From a bacterium (lineage in GTDB: Bacteria > Electryoneota > Electryoneia > Electryoneales > Electryoneaceae), in contig OY769902.1 of NCBI GenBank assembly GCA_963669175.1, positions 4,608,001 through 4,672,000 on the forward strand: DNA of 64,000 bases. The letters run 5' to 3'. The stretch's first letter is position 1, and each line of letters begins with the position of its first letter. The translations under genes were made by a program, and so were the position numbers. The notes under the pieces were generated by a model. The model was not told the DNA's origin and ran no database searches. It worked only from the letters and a program-made list of their open reading frames with translations. Of this stretch, positions 1 through 64,000 are shown piece after piece.

Positions 1-1
1 A

Positions 2-364
2 GACATCCGCCTGACCATGGATTTCTACAAGGAGTTGGGTTTTGCATCGGCTACCTACCGGCCGGCCGGGGGAGCGCCAAAACAGGCGACCATCCGTGCG
101 GGCAATGTCGTAATCAACCTTCAATCAGAGGATGCGGTCCTGGAACAATTCCCGGATCTGACACCCTTCCCCGCCCCCGGCGCAGTGAAGATCGAACTGA
201 TTGTAGCGAATGTGGATGAACTCTTCGATGAGATCAAACTGACTACGACCATCGTAGAAGAACCCAACCAACCGGAACCCGGCTACCGTCAATTTGTGGT
301 TTCCGACCCGGATGGCTACCTGATCGTGTTAAAACAACCGATGGGTGAGAAGATTTCGATGTAG
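2..364 (+). CDS. VOC/glyoxalase-family protein (5'-partial)
   Basis: DIRLTMDFY..LGF start and G.RQF.VSDPDG.LI end are typical of the VOC fold. The frame is open to the window edge. Confidence 0.75.
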   Translation, partial: DIRLTMDFYKELGFASATYRPAGGAPKQATIRAGNVVINLQSEDAVLEQFPDLTPFPAPGAVKIELIVANVDELFDEIKLTTTIVEEPNQPEPGYRQFVVSDPDGYLIVLKQPMGEKISM

Positions 365-410
365 GGGTAAAGGAAGACACAAAATATCTACAACTCCAAG
401 CAAACCATAA

Positions 411-1697
411 TCACGGTTCACTAAGCGCCACTTCAATTGCATCGGCCAGTTTGATGCCTGCATCGGTATAGCGCAGGTTTCCGGCATGCCGTTCCAAGTA
501 GCCCCGGTCAAGAAAACCCACAAGTGCGGCAGGCGGCCAGGTGATATCCGCTTTCTGCGCGAGATTTTGCAGCTTGCTCTCCTCTACGCCGTCACGCAAG
601 CGCAATCCCAGCATCACCGCCTCTTCGAACTGTTGCAGCGGGGTTAACACTTCTTCTCCGGCCTGTCCGAAACCGGTGGAATCAACGGAATTAAGCCACT
701 CGGACAATGTATGCTGATTCCAGAACCGTCGTTTTCCTGCCGCCTCAAAGCTGTGCGCCGCCGGACCGATGCCCAAATAGGAGCTGCCATCCCAGTAGGA
801 TACATTCTGACGGCACCGTTTCCCAGGTGTAGCCCAGTTGGATACTTCATAATGCTCGAATCCGGCTTCACGGAGAAGGCGCATTGTTGTCTCGTACTGC
901 CTGACTTCAAGATCTTCCGCAAGCTTGAACTCGTCCTGCCCACGTTGCGCCGCCATGGCATACGGAGTGCCATCCTCTATGGTCAGCCCGTATGCGCTGA
1001 CATGTTCTGGCTGCCAACGGATGACTTCTTCAAGCGTCGCTTGCCACGCATCATAGTTCTCGACCAGCGCCTGGTGCGAATGCTTTTGGGCGAAGCAGGT
1101 CGTGCAGGGCTCATCGTCGATCGACAGCATCTCATGGCGTCCTCTCGCCTCGTCACGCGCTACTCGAGCCGTCTGCACCCCGAAAATCAGGTCCACACCG
1201 ACGTTGTCAAATCCAGCGTTCCGCAAGAGTTGAAAGGCTTTCCGGGCCTGCTCGGCATCGTGGATACGTCCCAAACGTTTTAAAATGGGACGGTCCAGCG
1301 ATTGTACCCCGAGCGATACACGGTTAAAGCCCAGCTCACACCAGCAGACCGCCTTTTCACCGTCAAACGTACCGGGATTGATCTCGAGGGTTCTTTCAGC
1401 GTCCGGGCGAATCCTGAAGTGACGTTCAGCAATGGAAACCAGCCGGGATACCTGGGCAGGTGTCAGCAGCGAGGGCGTGCCACCACCGAGGAAAAGGGAG
1501 TGCGCTTCCATTCCTTTCCAGTGCTGTTCCTGGGAAAGAAGCTCCGCCTCCCGGTCCAGGGTATCCAGGTATTGTGCGACAAGCGCCTCGTTGCCCGCAC
1601 CGATTTCGCAGGACGAGAACGCGCAGTACGGGCACTTGCGAACACAGAAGGGTACATGGATGTAGAGGGCGAAGCTTGTATGCTTCATAGACTTCAC
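411..1697 (-). CDS. hemW: Radical SAM heme chaperone HemW (HemN-like)
   Basis: LYIHVPFCVRKCPYCAF (CxxxCxxC), GGGTPS, RVSLGVQS, YEVSN, YLGIGPAAHS. Confidence 0.9.
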   Translation of the reverse strand: MKSMKHTSFALYIHVPFCVRKCPYCAFSSCEIGAGNEALVAQYLDTLDREAELLSQEQHWKGMEAHSLFLGGGTPSLLTPAQVSRLVSIAERHFRIRPDAERTLEINPGTFDGEKAVCWCELGFNRVSLGVQSLDRPILKRLGRIHDAEQARKAFQLLRNAGFDNVGVDLIFGVQTARVARDEARGRHEMLSIDDEPCTTCFAQKHSHQALVENYDAWQATLEEVIRWQPEHVSAYGLTIEDGTPYAMAAQRGQDEFKLAEDLEVRQYETTMRLLREAGFEHYEVSNWATPGKRCRQNVSYWDGSSYLGIGPAAHSFEAAGKRRFWNQHTLSEWLNSVDSTGFGQAGEEVLTPLQQFEEAVMLGLRLRDGVEESKLQNLAQKADITWPPAALVGFLDRGYLERHAGNLRYTDAGIKLADAIEVALSEP

Positions 1698-1713
1698 CTG
1701 TAAAAAGACACGA

Positions 1714-1751
1714 AAAACGGGACAGACCGCTACGGGTCAGTCCCTGTTTTT
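1714..1751. terminator. Hairpin with A/T tails, probable intrinsic terminator for the S8 peptidase gene
   Basis: aaaaacgggacagacc-gctacg-ggtcagtccctgttttt. Confidence 0.55.
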
Positions 1752-1849
1752 CTTTAGCTATCTCATGTATCAGTTACAAAAGCTATTTGGCCCGATTCAA
1801 TCAACGAACCAAATCTATCTTTTTTCACCTTTTTCACTTGCCACTTTTT

Positions 1850-4573
1850 TCACTTCAACAACACAACCCGTTGAATTGCGTTCAAGCCGCTTTCGTGCAT
1901 CAGGCGAATGAAATACACACCCGAAGCCGCTTCCGCCCCGTTCCAGGTGATTGTCCGGTATCCGGCCTGCATCCGGTGTTCTGTCCAGGTGGCAACCTGG
2001 CGCCCCAACACATCCACCACTTCCACCTGAATATTCCCTGCTGACGGCAAGGCTACCGACAGGCTGACCGTAGGATTGAACGGATTCGGCCAGGCTGACT
2101 GTACGGCGAATTCAGTCGGGAGCGAAGTCCCGAATTCCGGCGCGACACCGACAGGAGCATCGAACCAGTTCAGTGCCGCTTCCAGCAGCTCAACACGGCG
2201 AATGGTCGGTCCCGCGCCTGTGATCGCTTCAACCGCAAAAGCGCAATACATCAGCTTGTACGTTTCTGTCTCAAAGTACAGCGCACCAATTCCGCCACCT
2301 GAGACATAATTGTACGCTGCGACTGCACCGCCCTGCGGGATAATCGCGTCCGGATCGGTACTGTTCCCTGCGCCATCGCCAGCACCCAGTAGAGCCAACT
2401 GTGAGCCTGTGATCACGGGACCGGCAGCGCCATCGGAAGCTGTGAGCGCCTGTTGGGTTGTCGCGTCAGCATCCGATTCAGCCTTCAGAACATCATGGTA
2501 AAAATCTGTGCCGGTCAGTTGTTCATCAATATTCTGACCGAACAGGAAAACCCTCTTCCCTGCCGCAAGCATACCCTGGATCAACTGCTGATCACTTTCG
2601 GAAAGTGGCTGATCAACATCGCCCGTCAGCCAGATAACTTTGTTGCATCCGTCAAACGCTGTTATATCCGGAGTTGCCTCCGCTGCGGATACGGTCTGGA
2701 AAATAATCTCCAGTTCATTCAAGTCGCTCTGCAGGTAGGAATCAAAATCTGCGCCGCCATCATCATCTACCAGGATCACACCGGGAACGCCAATCAGGAT
2801 TGACCACGTTTCCTGAAGAACAAAATCACCCGGCTGGGCGGTCAGCGTAATCCCCATCTCAACCATTCTGCCGGTTTCCCAATCCGCCGGAACTGTAAAC
2901 TGGAACGGTGTACCGGAATTATCTGTCGTTTCTCCAGCGGCAAGGTCACCAAGATTTACGCCAGCGGTGACGATGTCAATGTTATCATCATCGAGTGTCA
3001 TCAAGGCAGCCACATCTGTAGCATTTTCCCAATCCGCATCGCAAGCGACTGTGATGACAACATCAATGGTCTCGCCCGGATCGATACGTCCGTTATCGTT
3101 AGGATCCGACATTTGCATATCGGTAATGGTCAGATGCGGAGATTGTGCGAGGACAAGGGAATTGTAGGCGTTGACACGTCCGGCGCCAAGCATGTTGGCA
3201 TACCCGGGATTAAAGCTGTCAATATTATCGCATCCTATCAGCAGCAACTCTTCCAGACGGTCAACACTCATCTCCGGGTCCAGCGACAGGATCAACCCGG
3301 CCACTCCCGCTGCATTCGGGCAGGCCATGGAGGTGCCATCCCACGCTACATAGTTGTAGTTGTGGTACAGGTTGTTGGAAATAGTGCTCCAGATGCTCGT
3401 GCCCGGCGCGGCGAGATCAACCCAGGTACCATAATTGGAGAAATTCGCAACTACATCGCCGGGACTTGTAGCCGCCACCGCGATCACGTTGTTATACGCT
3501 GCCGGATAACTCTGGGCGCTGCTGCCTTCGTTGCCTGCCGCAGCAAGGGTTAATGTTCCCAGGTTACGGGCATAGTTGATCGCGTTCTGGTAGGCCTGCA
3601 AGCTTCCCCCGCCGCCGAAGGAAATGCTGATGATTCGAGCGCCGTTATCCGCAGCGTACTGGATTGCAGCAGAAAAATCGACAGGATACCCCACGCCATA
3701 CAGGGTTGACCCGCCAATCAGGATGCTGTATCCGGCTCGTAACGGCATGGACCGAACATTCCAGGAAGCCGAGGGCACACCGATATCATTATCGGTAACC
3801 GAAGCGGATGTGCCGGCGACGTGGGTGCCATGTCCATGAATATCATGCCATACCTTGTTGTCACGTGGTGAATACTCCTCACCTTCAGGCACACCATATA
3901 TCTGTTCGACGTCTTCCCGGTCTATCGAAACAAAATCCCACCCGGCAACATCATCAACGAAACCGTTGTTGTCATTGTCGATCCCATCCAGGTCACCACC
4001 ATCATCAACACTGGTAGTATCGAACACGCCGTTGCCGTTGATGTCTTCATCCGGGTTCACATGAATATTAGCAGCCAGATCCTCATGAAATATCTCGCAA
4101 CCGGTATCGATTGTGGTGATGACAACCGATGTATCACCCGTGACAATATCCCATGCGTCAGGCAGATCCATCTGGTTCAGCCCCCACATGGTGTAATTGT
4201 TAAAGTCATCCGGATATACCTGGGCCACATGGTATTCTGAAATTTCAACCGTCAGAACTTCGGAATCCGTTTTAATCTGTCCATAGATACTGGCCGCATC
4301 GGCGCCGTTATCCCACCGGACCTCAAACCAGCGGTTCAACTCATGCCGCATCCACAGTTCTTTGTGGAAATCATCTTGAGGTTCGTAAAAGACAGGGCGA
4401 ATGTGGAGGTTTTCCAGGTCCAGCTTCGCTAATGCTACAGGCACATACTCTGCATATCGCGCCTGTTCAGCCGTATCATCATTCAGTTCAACGACCAGGG
4501 CTGACGGCAATTCAAACGCTGAGGCAGATAACGTCAGCAGTACAAACAGCGCCCACGTGCAGATGTGCTTCAT
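1850..4573 (-). CDS. S8 subtilisin-like serine peptidase with T9SS-type C-terminal sorting domain
   Basis: Signal peptide MKHICTWALF with GGAGG RBS; catalytic triad IDTG / HGHGTH / GTSMA; DNDNNGFVDD..GWDF insert; C-terminal WPNPFNP...GVYF. Confidence 0.9.
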   Translation of the reverse strand: MKHICTWALFVLLTLSASAFELPSALVVELNDDTAEQARYAEYVPVALAKLDLENLHIRPVFYEPQDDFHKELWMRHELNRWFEVRWDNGADAASIYGQIKTDSEVLTVEISEYHVAQVYPDDFNNYTMWGLNQMDLPDAWDIVTGDTSVVITTIDTGCEIFHEDLAANIHVNPDEDINGNGVFDTTSVDDGGDLDGIDNDNNGFVDDVAGWDFVSIDREDVEQIYGVPEGEEYSPRDNKVWHDIHGHGTHVAGTSASVTDNDIGVPSASWNVRSMPLRAGYSILIGGSTLYGVGYPVDFSAAIQYAADNGARIISISFGGGGSLQAYQNAINYARNLGTLTLAAAGNEGSSAQSYPAAYNNVIAVAATSPGDVVANFSNYGTWVDLAAPGTSIWSTISNNLYHNYNYVAWDGTSMACPNAAGVAGLILSLDPEMSVDRLEELLLIGCDNIDSFNPGYANMLGAGRVNAYNSLVLAQSPHLTITDMQMSDPNDNGRIDPGETIDVVITVACDADWENATDVAALMTLDDDNIDIVTAGVNLGDLAAGETTDNSGTPFQFTVPADWETGRMVEMGITLTAQPGDFVLQETWSILIGVPGVILVDDDGGADFDSYLQSDLNELEIIFQTVSAAEATPDITAFDGCNKVIWLTGDVDQPLSESDQQLIQGMLAAGKRVFLFGQNIDEQLTGTDFYHDVLKAESDADATTQQALTASDGAAGPVITGSQLALLGAGDGAGNSTDPDAIIPQGGAVAAYNYVSGGGIGALYFETETYKLMYCAFAVEAITGAGPTIRRVELLEAALNWFDAPVGVAPEFGTSLPTEFAVQSAWPNPFNPTVSLSVALPSAGNIQVEVVDVLGRQVATWTEHRMQAGYRTITWNGAEAASGVYFIRLMHESGLNAIQRVVLLK

Positions 4574-4945
4574 CTTTCCCTCCAAGGTCAACAAACAGAT
4601 TCCACCAACCTTAATAAGATACAGCATGTGACTGCTCATTAACAGGCATTCAGACTGCTCCAACTTCGACAAGAACACCACCTGCAGGTCTTCTATACAC
4701 ACATGTGGCAATCCTGCCACAACTGTCCTGACTCAGGCATGGAAGCCTCAATGCTGACCACCCTCTCCTATAATACTATAATTATCAATGGTTTACATAG
4801 ACCGTGTAAGGTTTTTTACACCTGTAAAATCATATTGGCATACAGTTTGTTTGTGAAGAGACTAAACGCAGCAACTTGTTCATTACGGTAACGCAACAGT
4901 TCACATTCGCTCCAGGCATTCAGGGAGATTTACAAAGGAGTCGTT

Positions 4946-5761
4946 ATGCGCCTGGCTACACTTTACATATTTCTTGCTTCGCTTGTTCTGGTAATCATGA
5001 TCGGTTGCTGGAACAACAATGATGATAAGCAGGATGATGTGTATTTTGCGTTATCTTTACTTGCTCAAGAATCTGATCAGGGTACTCAAGTAACCGTTCT
5101 TTTTGCCAGCACAGACAATTCTGAAGCTCCGGAAGTCAAGATAGACGACCAACGTATCCCGACGTATATCGATGGTTCCCTGGTACGTGGTTTTGGCATT
5201 GTTGACCTGCCCGCCTCCGGTGACCTGCAGTATTCCATCCTGGCGAACGACCGTCTGTCCTGGGGAACGGCTTCTTTCCCGGAAACACCGTCAGGGATGT
5301 TCGCCAATGATAGCAGGCTAGCCAACAACAGCATGGCCGAGTGTTCTTCGCCCGAAAGTGTGAAGTTGCAATGGCAAAAACAGGATGATGTCACGTACAA
5401 GGTTTGCTACACGATCACTAATGGCGACAGCAGCAGGTTCGAATCCCATGCCCAGTACATCAATACACCGACCTATACCATGGTGTTGAATCCTAATTGT
5501 TCCAACGCGCAATGTGTGACCTTCGATGTGGAAGCGATCAATGGCCCACTGTTAATCCCCGGTGAGAAGCCGAACGCTCGCCTGGGATACGGAAAGGGCT
5601 ATATCACAACAACTTCCAACTTCCATTCCGGGTTACAGTTTTCAATGGACAGGCAGAATAACAGGCATGATTTAGCCACCATAAGCCGGCACACTACTGC
5701 AATGGCGAGACTGGCTGACTTCGAAGAATCCTTTTCACGGACGATAAGGATGTTGAGATAG
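4946..5761 (+). CDS. Hypothetical lipoprotein
   Basis: AAGGAG RBS, hydrophobic N-terminus with lipobox MIGC. Confidence 0.7.
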   Translation: MRLATLYIFLASLVLVIMIGCWNNNDDKQDDVYFALSLLAQESDQGTQVTVLFASTDNSEAPEVKIDDQRIPTYIDGSLVRGFGIVDLPASGDLQYSILANDRLSWGTASFPETPSGMFANDSRLANNSMAECSSPESVKLQWQKQDDVTYKVCYTITNGDSSRFESHAQYINTPTYTMVLNPNCSNAQCVTFDVEAINGPLLIPGEKPNARLGYGKGYITTTSNFHSGLQFSMDRQNNRHDLATISRHTTAMARLADFEESFSRTIRMLR

Positions 5762-5818
5762 AGGAGTAAAAAAGTCGCATCGGGGAGTTGACAGCGCCCA
5801 CCCTTCTACCCCGAGCGT

Positions 5819-5847
5819 AAACCCGTCCCAGTGGACGGGTTTTTTCT
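5819..5847 (+). terminator. Intrinsic terminator
   Basis: aaacccgtcc-cagt-ggacgggttttttt. Confidence 0.8.
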
Positions 5848-5929
5848 GTTGAATCCCCTGAAGCTCTTGCATTTCAGCCCTTTCTAATACAGTTTATATG
5901 TAGATGGGAACTTGCATGGGGAGAATAGT

Positions 5930-8425
5930 ATGAAAAACATCAAACCCTTCCTTTTCGTCTTCGTGATACTGTTGCTTGTTTCACCTGTTTTAGCCCAACT
6001 CGATACGATGATTGTGGGCTATTCATCCATTGATTACCAGAAAGCCGGGAGTGTGGGAAGGACCATTGATAATTTCCCTGGTGAATACGGATACTGCTAT
6101 GATCCGGACCTTTTAGTGTGGATCAAGGAACAAGATGAACGTCGATATGCAGCTTATACAATTTTCGATTGTGATAATGGGTATAACTCCTCCCCCGCTG
6201 GAGCACAAATAAATGGGCACGGTCTGGTTGATTATGTGTCACTAGCCACGTATTACGATGATGTCCATTATTACTCCGATTTCTATAGATATGTCACTGC
6301 CTATGGAAAACTGGACAGTAATACGGTAGCCAGTTGTGACTGGATTGACTTTCCTGAGATATTCCTGGAAACAGCTATCGACAACATTGACATCAGCATT
6401 ATCGGTACACCGCATATTTGCATCACAGAAAACGGTATCATTCATATTGTTGCTCACCAGATGAATATTGATTCAACAAATGCTCGAGGTCTGTATTACA
6501 TCCAATGCCAGTATAGTGAGGACGGCTATCATCTCGAACCGATTGGAAGTTTCACCGAAATCACCCCATACGGCCTCAACCTGTCTGCCGATATCGCGGT
6601 CACTGAAGACGGTTCACGAGTTGCGATTGCTGCCGTCATGCACCGTGATGCTGTCCTGAACGATCAAGCATATGCGCCGGACAATTTCAACGGCGATATG
6701 GTTGTCTGGATCAGTGAAGACGGCGGCGAAACCTGGGACTGGGACAATCCCATTAACATCACCGATTTCCAGGGGCCGGAAGACGGTGAAGATCGTGACA
6801 CACTACGCGCATACAACGATGTGAATGTCCTGTTTGACGCCAATGGCACCCTGCACGTCGCCTTTGTAGTCCACGGTTTCCATACTGCACCGGAACGTTA
6901 TACCACCTCGACCTCCCTGATCTATCACTGGGATGAAGCCTTTGAAGTCACCCATCTGGCGGTTGATGCACGTGAACTCGATTCCCACATGTCGCTTGGC
7001 GGCGGAATGCGGACAGTTCAACGTCCCACGATGGCCTATGATGCAAATACACATATCCTGTTCATGGTCTACCAGCGTGCCGGCGATCCCGCTTTTCCTG
7101 AAGACTGTTCTGATGACGGCTATGCGAATTCGGAGATATTTGTCACTGCCAGCCCGCCTTTCCCTACCGCAGGTCGTCTCTGGTCCACACCGGTCAACAT
7201 TACCAATACGCATTTTGAAGGAGAAGGTGGCGCTGCTGCGGGGGAATGTAAAAGTGAACGTGATCCCTGCGTTGCAATCCGAAACGATGATGAGTATTTA
7301 CACATCACGTACCTGCTCGATCTGGATGCAGGAACAGCAGGTATGGAAGAAGGGAATGCAACCAACAATCCAGTCGTGTTCCAGCGTTATGAAAAAACCA
7401 CACTGATAGACGAATTCGAAGCGTTCGCAGCCTGGGTTCCCAACGTGCCCTTGCACCATGATTCAACTGATTTTTGGACCGATCCACTTCATTATTCCTG
7501 GGAGTTGCATGGAAATAGCTTCAATGTAACCTATCCTCCTTTACGGCCGGGAATATTTAGTGATCCTTCAACGATTCGCTTAGGCACCATTTACCCTGGC
7601 GCTACCACGTCTATGGATCATGTGATTATCAACAACACACTCGAAACAGTTGAGATTCTTAATATTCAGTACATTGCCGATAACAACCTGTTCAGTATTG
7701 ACCTTCACATTGGTGACATGATTGCCCCTGTCACCATGCACGAGGTGACAACAACCTTTTCCCCAGAAGTCTCCGGTAACTTTGCCGATGAGATTGTAAT
7801 TCGGACATCAAGTACAAATCATCCTCAGTTTCGTATTCATCTCCTTGGTCAGGCAGCCATACCGATACCAGCCAGCATACATGCATACGCAGATTCTCAA
7901 AATGGAAATGTGGATTTAAGCTGGGAATATGACGCACTTGAGGACTTTGATTCACTCTATTTCAACATTTACAGAGACAACGAGCTAATCGATACATCAA
8001 ATACCCTGAGTTATATCGACCACCTGGAAAACATGCCGAATGCCTTATATGCATACTGGATAACCGCAGTAGCTGAAGGACATGAATCCTTGCGCTCAGA
8101 TACGTATTATATTAATTGGCAGGGATTAGGAGTAGATGACATTGATACCGATTTGTTCCCTACCGAGTGGGCCGTATCCGCACTCTTCCCCAACCCGTTC
8201 AACCCGACTATTCATGCGGAGATCGCTGTTCCTTCCAGTGAACATGTGCAGGTGAACGTCTTCGATATCCTTGGACGAACAGTAGCTACACTGGTCAATC
8301 GTGAGCTGGAAGCCGGGTATCATACGTTACACTGGACCGCCGAGGGACCGTCCGGGGTGTATTTCCTGGTTACGGCAAACTCCTCAGGCTGGCAAGAGAT
8401 AAACCGTGTGGTATTCCTGAAGTAG
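5930..8425 (+). CDS. Secreted T9SS-CTD protein (BNR/Asp-box propeller-like region, Ig/FN3-like domains), paralog 1
   Basis: Signal peptide; SEDGGETW Asp-box; C-terminal FPNPFNP...GVYFL. Confidence 0.8.
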   Translation: MKNIKPFLFVFVILLLVSPVLAQLDTMIVGYSSIDYQKAGSVGRTIDNFPGEYGYCYDPDLLVWIKEQDERRYAAYTIFDCDNGYNSSPAGAQINGHGLVDYVSLATYYDDVHYYSDFYRYVTAYGKLDSNTVASCDWIDFPEIFLETAIDNIDISIIGTPHICITENGIIHIVAHQMNIDSTNARGLYYIQCQYSEDGYHLEPIGSFTEITPYGLNLSADIAVTEDGSRVAIAAVMHRDAVLNDQAYAPDNFNGDMVVWISEDGGETWDWDNPINITDFQGPEDGEDRDTLRAYNDVNVLFDANGTLHVAFVVHGFHTAPERYTTSTSLIYHWDEAFEVTHLAVDARELDSHMSLGGGMRTVQRPTMAYDANTHILFMVYQRAGDPAFPEDCSDDGYANSEIFVTASPPFPTAGRLWSTPVNITNTHFEGEGGAAAGECKSERDPCVAIRNDDEYLHITYLLDLDAGTAGMEEGNATNNPVVFQRYEKTTLIDEFEAFAAWVPNVPLHHDSTDFWTDPLHYSWELHGNSFNVTYPPLRPGIFSDPSTIRLGTIYPGATTSMDHVIINNTLETVEILNIQYIADNNLFSIDLHIGDMIAPVTMHEVTTTFSPEVSGNFADEIVIRTSSTNHPQFRIHLLGQAAIPIPASIHAYADSQNGNVDLSWEYDALEDFDSLYFNIYRDNELIDTSNTLSYIDHLENMPNALYAYWITAVAEGHESLRSDTYYINWQGLGVDDIDTDLFPTEWAVSALFPNPFNPTIHAEIAVPSSEHVQVNVFDILGRTVATLVNRELEAGYHTLHWTAEGPSGVYFLVTANSSGWQEINRVVFLK

Positions 8426-8457
8426 GATTAGCTATTACATAGAATACGGGAGGAGCC

Positions 8458-10965
8458 ATGAGATATCTGAAGACTACTTTGAGCATGATCGTGTTGCTGG
8501 TTGTCTCACACGTAGCAAAGGGACAACTGGATACGATGATCGTGGGGCGTACGAACTGCGATTACCAGAAACCGGGAAGCGTGGGAAGAACAATCGATTA
8601 TATTCGTTTCGACAACCTTTACGACAATTATGGTTCTTGTCATGAACCCGAGTTTATTACATGGATTGATCAAGATATTGCAGGTCGGTACGTCTATTTT
8701 TCTGCGATTGATTTTGACGATAGCATTCAAGAATACACAGGCGGTTTATGTATAACTCCTGAAAGTTCCGTGGACTATGCCACTTGTGCTTCCTACCTCC
8801 TGGATCAAAACCATAACCGTCTTCTTGACATTATTTTCGCCTGTGGTTTACAGAACGAGAATACAATTGTTGGATTAGAATGGTTTATATTTCCTGGTAA
8901 CTTTATGCACGAGGATATCGATAATATCGGTATTAATATAATTGGCAGCCCCCATTTAGCCATTGATGAATCTGGGATTATCCATGTAGTTGCTCATCAA
9001 ATGAATATTGATTCCACGGATGCAAAAGGCTTGTTTTACATGAAATGTGAATTTAATGAGCTTCAATATATGGAACCCAATGATGGCTTTTCTGAGATAA
9101 CCGGGAGTGGTTTGAACCTGTCAGCCGATATTGCCGTTACAGAGGACGGCTCGCGAGTTGCCATTGCCGCTGTAGTTCATCGTGACGCAATCCTCTATGG
9201 ACAACAGCATGCTCTGGATAATTTCAACGGGGATGTGGTGGTCTGGATCAGTGAAGACGGCGGCGAAACCTGGGACTGGGACAATCCTATCAACATCACC
9301 AGTTTCCAGGGACCGGAAAACGGCGAAGATCGTGATACCTTGCGTGCATACAATGATGTAAACCTGCTCTTTGATGCGAATGACAACTTGCATGTTGCCT
9401 TTGTGGTGCATGGTTTCCACACGACTCCGCAACGCTATGCTACACCAACCTCGATGATTTACCATTGGGATGAAGCTTCAAACCTGGTGGCTCTTGCCGC
9501 TGATGGACGTAGCTTTGCAAGCGGGATGGACCTCGGGGCAGGGATGCGTACAGTACAGCGTCCTACGATGACCTATGATGAGTCTATGAGTACGTTGTAT
9601 ATCGTTTTTCAGCGTGCTGCAGATCCGCTCTTTCCCCAGGACTGTTCCGACGACAACTACGCAAATTCGGAAATATTAATTACTGCAAGCCCTCCTTATC
9701 CGGAACCTGGCCTGTTATGGTCTGCGCCGGTAAACATCACCAACACCAGGCATTTTGGCGGACAAGGCGCAATTGCGGGAGAATGTCAAAGCGAACGTGA
9801 CCCTTGCGTCGCCATCCGTAACGTGGATGAATACCTGCACTTTACCTACCTTCTTGATCTTGACGCCGGGACAGCAAACGCGGAAGAAGGCGCTGTAACA
9901 AATAACCCGGTTGTTTTCCAACGATACAGCAAAACTGAGTTACAATCTGAGTTCCAGACGATTCAAACATGGGTGCCCAACGTACCCTTGCATCATGACT
10001 CATCAGACTTCTGGTATGATATCCTCGACTATTCCTGGGACGACCATGGCAGCAGTTTTTATGTCAACCAGTATCCCAGCCCGAATGGTTTTACTATCAG
10101 TCCATTACTGCTGCAATTCGAAAACTGTATCCCCGGTATAGTATATGTGGATACCCTGTTATTACAAAACAGTTCAGCGGACACCATTGACATTCTTGGT
10201 TATCGTTTCGAATCAGGAGGTAATCGTTTCATCACTGAACTGCAAATTGGGACAAGGATTCCACCCGGATCTGAAGCGAATGCGGTGATACGGTTCCGTC
10301 CTGACAGGTTTGGTGGGTACTTCGACAAGTTGATACTTCAGACATCCTGTCAGTTATTCAGTGAGGCGCGGGCGAATCTGTACTGCGAAATGAGTAGTCC
10401 ACCACGTGCTCAAGCTTTAACTGGTACTCTAAATGATACAACCGGGTTGGTCTACCTGAATTGGGAATATGAACCGGCAGAGGTGTCCGACTCAATTATA
10501 TATTCGATCAATCGTAACTATGAATCGATTGGAATGAGCAGAACAACAAGCTTCGTCGATACACTGACTGAATTGCCTGCCGATGAGTACATGTACAATG
10601 TAATCGCGCATTTCAGAAACCAGCCTGCCCCCCGCAGTAACACAATTTCAGTGAACTGGGAAGGATTGGGTATACAAGATGGCGCTGATGAACAACTCCC
10701 AACCGAGTGGGCCGTTTCCGCGTTGTACCCCAATCCCTTCAACCCGACTATTCATGCGGAGATCGCTGTTCCTTCCAGTGAACATGTGCAGGTGAAAGTC
10801 TTCGATATCCTGGGACGAACAGTAGCAACTCTTGTGAACCGGAAAATGGAAGCCGGGTATCATACGTTGCACTGGACCGCCGAGGGACCGTCCGGGGTGT
10901 ATTTCCTGGTTACGGAGAACTCTTCCGGCTGGCGCGAGGTAAACCGTGTGGTGTTCCTGAAATAG
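8458..10965 (+). CDS. Secreted T9SS-CTD protein, tandem paralog 2
   Basis: GGAGG RBS; colinear with 5930-8425, sharing SEDGGETWDWDNPINIT and a near-identical CTD. Confidence 0.8.
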   Translation: MRYLKTTLSMIVLLVVSHVAKGQLDTMIVGRTNCDYQKPGSVGRTIDYIRFDNLYDNYGSCHEPEFITWIDQDIAGRYVYFSAIDFDDSIQEYTGGLCITPESSVDYATCASYLLDQNHNRLLDIIFACGLQNENTIVGLEWFIFPGNFMHEDIDNIGINIIGSPHLAIDESGIIHVVAHQMNIDSTDAKGLFYMKCEFNELQYMEPNDGFSEITGSGLNLSADIAVTEDGSRVAIAAVVHRDAILYGQQHALDNFNGDVVVWISEDGGETWDWDNPINITSFQGPENGEDRDTLRAYNDVNLLFDANDNLHVAFVVHGFHTTPQRYATPTSMIYHWDEASNLVALAADGRSFASGMDLGAGMRTVQRPTMTYDESMSTLYIVFQRAADPLFPQDCSDDNYANSEILITASPPYPEPGLLWSAPVNITNTRHFGGQGAIAGECQSERDPCVAIRNVDEYLHFTYLLDLDAGTANAEEGAVTNNPVVFQRYSKTELQSEFQTIQTWVPNVPLHHDSSDFWYDILDYSWDDHGSSFYVNQYPSPNGFTISPLLLQFENCIPGIVYVDTLLLQNSSADTIDILGYRFESGGNRFITELQIGTRIPPGSEANAVIRFRPDRFGGYFDKLILQTSCQLFSEARANLYCEMSSPPRAQALTGTLNDTTGLVYLNWEYEPAEVSDSIIYSINRNYESIGMSRTTSFVDTLTELPADEYMYNVIAHFRNQPAPRSNTISVNWEGLGIQDGADEQLPTEWAVSALYPNPFNPTIHAEIAVPSSEHVQVKVFDILGRTVATLVNRKMEAGYHTLHWTAEGPSGVYFLVTENSSGWREVNRVVFLK

Positions 10966-10992
10966 AGAGACACGCAAAACTTGCTACGAGCA

Positions 10993-11022
10993 GCCCCGAG
11001 CTATTGTCAGCTCGGGGTTTTC
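10993..11022 (+). terminator. Intrinsic terminator
   Basis: ccccgagct-attgtc-agctcgggg followed by tttt. Confidence 0.75.
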
Positions 11023-11091
11023 TCGCTCTCCAGTCCTTGTTTCTTCAGCACTTGTATCGCCTCCTTTCAAATATTTACACTAATAAAATGA

Positions 11092-11120
11092 TTGACTCGC
11101 AATTATTATTACACCATCTT
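11092..11120 (+). promoter_or_regulatory. Possible sigma70 promoter
   Basis: TTGACT-17 nt-CATCTT in AT-rich context upstream of a hairpin cluster. Confidence 0.35.
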
Positions 11121-11126
11121 AGAAAT

Positions 11127-11325
11127 AGTTGCCGTAGGAAACAGCAACGCGAAAGCAAGAAGTACTGGCTGATGTATATGGCCAGAGCGCCCCACTGGGG
11201 TGCATGGAACAGCCGTGTTTCCCTTCCTCCTTAGCAACACGGCTGTTCTGCCCATCGGACGATGCGCCCCCGTCCGATTCATTCTCCCTGCCCGGCATGG
11301 ATCGCAGCCATTGCCGGGTATTTTG
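11127..11325 (+). ncRNA. Candidate structured small RNA of five consecutive hairpins, no known family recognised
   Basis: Stems at 11165-85, 11187-203, 11207-48 (13 bp perfect), 11254-78 and 11290-319 followed by a T-tract; no credible ORF. Confidence 0.4.
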
Positions 11326-11442
11326 CTCTCGTTTTCGGATTCTTCTTCTTCAATTCACGCCTGGTTTGGCCCGACTGCTTGCTGTCGGATTTCAACCGTA
11401 TATCACGAGTGTCATCTCACTGGCCTATGTGTGTTACTGACG

Positions 11443-11657
11443 AATCATCGCGAAAAGGGGACGGGATCCTTTTCCGCGCATTGATATCACACTCTGTGAA
11501 AAAAGGGGATGGAAAAGGAAACTGTACCCTTTTCGGTGTGAGGATTCTTCAACTGCTCATCTCACCGGCAAATGGGGACAGCCACCTTTTCGAATTCCTG
11601 CATCACGGAACAACTCATCACCGCACAACGAAAAGGAAACAGTCCCCATTTGCTGCC
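11443..11657. repeat. ~215-bp direct repeat, copy 1 (four REP-like palindromes)
   Basis: Near-identical to 13035-13248; contains aaaaggggacgggatcctttt, aaaaggaaactgtaccctttt, aaatggggacagccacctttt, aaaaggaaacagtccccattt. Confidence 0.9.
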
Positions 11658-11681
11658 GGTTTATTCTCGTGTCCAGACTCC

Positions 11682-12887
11682 TCAACGAATGAGCAATACT
11701 TGCCTGGTTTGCACACTTTCACCGGTCACGTAATAGCTGCCCGTGGGCAAATCCTGCAAATCCAGGGTAAAAATGGTATTAGCCTGAGCTGGCAGCCACC
11801 GCACCTGACGGCCAAGCTGGTTGAACAGTGACAGCCCGGTTGATCCGCCGTGTATACAAATACTGATTTGCCCGTTGGTGGGATTGGGCCAGGCATCCAG
11901 TACGATGGTTGGGGGCAACTCAGGTTCGGTTTGGTCCGGCACAGATGAGGGATTGTGCCAGTATTCCCAGGTTTCACCATAGTCCGAAGTAAACAGGATT
12001 TCAAAACTGTTGGGAATACCGTAGTAATAGGGACCATACCAAAGCAACACCATCTGCCCCGGTCCCCAACCGGGATACAGGTTCAGCACCCAGTCGTTGT
12101 TCACGGAATGCTGCATGAACCGGTTGGTCAGGGTCCAGGTGGCGCCCCAATCTGTAGACACATAGAGGTTTTGGGTATAAAAAGACACAAGGTACAGTTC
12201 ACCCGGCGCATAACCGGGAAACACCCACCCACGCATGTCTTCTGAAGGTATATCCAGGCTCCAAGACACTAATGCATAATTATTGGAATAGTCGTCTGAA
12301 ACCAAAACAACTGTTGTGTCACTATTTGTGTCACATACATAGAGATGTTGTCCATTTTGCCACCCGGCGCAATAATCAATAGCATGAGTTCCCTCAAGAC
12401 CATTCCGTTCAGCTATATAAGTCGTCCTAAGCGTATCAAAAGACCACCAATATATACTGTACAAGAACACTAACGAATCTGAATCCGGCATCAGGTTCCA
12501 TGCACTGTACAGTGGCTCGCTTGAAATCCCGGTATTTTGAAGTGAATCGACACCGGATGTGGTCTTATAAAAGGTTGTATCTTCGCCTAACGAGTGTACC
12601 CAGATACTATTGGATTGTGGATGTGCATCTACACCACAACTTCCAGCGAATCCTAAAGGTAATGAAAATGTTTGTGCATAATCATCGGTATGAACCAGCA
12701 CTAGATGAAAGACGGAATCACTGGTCACAGAAAAATATAATTCTCCTTCATCTGGCCCAACCGTAAGTAAATTCCAAATTTTTGCATGTGCTGGTAAAGT
12801 AATGACACTTATCAAGATAGAAACAATACATACCACGTACAGTCCCATAAGTATCAGGTATTTGTGTTTGTGGCGTGCAGCGTTCAT
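11682..12887 (-). CDS. Secreted protein with BNR/Asp-box repeats and T9SS-type CTD
   Basis: N-terminal signal/TM segment; STDWGATW and TSDYGETW; C-terminal WPNPTNG...LGRQV...GSYYV. Confidence 0.75.
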   Translation of the reverse strand: MNAARHKHKYLILMGLYVVCIVSILISVITLPAHAKIWNLLTVGPDEGELYFSVTSDSVFHLVLVHTDDYAQTFSLPLGFAGSCGVDAHPQSNSIWVHSLGEDTTFYKTTSGVDSLQNTGISSEPLYSAWNLMPDSDSLVFLYSIYWWSFDTLRTTYIAERNGLEGTHAIDYCAGWQNGQHLYVCDTNSDTTVVLVSDDYSNNYALVSWSLDIPSEDMRGWVFPGYAPGELYLVSFYTQNLYVSTDWGATWTLTNRFMQHSVNNDWVLNLYPGWGPGQMVLLWYGPYYYGIPNSFEILFTSDYGETWEYWHNPSSVPDQTEPELPPTIVLDAWPNPTNGQISICIHGGSTGLSLFNQLGRQVRWLPAQANTIFTLDLQDLPTGSYYVTGESVQTRQVLLIR

Positions 12888-13034
12888 GGAGGATCTCCCT
12901 GATAGCGGGATCAAAAAACAGGATCCGTCAGCGTAACATATTACACTGATAATAGATCAAAATACTCAGGTATCGCTTTGTATTCCAGTGTCGGACAACT
13001 GTTTTGCAACTTCGGAACTGGGGAGCTACCACAA

Positions 13035-13248
13035 AATCATCGCGAAAAGGGGACGGGATCCTTTTCCCCGCATCGATATCAAACACTGTGAAAAAGGGGA
13101 TGGAAAAGGAAACTGTACCCTTTTCGGTGTGAGGATTCATCAACTGCTCATCTCACCGGCAAATGGGGACAGCCACCTTTTCGAATTCCTGCATCACGGA
13201 ACAACTCATCACCGCGCAACGAAAAGGAAACAGTCCCCATTTGCTGCC
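13035..13248. repeat. ~215-bp direct repeat, copy 2
   Basis: Near-identical to 11443-11657. Confidence 0.9.
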
Positions 13249-13397
13249 AGCGATTGTATCAGTTCTGACAAGTATCCCGACTTGCTCATCTGGCGTATCG
13301 CAAGAGACAGATTCACTATCATTGCCGATATTTCAATAAGATCACACAACACACTCGGCAAGTCGGGCCACACCACCGAGTCTCAACGCACTATAAT

Positions 13398-15968
13398 TCA
13401 GTTGTTTACCTTCACCACCAGCATGGTCAGGTCATCCCCAAGCGGTGTGTCGCCACGGAACCGGTCCACATCTTCCTTGATCAGGGTGATCAGGGTTTCC
13501 GGCGATTCGTTGCGTCGCTCCACCAGGAAATCCGCAAGCGTATCTTCTCCATACATCTCCCCCGTGGCATTCTCCGCTTCGGTGACACCATCGGTAAAGG
13601 TGGTCAGCAGATCCCCTTCCGTCATCTGAAGCTCGCCCACCGCATAGGGGAATTGCGGGACCACACCAAGAAGCGGACCGCCCGTCTCCAGCAGCTCAAC
13701 GTCCCCATTGGCATGAATGAGAATCGGGGGATTATGCCCGGCATTCACATAGTGAAGCTGTTTTGTATCAGGTGTATATATCGCAGCAAAGTAGGTCACA
13801 AACTGTTCGGAGGATGTGGCCCTTGCGACAAGGTTGTTCAGGCGGGTGACAGTGGTCTCGATGGGCAAATCCGCCTCGGACAGGGCACGCAGCGAGGCCT
13901 GTAGATTCGCCATGATCATTGCCGCTCCGGCGCCCTTCCCGGAAACGTCACCGATGGCAAACAGGGTACGACTATCTGACAACGGCACCACATCATAGGT
14001 ATCCCCCGCTACCTCAAGACTGAACTTGCATTCCGCGGCCAGGGAAAGCCCCGGAGTTTCGCCCAGTTCGGAGGGCAGGAAACGACGTTGCACTGTACGC
14101 GCCATGGCGAGCTGTTCTTCCAGCCTGCGTTTCTCCAGGTTATCCTCGATCAGTTGCAGGTTCTCGTTTTCCAAAGCGATACGTTCGGTGATTGACGTCA
14201 GGATATCCAGCTCATCGGCCTTGATTTCGTCGTACCCATATTCGAATCCCAAGGCCAGCGCGCCGACCAGGTCACCGTGCAGCTTGATCGGGATCAGAAT
14301 CGAGACTTCATTTTCCTCGAACCACTGCTGTTCTTCCGTGGAGATGCCCTGTTTTTCAATCGCACGGATTTCTTCGAACGCGAGCGGACGTGGGCGCTTG
14401 ATCAGTTCGCGTTGCGTGGTACTGCCTTCCGGGAGCGCACGGATTTCACCTTCCGACGGATGAAGCTGACGTTGATCCTGGTCGAATAGCAGAACATACA
14501 TGCCTTTCACGCCGATATTGGCGCGCAACTGATCACCGTACGCTTCCCACAGCTCTTTACGATTATGGTATCGTGCAGCGGTGGCGACAAAGCTTTCCAA
14601 CATCTGGCGCAGTTTCCAGCGGGTACGGAAGATGCGTTTCTCCAGGCGTTTCTGGATAATATTGTGCAGGGGGATGTACAGGACAGCGATAAAGCTCGCT
14701 AACAGCATGATACTGGATTTGCTTTCAATCCCGATAGCATTTACCAGCGACGTTCCGACGATGAACAGGAGTATAAATACGGCGAAAAGCAAGCCGCCGC
14801 TGGTCATCAGGAAGATGATACCACGTTTGATCCGTCCTTCCACTTCGAGCAACCGGTACTTGGTGAAAGCATAGGCAAACCCGAGTGGAATCAGCATCAT
14901 GCTTGCCAGCATCAGCAGGAAACTGATCAGAATCATTGCTTTGGAAGGATCTTCCCCGAGTGCGCTGAAACCGAGGATCGTACCGAACACGGTCATCAGC
15001 ACCATCCCAAGCCCGACACTTTGCAGCAGCACACGGACCTGACGTTTCTCCATCGGATCTTTGCGCGTGGAAACGTTGTTGATCATGACAACGAAACCGG
15101 CAATCAACTGCAATAACCCTATTCCCATGGATATGATAATTGTTGTCGCACTGTACTTTGCAACCATCAGTGAAGTAAAGAAAGCCCCTTGAATGAGCGT
15201 TGGGACAAACACCCCGTACGCCAACAACAGGACCAGCCATTTGCGTTTTTTGTAAAAAGCAGACGGTGACGGAAAGAGAAAAGCCAGGTGCAACCAGAAA
15301 CCGGTACCTAATGCGGATAGCATCAACGCGGGTGTATTGTACGCGGTAAACTGGAAACCGGGCGCTTCATTGGGTGGAATGCCCATTAAGCCACACTTCA
15401 TGCCAATGGTAGAACTCTCAAGGACTACCCCGATCACAACAGCAATCGACAGGATCATCAGGGTCAGCACACGTACCCCGGTATTGGAGCCTTGCTTGAA
15501 CAAGGCCCAAAATGCAACGACAAAAAAGGGTATGGGCAGACAGGCCAACAGGACAAAAATGAAGATCACTTTATCTACAGGAATATTCCGGAATTGAAGC
15601 GTTGTATCCCTGAGTTGACCATCGCGTAACGTGGTTATTGAAACGGTATCATCAGCCGTATGGGCCGCTTTGAATACGGTTTGTACAATTTCCTCATTTA
15701 CCTCTGAGTTATTGACGGCAACCAGCGTATCTCCAATCTGGGGGAGATACCCCTCTTTAAATTCCTTTTCCCGCACATGATTGATTATCCATGTTGTAGA
15801 ATCCGGAGAAGGTTTGGCGTTTGTACGCAGATAGCTTACATCTCGAAGCGGAGTTAACAAGGAAATCGAAGTGGAGAAAGTATACAGCCATTCCGCTACT
15901 GCGTAGACCAATACCAGCCAGACCATAACTTGTATCATTCGGTCAAACGACTTCTTCCACGTGTTCAT
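13398..15968 (-). CDS. Membrane SpoIIE/RsbU-family PP2C phosphatase (PDZ-like, multi-TM and GAF-like regions)
   Basis: VAGDTYD, IGDVSGKG, YVNAGHNPP, FTDGVTEA, DDLT; multiple TM helices; AGGAG RBS. Confidence 0.9.
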   Translation of the reverse strand: MNTWKKSFDRMIQVMVWLVLVYAVAEWLYTFSTSISLLTPLRDVSYLRTNAKPSPDSTTWIINHVREKEFKEGYLPQIGDTLVAVNNSEVNEEIVQTVFKAAHTADDTVSITTLRDGQLRDTTLQFRNIPVDKVIFIFVLLACLPIPFFVVAFWALFKQGSNTGVRVLTLMILSIAVVIGVVLESSTIGMKCGLMGIPPNEAPGFQFTAYNTPALMLSALGTGFWLHLAFLFPSPSAFYKKRKWLVLLLAYGVFVPTLIQGAFFTSLMVAKYSATTIIISMGIGLLQLIAGFVVMINNVSTRKDPMEKRQVRVLLQSVGLGMVLMTVFGTILGFSALGEDPSKAMILISFLLMLASMMLIPLGFAYAFTKYRLLEVEGRIKRGIIFLMTSGGLLFAVFILLFIVGTSLVNAIGIESKSSIMLLASFIAVLYIPLHNIIQKRLEKRIFRTRWKLRQMLESFVATAARYHNRKELWEAYGDQLRANIGVKGMYVLLFDQDQRQLHPSEGEIRALPEGSTTQRELIKRPRPLAFEEIRAIEKQGISTEEQQWFEENEVSILIPIKLHGDLVGALALGFEYGYDEIKADELDILTSITERIALENENLQLIEDNLEKRRLEEQLAMARTVQRRFLPSELGETPGLSLAAECKFSLEVAGDTYDVVPLSDSRTLFAIGDVSGKGAGAAMIMANLQASLRALSEADLPIETTVTRLNNLVARATSSEQFVTYFAAIYTPDTKQLHYVNAGHNPPILIHANGDVELLETGGPLLGVVPQFPYAVGELQMTEGDLLTTFTDGVTEAENATGEMYGEDTLADFLVERRNESPETLITLIKEDVDRFRGDTPLGDDLTMLVVKVNN

Positions 15969-16177
15969 CAACCGGCTCCTTGTGTACTATCGCGAGTAGT
16001 GAAATGGATCACTTCACGATTCCCCAGGTTCAACATGCTGCATCATTATTTCTTTCCAATGAGATTCACAAATTCTCGAACCATGCCATGGTACGTATTT
16101 TAATACCAGCATAACAATTGTTGATTACGAATATGACTGTTAACTTTTGCAAGATTCATACCCCAACCGGAGAAGGC

Positions 16178-16855
16178 ATGAGCAGCTACTACCTGGACCT
16201 GTCAAAAATATCCCTTGTAGCGTTTCAACAGGAACTTGCCACGGGCGAACTGATGTCCGGCAGACGTGTGCTGAAAGAGGAGATTGACGACCGCTTTGAC
16301 ATACTCGAAAATACCGGGATCACCACCCTTCAAGACCTTGTATCGGCGGTGAGTACGAAGAATAAAACAGAAAGCTTGGCAACCCAAACCGGCATTCCTT
16401 TAGAGTACCTCGTTGTATTAGGACGAGAGGCCAGGAGTCGTGTTCCCAAGCCCGTTGCCCTGGCAAAAATACCGGGGAGCAGTCCTGATGAGATAACCAT
16501 CCTGGCGGCCAATGGAATAAAGAATACCAAGCAGTTGTTCGATCAAGCCGCAGAAAAGGCCAATCGTGTCCATCTTGCCAGACAAACCGGCCTGCCTGAA
16601 CCTGTGCTACTGAGTTGGGCACGCCTGGCTGATTTTGCACGCATCAATGGTGTCGGCCCGGTCTTCATCCGTATCCTGGCCGAAACGGGGATTCCTTCCC
16701 TTGACGCCCTGGCGAAGATGGATGCAGAGAAACTATTCAACGAGGTAAAAATCACCTATTACCACCTGGGTTACACCAATGCCAACTTCACGGTCAAAGA
16801 CATGGCGATGTGCATTGAAATAGCAGCACAATTGCCTCATACATTGGAAGAATAA
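16178..16855 (+). CDS. DUF4332-like helix-hairpin-helix protein
   Basis: LADFARINGVGP..RILAETGI.SL..LA pattern. Confidence 0.7.
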   Translation: MSSYYLDLSKISLVAFQQELATGELMSGRRVLKEEIDDRFDILENTGITTLQDLVSAVSTKNKTESLATQTGIPLEYLVVLGREARSRVPKPVALAKIPGSSPDEITILAANGIKNTKQLFDQAAEKANRVHLARQTGLPEPVLLSWARLADFARINGVGPVFIRILAETGIPSLDALAKMDAEKLFNEVKITYYHLGYTNANFTVKDMAMCIEIAAQLPHTLEE

Positions 16856-16932
16856 AGGCTTTCCGGATTAGCATTCTTAAGGTCTGATCGCGTATGTTTG
16901 AAAATCAGGCCATTTTTAGCGAGGGAATCAGG

Positions 16933-17748
16933 ATGCGTAAAAAAGAAGCGTTGACTGGCTGGCGATACCGTCTGCACGAAATCATCTTCGAGGCAGATAC
17001 TCCCGCAGGCAAAGCTTTTGATATCGCGCTGATCCTGGTCATTATCCTCAGCACCCTGACCGTAATGCTGGAAAGCGTCGGTTCGATCAACGCCCACTAT
17101 GGCAAGTATATCCGCATTACAGAATGGGTAATCACCATTCTGTTTTCCGTTGAATACATCTTGCGGCTTATCTGTGTCGGACGTCCGGCTCGCTACGCCT
17201 TCAGTTTCTTTGGTGTGGTTGATCTGCTGGCAGTCATCCCAACCTATCTCTCACTGGTTTTCCCCGGCGGTCAATACTTTGCTGTCATTCGCGCCCTGCG
17301 CCTGCTGCGCGTGTTCCGTGTCCTGAAACTGGCTCTTTATCTGCGTGAAGGTGAAGTGTTGTTGCGTGCACTGGTGGCCAGCCGTAGAAAGATTATCGTC
17401 TTCCTGTTCGGTGTGATCACCCTTGTCTTTATGCTGGGATCTGTGATGTACCTGGTGGAAGGTGCGCAGTCCGGGTTTACCTCGATACCACGTTCCGTAT
17501 ATTGGGCAATTGTAACCCTGACCACTGTTGGTTACGGTGACATAGCGCCAGTCACACCACTTGGCCAGTTTATCGCAGCGATCATCATGATCATGGGTTA
17601 CGCCATCATCGCCGTACCCACCGGGATCGTGTCGGTTGAACTTGCACGGGAAGCGCGTGAGGTTTCCACACAGGTCTGCCCTTCCTGCCTGCGTGAGGGC
17701 CACGATCCCGATGCGGTTCATTGCAAATGGTGTGGTGAGAAGCTGTAG
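16933..17748 (+). CDS. Voltage-gated potassium channel (ion transporter)
   Basis: S4 segment RALRLLRVFRVLK; selectivity filter TLTTVGYGD; C-terminal CxxC..H..CxxC. Confidence 0.92.
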   Translation: MRKKEALTGWRYRLHEIIFEADTPAGKAFDIALILVIILSTLTVMLESVGSINAHYGKYIRITEWVITILFSVEYILRLICVGRPARYAFSFFGVVDLLAVIPTYLSLVFPGGQYFAVIRALRLLRVFRVLKLALYLREGEVLLRALVASRRKIIVFLFGVITLVFMLGSVMYLVEGAQSGFTSIPRSVYWAIVTLTTVGYGDIAPVTPLGQFIAAIIMIMGYAIIAVPTGIVSVELAREAREVSTQVCPSCLREGHDPDAVHCKWCGEKL

Positions 17749-17801
17749 AATAAAAACGCCTCCCGGATGGAAGGCGTGGAAAAATCGATGCTGGAATTCT
17801 C

Positions 17802-18209
17802 TTACCGCAGCGTCATCATCTGCTCTTCATCCATTACCTGCCATTGTGATTCATTGAAACCGACAATGACCAGGTGCAGCGGTCCGATCTCAGGTGCAGA
17901 GGTGGTAAAGGCCTGCTGTAACTTGTCACGGAACAAATCCTGATGTGCGATGATCTGGCTTTTTGGAACCTGACGCGAAACTTCGCTAACCGCTTCATCC
18001 AGTTTCGCCAGTGTCTTGCCGTTGACCGCTGGCGCATCCGGCGCGATCATCAGCAATACCACATCCAACGCTGTGGCGTCTGAATAACGAATCTGGTAAT
18101 CGAGCTTGATCGGCGCTTCATTATGCGTCATCTGCATGGAGGCCGAGCAACCCACGGAAAAAACCGCGGCTATCGCAGCAAGCAGCACGAAGTGCATGAT
18201 CTTTTTCAT
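17802..18209 (-). CDS. Hypothetical lipoprotein
   Basis: MKKIMHF..., lipobox SVGC, GGAGG RBS. Confidence 0.65.
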   Translation of the reverse strand: MKKIMHFVLLAAIAAVFSVGCSASMQMTHNEAPIKLDYQIRYSDATALDVVLLMIAPDAPAVNGKTLAKLDEAVSEVSRQVPKSQIIAHQDLFRDKLQQAFTTSAPEIGPLHLVIVGFNESQWQVMDEEQMMTLR

Positions 18210-18270
18210 GATTCGGCCCTCCAGTCTGGTTCTGCGGCGAGGCGCTTTCCCTCACCTGATATAAATATAT

Positions 18271-18534
18271 CGCTAACACTGTCCTAACACAAGTCTAACA
18301 ATCCAAACAACACTCCCCCATCTTACTGTTCTACAATAAGTTAGTATATACTATTGTTAGGACATTAATGAGTGCTTGACAATAACAACACGAGTAGACT
18401 ACCCCACAATCAATTATTATTCAACCACTTAGACCTCTAAGACAAAGATTATTTGGCTAAACCCTTTGGCCCCCAACGACAACTTGTAACTCTGACACTT
18501 CTGCTGATCCTGTTTTGTTAGGATTGTGTTAGCG
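18271..18534. repeat. 264-bp segment with 22-bp imperfect terminal inverted repeats and several CTAACA motifs (MITE-like or operator array)
   Basis: cgctaacactgtcctaacacaa vs reverse complement of 18513-18534, cgctaacacaatcctaacaaaa; TAT on both flanks. Confidence 0.5.
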
Positions 18535-18844
18535 TATGATTAATAGCGGGTTAACGATTTCCGGTAATCCTTCGTATTACACCCTCATGGGCTTTCTGAT
18601 CATTTTCCTAACAATTCAAAAACAGAGACCGGTATCCGAAAATCCGTCTCTCTTTCACATACTTTAGCTGAAGCCTAACATTCCTCACCCGATGCTTCGC
18701 CGGATACTTTACAATTTCCTTCTGATATTAATAGGTAAGAGCACACCCGGGGGAGGAGCTCCCGGTTTGCTGTCTGCATACTGGGTTCGTACCTTACAGG
18801 ATTGCTTGCTGACCATTTTTTGTTGCAACTACGAGGATAGCACC

Positions 18845-21538
18845 ATGAGGTACGTGTGGCCAATTCTGCTTGGTCTGGTCATCGCTACATCTGTTTGGGC
18901 AGGTGTGCCGAACCGCGACTACGTTGATGGCGTTTTACTGGTCCGTTTTGCGGATGATGTCGAGATTCTTTCCAGCACTGACGGCAGTATGACCGTCGGT
19001 GATGCTACGATTGATCACTTGCTCAAGCGTTTTAATGTAAAGTCCTGGGAGCCTTTCTTCGGTCCCTACATCATTCAGAACGAAGAGTATCGTTACCAGA
19101 CCCGGAATGACATCAAGTTCTGGTTCCCTGAAGGTAGCGACATGGAACTGATCACTGCCGAGTTCATGCAGAGTGAATTTATTGCGTACGCCTGCCCGGA
19201 TTTACTGTTCCGTTGGAGTTATGAGCCCGACGATCCGAGTTATGCGTCCCAGTGGTGGCTTCGTTCGATTGACGCGCCGGACATCTGGGATTACACCAAA
19301 GGCGAAGCGACTATCCTGGTTGTTCCGATCGACTCCGGTGTCGATTTTAATCACCCTGACCTGATCGACAACATCTGGGTCAATCCGGGTGAAGATCTTG
19401 ATGACAACCACTACCCTGTCGATACGCTGATGGGCTTCACCGACCTGCCCGGTACATCCGGTGACTGGGACCAGTTGGACAATGATGGCAACGGTTTCAT
19501 CAACGATTATATCGGCTGGGACTGGGTAAACGGCGCCAGTGATGCACATCCGAACGAGGATGGCTCCACGCCGGACAACAACCCGATGGACTTCGGCGGC
19601 CACGGCACCGGCGTGAGCGCTGCTATGGCTGAAGTCGGCGATAACGGTATTGGTGGCGCAGGTGTCGCGTACAACTGCAAAATCATGGCGACACGTTGCG
19701 GCTATTCGGATCGTGACAACAATGGCTACACCCAGTTGAGCGCAGCGGCAGCAGGACTCGCTTATGCGGTTGACAATGGCGCAACCATCGCCAACATGTC
19801 TTTCGGCGGCTATTCCCAGACCACATTTATGGACAACGCCTGCCAGAATGCCTGGAACAATGGCATGCTCCTGTTTGGAGCGGCAGGCAACGAAGCTGTA
19901 AGCAACATGAGCTACCCGGCCAACTACGATAATGTCATCTCGGTAGCGGCTGTAGATAACAACGGCGCACGTTCCTACTTCTCCAACTGGGGCAACTGGG
20001 TTGACATTGCCGCCCCGGGTGAAAGCTGCTTTACCGCATGGTTTGACGACACTTATGACACCTGGCAGGGCACGTCGGTAGCCAGCCCGATCGCAGCCGG
20101 TGTCGGCGCCCTCGTCGCAGGCTGGTATCCCAATGCCACTAACAGCGAGTGGGCCAACTATGTTATCAACACCACCACAGAGCTGAGCACTGATCATCCG
20201 GTCGGCTCCGGACAGGTGAACGCATACAACGCAGTCACCCAGTTCTACTGGCCGCAACTGACCATCGAAGAATGGTCCATGAGTGACCCGGATGGGAATG
20301 GTCACCCGGATGTCGGCGAAGAAATCGAAGTCAGGCTGACCGTATCCAATGAAGAAGGCTGGCAGGATGCCCTGCTGGCGTCTGCACGGATTGATTTCTC
20401 CCGTGCCGGTGTAAACTTCGGCAACCAGGAAATCCTGCTGGGTAACATTACCGGCGGTAGCGAAATTAACAACAACAGCAACCCGCTTACATTTACCGTT
20501 CCCGCGGGTGGCCTTGACGGCGAATTCAACATCTTCACGTTGACCGTTACCAGTATGCCGAACGATTACGAAATCGGCGTTTCCCAGAAGCTTATGCTTG
20601 GCACCCCGGAAGTGTTGTTTGTTGAAGATTGCGGCAACACGAACCTCGGCGACTTCATTGCAGAAAATCTGGATGCGAACTGGTACAACTACTACCGTTG
20701 GGATACAAACGAACTGGACAGTTCTCCCAGCGCTGATTACCTGCAGGACTATGACCTGGTGATCTGGATGACCGGTAATGAGACAGATCCCTTTACCACT
20801 GCTGATCAGACAGCCATCCAGACGGCCATGGACAACGGCGCAGACTTCTTCATCTTTGGTCAGACCATTGATGAACAGCTTGCCGGAACTGATTTTTATG
20901 CCAACTATCTGCATGCTCAGAGTACCGGCGAAACTGCGCAGGCCGCCCTGGCAATGATTCCTGATGCAGGTGGGCCTGACATCCCGGATGGTCAGCTTGT
21001 GCTGGTCGGCCCCGGTGGCGCTGGCAACAACAACAACCCGGACCCGATTACGCCGGTGAACGGCGCTGTTGCAAAGGCCACCTTCTTCAACAGCACGAAT
21101 GCCGGTATCATTTACTACGAAGGTAACGACACAAAGCTGGTCTACTGCCCCTTCGCCTTTGAAGCGATCAGTGGTGCCAACAACACGCTTACCCGTAGTG
21201 AGACCCTACTCGCGATCATGGAATGGTTTAACATTCAGGATACGCCTGAATTGAGCAGCGAGACGGTCATCCCCAGTTCCTGGGCGATCGAATCGGTGTA
21301 CCCGAACCCGTTCAACCCCAGCACCACCATCCGTGTCGCGGCTCCGGCTTCCGGAGATATGCAGGTACGCGTGTTTGACCTGCTGGGACGTGAAGTGGCG
21401 ACCCTGTTCAACGGTCGTGTGAATGCCGGTATGCACAACTTCACCTGGCAGGCCACCAACCAGGCCGCCGGTGTGTACTTTGCCGTCATGGAAGCCAATG
21501 GACACCGTGCCGTCAGCAAACTGACACTGGTCAAGTAA
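18845..21538 (+). CDS. S8 subtilisin-like serine peptidase with T9SS-type CTD (paralog of 1850-4573)
   Basis: Signal MRYVWPILLG; triad IDSG / GHGTG / GTSVA; YPNPFNP...GVYF. Confidence 0.9.
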   Translation: MRYVWPILLGLVIATSVWAGVPNRDYVDGVLLVRFADDVEILSSTDGSMTVGDATIDHLLKRFNVKSWEPFFGPYIIQNEEYRYQTRNDIKFWFPEGSDMELITAEFMQSEFIAYACPDLLFRWSYEPDDPSYASQWWLRSIDAPDIWDYTKGEATILVVPIDSGVDFNHPDLIDNIWVNPGEDLDDNHYPVDTLMGFTDLPGTSGDWDQLDNDGNGFINDYIGWDWVNGASDAHPNEDGSTPDNNPMDFGGHGTGVSAAMAEVGDNGIGGAGVAYNCKIMATRCGYSDRDNNGYTQLSAAAAGLAYAVDNGATIANMSFGGYSQTTFMDNACQNAWNNGMLLFGAAGNEAVSNMSYPANYDNVISVAAVDNNGARSYFSNWGNWVDIAAPGESCFTAWFDDTYDTWQGTSVASPIAAGVGALVAGWYPNATNSEWANYVINTTTELSTDHPVGSGQVNAYNAVTQFYWPQLTIEEWSMSDPDGNGHPDVGEEIEVRLTVSNEEGWQDALLASARIDFSRAGVNFGNQEILLGNITGGSEINNNSNPLTFTVPAGGLDGEFNIFTLTVTSMPNDYEIGVSQKLMLGTPEVLFVEDCGNTNLGDFIAENLDANWYNYYRWDTNELDSSPSADYLQDYDLVIWMTGNETDPFTTADQTAIQTAMDNGADFFIFGQTIDEQLAGTDFYANYLHAQSTGETAQAALAMIPDAGGPDIPDGQLVLVGPGGAGNNNNPDPITPVNGAVAKATFFNSTNAGIIYYEGNDTKLVYCPFAFEAISGANNTLTRSETLLAIMEWFNIQDTPELSSETVIPSSWAIESVYPNPFNPSTTIRVAAPASGDMQVRVFDLLGREVATLFNGRVNAGMHNFTWQATNQAAGVYFAVMEANGHRAVSKLTLVK

Positions 21539-21564
21539 CGCTTCCCTTTCTGCCTTGATTATTC

Positions 21565-21590
21565 AACCCGGCACGATTTCGTGCCGGGTT
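21565..21590 (+). terminator. Terminator hairpin, identical to 29532-29557
   Basis: aacccggcacgatttcgtgccgggtt followed by tt. Confidence 0.8.
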
Positions 21591-21841
21591 TTCTTCTGGT
21601 AGAGTCCAGTCCTGATTCTGGTTGCCACTCGGCGAAAAACCTCCTTATGATCAACCACATTACACTCATGCGCTATTCAGGCATCTGACAACCGGCGCCT
21701 CCCTTTGTGAGAAAAGGACCGAATATACATTACAAATCTCTTCCCTATCCCCAGGAGTATACAGGTTGAAAAATGATTCAGAAGGATATAGTTTATGTAA
21801 CTGAATATGATTTGCTTTGAGACTTGGGCGTGAGGATACAT

Positions 21842-24800
21842 ATGCGCGGGCTGACTCTGAAGATTGTCTTTTTCTTTTTCCTCCTCACAGGTAGTATAAA
21901 AGCTGAAACGATGGTTTCAGGAGCTATAAGCGGCATATGGAATGTCGCTGGCAGTCCCTATATTCTTACCGGTGATACGGTATACGTTCCTGCTGATTCT
22001 GCACTTACCATCATGCCAGGGGTGCAAATAGAGTTTTCTATTTGCCGGTGTTTTTTAGTATATGGCCACCTCACTGCTTCGGGACAACCTGACCAGGAAA
22101 TTATCTGGAATTTCGAGAATGATACTACTTTCACATCCGCACTGGAGTTCTCTTCTTCCACGCCGGACACCAACCAGCTCTCTTTCTGCCGTTTTATAAA
22201 TGGTGGTCGAATACTTGGCAAGGGCGAAAATGAATGTAATGTTTCCATAGAAAATTCTACCTTCGACGAGTTGGGATCAACAGTACACATTTCTTCCAAC
22301 GACAACACGAGTTTACGAATTAGCAATTGCAATTTACGCTATGGCACATTTTATTTATCATCAATTTTTAACGGCTCCTTATCCTTGATAAATAATATTA
22401 CTCAAGGATCTTACGATTCTCTTTCAATATTCATTACTTCCCACTACAATAGCCAGCTTCTTGTGCATAACAACAACTTCTACGTAGGCCAGATAACCGT
22501 TTCCTCATGTAGTAGTGGCCAAATAACTGAGAATATTGTTAATTCCATATCCCTTTTAAATTGTTCTAATATCCTAATAAACAATAATTCACTACACCAA
22601 TACTCTTTGTCAAACTCGGAAAACATATTAACAACCGATAATTTATTTCTAAATCCATTCCAGTCGGACAATATCATTATTAATCCTCTTGTTCAAATTA
22701 ATAACTCTTCTTTGGAATTTTACGATAATCATAATGTGCCTACATGTAGTTTTATAGACATGTTTTCAACTTCTAACATTTCTTACAATAGCTTTATTGG
22801 AACAATTTATTTTAGCAGTTATCATGGCCCTTTTTTCAACAATACGATTGTACTATCAGACTATTTTGACAATCTTCTTACTCAAAATATTATAACATGC
22901 GATGAATCTAGTACTCTTGATATTTGGAATACTATCATTGTTGGCAAATTGGGCGGAGCTACTTCTTGCGGAATTTCTGCCTTAGACCGCTCTAACCCTG
23001 ATATTAGAAATTGTTGCTTCTATCGATTGGACCGAGAAGTCGAGGGCGATACTTGTCTTAACTCGATTTCAGGAAATCCATACTTCGTCAACGAGGATGA
23101 ACGCGACTTTAGTTTACAGGCAATATCACCATGCATTGATTCCGGCATTCCTGTTCCTGGTCACACTGACCCGGATGGTTCAAGTACGGATATTGGCGCT
23201 TTCCCGTTTGACCATACACAAGACCATTCTCCCGTTTTGGTTTCCAGAAAAAAAGTTCCTGCGATCAAGAGCGAGCTATTCCGCTATACTGCTGTTGCTT
23301 CAGATGATGCCGAAGCGCTACAGATAGAGTTCGCACAATATCCCATCTGGCTGCAACCGGAGGTCTATGCATCCGAACTGGACGCTGTTATTGACTCAGC
23401 CGTTATCAGCGGAATTGTGCCTAATAACGCTACTGACTGCAGCATACTGGTAACCATAACCTCAAGTGACACTGAGTCGGTTCAATGTTGGGTTGATCTG
23501 CGAATTTTTGAAGATGAATTGGTCGGCCCTCTGTCAGGCTATCTCCCATGTGCTGATGCTCCGTACTACCTTGCCGGTCCCGCCTGGATCTCGCAATACG
23601 CGACGTTTGAGATTGAAGCAGGAACTCGAATTGAAGTTGCTGAAACAGACAATCTTACTTCCCCTGCTGCGATTTCCTGTTATGGCAACTTGCTTTTCGA
23701 TTGCTCTTCTACAGACAGTATTGTGTTTTGTAGTTTTGCGGACAATGCAGATATCAAGGCTTGGAATGGAATATCTTTTCACAATCAGAGTGCTTTATCA
23801 ATTAGGAATCTTGTAATCAAAGATGCTTCACTTGGCCTCTCTATCTCTTCAGATAGACGAGTCAATATTGATAATAGCAGCTTCTCCAATTGCTTTTTAG
23901 CTGTTGACATTTCTACGCCCGATAGCGCCACATTGAACAACTGTACATTATCTTCTTGCTTTAATGGACTCTCTGTTCTATCAAATGGACCTGCTGCAGT
24001 TGCTTACTCTGCTTTTTCACACATCAGCAATACTGCTATTTCTATCAATACAGGTTCTGTATCATTCTGTTCTTTTTCAAATAATTACACCAATATCTGC
24101 ATAAATAGCGATTCTCATTCTGGTTATTACTATACTGTTTCCCTTATTAACAATTCTTTTAGATATTCTTACATGGATTTACTAATTTTTTCGGATGACT
24201 ATATTGATCATTTTGACATTTTCAACAATTTATTCACTAATTCTTATTATAATCTTAATTTATCTTGTAACAATAATACCTACAATATCTATAATAATAC
24301 TTTCTATACCCCTTCCATCGCCAATAGCGTTTGCATTAATTTTAATACATTTAATTCTATATATATTTCTAACAACATATTCTTTTACGCTAATTCCGGA
24401 TTCCAATCCATTGATTCTTTACCACCTTCAATAGTTGCTAATTATAACCTCTTCTTTCCTTTTCCTTACGATTCTTCCGCTGGTGAAAATAATATTTATG
24501 CAAATCCTCTGCTCTTTTCACCTGAATCTGGTGATTTTCATCTACTCCCTGATTCACCCTGTATTGACAGTGGCAATCCTGATCTTCCTCATGACGAAGA
24601 TGGATCGCGTTCTGATATTGGGGCTATTCCATACGATCCTGACTGGTCCCATTTTACTGATACCGAAATCCTTATTCCAACAGAAGTATCGCTTTCTCTA
24701 TACCCCAACCCTTTTAATGACACTTCTTCTTTATGTTTATACCTTCCTTACAACGCCACAATGACTTATAGTATATATAACATATTAGGTCAAATCGTTT

Positions 24801-24955
24801 ATAGTAATATTTCCGCATCTCTTTCGCAGGGTCACCACATTATTCCTTTTGATTATTTCTCTAATCTCCCCAGTGGTATTTATTTTATCAATATTCATAT
24901 TGTTCACGAAGGTTCTTCCTATTCCAAATGCCTGAAAGCAGTCTACACAAGGTAG
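21842..24955 (+). CDS. Secreted right-handed parallel beta-helix protein with T9SS-type CTD
   Basis: SGIWNVAGSPY N-terminus; Asn/Ser-rich beta-helix repeats; two SPCIDSG..D.DGS..DIGA modules; YPNPFN; largely AT-rich. Confidence 0.8.
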   Translation: MRGLTLKIVFFFFLLTGSIKAETMVSGAISGIWNVAGSPYILTGDTVYVPADSALTIMPGVQIEFSICRCFLVYGHLTASGQPDQEIIWNFENDTTFTSALEFSSSTPDTNQLSFCRFINGGRILGKGENECNVSIENSTFDELGSTVHISSNDNTSLRISNCNLRYGTFYLSSIFNGSLSLINNITQGSYDSLSIFITSHYNSQLLVHNNNFYVGQITVSSCSSGQITENIVNSISLLNCSNILINNNSLHQYSLSNSENILTTDNLFLNPFQSDNIIINPLVQINNSSLEFYDNHNVPTCSFIDMFSTSNISYNSFIGTIYFSSYHGPFFNNTIVLSDYFDNLLTQNIITCDESSTLDIWNTIIVGKLGGATSCGISALDRSNPDIRNCCFYRLDREVEGDTCLNSISGNPYFVNEDERDFSLQAISPCIDSGIPVPGHTDPDGSSTDIGAFPFDHTQDHSPVLVSRKKVPAIKSELFRYTAVASDDAEALQIEFAQYPIWLQPEVYASELDAVIDSAVISGIVPNNATDCSILVTITSSDTESVQCWVDLRIFEDELVGPLSGYLPCADAPYYLAGPAWISQYATFEIEAGTRIEVAETDNLTSPAAISCYGNLLFDCSSTDSIVFCSFADNADIKAWNGISFHNQSALSIRNLVIKDASLGLSISSDRRVNIDNSSFSNCFLAVDISTPDSATLNNCTLSSCFNGLSVLSNGPAAVAYSAFSHISNTAISINTGSVSFCSFSNNYTNICINSDSHSGYYYTVSLINNSFRYSYMDLLIFSDDYIDHFDIFNNLFTNSYYNLNLSCNNNTYNIYNNTFYTPSIANSVCINFNTFNSIYISNNIFFYANSGFQSIDSLPPSIVANYNLFFPFPYDSSAGENNIYANPLLFSPESGDFHLLPDSPCIDSGNPDLPHDEDGSRSDIGAIPYDPDWSHFTDTEILIPTEVSLSLYPNPFNDTSSLCLYLPYNATMTYSIYNILGQIVYSNISASLSQGHHIIPFDYFSNLPSGIYFINIHIVHEGSSYSKCLKAVYTR

Positions 24956-25311
24956 ATTGCACTTTGATAAACGCTATTTAGGAGATTTTCATGATGCTGT
25001 CATCTAAAAAACTGCTCTTTACTTGTGTTTTGTTTTTTTGTCTCTTTTCTTATTCATTTGCTTTAACTGTTATTGACGAGTTTCATCCTACTTATGGTTC
25101 TTATTATTCTAATGGTGATGATCGCTTTAATTTACATGATACTGAATTAATACACCTTTCGCTTATTGACGATGACGTATTTCTCTTACGTCATACAGTC
25201 TATATAGAAAATGGTGGATCCTTTATAATTGATCCAGGCGTTTCCCTCTATCTCGTAGATTATATAAAAATTGATGCTAGAAATACAGGTAGTACTTTAT
25301 CAATTGTTGGT

Positions 25312-26614
25312 CACTGCTGTCCGGTAGGTTATCACGATTTCGTGTAACTATCCCGGAGACTTTATAATAATAAAGACTTGCATCACAAGGTGCCGTTGGT
25401 AAGATTGAGTTTGCACACACATTCTCATCAACGGAGGATGCAAGTCATGGCTCAATCTACAACCGTATTGATGCAGATACAAAAGCTTGTACCCAACGAG
25501 CTCTTTGACAAGCTTGCCACGAAGTATCATGTTGATAAATATGCCTCTGTGTTTACGGCATCCACCCATTTTGCGGTTCTGATGTTCGCACAGTTGGCGG
25601 GATTGAAGTCGACACGCGATATTCAGCATGCAACGGCATCCCTGTTCTCAATGGACCCCTTGGTCAATGTAAAGAAGTCGACCCTGGCAGAAGCGAACAA
25701 GCGGATTAACTGGCGATTTTACTACGAACTGTTTCAGGCATTATTCGCCCTTTTCTGTGACAGGTTTTCCAAGCATGATTTTCCCGTTCCCGGTAAACTT
25801 CTTTCGCTTGACAGCACGCTGATTCCGGTATGCCTGGAACGGTTGCCCTGGGCAAAATACCGCACAACAAAAGGTGCTCTGAAACTGCACACCCTACTGG
25901 ATCATGACGGGCTTATTCCACAAGACATTGTCATCACCGACGGCAAGGTCAGCGATATCGGGGCGGCGCGAACCATGCCCATTACGTCAGGCACAACCTA
26001 TCTGGTTGACCGTGGCTACTTCGACAGCGCCTGGTTTGCCAGGATCAATCGCAACCAGGCCTTTTTCGTCACACGCATGAAAAGCAACGTCGGCTTTGAA
26101 TGGACCGAAAAACGAAAGGTGGAAGCCGGAACAGGTGTCCGTGGTGACTGGATTGGTCATTTTGACGGAACCCCGGCAGACCACTATCCTGATCCCTTGC
26201 GCCTGGTACACTTCACCGATCCGGAAACAAAAAAGGAATTGTGGTTTCTGACAAACTTGTTGGAAATAGACGCGTTGACCATTGCGCAGCTCTACAAGCA
26301 ACGCTGGCAGATTGAACTGTTCTTCAAATGGGTGAAACAGAACCTGAAAATCAAGTCTTTTCTGGGGACATCCGAAAATGCAGTGATGTCGCAAATCTGG
26401 GTTGCCATGATCGTCTTTCTCCTGCTAAGAGTGTTGCAAAAGAACGCCGACGAGGCAATCACTACTCATCAACTCTTGGTATTTATCAGCACACATCTGC
26501 TGATCTGTATCCCTGTAGCCAAAGCGTGGCAAGACTTTCAAAGAACAAGCGATATCGAAAAACAAAAACGAAAACAGCAATCAAGAACAATGCTCAATTA
26601 ACCGGACAGCAGTG
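25312..26614 (+). mobile_element. IS4-family insertion sequence
   Basis: Perfect 14-bp TIR cactgctgtccggt/accggacagcagtg; 9-bp TSD attgttggt at 25303-25311 and 26615-26623. Confidence 0.95.
25447..26601 (+). CDS. IS4-family DDE transposase
   Basis: LDSTLI, KLHTLLD, DRGYFD, YKQRWQIELFFKWVKQ signature; GGAGG RBS. Confidence 0.95.
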   Translation: MAQSTTVLMQIQKLVPNELFDKLATKYHVDKYASVFTASTHFAVLMFAQLAGLKSTRDIQHATASLFSMDPLVNVKKSTLAEANKRINWRFYYELFQALFALFCDRFSKHDFPVPGKLLSLDSTLIPVCLERLPWAKYRTTKGALKLHTLLDHDGLIPQDIVITDGKVSDIGAARTMPITSGTTYLVDRGYFDSAWFARINRNQAFFVTRMKSNVGFEWTEKRKVEAGTGVRGDWIGHFDGTPADHYPDPLRLVHFTDPETKKELWFLTNLLEIDALTIAQLYKQRWQIELFFKWVKQNLKIKSFLGTSENAVMSQIWVAMIVFLLLRVLQKNADEAITTHQLLVFISTHLLICIPVAKAWQDFQRTSDIEKQKRKQQSRTMLN

Positions 26615-29531
26615 ATTGTTGGTAATACTAATAACAGTATAACAATTTCTTCTTATCGTAATATGTCTGAAGATCTTTATAATGATCCAAATTTCCCTAC
26701 CGATTTGTTGAACGATGATCAGAACAGCCCATATTATCCTTACCCAGATCCCCCTTCCGGTACTGAAGAATTGCAACTAATTTCTCGTTCTACTCATGCA
26801 AACACTGCCTTGGAATATACACATGTTAGTTATTTTATGGATGGCATTATTGCTTGGGATAATATGCCTATATATCATAACACTTTTGATAACTGCTATT
26901 CGTCAGCTATAACTTTACAAGCTGAATATTGCGCTTCTTCTAATGACCACACACAACACAATATTATCAATGATTGTTATAATGGCATTGTTATATCCTA
27001 TGCCAACACTTCTAATCTAGCTATTGTTTCTAACAATACCATTAACAGTTCTACACATGGTATTTACATATGTTCATCAAATGGTTGTCAAATTTACAAT
27101 AATATTATATATGATTGCAACAAAGCTTTCTATTTTTATTATTCTAGCACAATACAAACTATAGCTAACAATCACATTGAATCTTGTAATTATGGTTTTT
27201 ACAACTGCAATAGCAATAATAACAATACACCATGCTTTTGCAATAATAATCTTATAGATATTAACAATACTGCTTTTTATTCTTATGGCACACAAATATC
27301 AGGTACTGATTTCATTTTAAACAATCATGTTTCTAATGCCTATTCTTTATCATATAATGTTACTACAGGAACACTTTTAACAGATTGTGCTTTATTATTC
27401 GGTGACAGTGAATATCATTTATTACATAACAGTCCTTTAGTAGATGCTGGTTGTAATCCAGGTGATAATCCTTATGTTGATTGTGATCTTTATGGAACAG
27501 CACCTGATATTGGCATATATGGTGGTCCTTACGCTGAAAACCATATATTATGTTTAGGTGCTAATTCGGGTTCTTTCCAAATAGGTGACCATTCTCCCTA
27601 TCGGATAACAGAAAATATAACTGTTCCTGCTGGTCAATCTTATTCAATCACTAGTAGCAATTCCGCTAATTGCATTATTGATATCGTTGATAATGTTATT
27701 ATAGATGTACTAGGCACATTCAATATTTCAAGTTCAACTAGTACACCTATGTCAATTACAATTGGCAAGGATGTGACTATTCATGTTTCTGGTACATTAA
27801 ATATTTTAGGTAATGCGACTAATCCAGTTTCTATTGTAAATGAAGATGCTTTATGGAGTGGTATTAATTATGATGGCAACTCTAATGCTAGTCAAATAGC
27901 ACATTCTTATATTGAAGGTTTTAAATCGCTAACAGTAACTAACAGCCACACATTAAATGTATCATATACATCCATCAGCAACTGTGGTTCTTCAAGTTCC
28001 GCAGCATTAATCATTAGCAAGGGTGGGCTATATAATCATATTCATGGTGGTCTAGTATCGAATGGCCCTGGAATAAAGGTTATGGACTCACAATCGAGGA
28101 TTTATTTGACAGATATTATTGCTAATGGATCAGTATCATCCACGATAGAAGTATATAAGGGATATGCCAATCTCAACAGTTGCACTATATGCGATAATAC
28201 TGATTCATATGGGTTAGCGATGCATAATTGTTCTACTGGTTCGATAAAAGGAACGACATTTAGCAATAATAAAATTGGTATATTGTTAGATAATAGCATT
28301 CCTATATTTAGAGAGGAAAATGTTGTTGAATATAATATTGAGAATGGAATAATGCTAATAAATGGAAGTAATATTGCAATGGGACACTCATTAAATCCTT
28401 TGTTTGGTAATGTATTTGGCGATAATGGAAGTACTGGATCAAGTTCAAAGAACGCTGACATTTTGTTGAATGGGGCAGTACCTTATCTTGCAAATATGCA
28501 CAATGATATTGTTGATAATCGTGGGGCCAGCAACCAATACTTAATCTATAATGCGCAACCACCTTCTACTCCACTAGACATATCTTACAATTATTTATCA
28601 ACTTATCCACCAGCTCCATTATCTCGATTTTTTCCACTAGGTGCCTTTGTCTATACGAATGGTGATGCTGTCAGAAACTTCCCGGGATATACATATTTGT
28701 CTGTTGATGATCTTGCTCTCGCTGCATCTTTAGAGGACAATGGCGAGTTCAGTGATGCAGCAGATGTATATCTGGACATCGTATACACTGAAGAAATTCC
28801 TTCTGCTCTAAGTGCCTGGGTACGGTGTTGTTTTTCTGCCGGGATAGAGACTGAGAATATTGTAAATGAACTAAATGCGTGGCTAGGAGATGATATCTAT
28901 GGAAAGACAGCATTTTGGTTGAAAATTTCTGTATTAAACCATGATAATAGCTACGAGGAATCGATAACCATTCTTGAAGACTATATTATGCAAGCTGAAA
29001 CCGAGAATGATTCATTGATGGGGCTATATGAAGAATTAATAACTTATTATCAAATGATGACATATAATGAAGATTTTGGTAACTTAGAAAAAACAGTCCC
29101 TGGAAATAATCCTGCGTACCAAGTAGGTCAGATTTCCTACGCTGTTCCTCGCAGTCAAGCAGATTTTGACCAGAAAGAAGAAGACCTTCTGGCCCAAATG
29201 CATCAGAAGCTAAGTACTTCCATAAATGAGGACAACCTTCTTCCCAAAAAATACTGTCTGCGCCAAAACTATCCTAATCCCTTTAATCCAACAACAACTC
29301 TGAGTTTTGATCTAGTTCACCCAGAAACGGTCAAATTGTCTGTGTACAACATTATGGGGCAGGAAGTTGCACAACTTCTTGATTGTTCCTTGCAAGCTGG
29401 TTCACACAGTATAAACTTTGATGCAAGTAATCTTGCTAGTGGATTGTATTTTTATCGAATTGAAGCAGGTTCATTTATTGATATGAAAAGAATGGTTCTT
29501 GTGAAATAGATTTTTCGAAAAGCAAGAATAG

Positions 29532-29557
29532 AACCCGGCACGATTTCGTGCCGGGTT
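29532..29557 (+). terminator. Hairpin identical to 21565-21590
   Basis: aacccggcacgatttcgtgccgggtt. Confidence 0.7.
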
Positions 29558-29648
29558 ATCTATTGCGGTGCCTTTCAGCACTTTAAGAAAGCGGCTTTAT
29601 GTTGTATGTTCCGGGGAATCGCTTTGGAAACCGATTTTCGGGGGGATC

Positions 29649-31355
29649 ATGTCATCGTCGATGAATCAGCTCCTGGCGGCAGCGCGTGGCGAGCTGGAAG
29701 TGGACTTGCTACTCACGGGTGGAAGTGTGCTGCACGTCCATTCCGGTGAAATCCTGCCCACCGACCTGGCGATCTATGATGGGCGAGTTGTCGGGCATGG
29801 TCCGCGTCCAGCCAAACGAACCCTGGACCTGAAAGGGGCTACGGTTGTTCCGGGGCTGATTGATGTCCATTTCCACATCGAAAGTTCCATGCTTACCCCG
29901 GCACGGTTGGCGGAAATCCTGTTGACACAGGGCACGACAACCGTAGTCGCCGATCCTCATGAGATAGCCAATGTCCTGGGCAAGGATGGTGTCCGCTGGA
30001 TGCATGACGCGACCGAGCACCTCCCGTTGGCGTATCGCTTCTGGCTGCCTTCCTGTGTCCCGGCGACTCACCTGGAAACATCAGGCGCAACCCTGAACGC
30101 GGAAGATCTGCGTGAGCTTTCCTTCATGCCGCGCATGGTCGGACTGGGTGAAATGATGAATGTGCCGGGTGTGATCCATGGCGATGAGGCGGTCCATGCC
30201 AAGCTGGACATGGCACTGCGTCGCACCGGCTTCCCCATTGACGGCCACGCTCCCGGCTTTTCCGGCCCCAACCTGGATGCCTACCTGCTGGCGGGTGTGG
30301 AAGCTGATCATGAATCCTCAGAGCTGCAAGAAGCGCGTGAAAAGCTGCGCAAAAGCATGTGGGCGTTGATTCGAGAAGGGACTGCGGCACGTAACCTGCA
30401 TGACCTGTTCCCGCTGATCAATGAGAAAACCTGGCAGCATATCGCGTTTGTGCTGGATGATCGCCATGTGGACGATCTGCTGGATCGCGGCAGCCTGAAC
30501 AGCATGATCAAGCAGGCGATTCGTTATGGCCTGGACCCGGTTACCGCAATACGGCTCGCCACTCTGACCCCGGCCATGCGTATGGGCTGGAAAACACGTG
30601 GGCACCTTGGACCGGGCGCGGTTGCGGACTTTATTGTGCTGCATGACCTGGAATCATTCGGTATACGGCATGTGTTCACCAATGGCAAGCAGGTTGTCGA
30701 ACACGGACACCTGTGCGAATCCATGCCCAGCTACCCGGCTCCGGCTCCCTCGTTTCACCTGGAAAGCCCTTCTGCGGACGCTTTCATCATATCTGGCGCC
30801 AACGAAGAGGTGCGAACGATAGCCGTCATCCCGGACCAGATCATCACCAAGATGGTTATGATGAGCCCACGTGTGCGTCACGATACTCTTCACGCCGATC
30901 CGCAAACCGATCTGGCCAAGCTGGCCGTTCTGGAACGTCACCACGGAACCGGCAACATCGGACTCGGCTTCGTTCACGGTCTGGGCTTGAAACGTGGGGC
31001 TATCGCATCCAGCATTGCCCACGACAGCCATAACCTGGTCGTTGCGGGGATGGATGACACCTCCATGGCCGTGGCAGCCGATGCGGTCATTCAGGCTGGC
31101 GGTGGATTGGCCGTAGCCGACGGAGAACGTATGGTTGAAGTCCTCCCCCTCCCCGTGGCTGGACTTATGAGCGATGACAACCCCATCGAGGTCTCTTTGC
31201 ACCTGAAGCACCTGGTTAAACTGGCCAAGGATATGGGCACGGTCTACGATCCGTTCATGAGCTTGAGTTTCCTGGCGCTGCCTGTGATCCCCGAAATAAG
31301 ACTGACTGATAAAGGTCTGGTGGATGTGGGGAAATTCGATTTTGTGGCGCTGTAG
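29649..31355 (+). CDS. ade: Adenine deaminase
   Basis: PGLIDVHFHIESS, ADPHEIANV, GLGEMMN, DGHAP, DHE, AHDSHN, LALPVIPE. Confidence 0.93.
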   Translation: MSSSMNQLLAAARGELEVDLLLTGGSVLHVHSGEILPTDLAIYDGRVVGHGPRPAKRTLDLKGATVVPGLIDVHFHIESSMLTPARLAEILLTQGTTTVVADPHEIANVLGKDGVRWMHDATEHLPLAYRFWLPSCVPATHLETSGATLNAEDLRELSFMPRMVGLGEMMNVPGVIHGDEAVHAKLDMALRRTGFPIDGHAPGFSGPNLDAYLLAGVEADHESSELQEAREKLRKSMWALIREGTAARNLHDLFPLINEKTWQHIAFVLDDRHVDDLLDRGSLNSMIKQAIRYGLDPVTAIRLATLTPAMRMGWKTRGHLGPGAVADFIVLHDLESFGIRHVFTNGKQVVEHGHLCESMPSYPAPAPSFHLESPSADAFIISGANEEVRTIAVIPDQIITKMVMMSPRVRHDTLHADPQTDLAKLAVLERHHGTGNIGLGFVHGLGLKRGAIASSIAHDSHNLVVAGMDDTSMAVAADAVIQAGGGLAVADGERMVEVLPLPVAGLMSDDNPIEVSLHLKHLVKLAKDMGTVYDPFMSLSFLALPVIPEIRLTDKGLVDVGKFDFVAL

Positions 31356-31460
31356 TGCAGCTTTTTCCGACCATTCTTCAAGAATCTGCCACCTCGAAGA
31401 GGTGACACTTGAGTAGCGCGGTGCGTAAGCGCTGTCTCTTACTCACATCTTCGTGTTTCT

Positions 31461-31765
31461 GCCACCCCGTGGGGGTGGGATATTTTAGCGTAGGGTAGGC
31501 GCTGTCTGTTTAGCGCCTACCCTACGAAAAAGATCAAACCTCATATCAACCCTGAAAGGGTTGCATAAAGTATAATTGATACCCAATTGATTTATAAAGG
31601 ATATAAATTACGTTATTACCTGTAATAATTGAATAAACTAATATTGACTGCTCATTATGCAACCCTTCCAGGGTTGATTGTTCGTTAGAAATCCTGACAT
31701 AGTGTACAGGCCAAACAGACGGCCTGTACACTATGCTAAAATAGGGAATCCCGCCGGGATTCTAA
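31461..31765. repeat. Inverted composite palindromic element (REP/REPIN-like) with no transposase
   Basis: 15-bp perfect hairpins at 31489-526 and 31698-735 with mutually reverse-complementary loops; internal CAACCCTGAAAGGGTTG and CAACCCTTCCAGGGTTG. Confidence 0.7.
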
Positions 31766-32253
31766 AAATGCGATGTCCACAATCCTTTTGCTGATAAAGC
31801 TTTCAGAGGATGTGGGTAAGAGACAGTGCGTAAGCGCCGGGGAAACAATCATCCCCCTCATTCCGATCCTGAAGGGATCGCACAACCCCTGATTAAGGTT
31901 TGTCCCCTTTGGGCCAGGCTTGGGTGAAGCTACTTTTTCCAGGGGCGGACAACCTGCGCTATTCAAACAGCCCACCTTCACTGGACACAAATGCGGCCAA
32001 AGGCTCGCAGACATTCTGGCGGACTGATCCACCCCGCCTTGTGAAAACTTTCGCCAACCTAAAAAGGCTCTCGCCACCACTCCTGCCAGCAACTGTATCA
32101 TCACGGAGTCATGTTTCATAATATTTTGAAATTTGGTTTCACAATGGGCTCCTCGGGCCCATTTTGCCTATCCCCCTAGTATTGCATGCCCTATACCCGT
32201 GTGTTAGAATTCAGTGAGATAACCGGACTTATCTGCTTTGCTGGATAGTAGAC

Positions 32254-32313
32254 TTGCAGATAGACAATGGATAAGAGTATAATTTCGGTCTTGTTATGTG
32301 AAAAGTTTCGCGA
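32254..32313 (+). promoter_or_regulatory. Possible sigma70 promoter followed by a Rex-like operator
   Basis: TTGCAG-18 nt-TATAAT; atgtgaa-aagt-ttcgcga at 32296-313 resembles TTGTGAA-N4-TTCACAA. Confidence 0.4.
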
Positions 32314-32400
32314 TAACTTTGTTGTATTCAAAGGAAAAATGCCCTTATTTACAAGAAAAGACATGGGTGAATTTTGAAACATCAATTCGGGAGATTGGGT

Positions 32401-33777
32401 ATGCATGCCTATCGGTCGGTAACGATTTTATCGGCGATCATGGCGCTGTTTGCCTTGGGGTATTTCATCGGGTGTTCGGAGGAGGATGACAATCCGACTG
32501 ACGTAGACCCGACCGATACCACCGGGTATCACGCGCTCAGTGAGGCGTCCTGCGCAGGGTGCCACACGAACGAAGCCATGTTGAAGGCAACGGTCGAAGA
32601 GGACAGCGATGACACGCCGCCCTCTTCGGGCGAGGGCTGAGGCGGCAGTGTACCCGAGCTGGAAGCTTGGGAAAAAGTATTTATCGGTGATGATGGCGGT
32701 GAAATGTTCCTGGCAGATGTACATGGCGCCCAGGGATGTGTTGCCTGCCACAGCGGGCAGGATGGTGAGCTGACCAAGGCGGACGCCCATGAAGGCATGG
32801 TGAAGGATCCTTCGGTGGCGTACGAGGAAACCTGCGGCGCGTGTCATCCGGGAATAGCCTCGAACTTTGCCACCAGTTTGCATAGTTCTTTTCACGGCTA
32901 CGAAACCCTGTTTGAGGCTCGTTCCGGCATCTCTTTCGAATCCCATCCGGAAATCGAAGAAGAGTTCGCCAATGAGTGCGGAGCGTGTCATACAACATGT
33001 GGTGAATGTCATGTAAGCCGTCCGCGTAGTGTAGAAGGCGGCCTGGTGCAGGGGCACCGGTTCATGCCGGTTCCGAGCCAGACGAATCAGTGTACCGCAT
33101 GCCATGGATCACGTGTCGGTGAGGAATACCTGGGCCAGCGTGATGGGTATGCCGCGGATGCACACTATGTCCCCATGGGCAAGAACTGCATGTTCTGCCA
33201 TGACGGACATGAGATGCACGGCACCGGGACAGAAGTTGGCACTCGTTACGAGCAGGCCAATATGCCGCGTTGTGAGGACTGCCATAGCGGTGTTGAGACT
33301 ACCAACGACTACCACACTCAGCACTGGGGCCAGTTGCAGTGCCAGGTATGTCACAGCCAGGACTACAAGAATTGTAACAAGTGTCATGTGGGCGGCACCG
33401 GCGTGCGTGAACCTTCATACATCACTTTCAAGATCGGCAAGAACCCGATTCCGGATGAACGTGAATATGAATATGTCGTGTTGCGTCATATCCCGATCGC
33501 TGAAGACACCTACGAGCCCTGGGGCATAACTGATCTGCCGGATTTCGCGGTGTTGCCGAACTGGAAATATGCCAGCCCGCATAATATCAGGCGCTGGACA
33601 GCACGCACTGACACTAGTGATGGCCTCGGCTGCGCATATGTGTGTCACAATTCAGCGGAAACAGATTCAACGGCCAACTGGTTCCTGCGCCAGGCAGACA
33701 TTGATACTCTGACTGCCGCTGAGCAGGAAGCGAACAGCCCGTATATCGTTCCCGACGGCCCGCCGCCGTGGAATTGA
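32401..33777 (+). CDS. Multiheme cytochrome c lipoprotein, probable selenoprotein (UGA at 32638-40 read as Sec80)
   Basis: Lipobox FIGC; one CxxCH before the UGA, nine CxxCH plus one Cx3CH after it in the same frame; SECIS-like hairpin 12 nt after the UGA. Confidence 0.8.
32653..32671 (+). promoter_or_regulatory. Candidate bacterial SECIS element
   Basis: Stem CCCGAGC/GCUUGGG with loop UGGAA, starting 12 nt 3' of the in-frame UGA. Confidence 0.65.
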
Positions 33778-33993
33778 TTTACATGATTCACGATTCGTTA
33801 TGCGGGACAGGCCGCTGGAAGAACTGTCCCGCTTTCATGTAAAGGATGGAATTTCACCTGCAACATTCTTGCGGGGTGAGCATCCAAAGCAGTATGTGTC
33901 AGCGAAATCTGACACAATTTGCACAGAGAAAAACGGGAATACCCATACAAACAAGACCGCCGAAAGGGGCGGTCCAACGAGAGGAAAGTGGAC

Positions 33994-34989
33994 ATGAAGC
34001 TATTGAAGTCGCTTACTTGGCTGATGGTAATGTTACTGGCCATCGGGATGGTAGGCTGTTCGGACGATGATGATGATGATGGTAACCCAACAGGCCCGAC
34101 CACGAAGGATTTTTACACCGACCTGTTTGATGCAGGAAACACCTACTACACAGGTGGCACCAAGAACATCCTGGCGGACTCGGTATTTGCGCACATGAAT
34201 GCCGGTGTGGACATGTTTATCATTGACTATCGTACCGCAGGTGATTTCTCCACACTCGGTCACATTGACGGCGCCGTAAACTGGTCCATTGCTGATCTGA
34301 CAGAAAACCTGTCCCAGATCCCGGCAGACGCTGAAATTGTCAATGTCTGCTATACCGGCCAAACCGCTTCCCAGGCGACAGCAGTATTGCGTTTACTGGG
34401 TTACAATGCCTACAACCTGAAGTTTGGAATGTGCGGCTGGACGGCTGATGAAACCATCAACCTTGGCAAATGGACTACAGGTCTGACGCCGGGTGGCCAG
34501 ACATTGGTTACTGAAGCCACAACCCCTACTGCGACGTATGATGTCCCGATGATCGAAGAAGATGAAGACATGACTGTCGATGAAATCCTTCTTGATCGTC
34601 TCGCTGCTTATGTGGATGTCGCCTCTACACATAATATCAGTGCAGCATCCCTGTACGAAAACCTGAATGATGGTGACACCTCCAACGATCCGTTCATCAT
34701 CAACTACTGGTCAGAAGCCATGTATGACATGGGTCATATCCCCGGCGCTGTCCAGGGTAGCCCGATTACCACGGAGCTTCTGTCTCATATCGAAGATGGC
34801 CAGCAGGTTGTTGTCTATTGCCACACCGGTATGACTTCCAGCCAGTTAATCGTATGGCTGAACGTCCTGGGCTACGATGCTTACAGTATGCTGTTCGGCA
34901 TGAATGCGATCGATCAGGATTCTTTCGGCGATGACCTGACAACCTACCATGCACCGAGCAGTAATTTCCCGGTCGTGACCGGTAACTAA
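33994..34989 (+). CDS. Tandem rhodanese-domain lipoprotein (sulfurtransferase-like)
   Basis: Lipobox MVGC; IIDYR..GHIDGA..CYTGQTA and GHIPGA..YCHTGMTS, both domains retain the active-site Cys. Confidence 0.88.
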   Translation: MKLLKSLTWLMVMLLAIGMVGCSDDDDDDGNPTGPTTKDFYTDLFDAGNTYYTGGTKNILADSVFAHMNAGVDMFIIDYRTAGDFSTLGHIDGAVNWSIADLTENLSQIPADAEIVNVCYTGQTASQATAVLRLLGYNAYNLKFGMCGWTADETINLGKWTTGLTPGGQTLVTEATTPTATYDVPMIEEDEDMTVDEILLDRLAAYVDVASTHNISAASLYENLNDGDTSNDPFIINYWSEAMYDMGHIPGAVQGSPITTELLSHIEDGQQVVVYCHTGMTSSQLIVWLNVLGYDAYSMLFGMNAIDQDSFGDDLTTYHAPSSNFPVVTGN

Positions 34990-35032
34990 GCTGGTTCGAC
35001 ATCCCGTGTTATCGGGATCGACTTTATTTGAA

Positions 35033-35073
35033 CAGGACCACGAGCTGACAGGCTTGTGGTCTTGTTTGTTTTT
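35033..35073 (+). terminator. Intrinsic terminator
   Basis: caggaccacgagc-tgacag-gcttgtggtcttg followed by tttgttttt. Confidence 0.7.
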
Positions 35074-35137
35074 GGAGTTTGAAAGTTTAAAAGTTTGAAA
35101 GTTATAAAGTTATAAAGTTATAAAGTTGGAAAGTTAA
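35074..35137. repeat. Degenerate 8-bp tandem array (AAAGTTNN)
   Basis: gaaagtttaaaagtttgaaagttataaagttataaagttataaagttggaaagtt. Confidence 0.8.
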
Positions 35138-35265
35138 CTATCTCTATTGGCCCCGCCGGCTTGAAAACGCCGTAGCTTGCGAAGGTGTTTGCCCGGCGGT
35201 GGTCTATTCTACTTCAAATTGAGCAGTCAGTCCTTCTGTTTTCATTCCATCTTGAGTATGGTCAC

Positions 35266-35373
35266 AATCCCGACTTTGCCTATCAGATTCTGACGTGCGG
35301 AATGCACTTTTCTCTATTCATCAAATGTGACAATGACATCAACATCATCACAGGGCAAAATCGGGCCACCCGG
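35266..35373. repeat. GGCCCGA-family ~105-bp element
   Basis: Similar to 49245-49350 (aatcccgactttgcctatca...catcatcaca.ggcaaaatcgggccacccgg). Confidence 0.75.
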
Positions 35374-35621
35374 GTTCTCAGAAGTTGGAAAGTTGCGAGG
35401 TTATCCTTTCCCATTTTCCCCAGATCACAAATAGCAAATAGACATGAGACGATCTGCCTGCTTGTTCCTGAGTGAGGGTCGTTCACAGACTACGCATTGA
35501 ACGAACCCACACGAACACGTACATTATCAGGTTACAGTGCGCTGACTAATTCAGCAGAAATCCATAGTTATTGACGGGCTTAGGGGGCATTCTCCGGATC
35601 CCGCCAGAAGAGAAAGACAGC

Positions 35622-36935
35622 ATGCCAACTCCCATGATTGCCATAGTGGGCCGTCCCAATGTGGGCAAGTCCACCCTGTTTAACCGTCTGCTGCAACGTA
35701 GGCAGGCGATCGAAGATGACCAGTCCGGCGTTACACGTGACCGGATCAGCTCGGATATGGACTGGAATGGTGTCCATTTCACGCTTGTGGATACCGGCGG
35801 ATTGTTGCCGCGCGGTGGTGAAGCGTTGGACAACCTGGTTTCCTCCGCTGCCGAAGCTGCCATTGCAGAAGCGGACAAGGTGGTTGTGGTAGTTGATGGC
35901 CAGGTTGGACCATCCGAGCTGGATGTCGATGTCGCACGTATGGTTTTGCGTTCAGGCATCCCCGCCATCCTTGCCGTGACCAAGATTGATACACCGCAAC
36001 ACGAGATCAACGCCTACGAGTATTACAGCCTGGGCCTGGGTGATCCGATGCCGGTCAGCGGCATGAGTGGCATGAACAGCGGTGACTTGCTGGATGAAGT
36101 GGTAAGTGGTTTCGAGAAAAATCCGGACAAGGAAGTTGACGAGAACGAGATCCAGCTCGCCCTGGTTGGACGTCCGAACGTAGGCAAGTCTTCCCTGTTG
36201 AACAAGTTGATCGGGAAAGATCAGCAGATCGTATATGACAAACCCGGCACCACGCGAGATGCGATTGACTTCACCATGAAATATATGGGCAAGACAATTC
36301 GCATGGTCGATACGGCTGGGTTGAAGCGATCCAAAGAGCTGCATAAAGAATCGCTGGAGTATTATACTGCATTACGAACTCTCCGTGCGATTGATCGTTG
36401 CGGCGTCGCCTGTGTGCTGATGGATGCCACAGCAGGGTTGACCCAGCACGATCGCCGTCTTTTCGATGATGTGCGCAATCGTGGCAAAGGCCTCATCCTC
36501 GCTGTCAACAAATGGGACCTGGTAGAAAAGGATCACAAAACGGCGATTGAGTTTGAGAAGGAGATCCGTCTCCAGTTGCCCGACCTGTCATTCGTGCCGA
36601 TGGTATTCATATCCGCCAAGACCGGACAGCGCGCCCGTAAGGTGCTGGACATGGCGCTGGCAGTGCATGAACAGCGTATCAAGCGGATATCGACAGCACG
36701 TTTGAACGAGTTCGCAGAGAAAATTTTCGAACAGAAACCGCCGCCCGCGGTCAAGGGGAAGTGGTTGAAAGTGAAATACGTCAGCCAGGTACGTACTGCG
36801 CCGCCGTTGTTCGCGTTTTTTATGAACTATCCCAAGCTGATGCCGGACCATTACAAACGGTTCCTGGAACGTCGTATTCGAGAAGATTTTGGCTTTGAAG
36901 GTGTACCCTTAAAGATCGTATTCCGTCAGAAATGA
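35622..36935 (+). CDS. der: Ribosome biogenesis GTPase Der (EngA)
   Basis: Two GRPNVGKS P-loops, DTGG and DTAG, NKWD, C-terminal FGFEGVP. Confidence 0.97.
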   Translation: MPTPMIAIVGRPNVGKSTLFNRLLQRRQAIEDDQSGVTRDRISSDMDWNGVHFTLVDTGGLLPRGGEALDNLVSSAAEAAIAEADKVVVVVDGQVGPSELDVDVARMVLRSGIPAILAVTKIDTPQHEINAYEYYSLGLGDPMPVSGMSGMNSGDLLDEVVSGFEKNPDKEVDENEIQLALVGRPNVGKSSLLNKLIGKDQQIVYDKPGTTRDAIDFTMKYMGKTIRMVDTAGLKRSKELHKESLEYYTALRTLRAIDRCGVACVLMDATAGLTQHDRRLFDDVRNRGKGLILAVNKWDLVEKDHKTAIEFEKEIRLQLPDLSFVPMVFISAKTGQRARKVLDMALAVHEQRIKRISTARLNEFAEKIFEQKPPPAVKGKWLKVKYVSQVRTAPPLFAFFMNYPKLMPDHYKRFLERRIREDFGFEGVPLKIVFRQK

Positions 36936-39379
36936 CCAAACCTCAAACATACCTGCGTGTTGCCACCATACAGCCCGCAGATAAAGTTTTGACCTATCTC
37001 CCCGGTCCATTGGCCGGGGATGCTGCGCCTGTGGGCAAACGTGTGATGGTTCCCATTGGGAAGCGTACCGTGGCAGGTGTCGTTGTCGAGATTACCTCGG
37101 AGCAGCCACCGGGAACCGCTCGTCCCATTGAGGATGTGTTGGACAACCAGCCAATCCTCACCGAAGACATCCTGGCCCTGAGCAAATGGGTCGCGCAATA
37201 CTACCTCTGCGGCTGGGTGGAAGCGATTCGCGCCGCGCTACCGGCCGGTTTACTTCGCAATCCACGCCTGCTAATCGCCTGGACCGGCCCCGATCTGGAA
37301 ATGGGCTGGCCACCGGAAGTGCGTGAACATGCCACACTAGCACGGGTTGCACGCACAGTCCTGAGCGCAGGCCAGATTTCAGCGACAAGCCTTGCCAATC
37401 GGATTCGTATGCCCGGCCTGTTCGGTTATCTCCACCAGTTGGAAGACCATAACCTGCTGCGCATCACAGAACAAGCCGGTCTGAATGCTCAAACCGCTTT
37501 CACCGAAGAACTGGTAAAAGCAACCGTTCCACATGATCAGGCTGAGATTCCCGCGAAAGCAACCGCACGACAACGTCTTTGGGATACACTATGGGATAAG
37601 GGTGGACAGGCAACCTGGAAACAGCTTCGCGCCCAGGTTAATGCTGCTCGTCCCTTGTTGGATGCCTTGATCGAAGCTGACCTGGTCAAAACAGAACGAA
37701 TCACTTCACTGGCAACGGAAGGCGGATTTGATCCACGCGCAGCGGGACCATTACCGCCTCTCTCTGAAGATCAGGCAGAAGCGGTCAATGCTGTTATCCC
37801 TGTTCTGTCACAAGATCACTACCGTGGATTTCTGTTGACCGGACCGCCTGGTTGCGGAAAAACCCGGGTTTATGTGGAGCTGATCAAAAAGGCCGTCAGC
37901 CAGTCTAAAGGGGTTGTACTGCTGGTGCCGGAAATCGCTCTTACGCCCCAGGTAGTTGCACGTATCCATGCGGGATTGGATGTACCGGTTGCAGTGCTTC
38001 ATTCCGCGCTGACTCCGGCGCAGAGGGTGGCGGCATGGCGTGAAGTGCGGGAAGGACGCATCAAAGTAGTCGTAGGCGCACGTTCTGCTGTATTCGCCCC
38101 TGTGCAGAATCTCGGGCTGGTCGTAGTCGATGAAGAGCATGAGGAATCGTTCAAACAGGCCGATCCAGCGCCACGCTATCACGGACGTGATGTCGCCCTG
38201 ATGCGTGCTCGTTTAAATAACGCTGTCGCGGTTGTCGTCTCAGCCACCCCAAGCCTGGAAAGCCTGCGTTTGGCAGAAGAAGGCGGCTTGACCAGGCTTG
38301 TCTTGCGTGAACGCTTCGGCGCAGGTTGGCCGGAAATCAGTATTGTGGATCGCAGACGTGAGTCCGGCGACGCGCCGTTCATAGGGCCGGATTTGACACG
38401 CGAGCTGGAAGCCGCGCTGGAACGTGAAGAAGCGGTCATGCTGATGCTGACCCGGCGCGGGTTCGCCCCGGTACTGATCTGCAAGGATTGCGGTTATCGT
38501 GAAGAATGCGATCACTGCGCTGTGACCATGACCTATCATAACACTCGCGATGGTGCGTGGTTACGTTGTCATATGTGCGGGGCGAAGAAGAATGTACCGG
38601 AACAATGCCCCAAGTGCGGGTCGGCGGAACTGATCCCGGCCGGGGCCGGCACACAACGCATTGAAGAAGAAATTGCACGTCGTTTTCCTGCGCTTGCGCC
38701 CATACGGATGGACAGCGACACGACACGAAAAAGCGGGATGCATGAAGAATTATTGCGTCGCTTTTCCGGGGATGAATCCGCCCTCCTGATCGGCACACAA
38801 ATGGTCGCCAAGGGGCATGACTTCCCCAATGTCACCCTGGTTGGTATCGTAAACGCCGATCCTTCGCTGTACCTGCCGGATTTTCGAGCCTCCGAACGCA
38901 CCTTCCGTCTGCTGGTTCAGGCTGCCGGGCGCGCCGGACGTGGCGATAAACCGGGTAAAGTTGTGGTGCAATCGTTGACACCTGATCATGAGGTGCTGCG
39001 TTCACTGCATAAACCGAACATCGACGAATTCCTGAAGCAGGAACTGGAACGCAGACGAGCTTTTGACTATCCCCCGTTTGCGCGCATGGTTTTGCTCACG
39101 GTCGCAGCAGAAGATCATGACAAAGCGGCAGATGTCGCTTTTACAGCAGCGAAGAAACTTCGTGCTATCGGAAAACCTCTGCTTATCATGGGACCATCCT
39201 CGGCGCTGGTGGTAAAGGTGAAGCGTCAATACCGCTGGCGGGTGCTGGTGCGTACCCGGCGTGAAGATGACCCCTCCGGACGCATCCTCCGCAATGCTGT
39301 ACGGCGCGTCCATGAAGAGATCAAAATCCCGAACAAGGTATCCTGGCTTGTCGATGTCGATCCGCTGGAGGTGGCATGA
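36932..39379 (+). CDS. priA: Primosomal protein N' (replication restart helicase)
   Basis: GCGKT, VPEIALTPQ, GARSA, DEEHE, four CxxC, GTQMVAKGHDF, DVDP. Confidence 0.96.
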   Translation: MTKPQTYLRVATIQPADKVLTYLPGPLAGDAAPVGKRVMVPIGKRTVAGVVVEITSEQPPGTARPIEDVLDNQPILTEDILALSKWVAQYYLCGWVEAIRAALPAGLLRNPRLLIAWTGPDLEMGWPPEVREHATLARVARTVLSAGQISATSLANRIRMPGLFGYLHQLEDHNLLRITEQAGLNAQTAFTEELVKATVPHDQAEIPAKATARQRLWDTLWDKGGQATWKQLRAQVNAARPLLDALIEADLVKTERITSLATEGGFDPRAAGPLPPLSEDQAEAVNAVIPVLSQDHYRGFLLTGPPGCGKTRVYVELIKKAVSQSKGVVLLVPEIALTPQVVARIHAGLDVPVAVLHSALTPAQRVAAWREVREGRIKVVVGARSAVFAPVQNLGLVVVDEEHEESFKQADPAPRYHGRDVALMRARLNNAVAVVVSATPSLESLRLAEEGGLTRLVLRERFGAGWPEISIVDRRRESGDAPFIGPDLTRELEAALEREEAVMLMLTRRGFAPVLICKDCGYREECDHCAVTMTYHNTRDGAWLRCHMCGAKKNVPEQCPKCGSAELIPAGAGTQRIEEEIARRFPALAPIRMDSDTTRKSGMHEELLRRFSGDESALLIGTQMVAKGHDFPNVTLVGIVNADPSLYLPDFRASERTFRLLVQAAGRAGRGDKPGKVVVQSLTPDHEVLRSLHKPNIDEFLKQELERRRAFDYPPFARMVLLTVAAEDHDKAADVAFTAAKKLRAIGKPLLIMGPSSALVVKVKRQYRWRVLVRTRREDDPSGRILRNAVRRVHEEIKIPNKVSWLVDVDPLEVA

Positions 39380-39545
39380 TGAGAAGTCACCGCTACACCA
39401 AGTATCGGGAAGCAGACCGGCAAGGACATACTGAAGCCGTATCATTCTCGGCAATGCTTGCGCAGCATTCATTCCCACGAAGAGCCTGTCCCCGAAAGCA
39501 GTGGTCGGGGATGGGAACCGAAGCTTGCGGTGTCCCCTCTTTTGG

Positions 39546-39692
39546 GGATAGCCGTGCATCCAGTCATGTTGCAATATTGCATCAAGTTTGGCATTTGTTG
39601 CAGGGCGCGGCACATAGTAATCCATTCTGGAAATTACCTTCTTATCATGTCGATACTTGCCTGGATCCCCATCTTCATGGGGATGAAAGTGT
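39546..39692 (-). repeat. Diverged inverted copy of the 157-bp GIY-YIG-associated element
   Basis: Reverse complement reads acactttcatccccatgaagatggggatccaggcaagtatcgacat...aatattgcaacatgactggat. Confidence 0.75.
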
Positions 39693-39729
39693 CGTGAGTT
39701 CTGCTTCAGCGTGGAAGGCGGGGATCTCG

Positions 39730-40743
39730 ATGTTTTCATCGTTGTTACTGGTAGTTCTCCTCTTCTGCTTCGCTATTACCCCCGCCTGGGGCGCATTTGT
39801 AACGGGAAAAAGCATGCCGCCGGGGGATTGGAACGAACTCCGTGACGGCGAGTTCAATATTTACTATGAAGGACCGGACCAGAAATACGCGGAACTTCTG
39901 GCCGGATGGTACAGCGAACAACTGGCTGATTTTGCTGCGAAACTTGGGGTTCGGACACCACGGAATGTCCGTGTCTTTATTGCACCGAATGAGGCGCGGT
40001 TCCGTTATCTGACACGTGGTTTGCCGGAATGGACCGGGGGCGCGGTGTATCCGCGAGAACGTGTCGTTGTACTGTTGTCACCTGATGCGAAGTACGGCAT
40101 CAACCAGTTCAAGGCGGTTGCGCTGCATGAAGGCGTACACCTGCTGACCGAGTTGGACGGTAATTCTCATCTACCCAAATGGATGGCCGAAGGGCTGGCG
40201 GTGTATATGAGCGGAGAGACCATTTTCCGACGTCCGTCCAAACTGGCGCGTGCTGTTGTCTTTGATAAAACGCTGACCCTGGAGCAAATCGAAGGGGTTC
40301 TGTTGCTTGGGCCGGAAGATGCACGGCTCGCGTACCTCGAATCGGTCAGTTTTGTTGAATACCTTGTCAACGAATACGGATGGCCTGCCATTGCACAACT
40401 TGTGAAAGGTTTTCGATCTGGAAAGGATGCGGAGACCCTGTTTCATGAGGTAACCGGAAGAGACTATTTTACTGTTGAAGCGGCTTGGCATGCCAAGCTG
40501 CGTTCAAAGTACAAATGGTGGGGTATTGCCTACTGGATTGACTTTGACAGCCTGCTCTGGATTGGCGCCGCTCTCCTGGTGGCGGTTACCGGGATTGTGA
40601 CCATTGTCCGGCGCAGGATGTATTATCGATCTGACCCCCGTTCCCCGGATGAATGGACCGTTTATGACTATTCCGGAGACAGCACGGGTGATGATCCCTG
40701 GACCTATACGGTAGACGATGAGGATGACGATGACCGGTACTAA
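39730..40743 (+). CDS. Peptidase MA-like zinc metallopeptidase, membrane-anchored
   Basis: Signal peptide; HEGVH...PKWMAEGLAVY (HExxH + E); C-terminal TM helix. Confidence 0.8.
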   Translation: MFSSLLLVVLLFCFAITPAWGAFVTGKSMPPGDWNELRDGEFNIYYEGPDQKYAELLAGWYSEQLADFAAKLGVRTPRNVRVFIAPNEARFRYLTRGLPEWTGGAVYPRERVVVLLSPDAKYGINQFKAVALHEGVHLLTELDGNSHLPKWMAEGLAVYMSGETIFRRPSKLARAVVFDKTLTLEQIEGVLLLGPEDARLAYLESVSFVEYLVNEYGWPAIAQLVKGFRSGKDAETLFHEVTGRDYFTVEAAWHAKLRSKYKWWGIAYWIDFDSLLWIGAALLVAVTGIVTIVRRRMYYRSDPRSPDEWTVYDYSGDSTGDDPWTYTVDDEDDDDRY

Positions 40744-41653
40744 GCGAATTGCCATTGCCGCTGCCCTGTTCCTGTTGGCAGCCTTTTCCACCGTGCAGGC
40801 AGATGGCGTGTATGATCTGCTGCGTAATGATGTGAGCCCACGTGGCGCCGCCCTGGGCGGCTTCCCTGTTGCCATCGCCGATGGGCAGGTAACAGCCGCG
40901 TTTCAGAACCCGGGCGCATTGACCACAGCAACCCGTCAGGCCACAGCAGCCTACGCCGATCACCCCCTCGACCTTTCAGCCGGAATGGGTTTTTATGGCC
41001 AGCCTTTCTATAAGGGCTATGCTGCGGTTGGCATGACCTATTTTAATTACGGCGAGTTTGATCAGTATACTTCGGTCAGTTCACCGGCTTCCGGCACGTT
41101 CAGCGCGTCCGACATGGTCCTGTCACTCAGCTATGCGCAACCGATCTGGCGCGGCTTGTCCGGTGGCGTGACTGCGAAGTATATCCGTGGCGAAATCAGC
41201 GATTATACTTCCAGCGGCGCGGCCATGGACCTCGGGCTTTATTATGATCCCAACTGGGATGGCGTAACGATTGGCGCAACTGTACAGAATATCGGCGCAC
41301 AACTGGAAGCATACAACGATACCAAAGAAGACCTTCCCCTGATCGCACGTTTCGGCGTGTCCAACAAGCTGGAACACCTGCCCCTCCGCATTACCGCAAC
41401 AGCACATTATGAACAGAACGAGGACATCTTCTTCACCGGCGCCGGTGAATTCACGGTGTCCGAACTGCTGCAACTTCGTGCCGGATACACCACTCTCGGC
41501 TCAGACTACCGTAATGGCGGCTCCGATGACAGCCTTGCCGGGCTAAGCGCCGGACTGGGCCTGACCTGGCGTGGCTACGGTTTCGACTATGCTTTCCTGT
41601 CACAGGGCGCATTGGGACAGGTACATCGGTTTGGAGTGAGGGCGGTGTTTTAG
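40730..41653 (+). CDS. PorQ/PorV-family outer-membrane beta-barrel (T9SS-associated)
   Basis: SPRGAALGG..NPGAL; DLGLYY; NIGAQL; LRAGY; terminal FDYAF..LGQVHRFGVRAVF. Confidence 0.8.
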   Translation: MTGTKRIAIAAALFLLAAFSTVQADGVYDLLRNDVSPRGAALGGFPVAIADGQVTAAFQNPGALTTATRQATAAYADHPLDLSAGMGFYGQPFYKGYAAVGMTYFNYGEFDQYTSVSSPASGTFSASDMVLSLSYAQPIWRGLSGGVTAKYIRGEISDYTSSGAAMDLGLYYDPNWDGVTIGATVQNIGAQLEAYNDTKEDLPLIARFGVSNKLEHLPLRITATAHYEQNEDIFFTGAGEFTVSELLQLRAGYTTLGSDYRNGGSDDSLAGLSAGLGLTWRGYGFDYAFLSQGALGQVHRFGVRAVF

Positions 41654-41716
41654 AACATGTATTACCCAAATATTTGCCTGGTGTGACAAGTACTTGTGTT
41701 GAAATAAAAATCAACA

Positions 41717-41873
41717 ACACTCTCATCCCTGCGAAGGCAGGGATCCAGGCAAGTATCGACATTACTAGAAGTTGGATTCTCGTTTTACTAATAATGTACA
41801 ACGCCTTGCGAGAGTTTTACACCTTTCATAATATTGCAGTATGACTGGATCCCAGCCTTCGTTGGGATGAGAG
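41717..41873. repeat. 157-bp element with terminal inverted hairpins, left copy
   Basis: Near-identical to 42378-42534. Confidence 0.92.
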
Positions 41874-41974
41874 CTTCACTGATTCTGATACAAGCTGCTA
41901 TATTGCGATGAAAGTGGCAAAGTCTTGTCAATTCTGATAACTCGTGAATTCATTGTCTATTTAGAGGATCTTAC

Positions 41975-42292
41975 ATGCAAATCTGGTCTGTATATATCAT
42001 GGCAAGCAAACGTAATGGTACACTGTACGTTGGTGTGACCAGGAACTTGAAGCGACGAGTCTATGAACACCGTACAGGAGAAATAGAAGGCTTTACAAAA
42101 CAGTACAATATCAAACAGCTTGTTTATTATGAGACATTTTACAATCCGCGAGCTGCTATTGACAGAGAAAAACAATTAAAATGGTGGAAACGTGCTTGGA
42201 AAATACGATTGATTGAGACAATTAATCCAAATTGGGATGATTTATATGATCAGCTTTTTACGGATAGCTACGACAATCCCGCTGGTGTGTGA
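41975..42292 (+). CDS. Small stand-alone GIY-YIG nuclease
   Basis: VYIMAS..NGTLYVGVT..L.RRVYEH; AIDREKQLK.WKRAWK..LIE..NP.W.DL. Confidence 0.92.
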   Translation: MQIWSVYIMASKRNGTLYVGVTRNLKRRVYEHRTGEIEGFTKQYNIKQLVYYETFYNPRAAIDREKQLKWWKRAWKIRLIETINPNWDDLYDQLFTDSYDNPAGV

Positions 42293-42377
42293 ACCTTTTT
42301 GATCCAATGGTAAATCGAAGATATGCTTTTATTCACAGCTCACACACCGATACTCTCATTTGAAGTCATAGGATGCT

Positions 42378-42537
42378 ACACTCTCATCCCTGCGAAGGCA
42401 GGGATCCAGGCAAGTATCGACATTACTAGAAGTTGGATTCTCGTTTTACTAATAATGTACAACGCCTTGCGAGAGTTTTACACCTTTCATAATATTGTAG
42501 CATGACTGGATCCCAGCCTTCGCTGGGATGAGAGTGT
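42378..42537. repeat. 157-bp element, right copy
   Basis: acactctcatccctgcgaaggcagggatccag...ctggatcccagccttcgctgggatgagagtgt. Confidence 0.92.
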
Positions 42538-42666
42538 CGTTGATTCTTTTTTTAGTATTCACAATTCCTCTTGCATTCCGAGAATCGCTCAGAGGTATTG
42601 TCCATTATCTCATTCACCCTTATCCTCTATCCAGAACGTCAACGACAATCCAACAGCAAAGCGCTC

Positions 42667-43854
42667 ATGCACGAAGCCCTGATCCTCGACTCGGCCGGTA
42701 TCCTGTTTTTACTTGGTGGTAATGCTGCTTTCTGGTTTTTCCTTGAGAAGAAAACCGGATGGAAACTGTTCAACTTCATTCCGCCACTCCTTTTCATCTA
42801 CATCCTTCCGGCCTTCTTCTCCAATGTCCATTTTGGTGGTGTCAGCCTGATTCCGAACCATTCGCCGGTGTACTCATGGATGGGGGATTACCTGCTGCCC
42901 GTGTTTCTCGTCCTGATGTTGCTCAACGTGGACGTGGTCTCGACAGTGCGTGTTATGGGACGTGGTGTGTTTGTCATGCTGATCGGTACGCTGGGTGTGA
43001 TGGTAGGCGCTCCGGTTGCCCTGTTTATCGTGAAGGGCTGGCTCGGACCTGAAGCCTGGACCGGATACGGCGCCCTGGCGGGAAGCTGGATAGGTGGAAC
43101 CGGGAACATGGCAGCTATCCAGGAGATGGTCGGCACGCCCGGCGCAGAATTCGGGCTCGCGGTCATCGCGGACAACCTGGTCTACCTGGTCTGGCTGCCC
43201 ATTCTGCTGCAATCGAAGAACCTGGCAGGCTGGTTCAACAAGTTCACCGGAGTATCTGAGCAGAATCTGGAAAAGATGAAGGAGGAGGCGGAGAAGCTGG
43301 TCATCGACAAGGGCGCTCCCGCGATGCGTCACATTCTCTACCTGGTCGCGCTTGGTATGGGCGCAACATGGCTGGCCATCACGATCGCGAATGCCATCCC
43401 TACTATCGGCAATATTGTTACCGCATCGACCTATAAAATTCTGCTGGTCACCACCTTCGGGCTGGCGTTATCCTTCACCCCGGCACGCAAAATCCCGGCC
43501 TCCCACGAACTGGCCATGGCGCTGGTGTACCTGTTCGTGGCACGTATGGGCGCGAAAACCGATGTCGCCGGACTGGCCGGACAAGCGGTGCCATTTGTGG
43601 CGGGAGCGTATATATGGATCTTCATTCATGGCGCGTTCATCCTGCTCGCGGCCAAATTGTTCAAGATCGATATCCATACTGCGGCAATTTCCAGTGCAGC
43701 GAATATCGGTGGAGCGGCAAGCGCCCCGATCGTGGCGGCTTATCATAACGAGAAACTGGTGCCGGTAAGTGTACTGATGGCGCTGATCGGGTATGCTGTG
43801 GGAACCTATGCTGCGTATATCACAGCGTTACTTTGTCGATGGGTTTCACTATAG
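42667..43854 (+). CDS. DUF819-family membrane protein (putative transporter)
   Basis: LAGSWIGGTGN and SAANIGGAASAP motifs; about 11 TM helices. Confidence 0.85.
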   Translation: MHEALILDSAGILFLLGGNAAFWFFLEKKTGWKLFNFIPPLLFIYILPAFFSNVHFGGVSLIPNHSPVYSWMGDYLLPVFLVLMLLNVDVVSTVRVMGRGVFVMLIGTLGVMVGAPVALFIVKGWLGPEAWTGYGALAGSWIGGTGNMAAIQEMVGTPGAEFGLAVIADNLVYLVWLPILLQSKNLAGWFNKFTGVSEQNLEKMKEEAEKLVIDKGAPAMRHILYLVALGMGATWLAITIANAIPTIGNIVTASTYKILLVTTFGLALSFTPARKIPASHELAMALVYLFVARMGAKTDVAGLAGQAVPFVAGAYIWIFIHGAFILLAAKLFKIDIHTAAISSAANIGGAASAPIVAAYHNEKLVPVSVLMALIGYAVGTYAAYITALLCRWVSL

Positions 43855-43861
43855 TCGACGA

Positions 43862-44131
43862 TCAGTGTCCACGAATCATGCCTTGAATGACGGCTGTTAC
43901 CAAGCTGATCATTCCAGCAGCAAACATCACAATACTGAATCCATGTAAGCACCCCAACAGGAAGCTCTCCGCAGTAATCGCCAGAAGCGCAATGCCGAGA
44001 GAAATACCGCCAAGGATAAAAGCGAGGCCCGATAATCGAACAGGCATTACGGCCCCCAACCTGATCGAACCGGCAAAAAGCAAGAGAAGTAAACCAATCA
44101 CAATGGTTAACCAGGGAAAGGCATATAGCAT
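43862..44131 (-). CDS. Small hypothetical membrane protein
   Basis: Three hydrophobic helices; AGGGGG RBS. Confidence 0.5.
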   Translation of the reverse strand: MLYAFPWLTIVIGLLLLLFAGSIRLGAVMPVRLSGLAFILGGISLGIALLAITAESFLLGCLHGFSIVMFAAGMISLVTAVIQGMIRGH

Positions 44132-44295
44132 TTTATCCCCCTGAAGTATTATCGATAGATCCATGATAATCAATATTATCAATCTTTACAAGGAAGAGAA
44201 AACCCGGACACGAAAGTCCGGGTTGTAATGCACTCTATCAGGTTCGAAAACGGGGCAGGTTGACACTGATCAGCCTCCTGTTTTCGCGTCAATCG

Positions 44296-45204
44296 TTACA
44301 TGACCGCGCCCTTACCGGCGAAGAAGTTGACAACCTTGGTCGCCAGTTCGAAGCCGACACGGTTCTGTGCTTCGACCGTGCTGCCACCGACGTGTGGGGA
44401 CAACGAGATCTTCGGATGGTTCAGCACCTTTTCGTTGGCGGCCGGTTCCTTGGCGAACACGTCCAACGCCGCGCCCCACAGCTTTTCGCTGTCCAGCGCA
44501 TCTACCAACGCATCCTCATCCACCACACCACCACGTGCGCAGTCGATCAGGAACGCGCCGTCTTTCATCTTCGCGATGAAGGCAGCGTCCACGACCGGGG
44601 CGCCGGTGAACGGTACATGCAGCGACAGGAAGTCACACTTCGGCAGCATGCTGTCGATATCTTTGGTGAATTCAAACTCGGTTTCGACATCAACGATGTC
44701 ATAGCCGATAACCTTCATGCCCAGCGCCGTGGCTTTCTTCGCCAGGGACTGACCGATACGGCCAAAACCGACGATACCGAGGGTTTTGCCAGCCAGTTCG
44801 ATGCCCTTGTACTGCTTTTTGTTCCACTCGCCGTTACGCATGGTCACGTTGGAGATGAATACCCAGCGACTCAGCGCGAACATGTGCGCCAATGCCATTT
44901 CCGCTACGCTATCCGAGGAAGCGGCGGGGGTGTTCACGATTTCGATGCCCTTTTCCCTGGCATAGGCGACATCGATGTTATCCAGGCCAACACCACCACG
45001 GCCGACCAGCTTCAGGTTCGGGGAGGCGTCGATATGCTCGGTACGGACTTTTGTCGCGCTACGGACCAGAATCGCGTCGTAGTTCTTCAGTTCGTTGATC
45101 AGGTTGTCCTGCTCGACCTTGGTCATCTGCAATTCATGACCGGCGTCGCGGAGGATCTGCTCGCCTTGCTTCGAAATACCGTCGTTGACAAGAATCTTCG
45201 CCAT
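44296..45204 (-). CDS. serA: D-3-phosphoglycerate dehydrogenase (short type, no ACT domain)
   Basis: VRSATKV, GVGLDNID, GFGRIG, ARGG, SPHVGGST; adjacent to serC. Confidence 0.8.
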   Translation of the reverse strand: MAKILVNDGISKQGEQILRDAGHELQMTKVEQDNLINELKNYDAILVRSATKVRTEHIDASPNLKLVGRGGVGLDNIDVAYAREKGIEIVNTPAASSDSVAEMALAHMFALSRWVFISNVTMRNGEWNKKQYKGIELAGKTLGIVGFGRIGQSLAKKATALGMKVIGYDIVDVETEFEFTKDIDSMLPKCDFLSLHVPFTGAPVVDAAFIAKMKDGAFLIDCARGGVVDEDALVDALDSEKLWGAALDVFAKEPAANEKVLNHPKISLSPHVGGSTVEAQNRVGFELATKVVNFFAGKGAVM

Positions 45205-45238
45205 GATCTCTTCCTCTCTTCGGTTACTCGCATGCTTA

Positions 45239-45366
45239 ACAGGATATAAGGATGATAGGATGCCAAGGATAACTACTCAACATTTTGAAATGAAAAGATT
45301 TTGTATCACTTTGTCACTTCAAGAAATGTCTTTTATCCTTAATATCCTTTTATCCTATTATCCTGT
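45239..45366. repeat. Inverted pair of 9-bp-period AGGAT/ATCCT arrays
   Basis: acaggatataaggatgataggatgccaaggat ... atccttaatatccttttatcctattatcctgt. Confidence 0.7.
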
Positions 45367-45376
45367 GAGTCAATGA

Positions 45377-46474
45377 TCAACCGTTGTTGGCCATGAAGTC
45401 TTTCATGAACTCGACCAACGCCTTGATCGCTTCGGGCGAGGTGGCGTTGTACATCGAGACACGGCACCCACCGACACTGCGATGGCCCTTCAGACCGTTA
45501 AAGCCGGCTGCGCGACCATCCTTGATGAACTTGGCTTCGAGTTCTTCGTTCGGCAGACGGAAGCAGACATTCATGAAGCTACGGCTGTCTTCCGCGATCG
45601 GGCAGTTGTAATACCCATCGGACTCGTTCATGAAGCCGTAAAGAGTGTCCGCTTTTTCACGGTTCATCTTTTCCATACCGACCAGGCCGCCATTGGCTTC
45701 CACCCACTTCAGCACTTCACCCATGAAGTAAATACCGAAGGTGTTCGGGGTGTTGTACAGGCTGTCTTTTTCCGTATGGGTCGAATATTTCAACATGGTG
45801 ATCAGGCCGTCGGTCTTGGCGGTCTGGAGGAACTCGTCACGAAGCAGAACCAGGGTCACGCCTGACGGGCCGAGGTTCTTCTGGGCGCCGGCGTAGATCA
45901 TGGTGAACTTGTCCATGTCCAGCGGATGGCTCATGATATCCGAGCTGGCATCACAAAGCATCGGCACACCATTGGTCTCCGGGAAATCGAAGAACTGGGT
46001 GCCCTTGATGGTGTTGTTGCTGGTGATGTGGACGTACTTCGCATCGGCGGTCAGGTTCAGTTCGTCCTGCTTCGGCAGACGCTTGAACTCGACAGTGTTG
46101 CCGTCAAACGCGACGTTGACGTTACCGAACAGCTTGGCTTCCTTGATGGCCTTAGTGGACCAGGTGCCGGTGTTGATATAGTCGGCGGTGCCCCCCTGCA
46201 GGAAGTTCATCGGGATCATGCCGAACTGGGTGCTGGCGCCCCCCTGCAGGAACAGGACGTGCCAGGAATCATCCAAACCGAGCAGCTTCTTGATAAGCGC
46301 CTTGGTGTTGGCATGAATGGCATCGTACTCTTTGCCACGGTGACTCATCTCGAGCACGGCCATGCCCGCGCCTTCGTAGTTGAACCACTTCTCGTGAATC
46401 GCTTCCAAAGCTTCCAGCGGCACCGCTGCCGGGCCCGCGTTGAAGTTCCAAATCCGATCGTACTTCTGTGCCAT
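45377..46474 (-). CDS. serC: Phosphoserine aminotransferase
   Basis: NFNAGPA, EMSHR, LQGGAS, YAGAQKNLGPSG, GHRSVGG.R.S.YNA. Confidence 0.96.
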   Translation of the reverse strand: MAQKYDRIWNFNAGPAAVPLEALEAIHEKWFNYEGAGMAVLEMSHRGKEYDAIHANTKALIKKLLGLDDSWHVLFLQGGASTQFGMIPMNFLQGGTADYINTGTWSTKAIKEAKLFGNVNVAFDGNTVEFKRLPKQDELNLTADAKYVHITSNNTIKGTQFFDFPETNGVPMLCDASSDIMSHPLDMDKFTMIYAGAQKNLGPSGVTLVLLRDEFLQTAKTDGLITMLKYSTHTEKDSLYNTPNTFGIYFMGEVLKWVEANGGLVGMEKMNREKADTLYGFMNESDGYYNCPIAEDSRSFMNVCFRLPNEELEAKFIKDGRAAGFNGLKGHRSVGGCRVSMYNATSPEAIKALVEFMKDFMANNG

Positions 46475-46653
46475 GTAAAACCTCCCCAAATCTAGGGTTG
46501 ACGTTACTTTGTTTCGATCAGTTTATGTATCTGAATACTGCTGTACTGCCTTAATCACTCGCTCCGAAATCCTGCCTACTCCATCGAGCCATCACCGACT
46601 CAATGGCAATCATTCCAGAATACTGCAACTTGCCAACTTTTCAACTTCCAGAA

Positions 46654-46965
46654 TCAGCATATTTTCAGCCTGACAAACGAAGGATATATCGTAAAATAAA
46701 GAGAAAATACAACACCAAGAACCACAAGCTCCAGTACCAAATTCAAACCAAAACCGTCAAACAGGTTCAGCGCTTCGATCAACCTCCAGCTACCCTGAAT
46801 AACACCTATGGTGACGCTCACGTTGATTAAAAACAACCACCAACGGTTACTGATTTGCATCTTCGAACCGCATCCTTCACAACGTATGTTCGCGTCCCAC
46901 GTTGGCTTGGTCATCAACTCCAGATTGGATACGTTTTTACCGCATGACGGACATTTCGCGTGCAT
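46654..46965 (-). CDS. Zn-ribbon (CxxC-~20-CxxC) membrane protein, copy 1
   Basis: KCPSCG...RCEGCG followed by two TM helices. Confidence 0.7.
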   Translation of the reverse strand: MHAKCPSCGKNVSNLELMTKPTWDANIRCEGCGSKMQISNRWWLFLINVSVTIGVIQGSWRLIEALNLFDGFGLNLVLELVVLGVVFSLYFTIYPSFVRLKIC

Positions 46966-47015
46966 TTTTGCTCCCTCTAGACCTGATAGAAGAACATGGA
47001 TTCTATGCGATACAG

Positions 47016-47339
47016 TTACTGCTGTTCAATTTCCTTCAAAGGCGCAATTTTGTTCCCCACAAGCTCGTACAATATTGCCAATAGAACTGCGATAATCAGC
47101 GCCGTCAAACCCAATTCCTGCCAGTAACCAACCGCAGGGTCCAGCATGTCGATTACAATTCTGCTGGTAAATCCTGTGAGAAGGGCTATCGAACCAGCAA
47201 ACCAGAATGACCGGCTGGGTTTAGCTTCCTCCAGATCAGCCCCGCAACTGCGACATGTATACTTCGGCTTGATAGCAAATGTGAGAAATGATTGTTTTAT
47301 CGAAAGCTGTGTGCCGCATTTCGGACATTTCGGACGCAT
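47016..47339 (-). CDS. Zn-ribbon (CxxC-~20-CxxC) membrane protein, copy 2
   Basis: KCPKCG...TCRSCG followed by two TM helices; AAGGAGG RBS. Confidence 0.7.
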   Translation of the reverse strand: MRPKCPKCGTQLSIKQSFLTFAIKPKYTCRSCGADLEEAKPSRSFWFAGSIALLTGFTSRIVIDMLDPAVGYWQELGLTALIIAVLLAILYELVGNKIAPLKEIEQQ

Positions 47340-47550
47340 GATACCCTCCTTATCGACCTGCAACCATTGAAATTTCACAATTTCAAGGATCAACACCATT
47401 GTGTTCAAAATCTGTCAAGTCGCAGGGGGCGCCCCTCCCAGTGCGTTCCCCTGCAACTTCACAGCAAATCTATCATCTTCAAGATAAAGATCGGGTAACT
47501 ATTCCTTCTTTACCTTCTTTACCTTTTATACGTTCTTTACTTTCTTTACC

Positions 47551-48834
47551 TCATTCGCCGTCGTTCACCGGCGGTACATCGTCACGGTCGTCGATCAGGT
47601 GGCAGACAATTCCGCTACGCAGTTTCGGCTCGAACCAGGTTGACTTCGGCGGCATGATCATACCGGCATCGGCGATAGCCATAAGCTGCTCGATGGTGGT
47701 GGCGTGCATGCTGAAAGCAACAGTCATCTCGCCGTTGTTGACACGACGTTCCAGTTCTTCCAGCCCACGAATCCCACCGATGAAGTCGATACGGTCATCG
47801 GTACGTGGATCACCGATGCCCAGCACCGGGCTCAGCAGGTTGTTCTGCAGAATGGCCACGTCCAGGCTTTCAACCGGGTCGTTGGCATCGTATGTGGTCT
47901 CTTTTGCTTCCAGACGATACCACTGCTTGTCAAGATACATGCCGTTCAGCTTGGGACGTTCCGGATCAACCGGTTTGTCAGACTTGGACAGGTAGAACTT
48001 CTCTTCGACCTTCGCCAGGAATTCCTCTTTGCTCAAGCCGTTGAGGTCTGCAACTACACGATTGTAGGAGAGAATCTTGAGCTGGTCATGTGGAAAGAGC
48101 ACGGCCAGGAAAATGTTCCAGGGCTCGCTGCCATCCCAGTCCGGCTTGGCTTCACGACGGCGCTGGGCCAGGATATTGGCCGAAGCGCTACGGTGGTGAC
48201 CGTCGGCTACGTACAGCTCGGGAACCTGCTCGAACAGACGGGTGATCATCTCGATGCGCATCTTGGAGGAAATGACCCACAGGGTATGACGGATGCCGTC
48301 ATCCGCTTCGAAATCGTACACCGGGTCGGTTTCCATGATGGTCGCCAGTTCGGCGTCAATCTCAGGGCGAGCTTTGTAGGTAAGGAATACCGGGCCGACC
48401 TGGGCGCCCATGACGTCGATCAGCTTGATCCGGTCTTCTTCCTTGGCTTTACGAGTCAGTTCATGCTTCTTGATCTTGTCATCGATGTATTCCTGCACCG
48501 ATGCGCCGACCACGAGACCGACCTGCTTGTGATTGTATTTCACCCATTCCTGCGCATACAGATAAAAGCACGGGGCCGGATCACGACGTAGATGGCCGTC
48601 GGTGATGAACTTGTCCAGGTTTTCCCTGCCCTTATTATAGACAGCGTCATCATAAGGATTTGTTTCCGGGGGGAGATCTATTTCAGGCTTGTTGCAGTGC
48701 AGGAAAGATACCGGGTTGCCCTCTGCCATTTCCCGTGCTTCCTGGGAATTCAGTACATCATACGGCGGTGATGCGAGTTTTGCTGCGATATCTACGCGGG
48801 GACGTACCCCTTTGAACGGACGAATCTTCGCCAT
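47551..48834 (-). CDS. DUF1015-family protein
   Basis: PFKG.RP, PPYDV, IKKHELTR, ADGHHR, MPPKSTWFEPKLRSG; commonly found with serC/serA. Confidence 0.9.
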   Translation of the reverse strand: MAKIRPFKGVRPRVDIAAKLASPPYDVLNSQEAREMAEGNPVSFLHCNKPEIDLPPETNPYDDAVYNKGRENLDKFITDGHLRRDPAPCFYLYAQEWVKYNHKQVGLVVGASVQEYIDDKIKKHELTRKAKEEDRIKLIDVMGAQVGPVFLTYKARPEIDAELATIMETDPVYDFEADDGIRHTLWVISSKMRIEMITRLFEQVPELYVADGHHRSASANILAQRRREAKPDWDGSEPWNIFLAVLFPHDQLKILSYNRVVADLNGLSKEEFLAKVEEKFYLSKSDKPVDPERPKLNGMYLDKQWYRLEAKETTYDANDPVESLDVAILQNNLLSPVLGIGDPRTDDRIDFIGGIRGLEELERRVNNGEMTVAFSMHATTIEQLMAIADAGMIMPPKSTWFEPKLRSGIVCHLIDDRDDVPPVNDGE

Positions 48835-49094
48835 GATCAGTCTCCCTTTTCAATGGTACAACAAAGCCCACGCGCCTGTTGAAGTCCCCGCGAGGGCTAA
48901 GGTTCCGTTTTTCACAGAAAATCAGAATCGAACAGGCGTACCCATCCCTTTAAGGATCAACGGGTTCGCTGAAAAACCTTCCAAAGAGGGCAGAGTATCC
49001 CCTCAAGTGAGGAAAATACTTTGATTTGCGGGGTAGGGCAACCGTTCTCGAGCCCCCTTTTAGCGGTAACAAAAATAGCGCATGAAAACAGGCT

Positions 49095-49473
49095 GGGTGG
49101 CCCGACTCACAAGTGATGAAGTTGCCACTCTTGTTGCAGCAGAAATACTGTGATACGGTTACTTACAAAGACGCTACCTGGAGTGAGTCGGGATTGAGAC
49201 GCATCTCAAACTCTTCGCAAAGAAATAAAGCGATATCCTATCGCAATCCCGACTTTGCCTATCAACTTCTGATGGGAATGAAGATATGTTTCTTTTGCAT
49301 GTGTGATCAGGATATCCACATCATCACAAGGCAAAATCGGGCCACCCGGGCAAAGCGAGTTCCAGTCGCCCTGTCCCGAAGCGCTCAAGAACTTCATGTG
49401 AATCCCCAATGCGGTGAGAGTATTGATGCTGAAGCGATAGCGGAAGTTGCATCATTTGCGGTTCGGGCCACCC
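49095..49473. repeat. Cluster of three ~100-bp GGCCCGA-family elements
   Basis: Units 49095-195 (fwd), 49245-350 (rev) and 49374-473 (rev), bounded by GGGTGGCCCGA and TCGGGA. Confidence 0.7.
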
Positions 49474-49500
49474 TGACTGGGTTCATTTATAATGGTCGTT

Positions 49501-49674
49501 TGGCCCGACTGCTTGCTGTCGGGTGGTCATAGTCGCCTGGCCCGACTGCTTGCTGTCGGGTGTCATAGTCGCCTGGCCCGACTGCTTGCTGTCGGGTGTC
49601 ATAGCCGTTTGGCCCGACTGCTTGCTGTCGGGTGTCATAGCCGCTTGGCCCGACTGCTTGCTGTCGGGTGTCAT
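49501..49674. repeat. Five tandem 36-bp palindromic units
   Basis: tggcccgactgcttgctgtcgggtgtcatag(t/c)cg.. starting at 49501, 49538, 49574, 49610 and 49646. Confidence 0.95.
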
Positions 49675-49761
49675 CAGGTCAGTCGTTTCAACAAAACCCA
49701 TCCCCGGGTGCCAGCACCCGGGCCACGCGATCACGTAGTGGTTGCCCAACAAGACTGAATC

Positions 49762-52194
49762 CTATTCATCCCTCACCAGATTGGCCGGGTTCAAATGTGC
49801 GATTCGCCAGACCAGTCCACCTGCCACCAGCAGCGCCACAAACAGGGCCACAAATCCGGCTGATACAAACGGCACCGGGGTTAGCGAAACACGATAGGCG
49901 AAATTCTCGATCCAGCGATTCGCGATAATCCAGGCCACTGGCAAGGCGATCACATTTGCCAGGATAACAATCAAGGAAAGCTCACGTGTCAGCAGCGTCA
50001 TCAACTGCACCGTTTCAGCGCCAAGAACCTTACGGATGCCAATCTCCTTGGTCCGTTGTTCCACCTGAAGAAGTGTTACACCAAGCACGCCCAGCAGCGC
50101 AATCAAAATTGCCAATCCTGACGCCCAGTTCAGGATGCCATTCCAGCGGCGTTCTTCCCGATACATGGTATCGATGGAATCATCCAGGAACTGGAACGAA
50201 TACGGCCAGCGTGGGGATACTTCCGGCCACAGGTTTTCGATTCGTTGCATGGTTTCCACAATCCGGTCTGGCGCAAGACGTATGAAGATAAAATTGAGAC
50301 CGAATTCATAATTTGCCGCCAGACCAATTGTCACCGAAGTAAAGATGCTGTGATCCTGCACGATCGCAAGCGGGGCGATGGATTCATGCAGCGGGGCAAA
50401 ATGGAAATCTTTCACTATCCCGATGATCTCATTCGGCCCATACCCGGGTATGGTTTGCCCGATTACAGAATCCCAGCCGAATACTTCCGCACCCAGCTTT
50501 TTCGCGAATGTTTCATTAATAATCACGCCCTCGCTTTTATCGGTTGCGATGGAATCAGTAAAACCACGTCCTTCAACGATTTCCATATCAAAAGTCGAAA
50601 GAAAATCCGGGGCGACCATGGTGGCGCCCATCGCGTACATTTCACCATTGTAACTGCCGAAAATTGTGTTCCAGGATTCGTTAAACGGCGCTGTAGCGGC
50701 TGTAATGGATACAATCCCAGGGTCCGTACCAAGTTGGTTCATTATCCTCTCATATACGGCCGCCCCCTGGGATAATGCGGGAAAGACAACAACCTGATCG
50801 CCCTTGTAGCCAAGGTTCTTGCGAGCGATATAGCGTAACTGGCTGCCCATGACAAACGTAATCGCGACCAGTGAAATGGCGATGGTGAATTGCGCGAACA
50901 CCAGTACTTTGCGGATACGGCCACGCCCCCCGACCTTCAACGCCCCAATCAGGGAGCTGATGATCGGGAATCCGGACATGACCTGCGCGGGATATCCACC
51001 TGCCGCGAAAGTTAGGATCGCCCATAAAACAATAAGGGCAAGGTTGGTAATCCAATCATAATGGATAGCTAATTCCGTATCCGCCAGACGGCTGAATGAG
51101 GGCAGGAAGAGCTCCGACAAGACAATTCCGCACAACAGCGAGACACCAACAAGCAACCCGTTCTCTACCCAGAACTGATGCTTGAGTTGGGAACGGAATG
51201 CGCCCATCACCTTGCGTACTCCAATCTCGCGTGTTCGTCGTGACGCCACCCCGATTGACATCGTGGTAACATTGATACAAGCCAGCGCAAGAATGGCAAG
51301 GGTGATGCAGGCAAGGATGATCGATGCTGTAGAATCTGTATCATGGTATATGAAATGCACACTTTCTTCAAATGGCAGCCGCATATGAATGGCGTTCAAT
51401 GGTTGCAGGAAGAAATAGAGTTGCCGCCCCTTCTGCTCCGTAATTCCCAAGTCATCCAGCAAAGCCCGCAGACTCTTCTCCGCTTGTTCTGCGCTGACAC
51501 CCTGTTCCAGCAGGACATACGTTTGCAGTACTTGCGCTCCCCAGTGCTTCCACCCCCACTTGTCAAGGTAATAGGTCTGCATAAGATGCCACGGCAACAG
51601 CACATCCCCCTGCAACCTGCTGTTGGCCGGGAATGGTTTCATCACCGCGCCAATGGTGACAGGCACATATTCTTCCGCATACTGGATCTGGAAAGTCTTC
51701 CCGATAGCCTCGCTGTTGCTGCCAAAATGCTTTTCAGCGAAGTCCCTCGATACCACCACATGATTCGGCGTGGCAAGAGTGTGCATCCCGTCACCTTCCA
51801 GCACAGGAACGGTAAAAATGGAAAACAGCGATGAGTCGGCATAGATGACATTGGTATTGAACAGATCGTTATCCAGTTTCAGTATCTGTTCGCGCTTGTC
51901 CATACGTACCATCGCTTCGAAACCGGGCACCTGCCCTTCGACAGTCTGGTAAAAGAGTTCCGGGGTATTGCTGCTGTACATGGGGTCATAGTCGCCGTAA
52001 TGTGATTCCGTATTCACACGGCAAATACGGGAGGAGTTTTCATTAAAACGATCCCAGGTCCATTCAAAACGCAGGTATTGAAATAGAAGCAGACAACAGG
52101 CAATGGCAATGGAAAGACCAATCACATTCATCAGCGTGTTCAGCTTGAACCGCCACAGCATCCGTATCGCAACCACCAGGTGATTCTTCAGCAT
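49762..52194 (-). CDS. ABC transporter permease (duplicated MacB/FtsX type)
   Basis: MLKNHL..A.R.L; FLQPL..IH; RTREIGVRKVMGA; RTKEIGIRKVLGA; NPANLVRDE. Confidence 0.92.
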   Translation of the reverse strand: MLKNHLVVAIRMLWRFKLNTLMNVIGLSIAIACCLLLFQYLRFEWTWDRFNENSSRICRVNTESHYGDYDPMYSSNTPELFYQTVEGQVPGFEAMVRMDKREQILKLDNDLFNTNVIYADSSLFSIFTVPVLEGDGMHTLATPNHVVVSRDFAEKHFGSNSEAIGKTFQIQYAEEYVPVTIGAVMKPFPANSRLQGDVLLPWHLMQTYYLDKWGWKHWGAQVLQTYVLLEQGVSAEQAEKSLRALLDDLGITEQKGRQLYFFLQPLNAIHMRLPFEESVHFIYHDTDSTASIILACITLAILALACINVTTMSIGVASRRTREIGVRKVMGAFRSQLKHQFWVENGLLVGVSLLCGIVLSELFLPSFSRLADTELAIHYDWITNLALIVLWAILTFAAGGYPAQVMSGFPIISSLIGALKVGGRGRIRKVLVFAQFTIAISLVAITFVMGSQLRYIARKNLGYKGDQVVVFPALSQGAAVYERIMNQLGTDPGIVSITAATAPFNESWNTIFGSYNGEMYAMGATMVAPDFLSTFDMEIVEGRGFTDSIATDKSEGVIINETFAKKLGAEVFGWDSVIGQTIPGYGPNEIIGIVKDFHFAPLHESIAPLAIVQDHSIFTSVTIGLAANYEFGLNFIFIRLAPDRIVETMQRIENLWPEVSPRWPYSFQFLDDSIDTMYREERRWNGILNWASGLAILIALLGVLGVTLLQVEQRTKEIGIRKVLGAETVQLMTLLTRELSLIVILANVIALPVAWIIANRWIENFAYRVSLTPVPFVSAGFVALFVALLVAGGLVWRIAHLNPANLVRDE

Positions 52195-52266
52195 ACTTCC
52201 CCCGCACTGCTATTGGACCGGTACTCTCAGGAAAACCTGGATACTGCCTGTCTGGAATGAAGTGTC

Positions 52267-52408
52267 GGGTGGCCCGAGTCGCTTGTGATGTTGCTTCTCT
52301 TCTGCTCCGATTGCAGCACCATGTTAAACTAAGCGTTCAAACTGAACCACTGAGCGCCTCGGGATTCCGATTTGCTGATCCGCGTGGCCCGGCGTGCTTG
52401 CACCCGGG
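52267..52408. repeat. GGCCCGA-family elements, inverted relative to 49374-49733
   Basis: Reverse complement of 52376-408 resembles 49703-733; reverse complement of 52267-366 resembles 49374-473. Confidence 0.65.
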
Positions 52409-52669
52409 CAGAAATATTTTCCGATTTCACACGAATTACAGATCAGGACAGACTGTCTGGTTCCCCCGTAAGACTACCTGAACATTTTTCGGCTCCTGCA
52501 CGGGGTAAATCAATACAAAAGGTGTGACAACTTTTAGAATCGCTCGCAGCGCAACCCATACAAAGACAGAATCACTTGAGAATCTCACCTACGAATCATC
52601 CCACGCAGCAGGGTGTCGCAGAATGGGCATACTCTCATCCCAGCGAAGCAGACAGTTTCAGAATAGAAA

Positions 52670-52825
52670 ACACTCTCATCCCAGCGAAGGCTGGGATCCA
52701 GGCAAATATCGACAAAATAACAACTTGGATACTTAAACGGCTCTCAATGTACCGCGTATCTTGACAACACTTAACCTCTTGTAATATCGCACCATGACTG
52801 GATTCCTTCTTTCGAAGGAATGAGA
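52670..52825 (+). repeat. Diverged copy of the 157-bp GIY-YIG-associated element
   Basis: acactctcatcccagcgaaggctgggatccaggcaaatatcgaca...catgactggattccttctttcgaaggaatgaga. Confidence 0.8.
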
Positions 52826-53208
52826 CTATCAGACATTCTGATACAGTCAGGCAGGCTGGGACTTGTGCGCCGAGGCGTATCTACTCCTCTTCCACTCTAT
52901 CTAATTCTTATTCAATCTGTTACATCATCATTACTGCGACATGCGACAATTCTTTTCGTCTATAACACTTTCTTAATCACCACTGAAAGGTATACTTGTC
53001 AACTGTACGATTTTGAACACTTCTTGTTCAGGTATGAACAAAATGTCAGAATTCTTGCGATCAGACAGGGATTTTCATGTAACTGCCATCGTTGACAGCG
53101 CTGTTAGCGCAGCTTATTTTGGTGAGGGAAAGTTATGAAACAAAGATGCGCAGCTCTCTATATCGGGTGATTCAGGACTCAACTTTCAAGAACACAAAAG
53201 AGGAAGAC

Positions 53209-53796
53209 ATGAGAAAGCTGATGATCGTGTTATTGGGACTGCTGGCAGTGTTGTGTTTATCGGGTTGTTCGAACACAACAGAACAGGATGAGCCGCAGAA
53301 TGCGGATGCAACCCTGGTCGCCTCCAGTTTGGATGCGGCAGAACCGTCAGACCGGGAAATTTCAGAATTCGATCCGGATGATTATGATGTCATCTTGCGT
53401 GATGATGACGACTGGTATGTTCTGCTTAATTATGTTAGCTCAAGGCGTTGCAGGACGTATTTATATCAAGGATCTGTTTATATGATTTACCATGGCGAGG
53501 AGTATTGGCAAAATGCATGGATGCTCTACGATAATGATACCCAGAGCATGTCTATCAGCTTGATCGGCCCATATGACGAAACTGATTTGCTCTACTATAC
53601 AATGGTTTATAGTGAAGAATTAGAAGACGGATACGAGTTCAATGGATCTTACGGTTGGCGAGATGAGGGCTTTGGTAATAGCATTATGATAGATTTCGTA
53701 CAGGGTAGACTTGGTTCCTTAACTGCAGATGATGATCTTGACAACATCGAAGTCAAGGAGGCCCGCATAAAAACCACTGCCGATACAATCGATTAA
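53209..53796 (+). CDS. Hypothetical acidic lipoprotein
   Basis: GAGG RBS; lipobox LSGC. Confidence 0.7.
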   Translation: MRKLMIVLLGLLAVLCLSGCSNTTEQDEPQNADATLVASSLDAAEPSDREISEFDPDDYDVILRDDDDWYVLLNYVSSRRCRTYLYQGSVYMIYHGEEYWQNAWMLYDNDTQSMSISLIGPYDETDLLYYTMVYSEELEDGYEFNGSYGWRDEGFGNSIMIDFVQGRLGSLTADDDLDNIEVKEARIKTTADTID

Positions 53797-53822
53797 GATC
53801 AGATACAGATAAACTGGACCAG

Positions 53823-53864
53823 AAAAACGGCGCATCACACAAGTGATGCGCCGTTCGTTTTTTT
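53823..53864. terminator. Bidirectional terminator between convergent genes
   Basis: aaaaacggcgcatcac-acaa-gtgatgcgccgtt..tttttt. Confidence 0.8.
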
Positions 53865-53879
53865 ATCAATAAACTGATA

Positions 53880-55403
53880 CTACTCACCCAGATCAAACTT
53901 GATCCCCTGCGCCAGCGGCAGTTGATGGGAATAGTTGACGGTGTTGGTCTGGCGACGCATGTATGCCTTCCAAGCATCGGAACCGGATTCACGGCCACCG
54001 CCGGTTTCTTTTTCACCACCGAACGCACCACCGATTTCCGCACCGGACGTACCGATGTTCACATTGGCGATACCGCAGTCGGAACCACACGGACCCATGA
54101 AAGTATTCGCTTCGATCACGTCGTTGGTGAAGATGGCGGAACTGAGTCCCTGCGGGACTTCATTGTGCCACTCGAGAACCTCGTCGAAGGAATCGTACTC
54201 GATCAGGTACAGGATCGGGGCAAAGGTCTCGTGATGCACGATATCCCAATCATGCTCGGCCTTTACGATGGTCGGCTCGACGAAGAAACCGTCACGATCA
54301 ACACGGCCGCCGCCGATCAGGATCTCGCCGTTGTGTTCCTTGATCTTGTCAATCGCAGCCATCATATCATGAATCGCCGCTTCGTTGACTAACGGACCCA
54401 TCAGGGTGTTCGCATCGAGCGGATCACCGATGTTGACCTGCTTGTACGCATTCACCAGGCGTTCGGTGAACTGCTTCGCGATGCTCTTGTGCAGGAAGAC
54501 GCGACGTGTCGAGGTGCAACGCTGACCGGCTGTACCGACTGCGCCGAACAACACGGCCGGAATCGCCATTTCCAGGTTGGCGCTCGGGGTTACGATCACG
54601 GCATTGTTGCCACCCAACTCGAGGATGGTGTTGCCCAGACGTTCGTGAACCACACGACCGACACGCTTGCCCATCGCGGTGGAACCGGTGAAGGAAATCA
54701 ACGGAACACGTGCGTCGTTGATCATACGTTCGCCGACGACACGGCCCTTGCCAATGACCAGGCCAAAAATGCCGGACAGGTCATGCTTCGCCATGACATC
54801 GTTGGCGATCTTCTGTACCGCAATCGCGGTCAGCGGACAATCGGAAGAGGGCTTCCAGATCGTGGTGTCGCCGCAAATCGCTGCCAGCGCCGAGTTCCAC
54901 GCCCAGACCGCTACCGGGAAGTTGAAGGCAGTAATGACGCCAACATTGCCCAACGGCTGCCACTGTTCCATCATAAAATGCTGCGGACGTTCGGACTTGA
55001 TGGTGAGGCCGTAAAGCATGCGGCTCTGACCGACGGCGAAATCGCAGATGTCGATCATTTCCTGAACTTCGCCCCAGCCTTCCTGCGCAATCTTGCCCAT
55101 TTCAAGGCTGACCAGCTTGCCCAGGGCGTCTTTCTTTTCACGCAGTGCATCGCCCAGGTCACGTACGATCTGACCGCGTACCGGAGCCGGAACGTCACGC
55201 CAGGTCTTGAACGCTTCGGTTGTATGTGTCAGGACTGTTTCGTAGTCCTCTTCGTTCGCCTGCAACACGGTTGCAATCGGTTTGCCGGTGGTCGGGTTAA
55301 TCGAGACCAGCTTGTCACGATCCTCGCCACCAATCCAGCCGTCAGGGCCATAACACGCACCGTAATTTACTTCTTCAATGCCCAGTTCTTTAAGGAAATC
55401 CAT
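53880..55403 (-). CDS. Aldehyde dehydrogenase, ALDH7/antiquitin-like (alpha-aminoadipic semialdehyde type)
   Basis: GEVQEMIDICDFAVGQSR, AFNFP, FTGST, LELGGNNA, GQRCT, GGGRESGSDAWK. Confidence 0.9.
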   Translation of the reverse strand: MDFLKELGIEEVNYGACYGPDGWIGGEDRDKLVSINPTTGKPIATVLQANEEDYETVLTHTTEAFKTWRDVPAPVRGQIVRDLGDALREKKDALGKLVSLEMGKIAQEGWGEVQEMIDICDFAVGQSRMLYGLTIKSERPQHFMMEQWQPLGNVGVITAFNFPVAVWAWNSALAAICGDTTIWKPSSDCPLTAIAVQKIANDVMAKHDLSGIFGLVIGKGRVVGERMINDARVPLISFTGSTAMGKRVGRVVHERLGNTILELGGNNAVIVTPSANLEMAIPAVLFGAVGTAGQRCTSTRRVFLHKSIAKQFTERLVNAYKQVNIGDPLDANTLMGPLVNEAAIHDMMAAIDKIKEHNGEILIGGGRVDRDGFFVEPTIVKAEHDWDIVHHETFAPILYLIEYDSFDEVLEWHNEVPQGLSSAIFTNDVIEANTFMGPCGSDCGIANVNIGTSGAEIGGAFGGEKETGGGRESGSDAWKAYMRRQTNTVNYSHQLPLAQGIKFDLGE

Positions 55404-55676
55404 GGTTCACCTCACCCGCTTCTTTTCTGTATCAAATGATCAGTTTCGTCGTTGCCCTCAAAAACCCGAGGGAGCCGTAAGATAGGTGAGGAGCGTTGCA
55501 CTGTCAACGATAAAATCGGGCCTCCCGGCCAAGGTAAATCATGACCACACATGTCAAACGAAAAACGGGACCAACCGTAAAGGCTCAGTCCCGGTTAAAC
55601 TCAACAGATCATGTCGTCGAGTTGTGTCAGGTCTTGCGCCGTAAAACGGCGAGTGACCTGACACTGTAATCACATT

Positions 55677-58334
55677 CTATTTCTTCAGAAACGCCCCTCG
55701 TACCGGACGATTCATATTTTCATGGTGGATCGCCTCGTCCATCTTCGCCGTATGACAGACCTTACAGTTGCCGTTGGACCCGATCGGCCAGGGCTCGCCG
55801 CCGTACTGATACGGCTGGATGTTGTCCAGGTTCTTGCCGTACGGGTTATCCTGCGCCGGATACAAGGCATGCGGGGATCCATGACAGGCCTCGCAACGAA
55901 TCTCAGCCATGCCGGTACGTCTGCGGAAGAGATCATCGAAACCGTCAACCCATTCATTGTACGCATTGGTCGCATGATCCGGCTTTTCATAATCGATATG
56001 ACAGGTCATGCAATCCGGTTCCTGTAGCCATGGTATCCGTGGATTGACCGCCTCTTTCGACTCGGCATGAGTAATCTCGAGGTTCGCCATCAGACGCCCC
56101 GCTGAAGGCTTCTCTTCCTCCTGCTTCAACAGCGCAAACGCATGTTCAGGCAACTCACCGTGACATTGCGTACACCCGATGTCCAACTGGTCATGCACAC
56201 CACGCAGGCAACGGGTAACACCGCCGGGATAGGACGGGTGGCACATGACGCAGGCGTTCATCCCTTCCAGATGCATGTAGTTTGCATGCCAGCCATGCAA
56301 TGCTGCGGATAACGACAGAACTCCATCCACTCCTTCAGCGCCGACAGCCGGGTCAGGATGGCAGCTCTGGCACAGACGCGGATTGCCGGCCATGGCGTCC
56401 TCATACAGGGTGGTTCCGTTCAAACGGTCATGCGCGGTAAGAATATTGCTCGCAGTTTCCCCGGATACCCCGGCGCCGTAATTGGTTGACCAGGGGCCGC
56501 CGTGACAGTTCAAACACCCCATTTCGGTTGAAGTCGGTGTGATAAACCCGGTTTCCGCAAGCAGTTCCCCGGTTTCCTCATCATGCGCCTGAACGGTAAA
56601 CAACGGGTAGGGATTAAAACCACCGCCGTCCGGGTAGGGCACCACTGGAATCAGGTGCGCGATAAAGTGATTCCGCCCTTCTTCCAGATCCAGTTCACCG
56701 GTCAAGCCTTTTCCGGCCAGGCCAACATTGTTCTCCAGCTCAACCCCGAAGTTCGACTTGCTGAAGTTCCAGAACTTGGAATGCTGCGAAGGATTCATAT
56801 TCTGCGCCGGGGCCGAATAGGTCAGCTTGATGCCCTCAGTCAGGATCTCAGGCGGATCACCGCGCTTGATCAACTGAGCTTCAATCGTGTTCGCCGGTGG
56901 CAGGATGACCAGGTAAGGATCACAATCGCTGATGCAGTGCATACCCAGGTCATTCCACGCCATCAGGACATACTCATTGTTATCCTTGAACTTGGGCAGT
57001 TCATCACTGGATTCAGGCGGTTTGTGCGTCGGCGGTTTGGCAACAACTTCTTTGCCGTGAAGATCACGGACGATATATGCGGCCAGGACATCACGCTCTG
57101 CATTTGTGCCTACATATGGCGGCATGAACGTCCGCACCTTGCCCTGGCCCGCCAGCGAAGCCTGCATCCCCATGTAGGTGAAATCCTTGGTCCTGACTAA
57201 CAGGTCATTCGGTCCACCCAGGGTATGACAGCTCATGCACTGCATGTAGAGCAGATCACGTCCCACAATCCCGAGTCGGTCCTTCTCTCCACCTTTAACC
57301 GGGGTAGCCCAGACCGCATCAGGAAGAATGCCGCGACGATTGTATTCGGCGACCTGATCAACCAGCATACCGTTGGAATACATGTAGTTCTGTATGATGT
57401 AGGGCTTCCGTGCGATTTCACGCATGTACTCAAAACCGCCCATCCACAAGAGGCCACAGATAGCGATTACAATTGCCAGCGCCTTGGATACCTTGGCTTG
57501 GCCTTTCAACAGGAAGAGCAATCCGGCGATAAGGATCAGTGGAGTAATCGCTGTGAAACCACCAACATAGGAAACACTTTCCGGGTTCATCTTGAATGCG
57601 GTGAAGCGCACATCCGCAGGGGTGGTCATGAGATACCAGAACCCGGTCGGAACCATCCCGATGAAGCCAACCAGCAGCCATTTCACCCCGAGACGGGACA
57701 CCTTGAAACGTGTCGCATCTTCTTTCTGCCACGCCCCGACCACAAAGGCGAATATCCCGGCAGTCATGACCGTGATGAAAGTCCGGAAGAACAACGACGC
57801 GAAATAACCGGGATTCAGGAAACCATCCCAGAAACCATGGGTGACCAGCCATTTGCCCGGCGTAAGCATGAACGACAGGATGCCGTTGATGATGAACAGG
57901 CTCAACCACGCAAACAGCGCGTAGAGAAACGCCATCACCAGGCGGTTTTTACGTGACAGCTTATCGAAGTAATAGTGGTATGCCAGCAGAGCAGCAATTT
58001 CACCTATGAAAAACACCCACTCAATCGCCCAGCCAAATACGAAGGAATGGATCAACGCGGAGGTGCCTGCCGGGGATACCAGCGCAATAGTCCACCAGAT
58101 TCCCACGCCGGACACCCCGCCGAACACCATGGTCACCAGCAGAAAAACCCAGTTGTAGCGTCGGAGGAAATCGTTCAGAATGGTGTCGTTGGTCTTGTAT
58201 GCTTTCCAGTCGGTCAGCCAGATGAACAGCCCACCGCCTACCGCAAGGTGAGAAACATACACATGTGTAATCGCTACCAGGGCAATCAGGCTGCCGCCGC
58301 CCCACTTGGTCAGTTCCCAGATCGGATAGTTCAT
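55677..58334 (-). CDS. Cytochrome bd subunit I (CydA)-like membrane domain fused to an octaheme cytochrome c
   Basis: N-terminal HVYVSH, WAIEW..F..E, EYMREIARKPY; eight CxxCH (CMSCH, CLNCH, CQSCH, CVMCH, CTQCH, CMTCH, CEACH, CKVCH); WNDLGMHC. Confidence 0.85.
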   Translation of the reverse strand: MNYPIWELTKWGGGSLIALVAITHVYVSHLAVGGGLFIWLTDWKAYKTNDTILNDFLRRYNWVFLLVTMVFGGVSGVGIWWTIALVSPAGTSALIHSFVFGWAIEWVFFIGEIAALLAYHYYFDKLSRKNRLVMAFLYALFAWLSLFIINGILSFMLTPGKWLVTHGFWDGFLNPGYFASLFFRTFITVMTAGIFAFVVGAWQKEDATRFKVSRLGVKWLLVGFIGMVPTGFWYLMTTPADVRFTAFKMNPESVSYVGGFTAITPLILIAGLLFLLKGQAKVSKALAIVIAICGLLWMGGFEYMREIARKPYIIQNYMYSNGMLVDQVAEYNRRGILPDAVWATPVKGGEKDRLGIVGRDLLYMQCMSCHTLGGPNDLLVRTKDFTYMGMQASLAGQGKVRTFMPPYVGTNAERDVLAAYIVRDLHGKEVVAKPPTHKPPESSDELPKFKDNNEYVLMAWNDLGMHCISDCDPYLVILPPANTIEAQLIKRGDPPEILTEGIKLTYSAPAQNMNPSQHSKFWNFSKSNFGVELENNVGLAGKGLTGELDLEEGRNHFIAHLIPVVPYPDGGGFNPYPLFTVQAHDEETGELLAETGFITPTSTEMGCLNCHGGPWSTNYGAGVSGETASNILTAHDRLNGTTLYEDAMAGNPRLCQSCHPDPAVGAEGVDGVLSLSAALHGWHANYMHLEGMNACVMCHPSYPGGVTRCLRGVHDQLDIGCTQCHGELPEHAFALLKQEEEKPSAGRLMANLEITHAESKEAVNPRIPWLQEPDCMTCHIDYEKPDHATNAYNEWVDGFDDLFRRRTGMAEIRCEACHGSPHALYPAQDNPYGKNLDNIQPYQYGGEPWPIGSNGNCKVCHTAKMDEAIHHENMNRPVRGAFLKK

Positions 58335-59404
58335 TGTGCCGCCCTCCTGCTGTCAGCCTGCACAACTGTGCGAATAATCCAGATCAACACCCCAATCCCC
58401 ACAACAAAAATGAGCAGGAATAACGCCAGCACCCCATATTGCGGGTTCAGGGCAAGGCTGTCCTGGGTGAAATTATCACGCAGGTACGCGAATTTCATGA
58501 CCATACGCATCAGGGCCATGACAATCACTGTCCCGACAAGATGATACAGGGTTGAGGTCACCTTGCCACGGAAGGCCATGACCAGAGCGCCGATTACCAG
58601 CAGGATTCCAAGAAAAAGGAGGGCTGTACCGAAGATATTCCGTCCCATGTACTGGAACATGATATCCTCCGGCAGGGCAATCAGCAGCCAGAATCCTGTA
58701 AGGATTTGTACGATGGTCGCATAGGCAAACACATTCAGGCCGCTTCGAATTTTAACAGGGGCCACTTCCTGCCCGCGCTTTTCCCTGATCTGCCATACCA
58801 GCGCTGAGAACAGACCGCCCGAAGCAAGCGCAGCCGGGAGGAAATGGAAATACTTCGGCCAGACAGTAGAGTCTGCAAGATTCAGAAAACTGCCGTCCCG
58901 ATGCGTGAAATAGGCGCCCCAGCGTTCCGGCTGCAACATCAGGCTCATATTATTAACGAACATGAAGCCGATATAGAGGAAGATTACCAGCGCCACTCCC
59001 AGCATGAAGGTAGCAGCGCCCTGCTTTGCATTGGCATGGATATAAATCCCGTAATAGGCGATGATCAGCAGCGGGATAATCCACATCCACCAGCTCGCCA
59101 TCAAAATGGAACTGGTATAATACAGGTGCCCGTACACCACCTGGATACATAACAGGGGAACAATCCCTGCATTGATCGCCAGTGCAAGCGTGCCCGGGAT
59201 TTTCCGTATGGATGGCCCGGCCAGTGTGGTTGGCATCGTATCGCCCGCCCCACGGATGCGTGACCAGAACAGCAACAGTCCGCCACCCACGACCACATTG
59301 ATCATGAGGATGTGCGCCACAAAGGCTAACTGTTCCAGGGCTTCGAAAATCCACCAGGGCGCCGGAATCGGATCAGGCGTCGGTATCAGAGCAGCAGGGT
59401 CCAA
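58331..59404 (-). CDS. Polytopic membrane partner subunit (bd-superfamily-like)
   Basis: TTG start after GGAGG; H.L..N..VGG, GIVPLL..QV.YG, W.KYFHF; stop codon overlaps the next start (ATGA). Confidence 0.75.
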   Translation of the reverse strand: MDPAALIPTPDPIPAPWWIFEALEQLAFVAHILMINVVVGGGLLLFWSRIRGAGDTMPTTLAGPSIRKIPGTLALAINAGIVPLLCIQVVYGHLYYTSSILMASWWMWIIPLLIIAYYGIYIHANAKQGAATFMLGVALVIFLYIGFMFVNNMSLMLQPERWGAYFTHRDGSFLNLADSTVWPKYFHFLPAALASGGLFSALVWQIREKRGQEVAPVKIRSGLNVFAYATIVQILTGFWLLIALPEDIMFQYMGRNIFGTALLFLGILLVIGALVMAFRGKVTSTLYHLVGTVIVMALMRMVMKFAYLRDNFTQDSLALNPQYGVLALFLLIFVVGIGVLIWIIRTVVQADSRRAAQ

Positions 59405-59683
59405 AACAACCTCCCTCAACATGGCTGTCACAGCCAGTCGATGTTGTGGACTTGTAGATGGGTAAGTCTATGAATATAATCACTAATCGATTGAATATAG
59501 GCGGGAGTCGGACATTCTCCAACTTTCGCAAGGGATTCGAGCAAGTTTGGAGTGTCGAACCGCGCCCTGACCTGACCATAGTCTCAAGGGATTTACAGGA
59601 TGGACAGGATATGAAGGATGGACAGGATGACTGAAGTAATTAAGAATTAAGAATGGGGATGTTCAATTAGGAATTGCACGTTT

Positions 59684-59936
59684 CGTCAGGTCTTGACGTG
59701 ATGCTTTTTTCTTATTCTTCTACGTAATCACAAACACCTGTACGACTTCACACCTGCTATTTCGCACGATATATAGTCCAGGCATCACGTTGTGACCTGA
59801 CGATAGCGAGAGTGCTGACACCGGGGTGGCAGGTCACAACGCGACAATAACAGGACTAGAGGTGGTTTCAGTATCATCATGCATGCAAGAAAACATAGCA
59901 AAAGCCGAAAACGGAATGTCGCGTCAAGACCTGCCA
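59684..59936. repeat. Two inverted ~115-bp elements with CAGGTC/GACCTG ends; compact copy at 55624-55664
   Basis: cgtcaggtcttgacg...cgttgtgacctgacg and tggcaggtcacaacg...cgtcaagacctgcca. Confidence 0.65.
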
Positions 59937-60073
59937 CAACATTGCAAATAGAAATTGACAAGAAATTAGGAATTAGAAATGAGGAATTGAAAGATACCAC
60001 CTGTCTTCGGCATGATAGGAGCTATTGCCTATAAGAATAACTTTGTAACTTTATAACTTTACAACTTTCAAAC

Positions 60074-62365
60074 TTATTTGACCAACATCACCTTCCGTAC
60101 TGCCGACCATCCCCCCGCCTGCACCCGGACGAAATAGGTGCCTGACGGCCCCTGAGCATGCCAGCCGATACGGCGCCAGCCTGCGTTCAATGGCCCCTGG
60201 TGCAGGGTTTCAACCTGACGCCCCAAGATATCAAACACATCCACACGAACGTCACTACGCTCAGGCACTCCGATTACCACATGCAGACGTGAGTTGAACG
60301 GATTCGGGTACAACGTGCCCAGCTCCCACGTTTCCGGGATGCCATCTTCGGTTCTCTCCGCCACACCGGTCAGGAAAAAGTCGAACGTCTGCCGGGAAAG
60401 GGTACGATGCCCTGCAAGATCCTCCGCGATCACACGCCAGCGGTAATGCTCGTCCCATTCAAACTGCGATTCATCCACGGTGAAAAAGGTGTCCAGCCCG
60501 GCATCATAGGTGATTGGATCATCAAACTGGTCCACCGGCGAGAGTTCCAGGACATACCGGACCGTATCACCACGAGTAAAATCCCAGGCACGGTTCCAGG
60601 TAAACGTCACCGGCACTTCGATCAGCAACTCGTCTTCCGTCGGGGAAAGCAGGTCAAAGGGTCGCGGACGCAAGTCTTCACTGGTAACATACAGTTCACG
60701 CACCTCACTGGTATCCATCAGCCAGACATCATCATAGGCGATCACTCGCCAATAATAGGTATTTTCATAGTCAAACCAGCTCACCACACGGCTCGGCTGG
60801 GGAATGAAATAATATCTGTCCGGGTCGGTAAACTCCTCATCCAGCGACAGTTCCAGGATGTAATGAACTGTATCCTCCGGGTTTGGGTCAGTAGCCTCCT
60901 CCCAGATGAACAGGATGGGTAGGGTGTCGTTTGTGGCCTGATCAGCCGGGAAAGACAATGATGGACCAACGGGATTTTGGAAATTGGTAAATGGGGTTTC
61001 TGAGAAAGGAATCACATCCAGTAAGGTACTGACCGTATCGCCTTGGCCGTTGGGATTTTGCTCTTCATGGTATGGTCCGGATGGATGTCCCCAGAAGTTG
61101 TCAACGACAGTCATTGTGCATTGATTTGCATGTTGTGGAATCAGTCCACATGCCATTGGACGATTCCTGTAAAAGTCATTCCCGCTTGCTTGTATTTCTG
61201 TAGAAGGTTTCGCATTTACGACACCATAGAAAGGAGTATTACATGTATCAGGGCAAGCATTATTACAAAGCATATTGCCATTCATTGTCACTGTGTAGTT
61301 ATTTCCATTAGACATAACGGACATTATAGCAGTAGCCTTTGGGCTTTGATTTCCTACTATTATATTATTCTCAACCATCATATTACTAAATGCTGCTATT
61401 CCGGCGGCCTCTCTTTCTGACGTATTATTACCTATATAATTCTCCTCTATAAGTGCGTTTTCCGCTATGGTTGAGATCAATATTCCACCTCCATAGCCTA
61501 CTTCTAATTCATAATCCACTACATTATTAGCAATATAGTTATTTTTAATTTCTATGCTATCAATATTACTTACACTCACTCCTCCGCCACCACCACTACT
61601 ATTATTTATAATCATATTACCAACTATTTCTATTATTCTCCCATCTATAACACTAAGTCCACCACCTTTAAAATGTGATATATTATTACCTATGATGTTA
61701 TTATTTATTATTCCGGATGATGCTGCTATATATATTCCTCCAGCCGACATTCCACTACTATTATTTACTATTCTACTGTTTTTAATATTAATTATAGAAT
61801 TTATTGCTGATATTGCTCCTGCCGAGTTACTTGAATTGTTTGATATAATAATACAATTTTCTATACCAATATTACCATCTATACAAGCTATTGCTCCCGC
61901 ATAATAACTATAATTATCATTTATAAAACAATATTTCATATTTATTGTGCTATTTCTCACATATATTGCACCCGCTTCTGAATACAAAGAATCTTCTCTA
62001 AAATTTTCAATTTTTATGCCTACAATATCAACTTCTATTGCTTGTTCAGTGTCAATTATGATAAATTTACCTCTTCCATTACCATTCATTACTGTATTAC
62101 ATATAATACTACTATCTCCCTCATCAAGATACATGCTAGCTATTGTTAAGCTTGCTTCCAAAAATAAATATTCTGTATACTCTCCAGGCATAATTAACAC
62201 TGTATCTGATGGTTGAGAAAGATCAATTGCATCTTGTATTGTTTCATGTTGCACAGGAACATATAATATATCTGCATAAATATTATTACTATAAACAAAT
62301 AAAAATATAACAAAAGGATAAAACCATGAATATCCTTTCCTTACAAAATACAATATTACCTTCAT
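60074..62365 (-). CDS. Secreted parallel beta-helix protein with FN3-like modules and T9SS-type CTD
   Basis: VP...TIQDAID...DTVL..PG.Y; GGG beta-helix repeats; two YYWRVIA-type modules; YPNPFN; AGGAGG RBS. Confidence 0.82.
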   Translation of the reverse strand: MKVILYFVRKGYSWFYPFVIFLFVYSNNIYADILYVPVQHETIQDAIDLSQPSDTVLIMPGEYTEYLFLEASLTIASMYLDEGDSSIICNTVMNGNGRGKFIIIDTEQAIEVDIVGIKIENFREDSLYSEAGAIYVRNSTINMKYCFINDNYSYYAGAIACIDGNIGIENCIIISNNSSNSAGAISAINSIINIKNSRIVNNSSGMSAGGIYIAASSGIINNNIIGNNISHFKGGGLSVIDGRIIEIVGNMIINNSSGGGGGVSVSNIDSIEIKNNYIANNVVDYELEVGYGGGILISTIAENALIEENYIGNNTSEREAAGIAAFSNMMVENNIIVGNQSPKATAIMSVMSNGNNYTVTMNGNMLCNNACPDTCNTPFYGVVNAKPSTEIQASGNDFYRNRPMACGLIPQHANQCTMTVVDNFWGHPSGPYHEEQNPNGQGDTVSTLLDVIPFSETPFTNFQNPVGPSLSFPADQATNDTLPILFIWEEATDPNPEDTVHYILELSLDEEFTDPDRYYFIPQPSRVVSWFDYENTYYWRVIAYDDVWLMDTSEVRELYVTSEDLRPRPFDLLSPTEDELLIEVPVTFTWNRAWDFTRGDTVRYVLELSPVDQFDDPITYDAGLDTFFTVDESQFEWDEHYRWRVIAEDLAGHRTLSRQTFDFFLTGVAERTEDGIPETWELGTLYPNPFNSRLHVVIGVPERSDVRVDVFDILGRQVETLHQGPLNAGWRRIGWHAQGPSGTYFVRVQAGGWSAVRKVMLVK

Positions 62366-62403
62366 GGCCCTATCCTCCTGTTATACATTTAAACAGATTC
62401 TAT

Positions 62404-62805
62404 TTAATCAGAAATAGTTGTCTTAAAAAATGCTGTTCCTCCGTTACCAAAACCAATAGTAATATGGTGCGTAATTGTATTATTTTGTGTTGATGAAATA
62501 GAATAATCCACAGGACCTAAATTGCGTACACTTTCTCCCAAAGTACGATTAAGATCATGAAAACCAATAATACCATTTTCATCTCTAATCGTAATATCTG
62601 TCTCAATGTAGTTTATATTCCCTGTTACATTTGTTGTATTAATTACAGCTGTTGTTGGTATAGGCGTTGCATATGCATAATAACCATATGTTTCCGAATT
62701 GCCCGGAGCTAACACGTCAGTATACACAGTTGTTGCGTACGTAAGGACACACACGCCTAATACACCAAGTACCACAAAGATCGTACTAATCATCTTCTTA
62801 CTCAT
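62404..62805 (-). CDS. Hypothetical secreted protein (AT-rich)
   Basis: AAGGAG RBS; signal peptide MSKKMISTIFVVLG. Confidence 0.65.
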   Translation of the reverse strand: MSKKMISTIFVVLGVLGVCVLTYATTVYTDVLAPGNSETYGYYAYATPIPTTAVINTTNVTGNINYIETDITIRDENGIIGFHDLNRTLGESVRNLGPVDYSISSTQNNTITHHITIGFGNGGTAFFKTTISD

Positions 62806-63211
62806 GTCACTCTCCTTTGCCTTTATTGCAAGCACCGTATCTCATTCTTTGAGATTGAAGGCGGCGCGAGCTTTTGATACATGCGGTTAATCCAGATATA
62901 ACTACTGGATGTAACCGTTGTTGCATTATCAAAATACTACCCCCCTCCCCGCCTGATGTCAAGCCTTTCCGAAAGAATTTGATCGTTTTTTTATTTCTCT
63001 TAGAGACGTTGCCACTTAATGAATTAGGAATTAGGAATTAGAAATTAGAGATGAGGAATTAAAACGACTCGTCAACACATCCAGCATCATCAAAAACTAT
63101 TAAAATTAACTTTACAACTTTGGAGCTATACAACTTTCAAACTATGGAACTTAAAAAATCCTTGATATCCTTATCATCCTGTTCATCCTGTAAATGAAAC
63201 CGACACAAAAA

Positions 63212-63961
63212 TCACAGTTTCACAATCGGCAATGAACGCACCAATTCCACACCACTTTGAGTCACTTTTGTCAGCATGGGGATCATCTCCACCCCGGCAT
63301 CACGCGCCCGTTGCCATTCCTTCGCATAGTCCGGATCAAAGGCGACTGCGGGTGTGAAGCGTTTACCGTCACTGCGCTGGATCGTGTACACCATCACAGC
63401 CCGTTCGCCCTGCTGCACACGTTCGGCCAGTTCTCGCAGGTGTTTCGCGCCACGTGTCGTCACGGCATCCGGAAACGCTGCAATGTCGCCTTCGTTCAGG
63501 CTGGCTTTGACTTTTGGATCAGGCAGCACCAGTGTCACATTCTTCACTTCCACCCAGCAAGGCGGCAAACCATCCTCTTCCAGAAACAGATCGATACGGG
63601 TATGATCGTTCAGCTTGACCTCGGTACGAACCTTCCGGTACGCTTCCAGACCGGGAATGATGCCGTTTTCGATTGCTTCTTTGGTCATATAATTCGGCAA
63701 GGCGGTATTCACCCCAACCCACACCTTTTCGCCATCGGGACGGGTGATCTGGATCTGTTCGAGGGTGAAGGGGTACTTCCGTGTCGGGGCATGAGGACCA
63801 CTGTAACGAACCGGGTTGCCTTCTTCGGTCAGTCCGGCCATGGAACCGGAGTTCGGGCAATGGACAGTAATCTTCTCCCCCGCTTCGGTTGTCACGTCAG
63901 CGAGGAATCGTTTGTAGCGACGAATCAATCGTCCGGGGAACACTTCGGTAGAATAGTTCAT
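63212..63961 (-). CDS. sfsA: Sugar fermentation stimulation / nuclease protein SfsA
   Basis: RRYKRFLADV, HCPNSGSM, RIDL, VEVKNVTL, FPDAVTTRGAKHLREL. Confidence 0.95.
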   Translation of the reverse strand: MNYSTEVFPGRLIRRYKRFLADVTTEAGEKITVHCPNSGSMAGLTEEGNPVRYSGPHAPTRKYPFTLEQIQITRPDGEKVWVGVNTALPNYMTKEAIENGIIPGLEAYRKVRTEVKLNDHTRIDLFLEEDGLPPCWVEVKNVTLVLPDPKVKASLNEGDIAAFPDAVTTRGAKHLRELAERVQQGERAVMVYTIQRSDGKRFTPAVAFDPDYAKEWQRARDAGVEMIPMLTKVTQSGVELVRSLPIVKL

Positions 63962-64000
63962 AGAAAAAAGGTAACCGCTCCCTGTAGGCGGAACAAGCTT

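Follow-up and report, generated by a model that had tools for sequence, protein, structure and literature searches.

A putative selenocysteine-containing undecaheme cytochrome c lipoprotein, linked to a rhodanese and probably acting on sulfane sulfur

Known selenium-containing cytochromes and the locus under study

In the portions of the review tables available to us, cytochrome-type selenoproteins are represented only by ExtKL, the GSU2204 family and the octaheme tetrathionate reductase family (PMC9312934, PMC13188914). MccSep/ExtKL (GSU2937-2936) from Geobacter sulfurreducens is a multiheme cytochrome c containing selenocysteine (Sec) and a polysulfide reductase, which also reduces selenite; it is described as a sulfur-reducing multiheme enzyme with a chalcogen heme ligand, and, according to a title cited there, its gene cluster also encodes a rhodanese-like lipoprotein, ExtH (PMC13510729, available part). 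A Sec-containing form of octaheme tetrathionate reductase is listed as annotated in GenBank in the accessible part of PMC13188914. The catalogued Sec octaheme form, as given in the available part of the deep-Sep supplement, has its Sec mid-protein in an N-N-F-U context and in this respect is different from the protein described below.

In this work we analyzed a stretch of bacterial DNA of 64,000 nucleotides (hereafter, the window). The explanation of the locus as a whole that we consider well founded is that it encodes a Sec-containing, membrane-anchored undecaheme lipoprotein, linked to a rhodanese and most likely operating as a sulfane-sulfur oxidoreductase. The features of the locus are the following:

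32389..32393, + strand: Shine-Dalgarno-like GGGAG, 7 nt before ATG 32401 (sequence reading; putative function)
32401..33777, + strand: gene for a predicted Sec-containing 11-heme lipoprotein cytochrome c of 458 residues, stop TGA 33775-33777 (protein conserved across the TGA in 15/15 relatives)
32401..32475, + strand: lipoprotein signal peptide with lipobox FIGC (Cys25), then the acidic tract SEEDDN (Cys25 invariant in 48/48 aligned sequences)
32551..32565, + strand: heme motif 1, CAGCH, residues 51-55, 5' of the Sec codon (invariant in alignments A1 and A2)
32638..32640, + strand: UGA read as selenocysteine U80, motif G-E-G-U-G-G (TGA/Cys conservation; co-occurrence with selA)
32653..32671, + strand: SECIS-like hairpin CCCGAGCU-GGA-AGCUUGGG, 8 bp, G in the apical loop, 12 nt past the UGA
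32737..33648, + strand: heme motifs 2-11, C113 to H416, in a core resembling octaheme tetrathionate reductase (motifs invariant; profile and fold match)
33994..34989, + strand: tandem-rhodanese lipoprotein, lipobox MVGC then SDDDDDD, both active-site Cys present (Pfam Rhodanese, E 4.2e-23, two stretches)
35029..35068, + strand: terminator-like hairpin, 18 pairs plus a T run, closing the two-gene unit (consensus scan only)

As far as the available part of its description goes, MccSep shares several traits with the window protein. Both are exported multiheme c-type cytochromes whose single Sec codon is an in-frame UGA with a hairpin behind it; both are routinely annotated as two genes; both families contain Sec as well as Cys forms, and both show genetic linkage to a rhodanese-like lipoprotein (ExtH in the case of MccSep). 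However, within the same limits, MccSep carries five hemes and the window protein eleven. The Sec of MccSep belongs to a C-terminal Ig-like domain, within a D-G-U-P loop, whereas the window protein carries its Sec close to the N-terminus, in the loop G-E-G-U-G-G. Furthermore, MccSep has a separate conserved Cys ligating heme 2, while the window family is devoid of invariant non-heme Cys besides lipobox Cys25, and MccSep is described as periplasmic and soluble, while the window protein is a lipoprotein. The original prediction had proposed a lone Sec within an architecture distinct from that of ExtKL, and both points stand: next to the Gly-rich loop position and the absence of a second invariant Cys, the ExtKL model NF040886 is matched by 0 of 48 family members at E<=0.01, the window protein itself giving no match at E<=1. 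MccSep was also absent among the matches of a PDB sequence search with the cytochrome.

The gene model and the in-frame UGA

Two ORFs in the same frame, 32374-32640 (88 aa) and 32704-33777 (357 aa), are separated by a sole stop, TGA 32638-32640; translation from ATG 32401 across this codon yields a product of 458 residues, exactly as had been predicted, with no second stop and no frameshift within the 458 codons. This product starts with a signal peptide, lipobox FIGC (Cys25) and CAGCH (51-55), continues with PPSSGEG-U80-GGSVPELEAWEKVF, and contains nine further CxxCH and CAYVCH downstream of U80, which brings the total to 11 heme motifs. Since the last motif varies among homologs between CxxCH and CxxxCH, it can be considered a genuine 11th heme site. 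Pfam Cytochrome_C7 also matches the window cytochrome (E 5.8e-10).

A search of 41 related genomes returned 15 near-full-length homologs (41-100% identity), all of which have exactly one in-frame TGA, preceded by the lipobox and the first heme motif and aligned within S-G-[ED]-G-U-G-G-x-x-P-x-L-x-x-W-x-K. Among the best 80 of at least 585 loci from species genomes, the U80 codon is TGA in 62, TGC or TGT in 16 and neither in 2. Cys forms were found in the protein database as well (P0056, P0076, P0112 and P0113), and on a quick tree the Cys label requires at least three changes. Thus, homologs carry either TGA or Cys at the GEG-x-GG position, with both flanks conserved, as would be anticipated for a Sec codon. 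Neither residue is present in L044, L097, P0122 and P0181, so that it is not indispensable everywhere.

Were the TGA a terminator, the locus would encode a small monoheme lipoprotein and a separate decaheme protein of 357 aa starting from ATG 32704. Standard gene calling yields such a split, just as the original prediction had foreseen (the record of the source genome, P0002, is the truncated 357-aa piece), and TGA is still a stop here, given that the cytochrome gene itself is terminated by TGA 33775-33777. However, the downstream piece lacks the signal peptide that a protein needs in order to receive c-type hemes; the stretch from the TGA to ATG 32704 (GGSVPELEAWEKV...) belongs to the best-conserved parts of the family; Cys takes the place of the stop in the 16 loci mentioned above, and the TGA form tracks selA (see below). 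Altogether, we regard termination as very improbable. Even less credit can be given to the view that the TGA arose by nonsense mutation, marks a pseudogene or reflects a sequencing error in the source genome: an identical TGA in 62 of the best 80 of at least 585 loci, coming from independent assemblies of many phyla, and in 15/15 relatives refutes this reading, and the otherwise uninterrupted 458 codons speak against it too. Decoding of the TGA as Trp or Gly by another genetic code was considered and rejected, for homologs have Cys, TGA ends the gene and the Sec machinery is complete. Consequently, 32401-33777 is a single gene. The split itself is common: most database homologs are pieces of approximately 360 aa with 63-80% query coverage, and many representatives begin at profile positions 79-82, at or just past the Sec position.

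A hairpin starting 12 nt after the UGA had been proposed, and it is indeed present at 32653-32671 in the minimum-energy fold, where two readings fit, 8 bp around a GGA loop or 7 bp around a UGGAA loop. Of 1000 synonymous recodings that encode this peptide, only 0.3% scored at least as high (p 0.003). Across 68 distinct TGA sequences, the hairpin lay above 95% of synonymous recodings (p<=0.05) in 46, with a mean z of 2.7, a start 12-17 nt from the U and loops GUU, GGA or GGU; the Cys forms, serving as a control, had a hairpin in 6 of 16 sequences, with a mean z of 1.1 and scattered positions. Compensatory changes accompany this conserved SECIS-like hairpin in both registers, which agrees with its proposed role. 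In the register of the window, pairing was 100% in 17 sequences, a percentage inflated by the choice of covariation rows according to hairpin register, and one pair occurs as AU, CG and UA. The conserved peptide accounts for part of the hairpin potential. The stability of the 91-nt fold around the UGA was not significant (z -1.43), and whole-region energy compared with synonymous recodings gave a weak signal (TGA forms: p<=0.05 in 12/68, mean z -0.84; Cys forms: -0.57); because the latter test barely separated TGA from Cys forms, the hairpin-specific score was used instead.

The source genome encodes the Sec machinery on which the original prediction depended, with selA (539 bits), selB (348 bits), selD (356 bits) and tRNA-Sec (64.7 bits) all past their cut-offs. 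On a broader scale, selA passed the cut-off in 28 of 32 TGA-form genomes, plus one where it is split across contig ends, versus 1 of 16 Cys-form genomes; the three TGA-form genomes without a selA match are metagenome bins of unknown completeness. Overall, the reading of the in-frame UGA as a selenocysteine codon is strongly supported, and we infer selenium insertion itself from these genomic features. We would thus advise annotating 32401-33777 as one Sec-containing protein. As a separate observation, selD of the source genome itself carries an in-frame TGA.

Fold, family models and distribution

An AF2 model of the cytochrome was obtained with a pLDDT of 84.7; a first model, from 20 sequences, was poor (pLDDT 61.4) and was set aside. 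The best match among solved structures was 1sp3_A, the octaheme tetrathionate reductase of Shewanella oneidensis (PDB 1sp3; TIGR04315), which also acts on a sulfur compound: Z was 8.7 and rmsd 4.2 Å over 250 aligned residues, spanning model residues 100-458. Hydroxylamine oxidoreductase and octaheme nitrite reductase followed with Z of 3.6-4.2. A profile search matched 1sp3_A with E 1.3e-7 over 90 residues, and Foldseek against PDB gave nothing at E<=0.001, 1sp3 having E 0.11 and TM 0.28. As the 1sp3 match starts at model residue 100, 1sp3 has no counterpart of the N-terminal Sec loop and its extra heme; the two proteins also differ in heme count, eight in the reductase versus eleven in the window protein. 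The TIGR04315 model was not matched by the window protein at E<=1 and was matched by 4 of 48 family members, at best with E 0.0013. We thus take the likeness to 1sp3, a moderate fold match, to suggest a remote relationship rather than family membership. No NCBIfam model reaches its cut-off for the family; the model of the UshA-like selenoprotein, NF041198, gave 15.8 bits against a cut-off of 275.

Relatives occupy at least 585 loci in species-level genomes, and the family comprises 197 clusters at E<=1e-30. Judging by record titles, its phyla include Calditrichota, KSB1, Eisenbacteria, Gemmatimonadota, Ignavibacteria/Bacteroidota, Chloroflexota and Planctomycetota. Calditrich* and Eisenbacteria entries are absent from the supplement of PMC13510729, in its available part, and a literature search found no paper joining selenocysteine with an undecaheme protein. 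It appears, then, that a widespread selenoprotein family is missing from catalogues and annotation pipelines.

The rhodanese partner and a possible role in sulfur reduction

A rhodanese gene is located downstream of the cytochrome gene in 15/15 relatives and adjoins it in 66 of 71 loci, in Sec and Cys forms alike, while in P0159 and P0181 the cytochrome is naturally fused to two rhodanese domains. Rhodanese residues C119 and C276 are invariant (38 sequences). The tandem-rhodanese lipoprotein is thus the probable sulfur-carrier partner of the cytochrome, and the two genes are probably co-transcribed. The 64-kb window encodes no quinol-oxidising partner beside this gene pair. Some relatives have a gene for a small c554-like cytochrome upstream; a remnant of it was sought in the 1-kb gap 31356-32400 and none was found.

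The scenario that we propose is the following. SelB with Sec-tRNA(Sec) would bind the hairpin at 32653-32671 and decode UGA 32638-40 as U80. The lipoprotein signal peptide would direct export of the product, with presumable lipidation at Cys25, and the loading of 11 c-type hemes would give a membrane-anchored undecaheme cytochrome. Residues ~100-458 would fold into a core with a distant kinship to octaheme tetrathionate reductase, preceded by an N-terminal extension that would bear the Gly-rich Sec loop and heme 1. The rhodanese would bind sulfur at its active-site Cys, in persulfide form, and might pass it to Sec80, after which electrons from the heme chain, if they flow in this direction, would reductively cleave the Se-S adduct. 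A precedent for such carrier-to-reductase logic exists in Wolinella succinogenes, where the periplasmic rhodanese-type sulfur carrier Sud feeds the membrane-associated terminal sulfur reductase Psr; Psr, however, is a molybdopterin enzyme, whereas the reductase of the window would be an all-heme selenoprotein. MccSep, so far as the available part of its description allows, offers a plausible working model of how a Sec could attack a sulfur substrate at a heme centre.

As to function, gene context, the moderate fold match and analogy lead us to infer that sulfane sulfur or a similar compound is reduced. In a narrower form, we lean, with modest confidence, towards a molybdenum-free terminal oxidoreductase for sulfane-sulfur compounds. 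Its substrates would be polysulfide or persulfide, perhaps also tetrathionate or thiosulfate, and selenite would be reduced on the side. Alternatively, the Sec may be real and the substrate other than sulfur: nitrite or hydroxylamine, selenite or tellurite, or extracellular metals, the rhodanese then being used otherwise, for instance in selenium handling. Octaheme tetrathionate reductase is said to reduce nitrite or hydroxylamine too, the solved structures ranking next after 1sp3 belong to hydroxylamine oxidoreductase and octaheme nitrite reductase, and the cytochrome shows weak sequence matches to NrfA. Similarly, 31 of 48 family members weakly match the NCBIfam model ExtM, whose name places it in a selenite/tellurite reduction operon, MccSep (in the available part of its description) reduces selenite as well, and some relatives have Pfam MtrC/MtrF-like domains. 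However, the matches to nitrite-reducing enzymes are all weak, and both the adjacency of the rhodanese in 66/71 loci and the fusions point to the transfer of sulfane sulfur or selenium. Neighbours in some loci, a YeeE/YedE-type sulfur transporter fused to a rhodanese at L085 and an ArsR-rhodanese regulator at L100, also speak against this alternative. A non-sulfur substrate therefore seems rather unlikely to us. If the sulfur reading is correct, the window protein would be the second independent selenium-plus-heme, molybdenum-free sulfur enzyme after MccSep, which would alter the inference of sulfur cycling from metagenomes of sediments and other anoxic habitats.

A further and quite tentative idea, which we would not expect to hold, is that Sec80 serves as the distal axial ligand of one heme, forming a natural His/selenocysteinate-ligated heme c that opens on substrate attack. 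In thiosulfate dehydrogenase TsdA, the His/Cys hemes are believed to open in this way. Next to its 11 invariant heme motifs, the family has 8 invariant non-motif His and one more in >=90% of sequences; it is this small number of non-motif His, the fact that position 80 and the lipobox hold the only invariant non-heme Cys, and the chalcogen ligand of MccSep that lead us to this idea. Finally, acidic tracts stand right after the lipobox Cys in both lipoproteins, on account of which the cytochrome and the rhodanese may be displayed on the cell surface, where insoluble sulfur could be used.

The cytochrome gene and its in-frame TGA

Four independent lines of evidence, namely the position of the TGA, the existence of Cys forms, the selenocysteine (Sec) machinery and an RNA hairpin, lead us to read UGA 32638-32640 with high confidence as a selenocysteine codon within a single cytochrome gene (32401-33777, + strand). 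The original prediction of a Sec-containing multiheme cytochrome with a recoded UGA is thus supported. As it had described, the ORFs 32374-32640 (88 aa) and 32704-33777 (357 aa) share one frame, and the sole stop between them is TGA 32638-32640. ATG 32401, with GGGAG ahead of it, is the likely start codon, and the read-through product comprises 458 residues. The features of the locus are as follows, those of the protein being taken from the translation.

32389-32393, + strand: Shine-Dalgarno-like GGGAG, 5' of ATG 32401
Cytochrome N-terminus, + strand: lipoprotein signal peptide ending in FIGC (Cys25), then an acidic tract
Cytochrome residues 51-55, + strand: heme motif 1, CAGCH
Cytochrome, between CAGCH and the Sec loop, + strand: acidic linker rich in Pro and Ser
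Cytochrome, after the linker, + strand: Sec loop G-E-G-U80-G-G-SVPELEAWEKV
Cytochrome, after the Sec loop, + strand: nine further CxxCH motifs and CAYVCH
32653-32671, + strand: 8-bp hairpin CCCGAGCU-GGA-AGCUUGGG, 12 nt after the UGA, present in the minimum-energy fold
33994-34989, + strand: lipoprotein with two rhodanese domains, directly 3' of the cytochrome gene
35029-35068, + strand: strong terminator-like hairpin after the rhodanese gene (terminator scan)

In the alignment, the last heme motif is CxxCH in some homologs and CxxxCH in others, so we count eleven heme sites in the cytochrome. The gene itself closes with TGA 33775-33777; TGA therefore serves as an ordinary stop here too, as had been supposed.

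Searched in six frames, 41 related genomes yielded 16 matches to the cytochrome, of which one is weak and partial and belongs to another cytochrome. The other 15, nearly full-length and 41-100% identical, each have a single in-frame TGA; two of them also show a TAA at an edge. In each of the 15, the TGA aligns inside S-G-[ED]-G-U-G-G-x-x-P-x-L-x-x-W-x-K, and the lipobox and first heme motif lie 5' of it. Species-level genomes hold at least 585 related loci. Among the best 80 of these, a set that overlaps the 15 relatives in several members, the codon at the U site is TGA in 62, TGC/TGT in 16 and neither in two, which bears out the expectation that homologs would carry TGA or Cys at GEG-x-GG. 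Cys forms also occur among the protein-database homologs (P0056, P0076, P0112 and P0113). The two loci with neither residue read G-E-G-E-I-R-G-G (L044, 2680-2700) and T-A-R-G-G-D-G (L097, 2665-2700) in place of G-E-G-U-G-G. On a quick maximum-likelihood tree (48 sequences, arbitrary root), at least three changes are needed to explain the Cys label: one clade holds 12 Cys rows, and two further Cys rows lie within Sec groups; the nearest relative of L044 is a Sec form.

The Sec genes sought in the organism's own genome are all present: selA (539 bits), selB (348 bits), selD (356 bits) and tRNA-Sec (64.7 bits, above its gathering score of 47). The selD gene (C1:4678417-4679343, locus L009) contains one in-frame TGA, so its selenophosphate synthetase is a selenoprotein too; it lies ~6.4 kb past the end of the window and ~38 kb from the cytochrome gene. 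We surveyed selA for 50 of the best 80 loci: every one of the 18 without TGA, and 32 of the 62 that have it. Of the 32 TGA-form genomes, 28 gave a selA score above the cut-off, another carries the gene divided between two contig ends, and three lack a match. Scores above the cut-off also came from 1/16 Cys-form genomes and from the two genomes whose locus has neither residue. These counts come from related, non-independent genomes and from bins of uncertain completeness.

In the protein database, this genome's gene is represented by the 357-aa piece after the TGA (P0002), just as standard annotation had been expected to break the gene at the TGA. The 120 best database homologs are mostly fragments of ~300-390 aa that span 63-80% of the query. 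In an exhaustive representative search (1426 clusters at E<=0.001, 197 at E<=1e-30), many matches start only at profile positions 79-82, level with the Sec position or just past it. Such counts and short pieces indicate a large family that is systematically truncated in databases, widespread and mis-annotated.

The hairpin downstream of the UGA

The hairpin foreseen just 3' of the UGA is present in some form in all 15 relatives. Since the peptide beneath it is conserved, each natural sequence was compared with 1000 synonymous recodings, and the score of the window's hairpin was reached by only 0.3% of them. The hairpin at the conserved UGA/Cys site is selected. Among distinct TGA sequences, 46/68 gave p<=0.05 (mean z 2.7), their significant stems starting 12-17 nt from U with loops that are mostly GUU, GGA or GGU; among Cys sequences, 6/16 did so (mean z 1.1), with stems at varied positions. 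The hairpin occurs in two registers, with compensatory changes inside each. In one, the third position of a Val codon changes in step with the middle position of the codon seven residues further on (GC 10, CG 7, AU 4); in the register found in the window, a pair varies between AU (11), CG (4) and UA (2). These rows were picked for having the hairpin in that register, so the percentage paired is biased upward, and the recoding comparison is the unbiased one. The 91-nt fold around the UGA is not unusually stable (z -1.43), and a whole-region energy test hardly separated TGA from Cys forms.

Relation to known multiheme cytochromes

Pfam recognises only generic multiheme domains in the cytochrome (Cytochrome_C7, E 5.8e-10), and no NCBIfam model comes near its cut-off. 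An AlphaFold2 model built from 48 sequences has a mean pLDDT of 84.7 and a pTM of 0.79, pLDDT averaging 63 over residues 71-80 and 85-95 over residues 81-100. The top match of an exhaustive structural comparison was the Shewanella octaheme tetrathionate reductase (PDB 1sp3; Z 8.7, rmsd 4.2 A over 250 residues, model residues 100-458), followed by hydroxylamine oxidoreductase (Z 4.2). Foldseek also ranks 1sp3 first, weakly (E 0.11, TM 0.28), and a sequence profile recovers it with E 1.3e-7 across ~90 residues. By predicted structure and profile, the part past the Sec loop is therefore a remote relative of the octaheme tetrathionate reductase family, and the N-terminal extension that carries heme 1 and Sec is left unmatched.

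The closest functional analogue is MccSep (ExtKL) of Geobacter sulfurreducens, described as a pentaheme, homotetrameric periplasmic polysulfide reductase with U325 in a D-G-U-P loop of its C-terminal Ig-like domain, beside a Cys239-ligated heme (PMC13510729). Its gene cluster also encodes a rhodanese-like lipoprotein, ExtH, according to a reference title in the same paper. As predicted, the architecture here differs from it: eleven hemes instead of five, another Sec position and no second invariant Cys. None of 48 family sequences matches the ExtKL model NF040886, and the family lies outside MccSep/ExtKL. The MccSep supplement lists no Calditrich* or Eisenbacteria genomes (PMC13510729). Further cytochrome-type selenoproteins found in tables of two sources are the GSU2204 family and, in a Sec form, the octaheme tetrathionate reductase family TIGR04315 (PMC9312934, PMC13188914). 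The deep-Sep supplement's sequences of this Sec form place Sec mid-protein and in another context, and only 4/48 family members match TIGR04315 (best E 0.0013). Literature searches found no paper on selenocysteine together with undecaheme cytochromes and, for selenocysteine with rhodanese and multiheme proteins, none on this family; the BSepDB supplement gives genome lists only, and the database itself might hold the family. We regard it as a new family-level variant within the Sec multiheme cytochromes that work with rhodaneses.

The probable rhodanese partner and possible function

A rhodanese gene follows the cytochrome gene in 15/15 relatives. Of 78 distinct loci, 71 allowed the downstream ORF to be tested; a rhodanese protein is encoded downstream in 60 of these and directly upstream in six more, for Sec and Cys forms alike. 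Cytochrome and two rhodanese domains are naturally fused in two of 11 longer representatives tested (P0159, P0181), and both rhodanese active-site Cys are invariant (38 sequences). The pair is flanked by unrelated genes, for adenine deaminase on the upstream side and for the Der GTPase and PriA on the downstream side. Recurrent extra neighbours at other loci include small multiheme cytochromes and TetR regulators, as well as a YeeE/YedE-type sulfur transporter fused to rhodanese and an ArsR-rhodanese regulator. At three Dehalococcoidia-labelled loci (L113-L115), the downstream gene encodes an NrfC/PsrB-type 4Fe-4S dicluster protein, which hints at a membrane quinol-oxidising module as electron donor; a rhodanese gene lies upstream in L113 and L114, and none was found next door in L115.

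The cytochrome is remotely like a sulfur-compound reductase and is tightly linked, occasionally fused, to rhodanese. We lean towards sulfur compounds as its substrate; its main functional rivals are reduction of a nitrogen oxide, of selenite/tellurite or of a metal. Sec would be inserted at U80 by SelB, and the cytochrome would be exported, lipidated at Cys25 and fitted with 11 hemes. If sulfur compounds are the substrate, the selenolate might then attack rhodanese-bound sulfane sulfur, or free polysulfide/tetrathionate, and the Se-S intermediate would be reduced by electrons from the heme chain. A bolder and, in our view, improbable reading is that Sec80 itself ligates a heme. It is conceivable, as eleven heme motifs face only eight invariant non-motif His (plus one more in >=90% of sequences) and position 80 is the sole free invariant thiol/selenol of the family.

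Acidic runs directly follow the lipobox Cys in both proteins: Cys-SEEDDN in the cytochrome (32476-32493) and Cys-SDDDDDD in the rhodanese (34060-34080). Such a run resembles the lipoprotein surface-export signal described for Bacteroidota, and by this analogy both proteins may be exposed at the cell surface.

Between the adenine deaminase and cytochrome genes lies a ~1-kb gap (31356-32400) with no convincing ORF, and several terminator-like hairpins occur at 31349-31504. In some relatives, a gene for a small c554-like multiheme cytochrome precedes the cytochrome gene; no remnant of it was found in 31356-32400. Weak tblastn matches of the relatives' c554-like cytochrome (E 0.007-0.2) at ~55860-56600 on the minus strand suggest a further multiheme cytochrome gene in that part of the window. 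Two large secreted proteins with a type IX secretion C-terminal sorting domain (Por_Secre_tail) are encoded at 21824-24955 and 26612-29509, one of them also having NosD/beta-helix repeats, and a DDE transposase gene (25378-26601) lies between the two.
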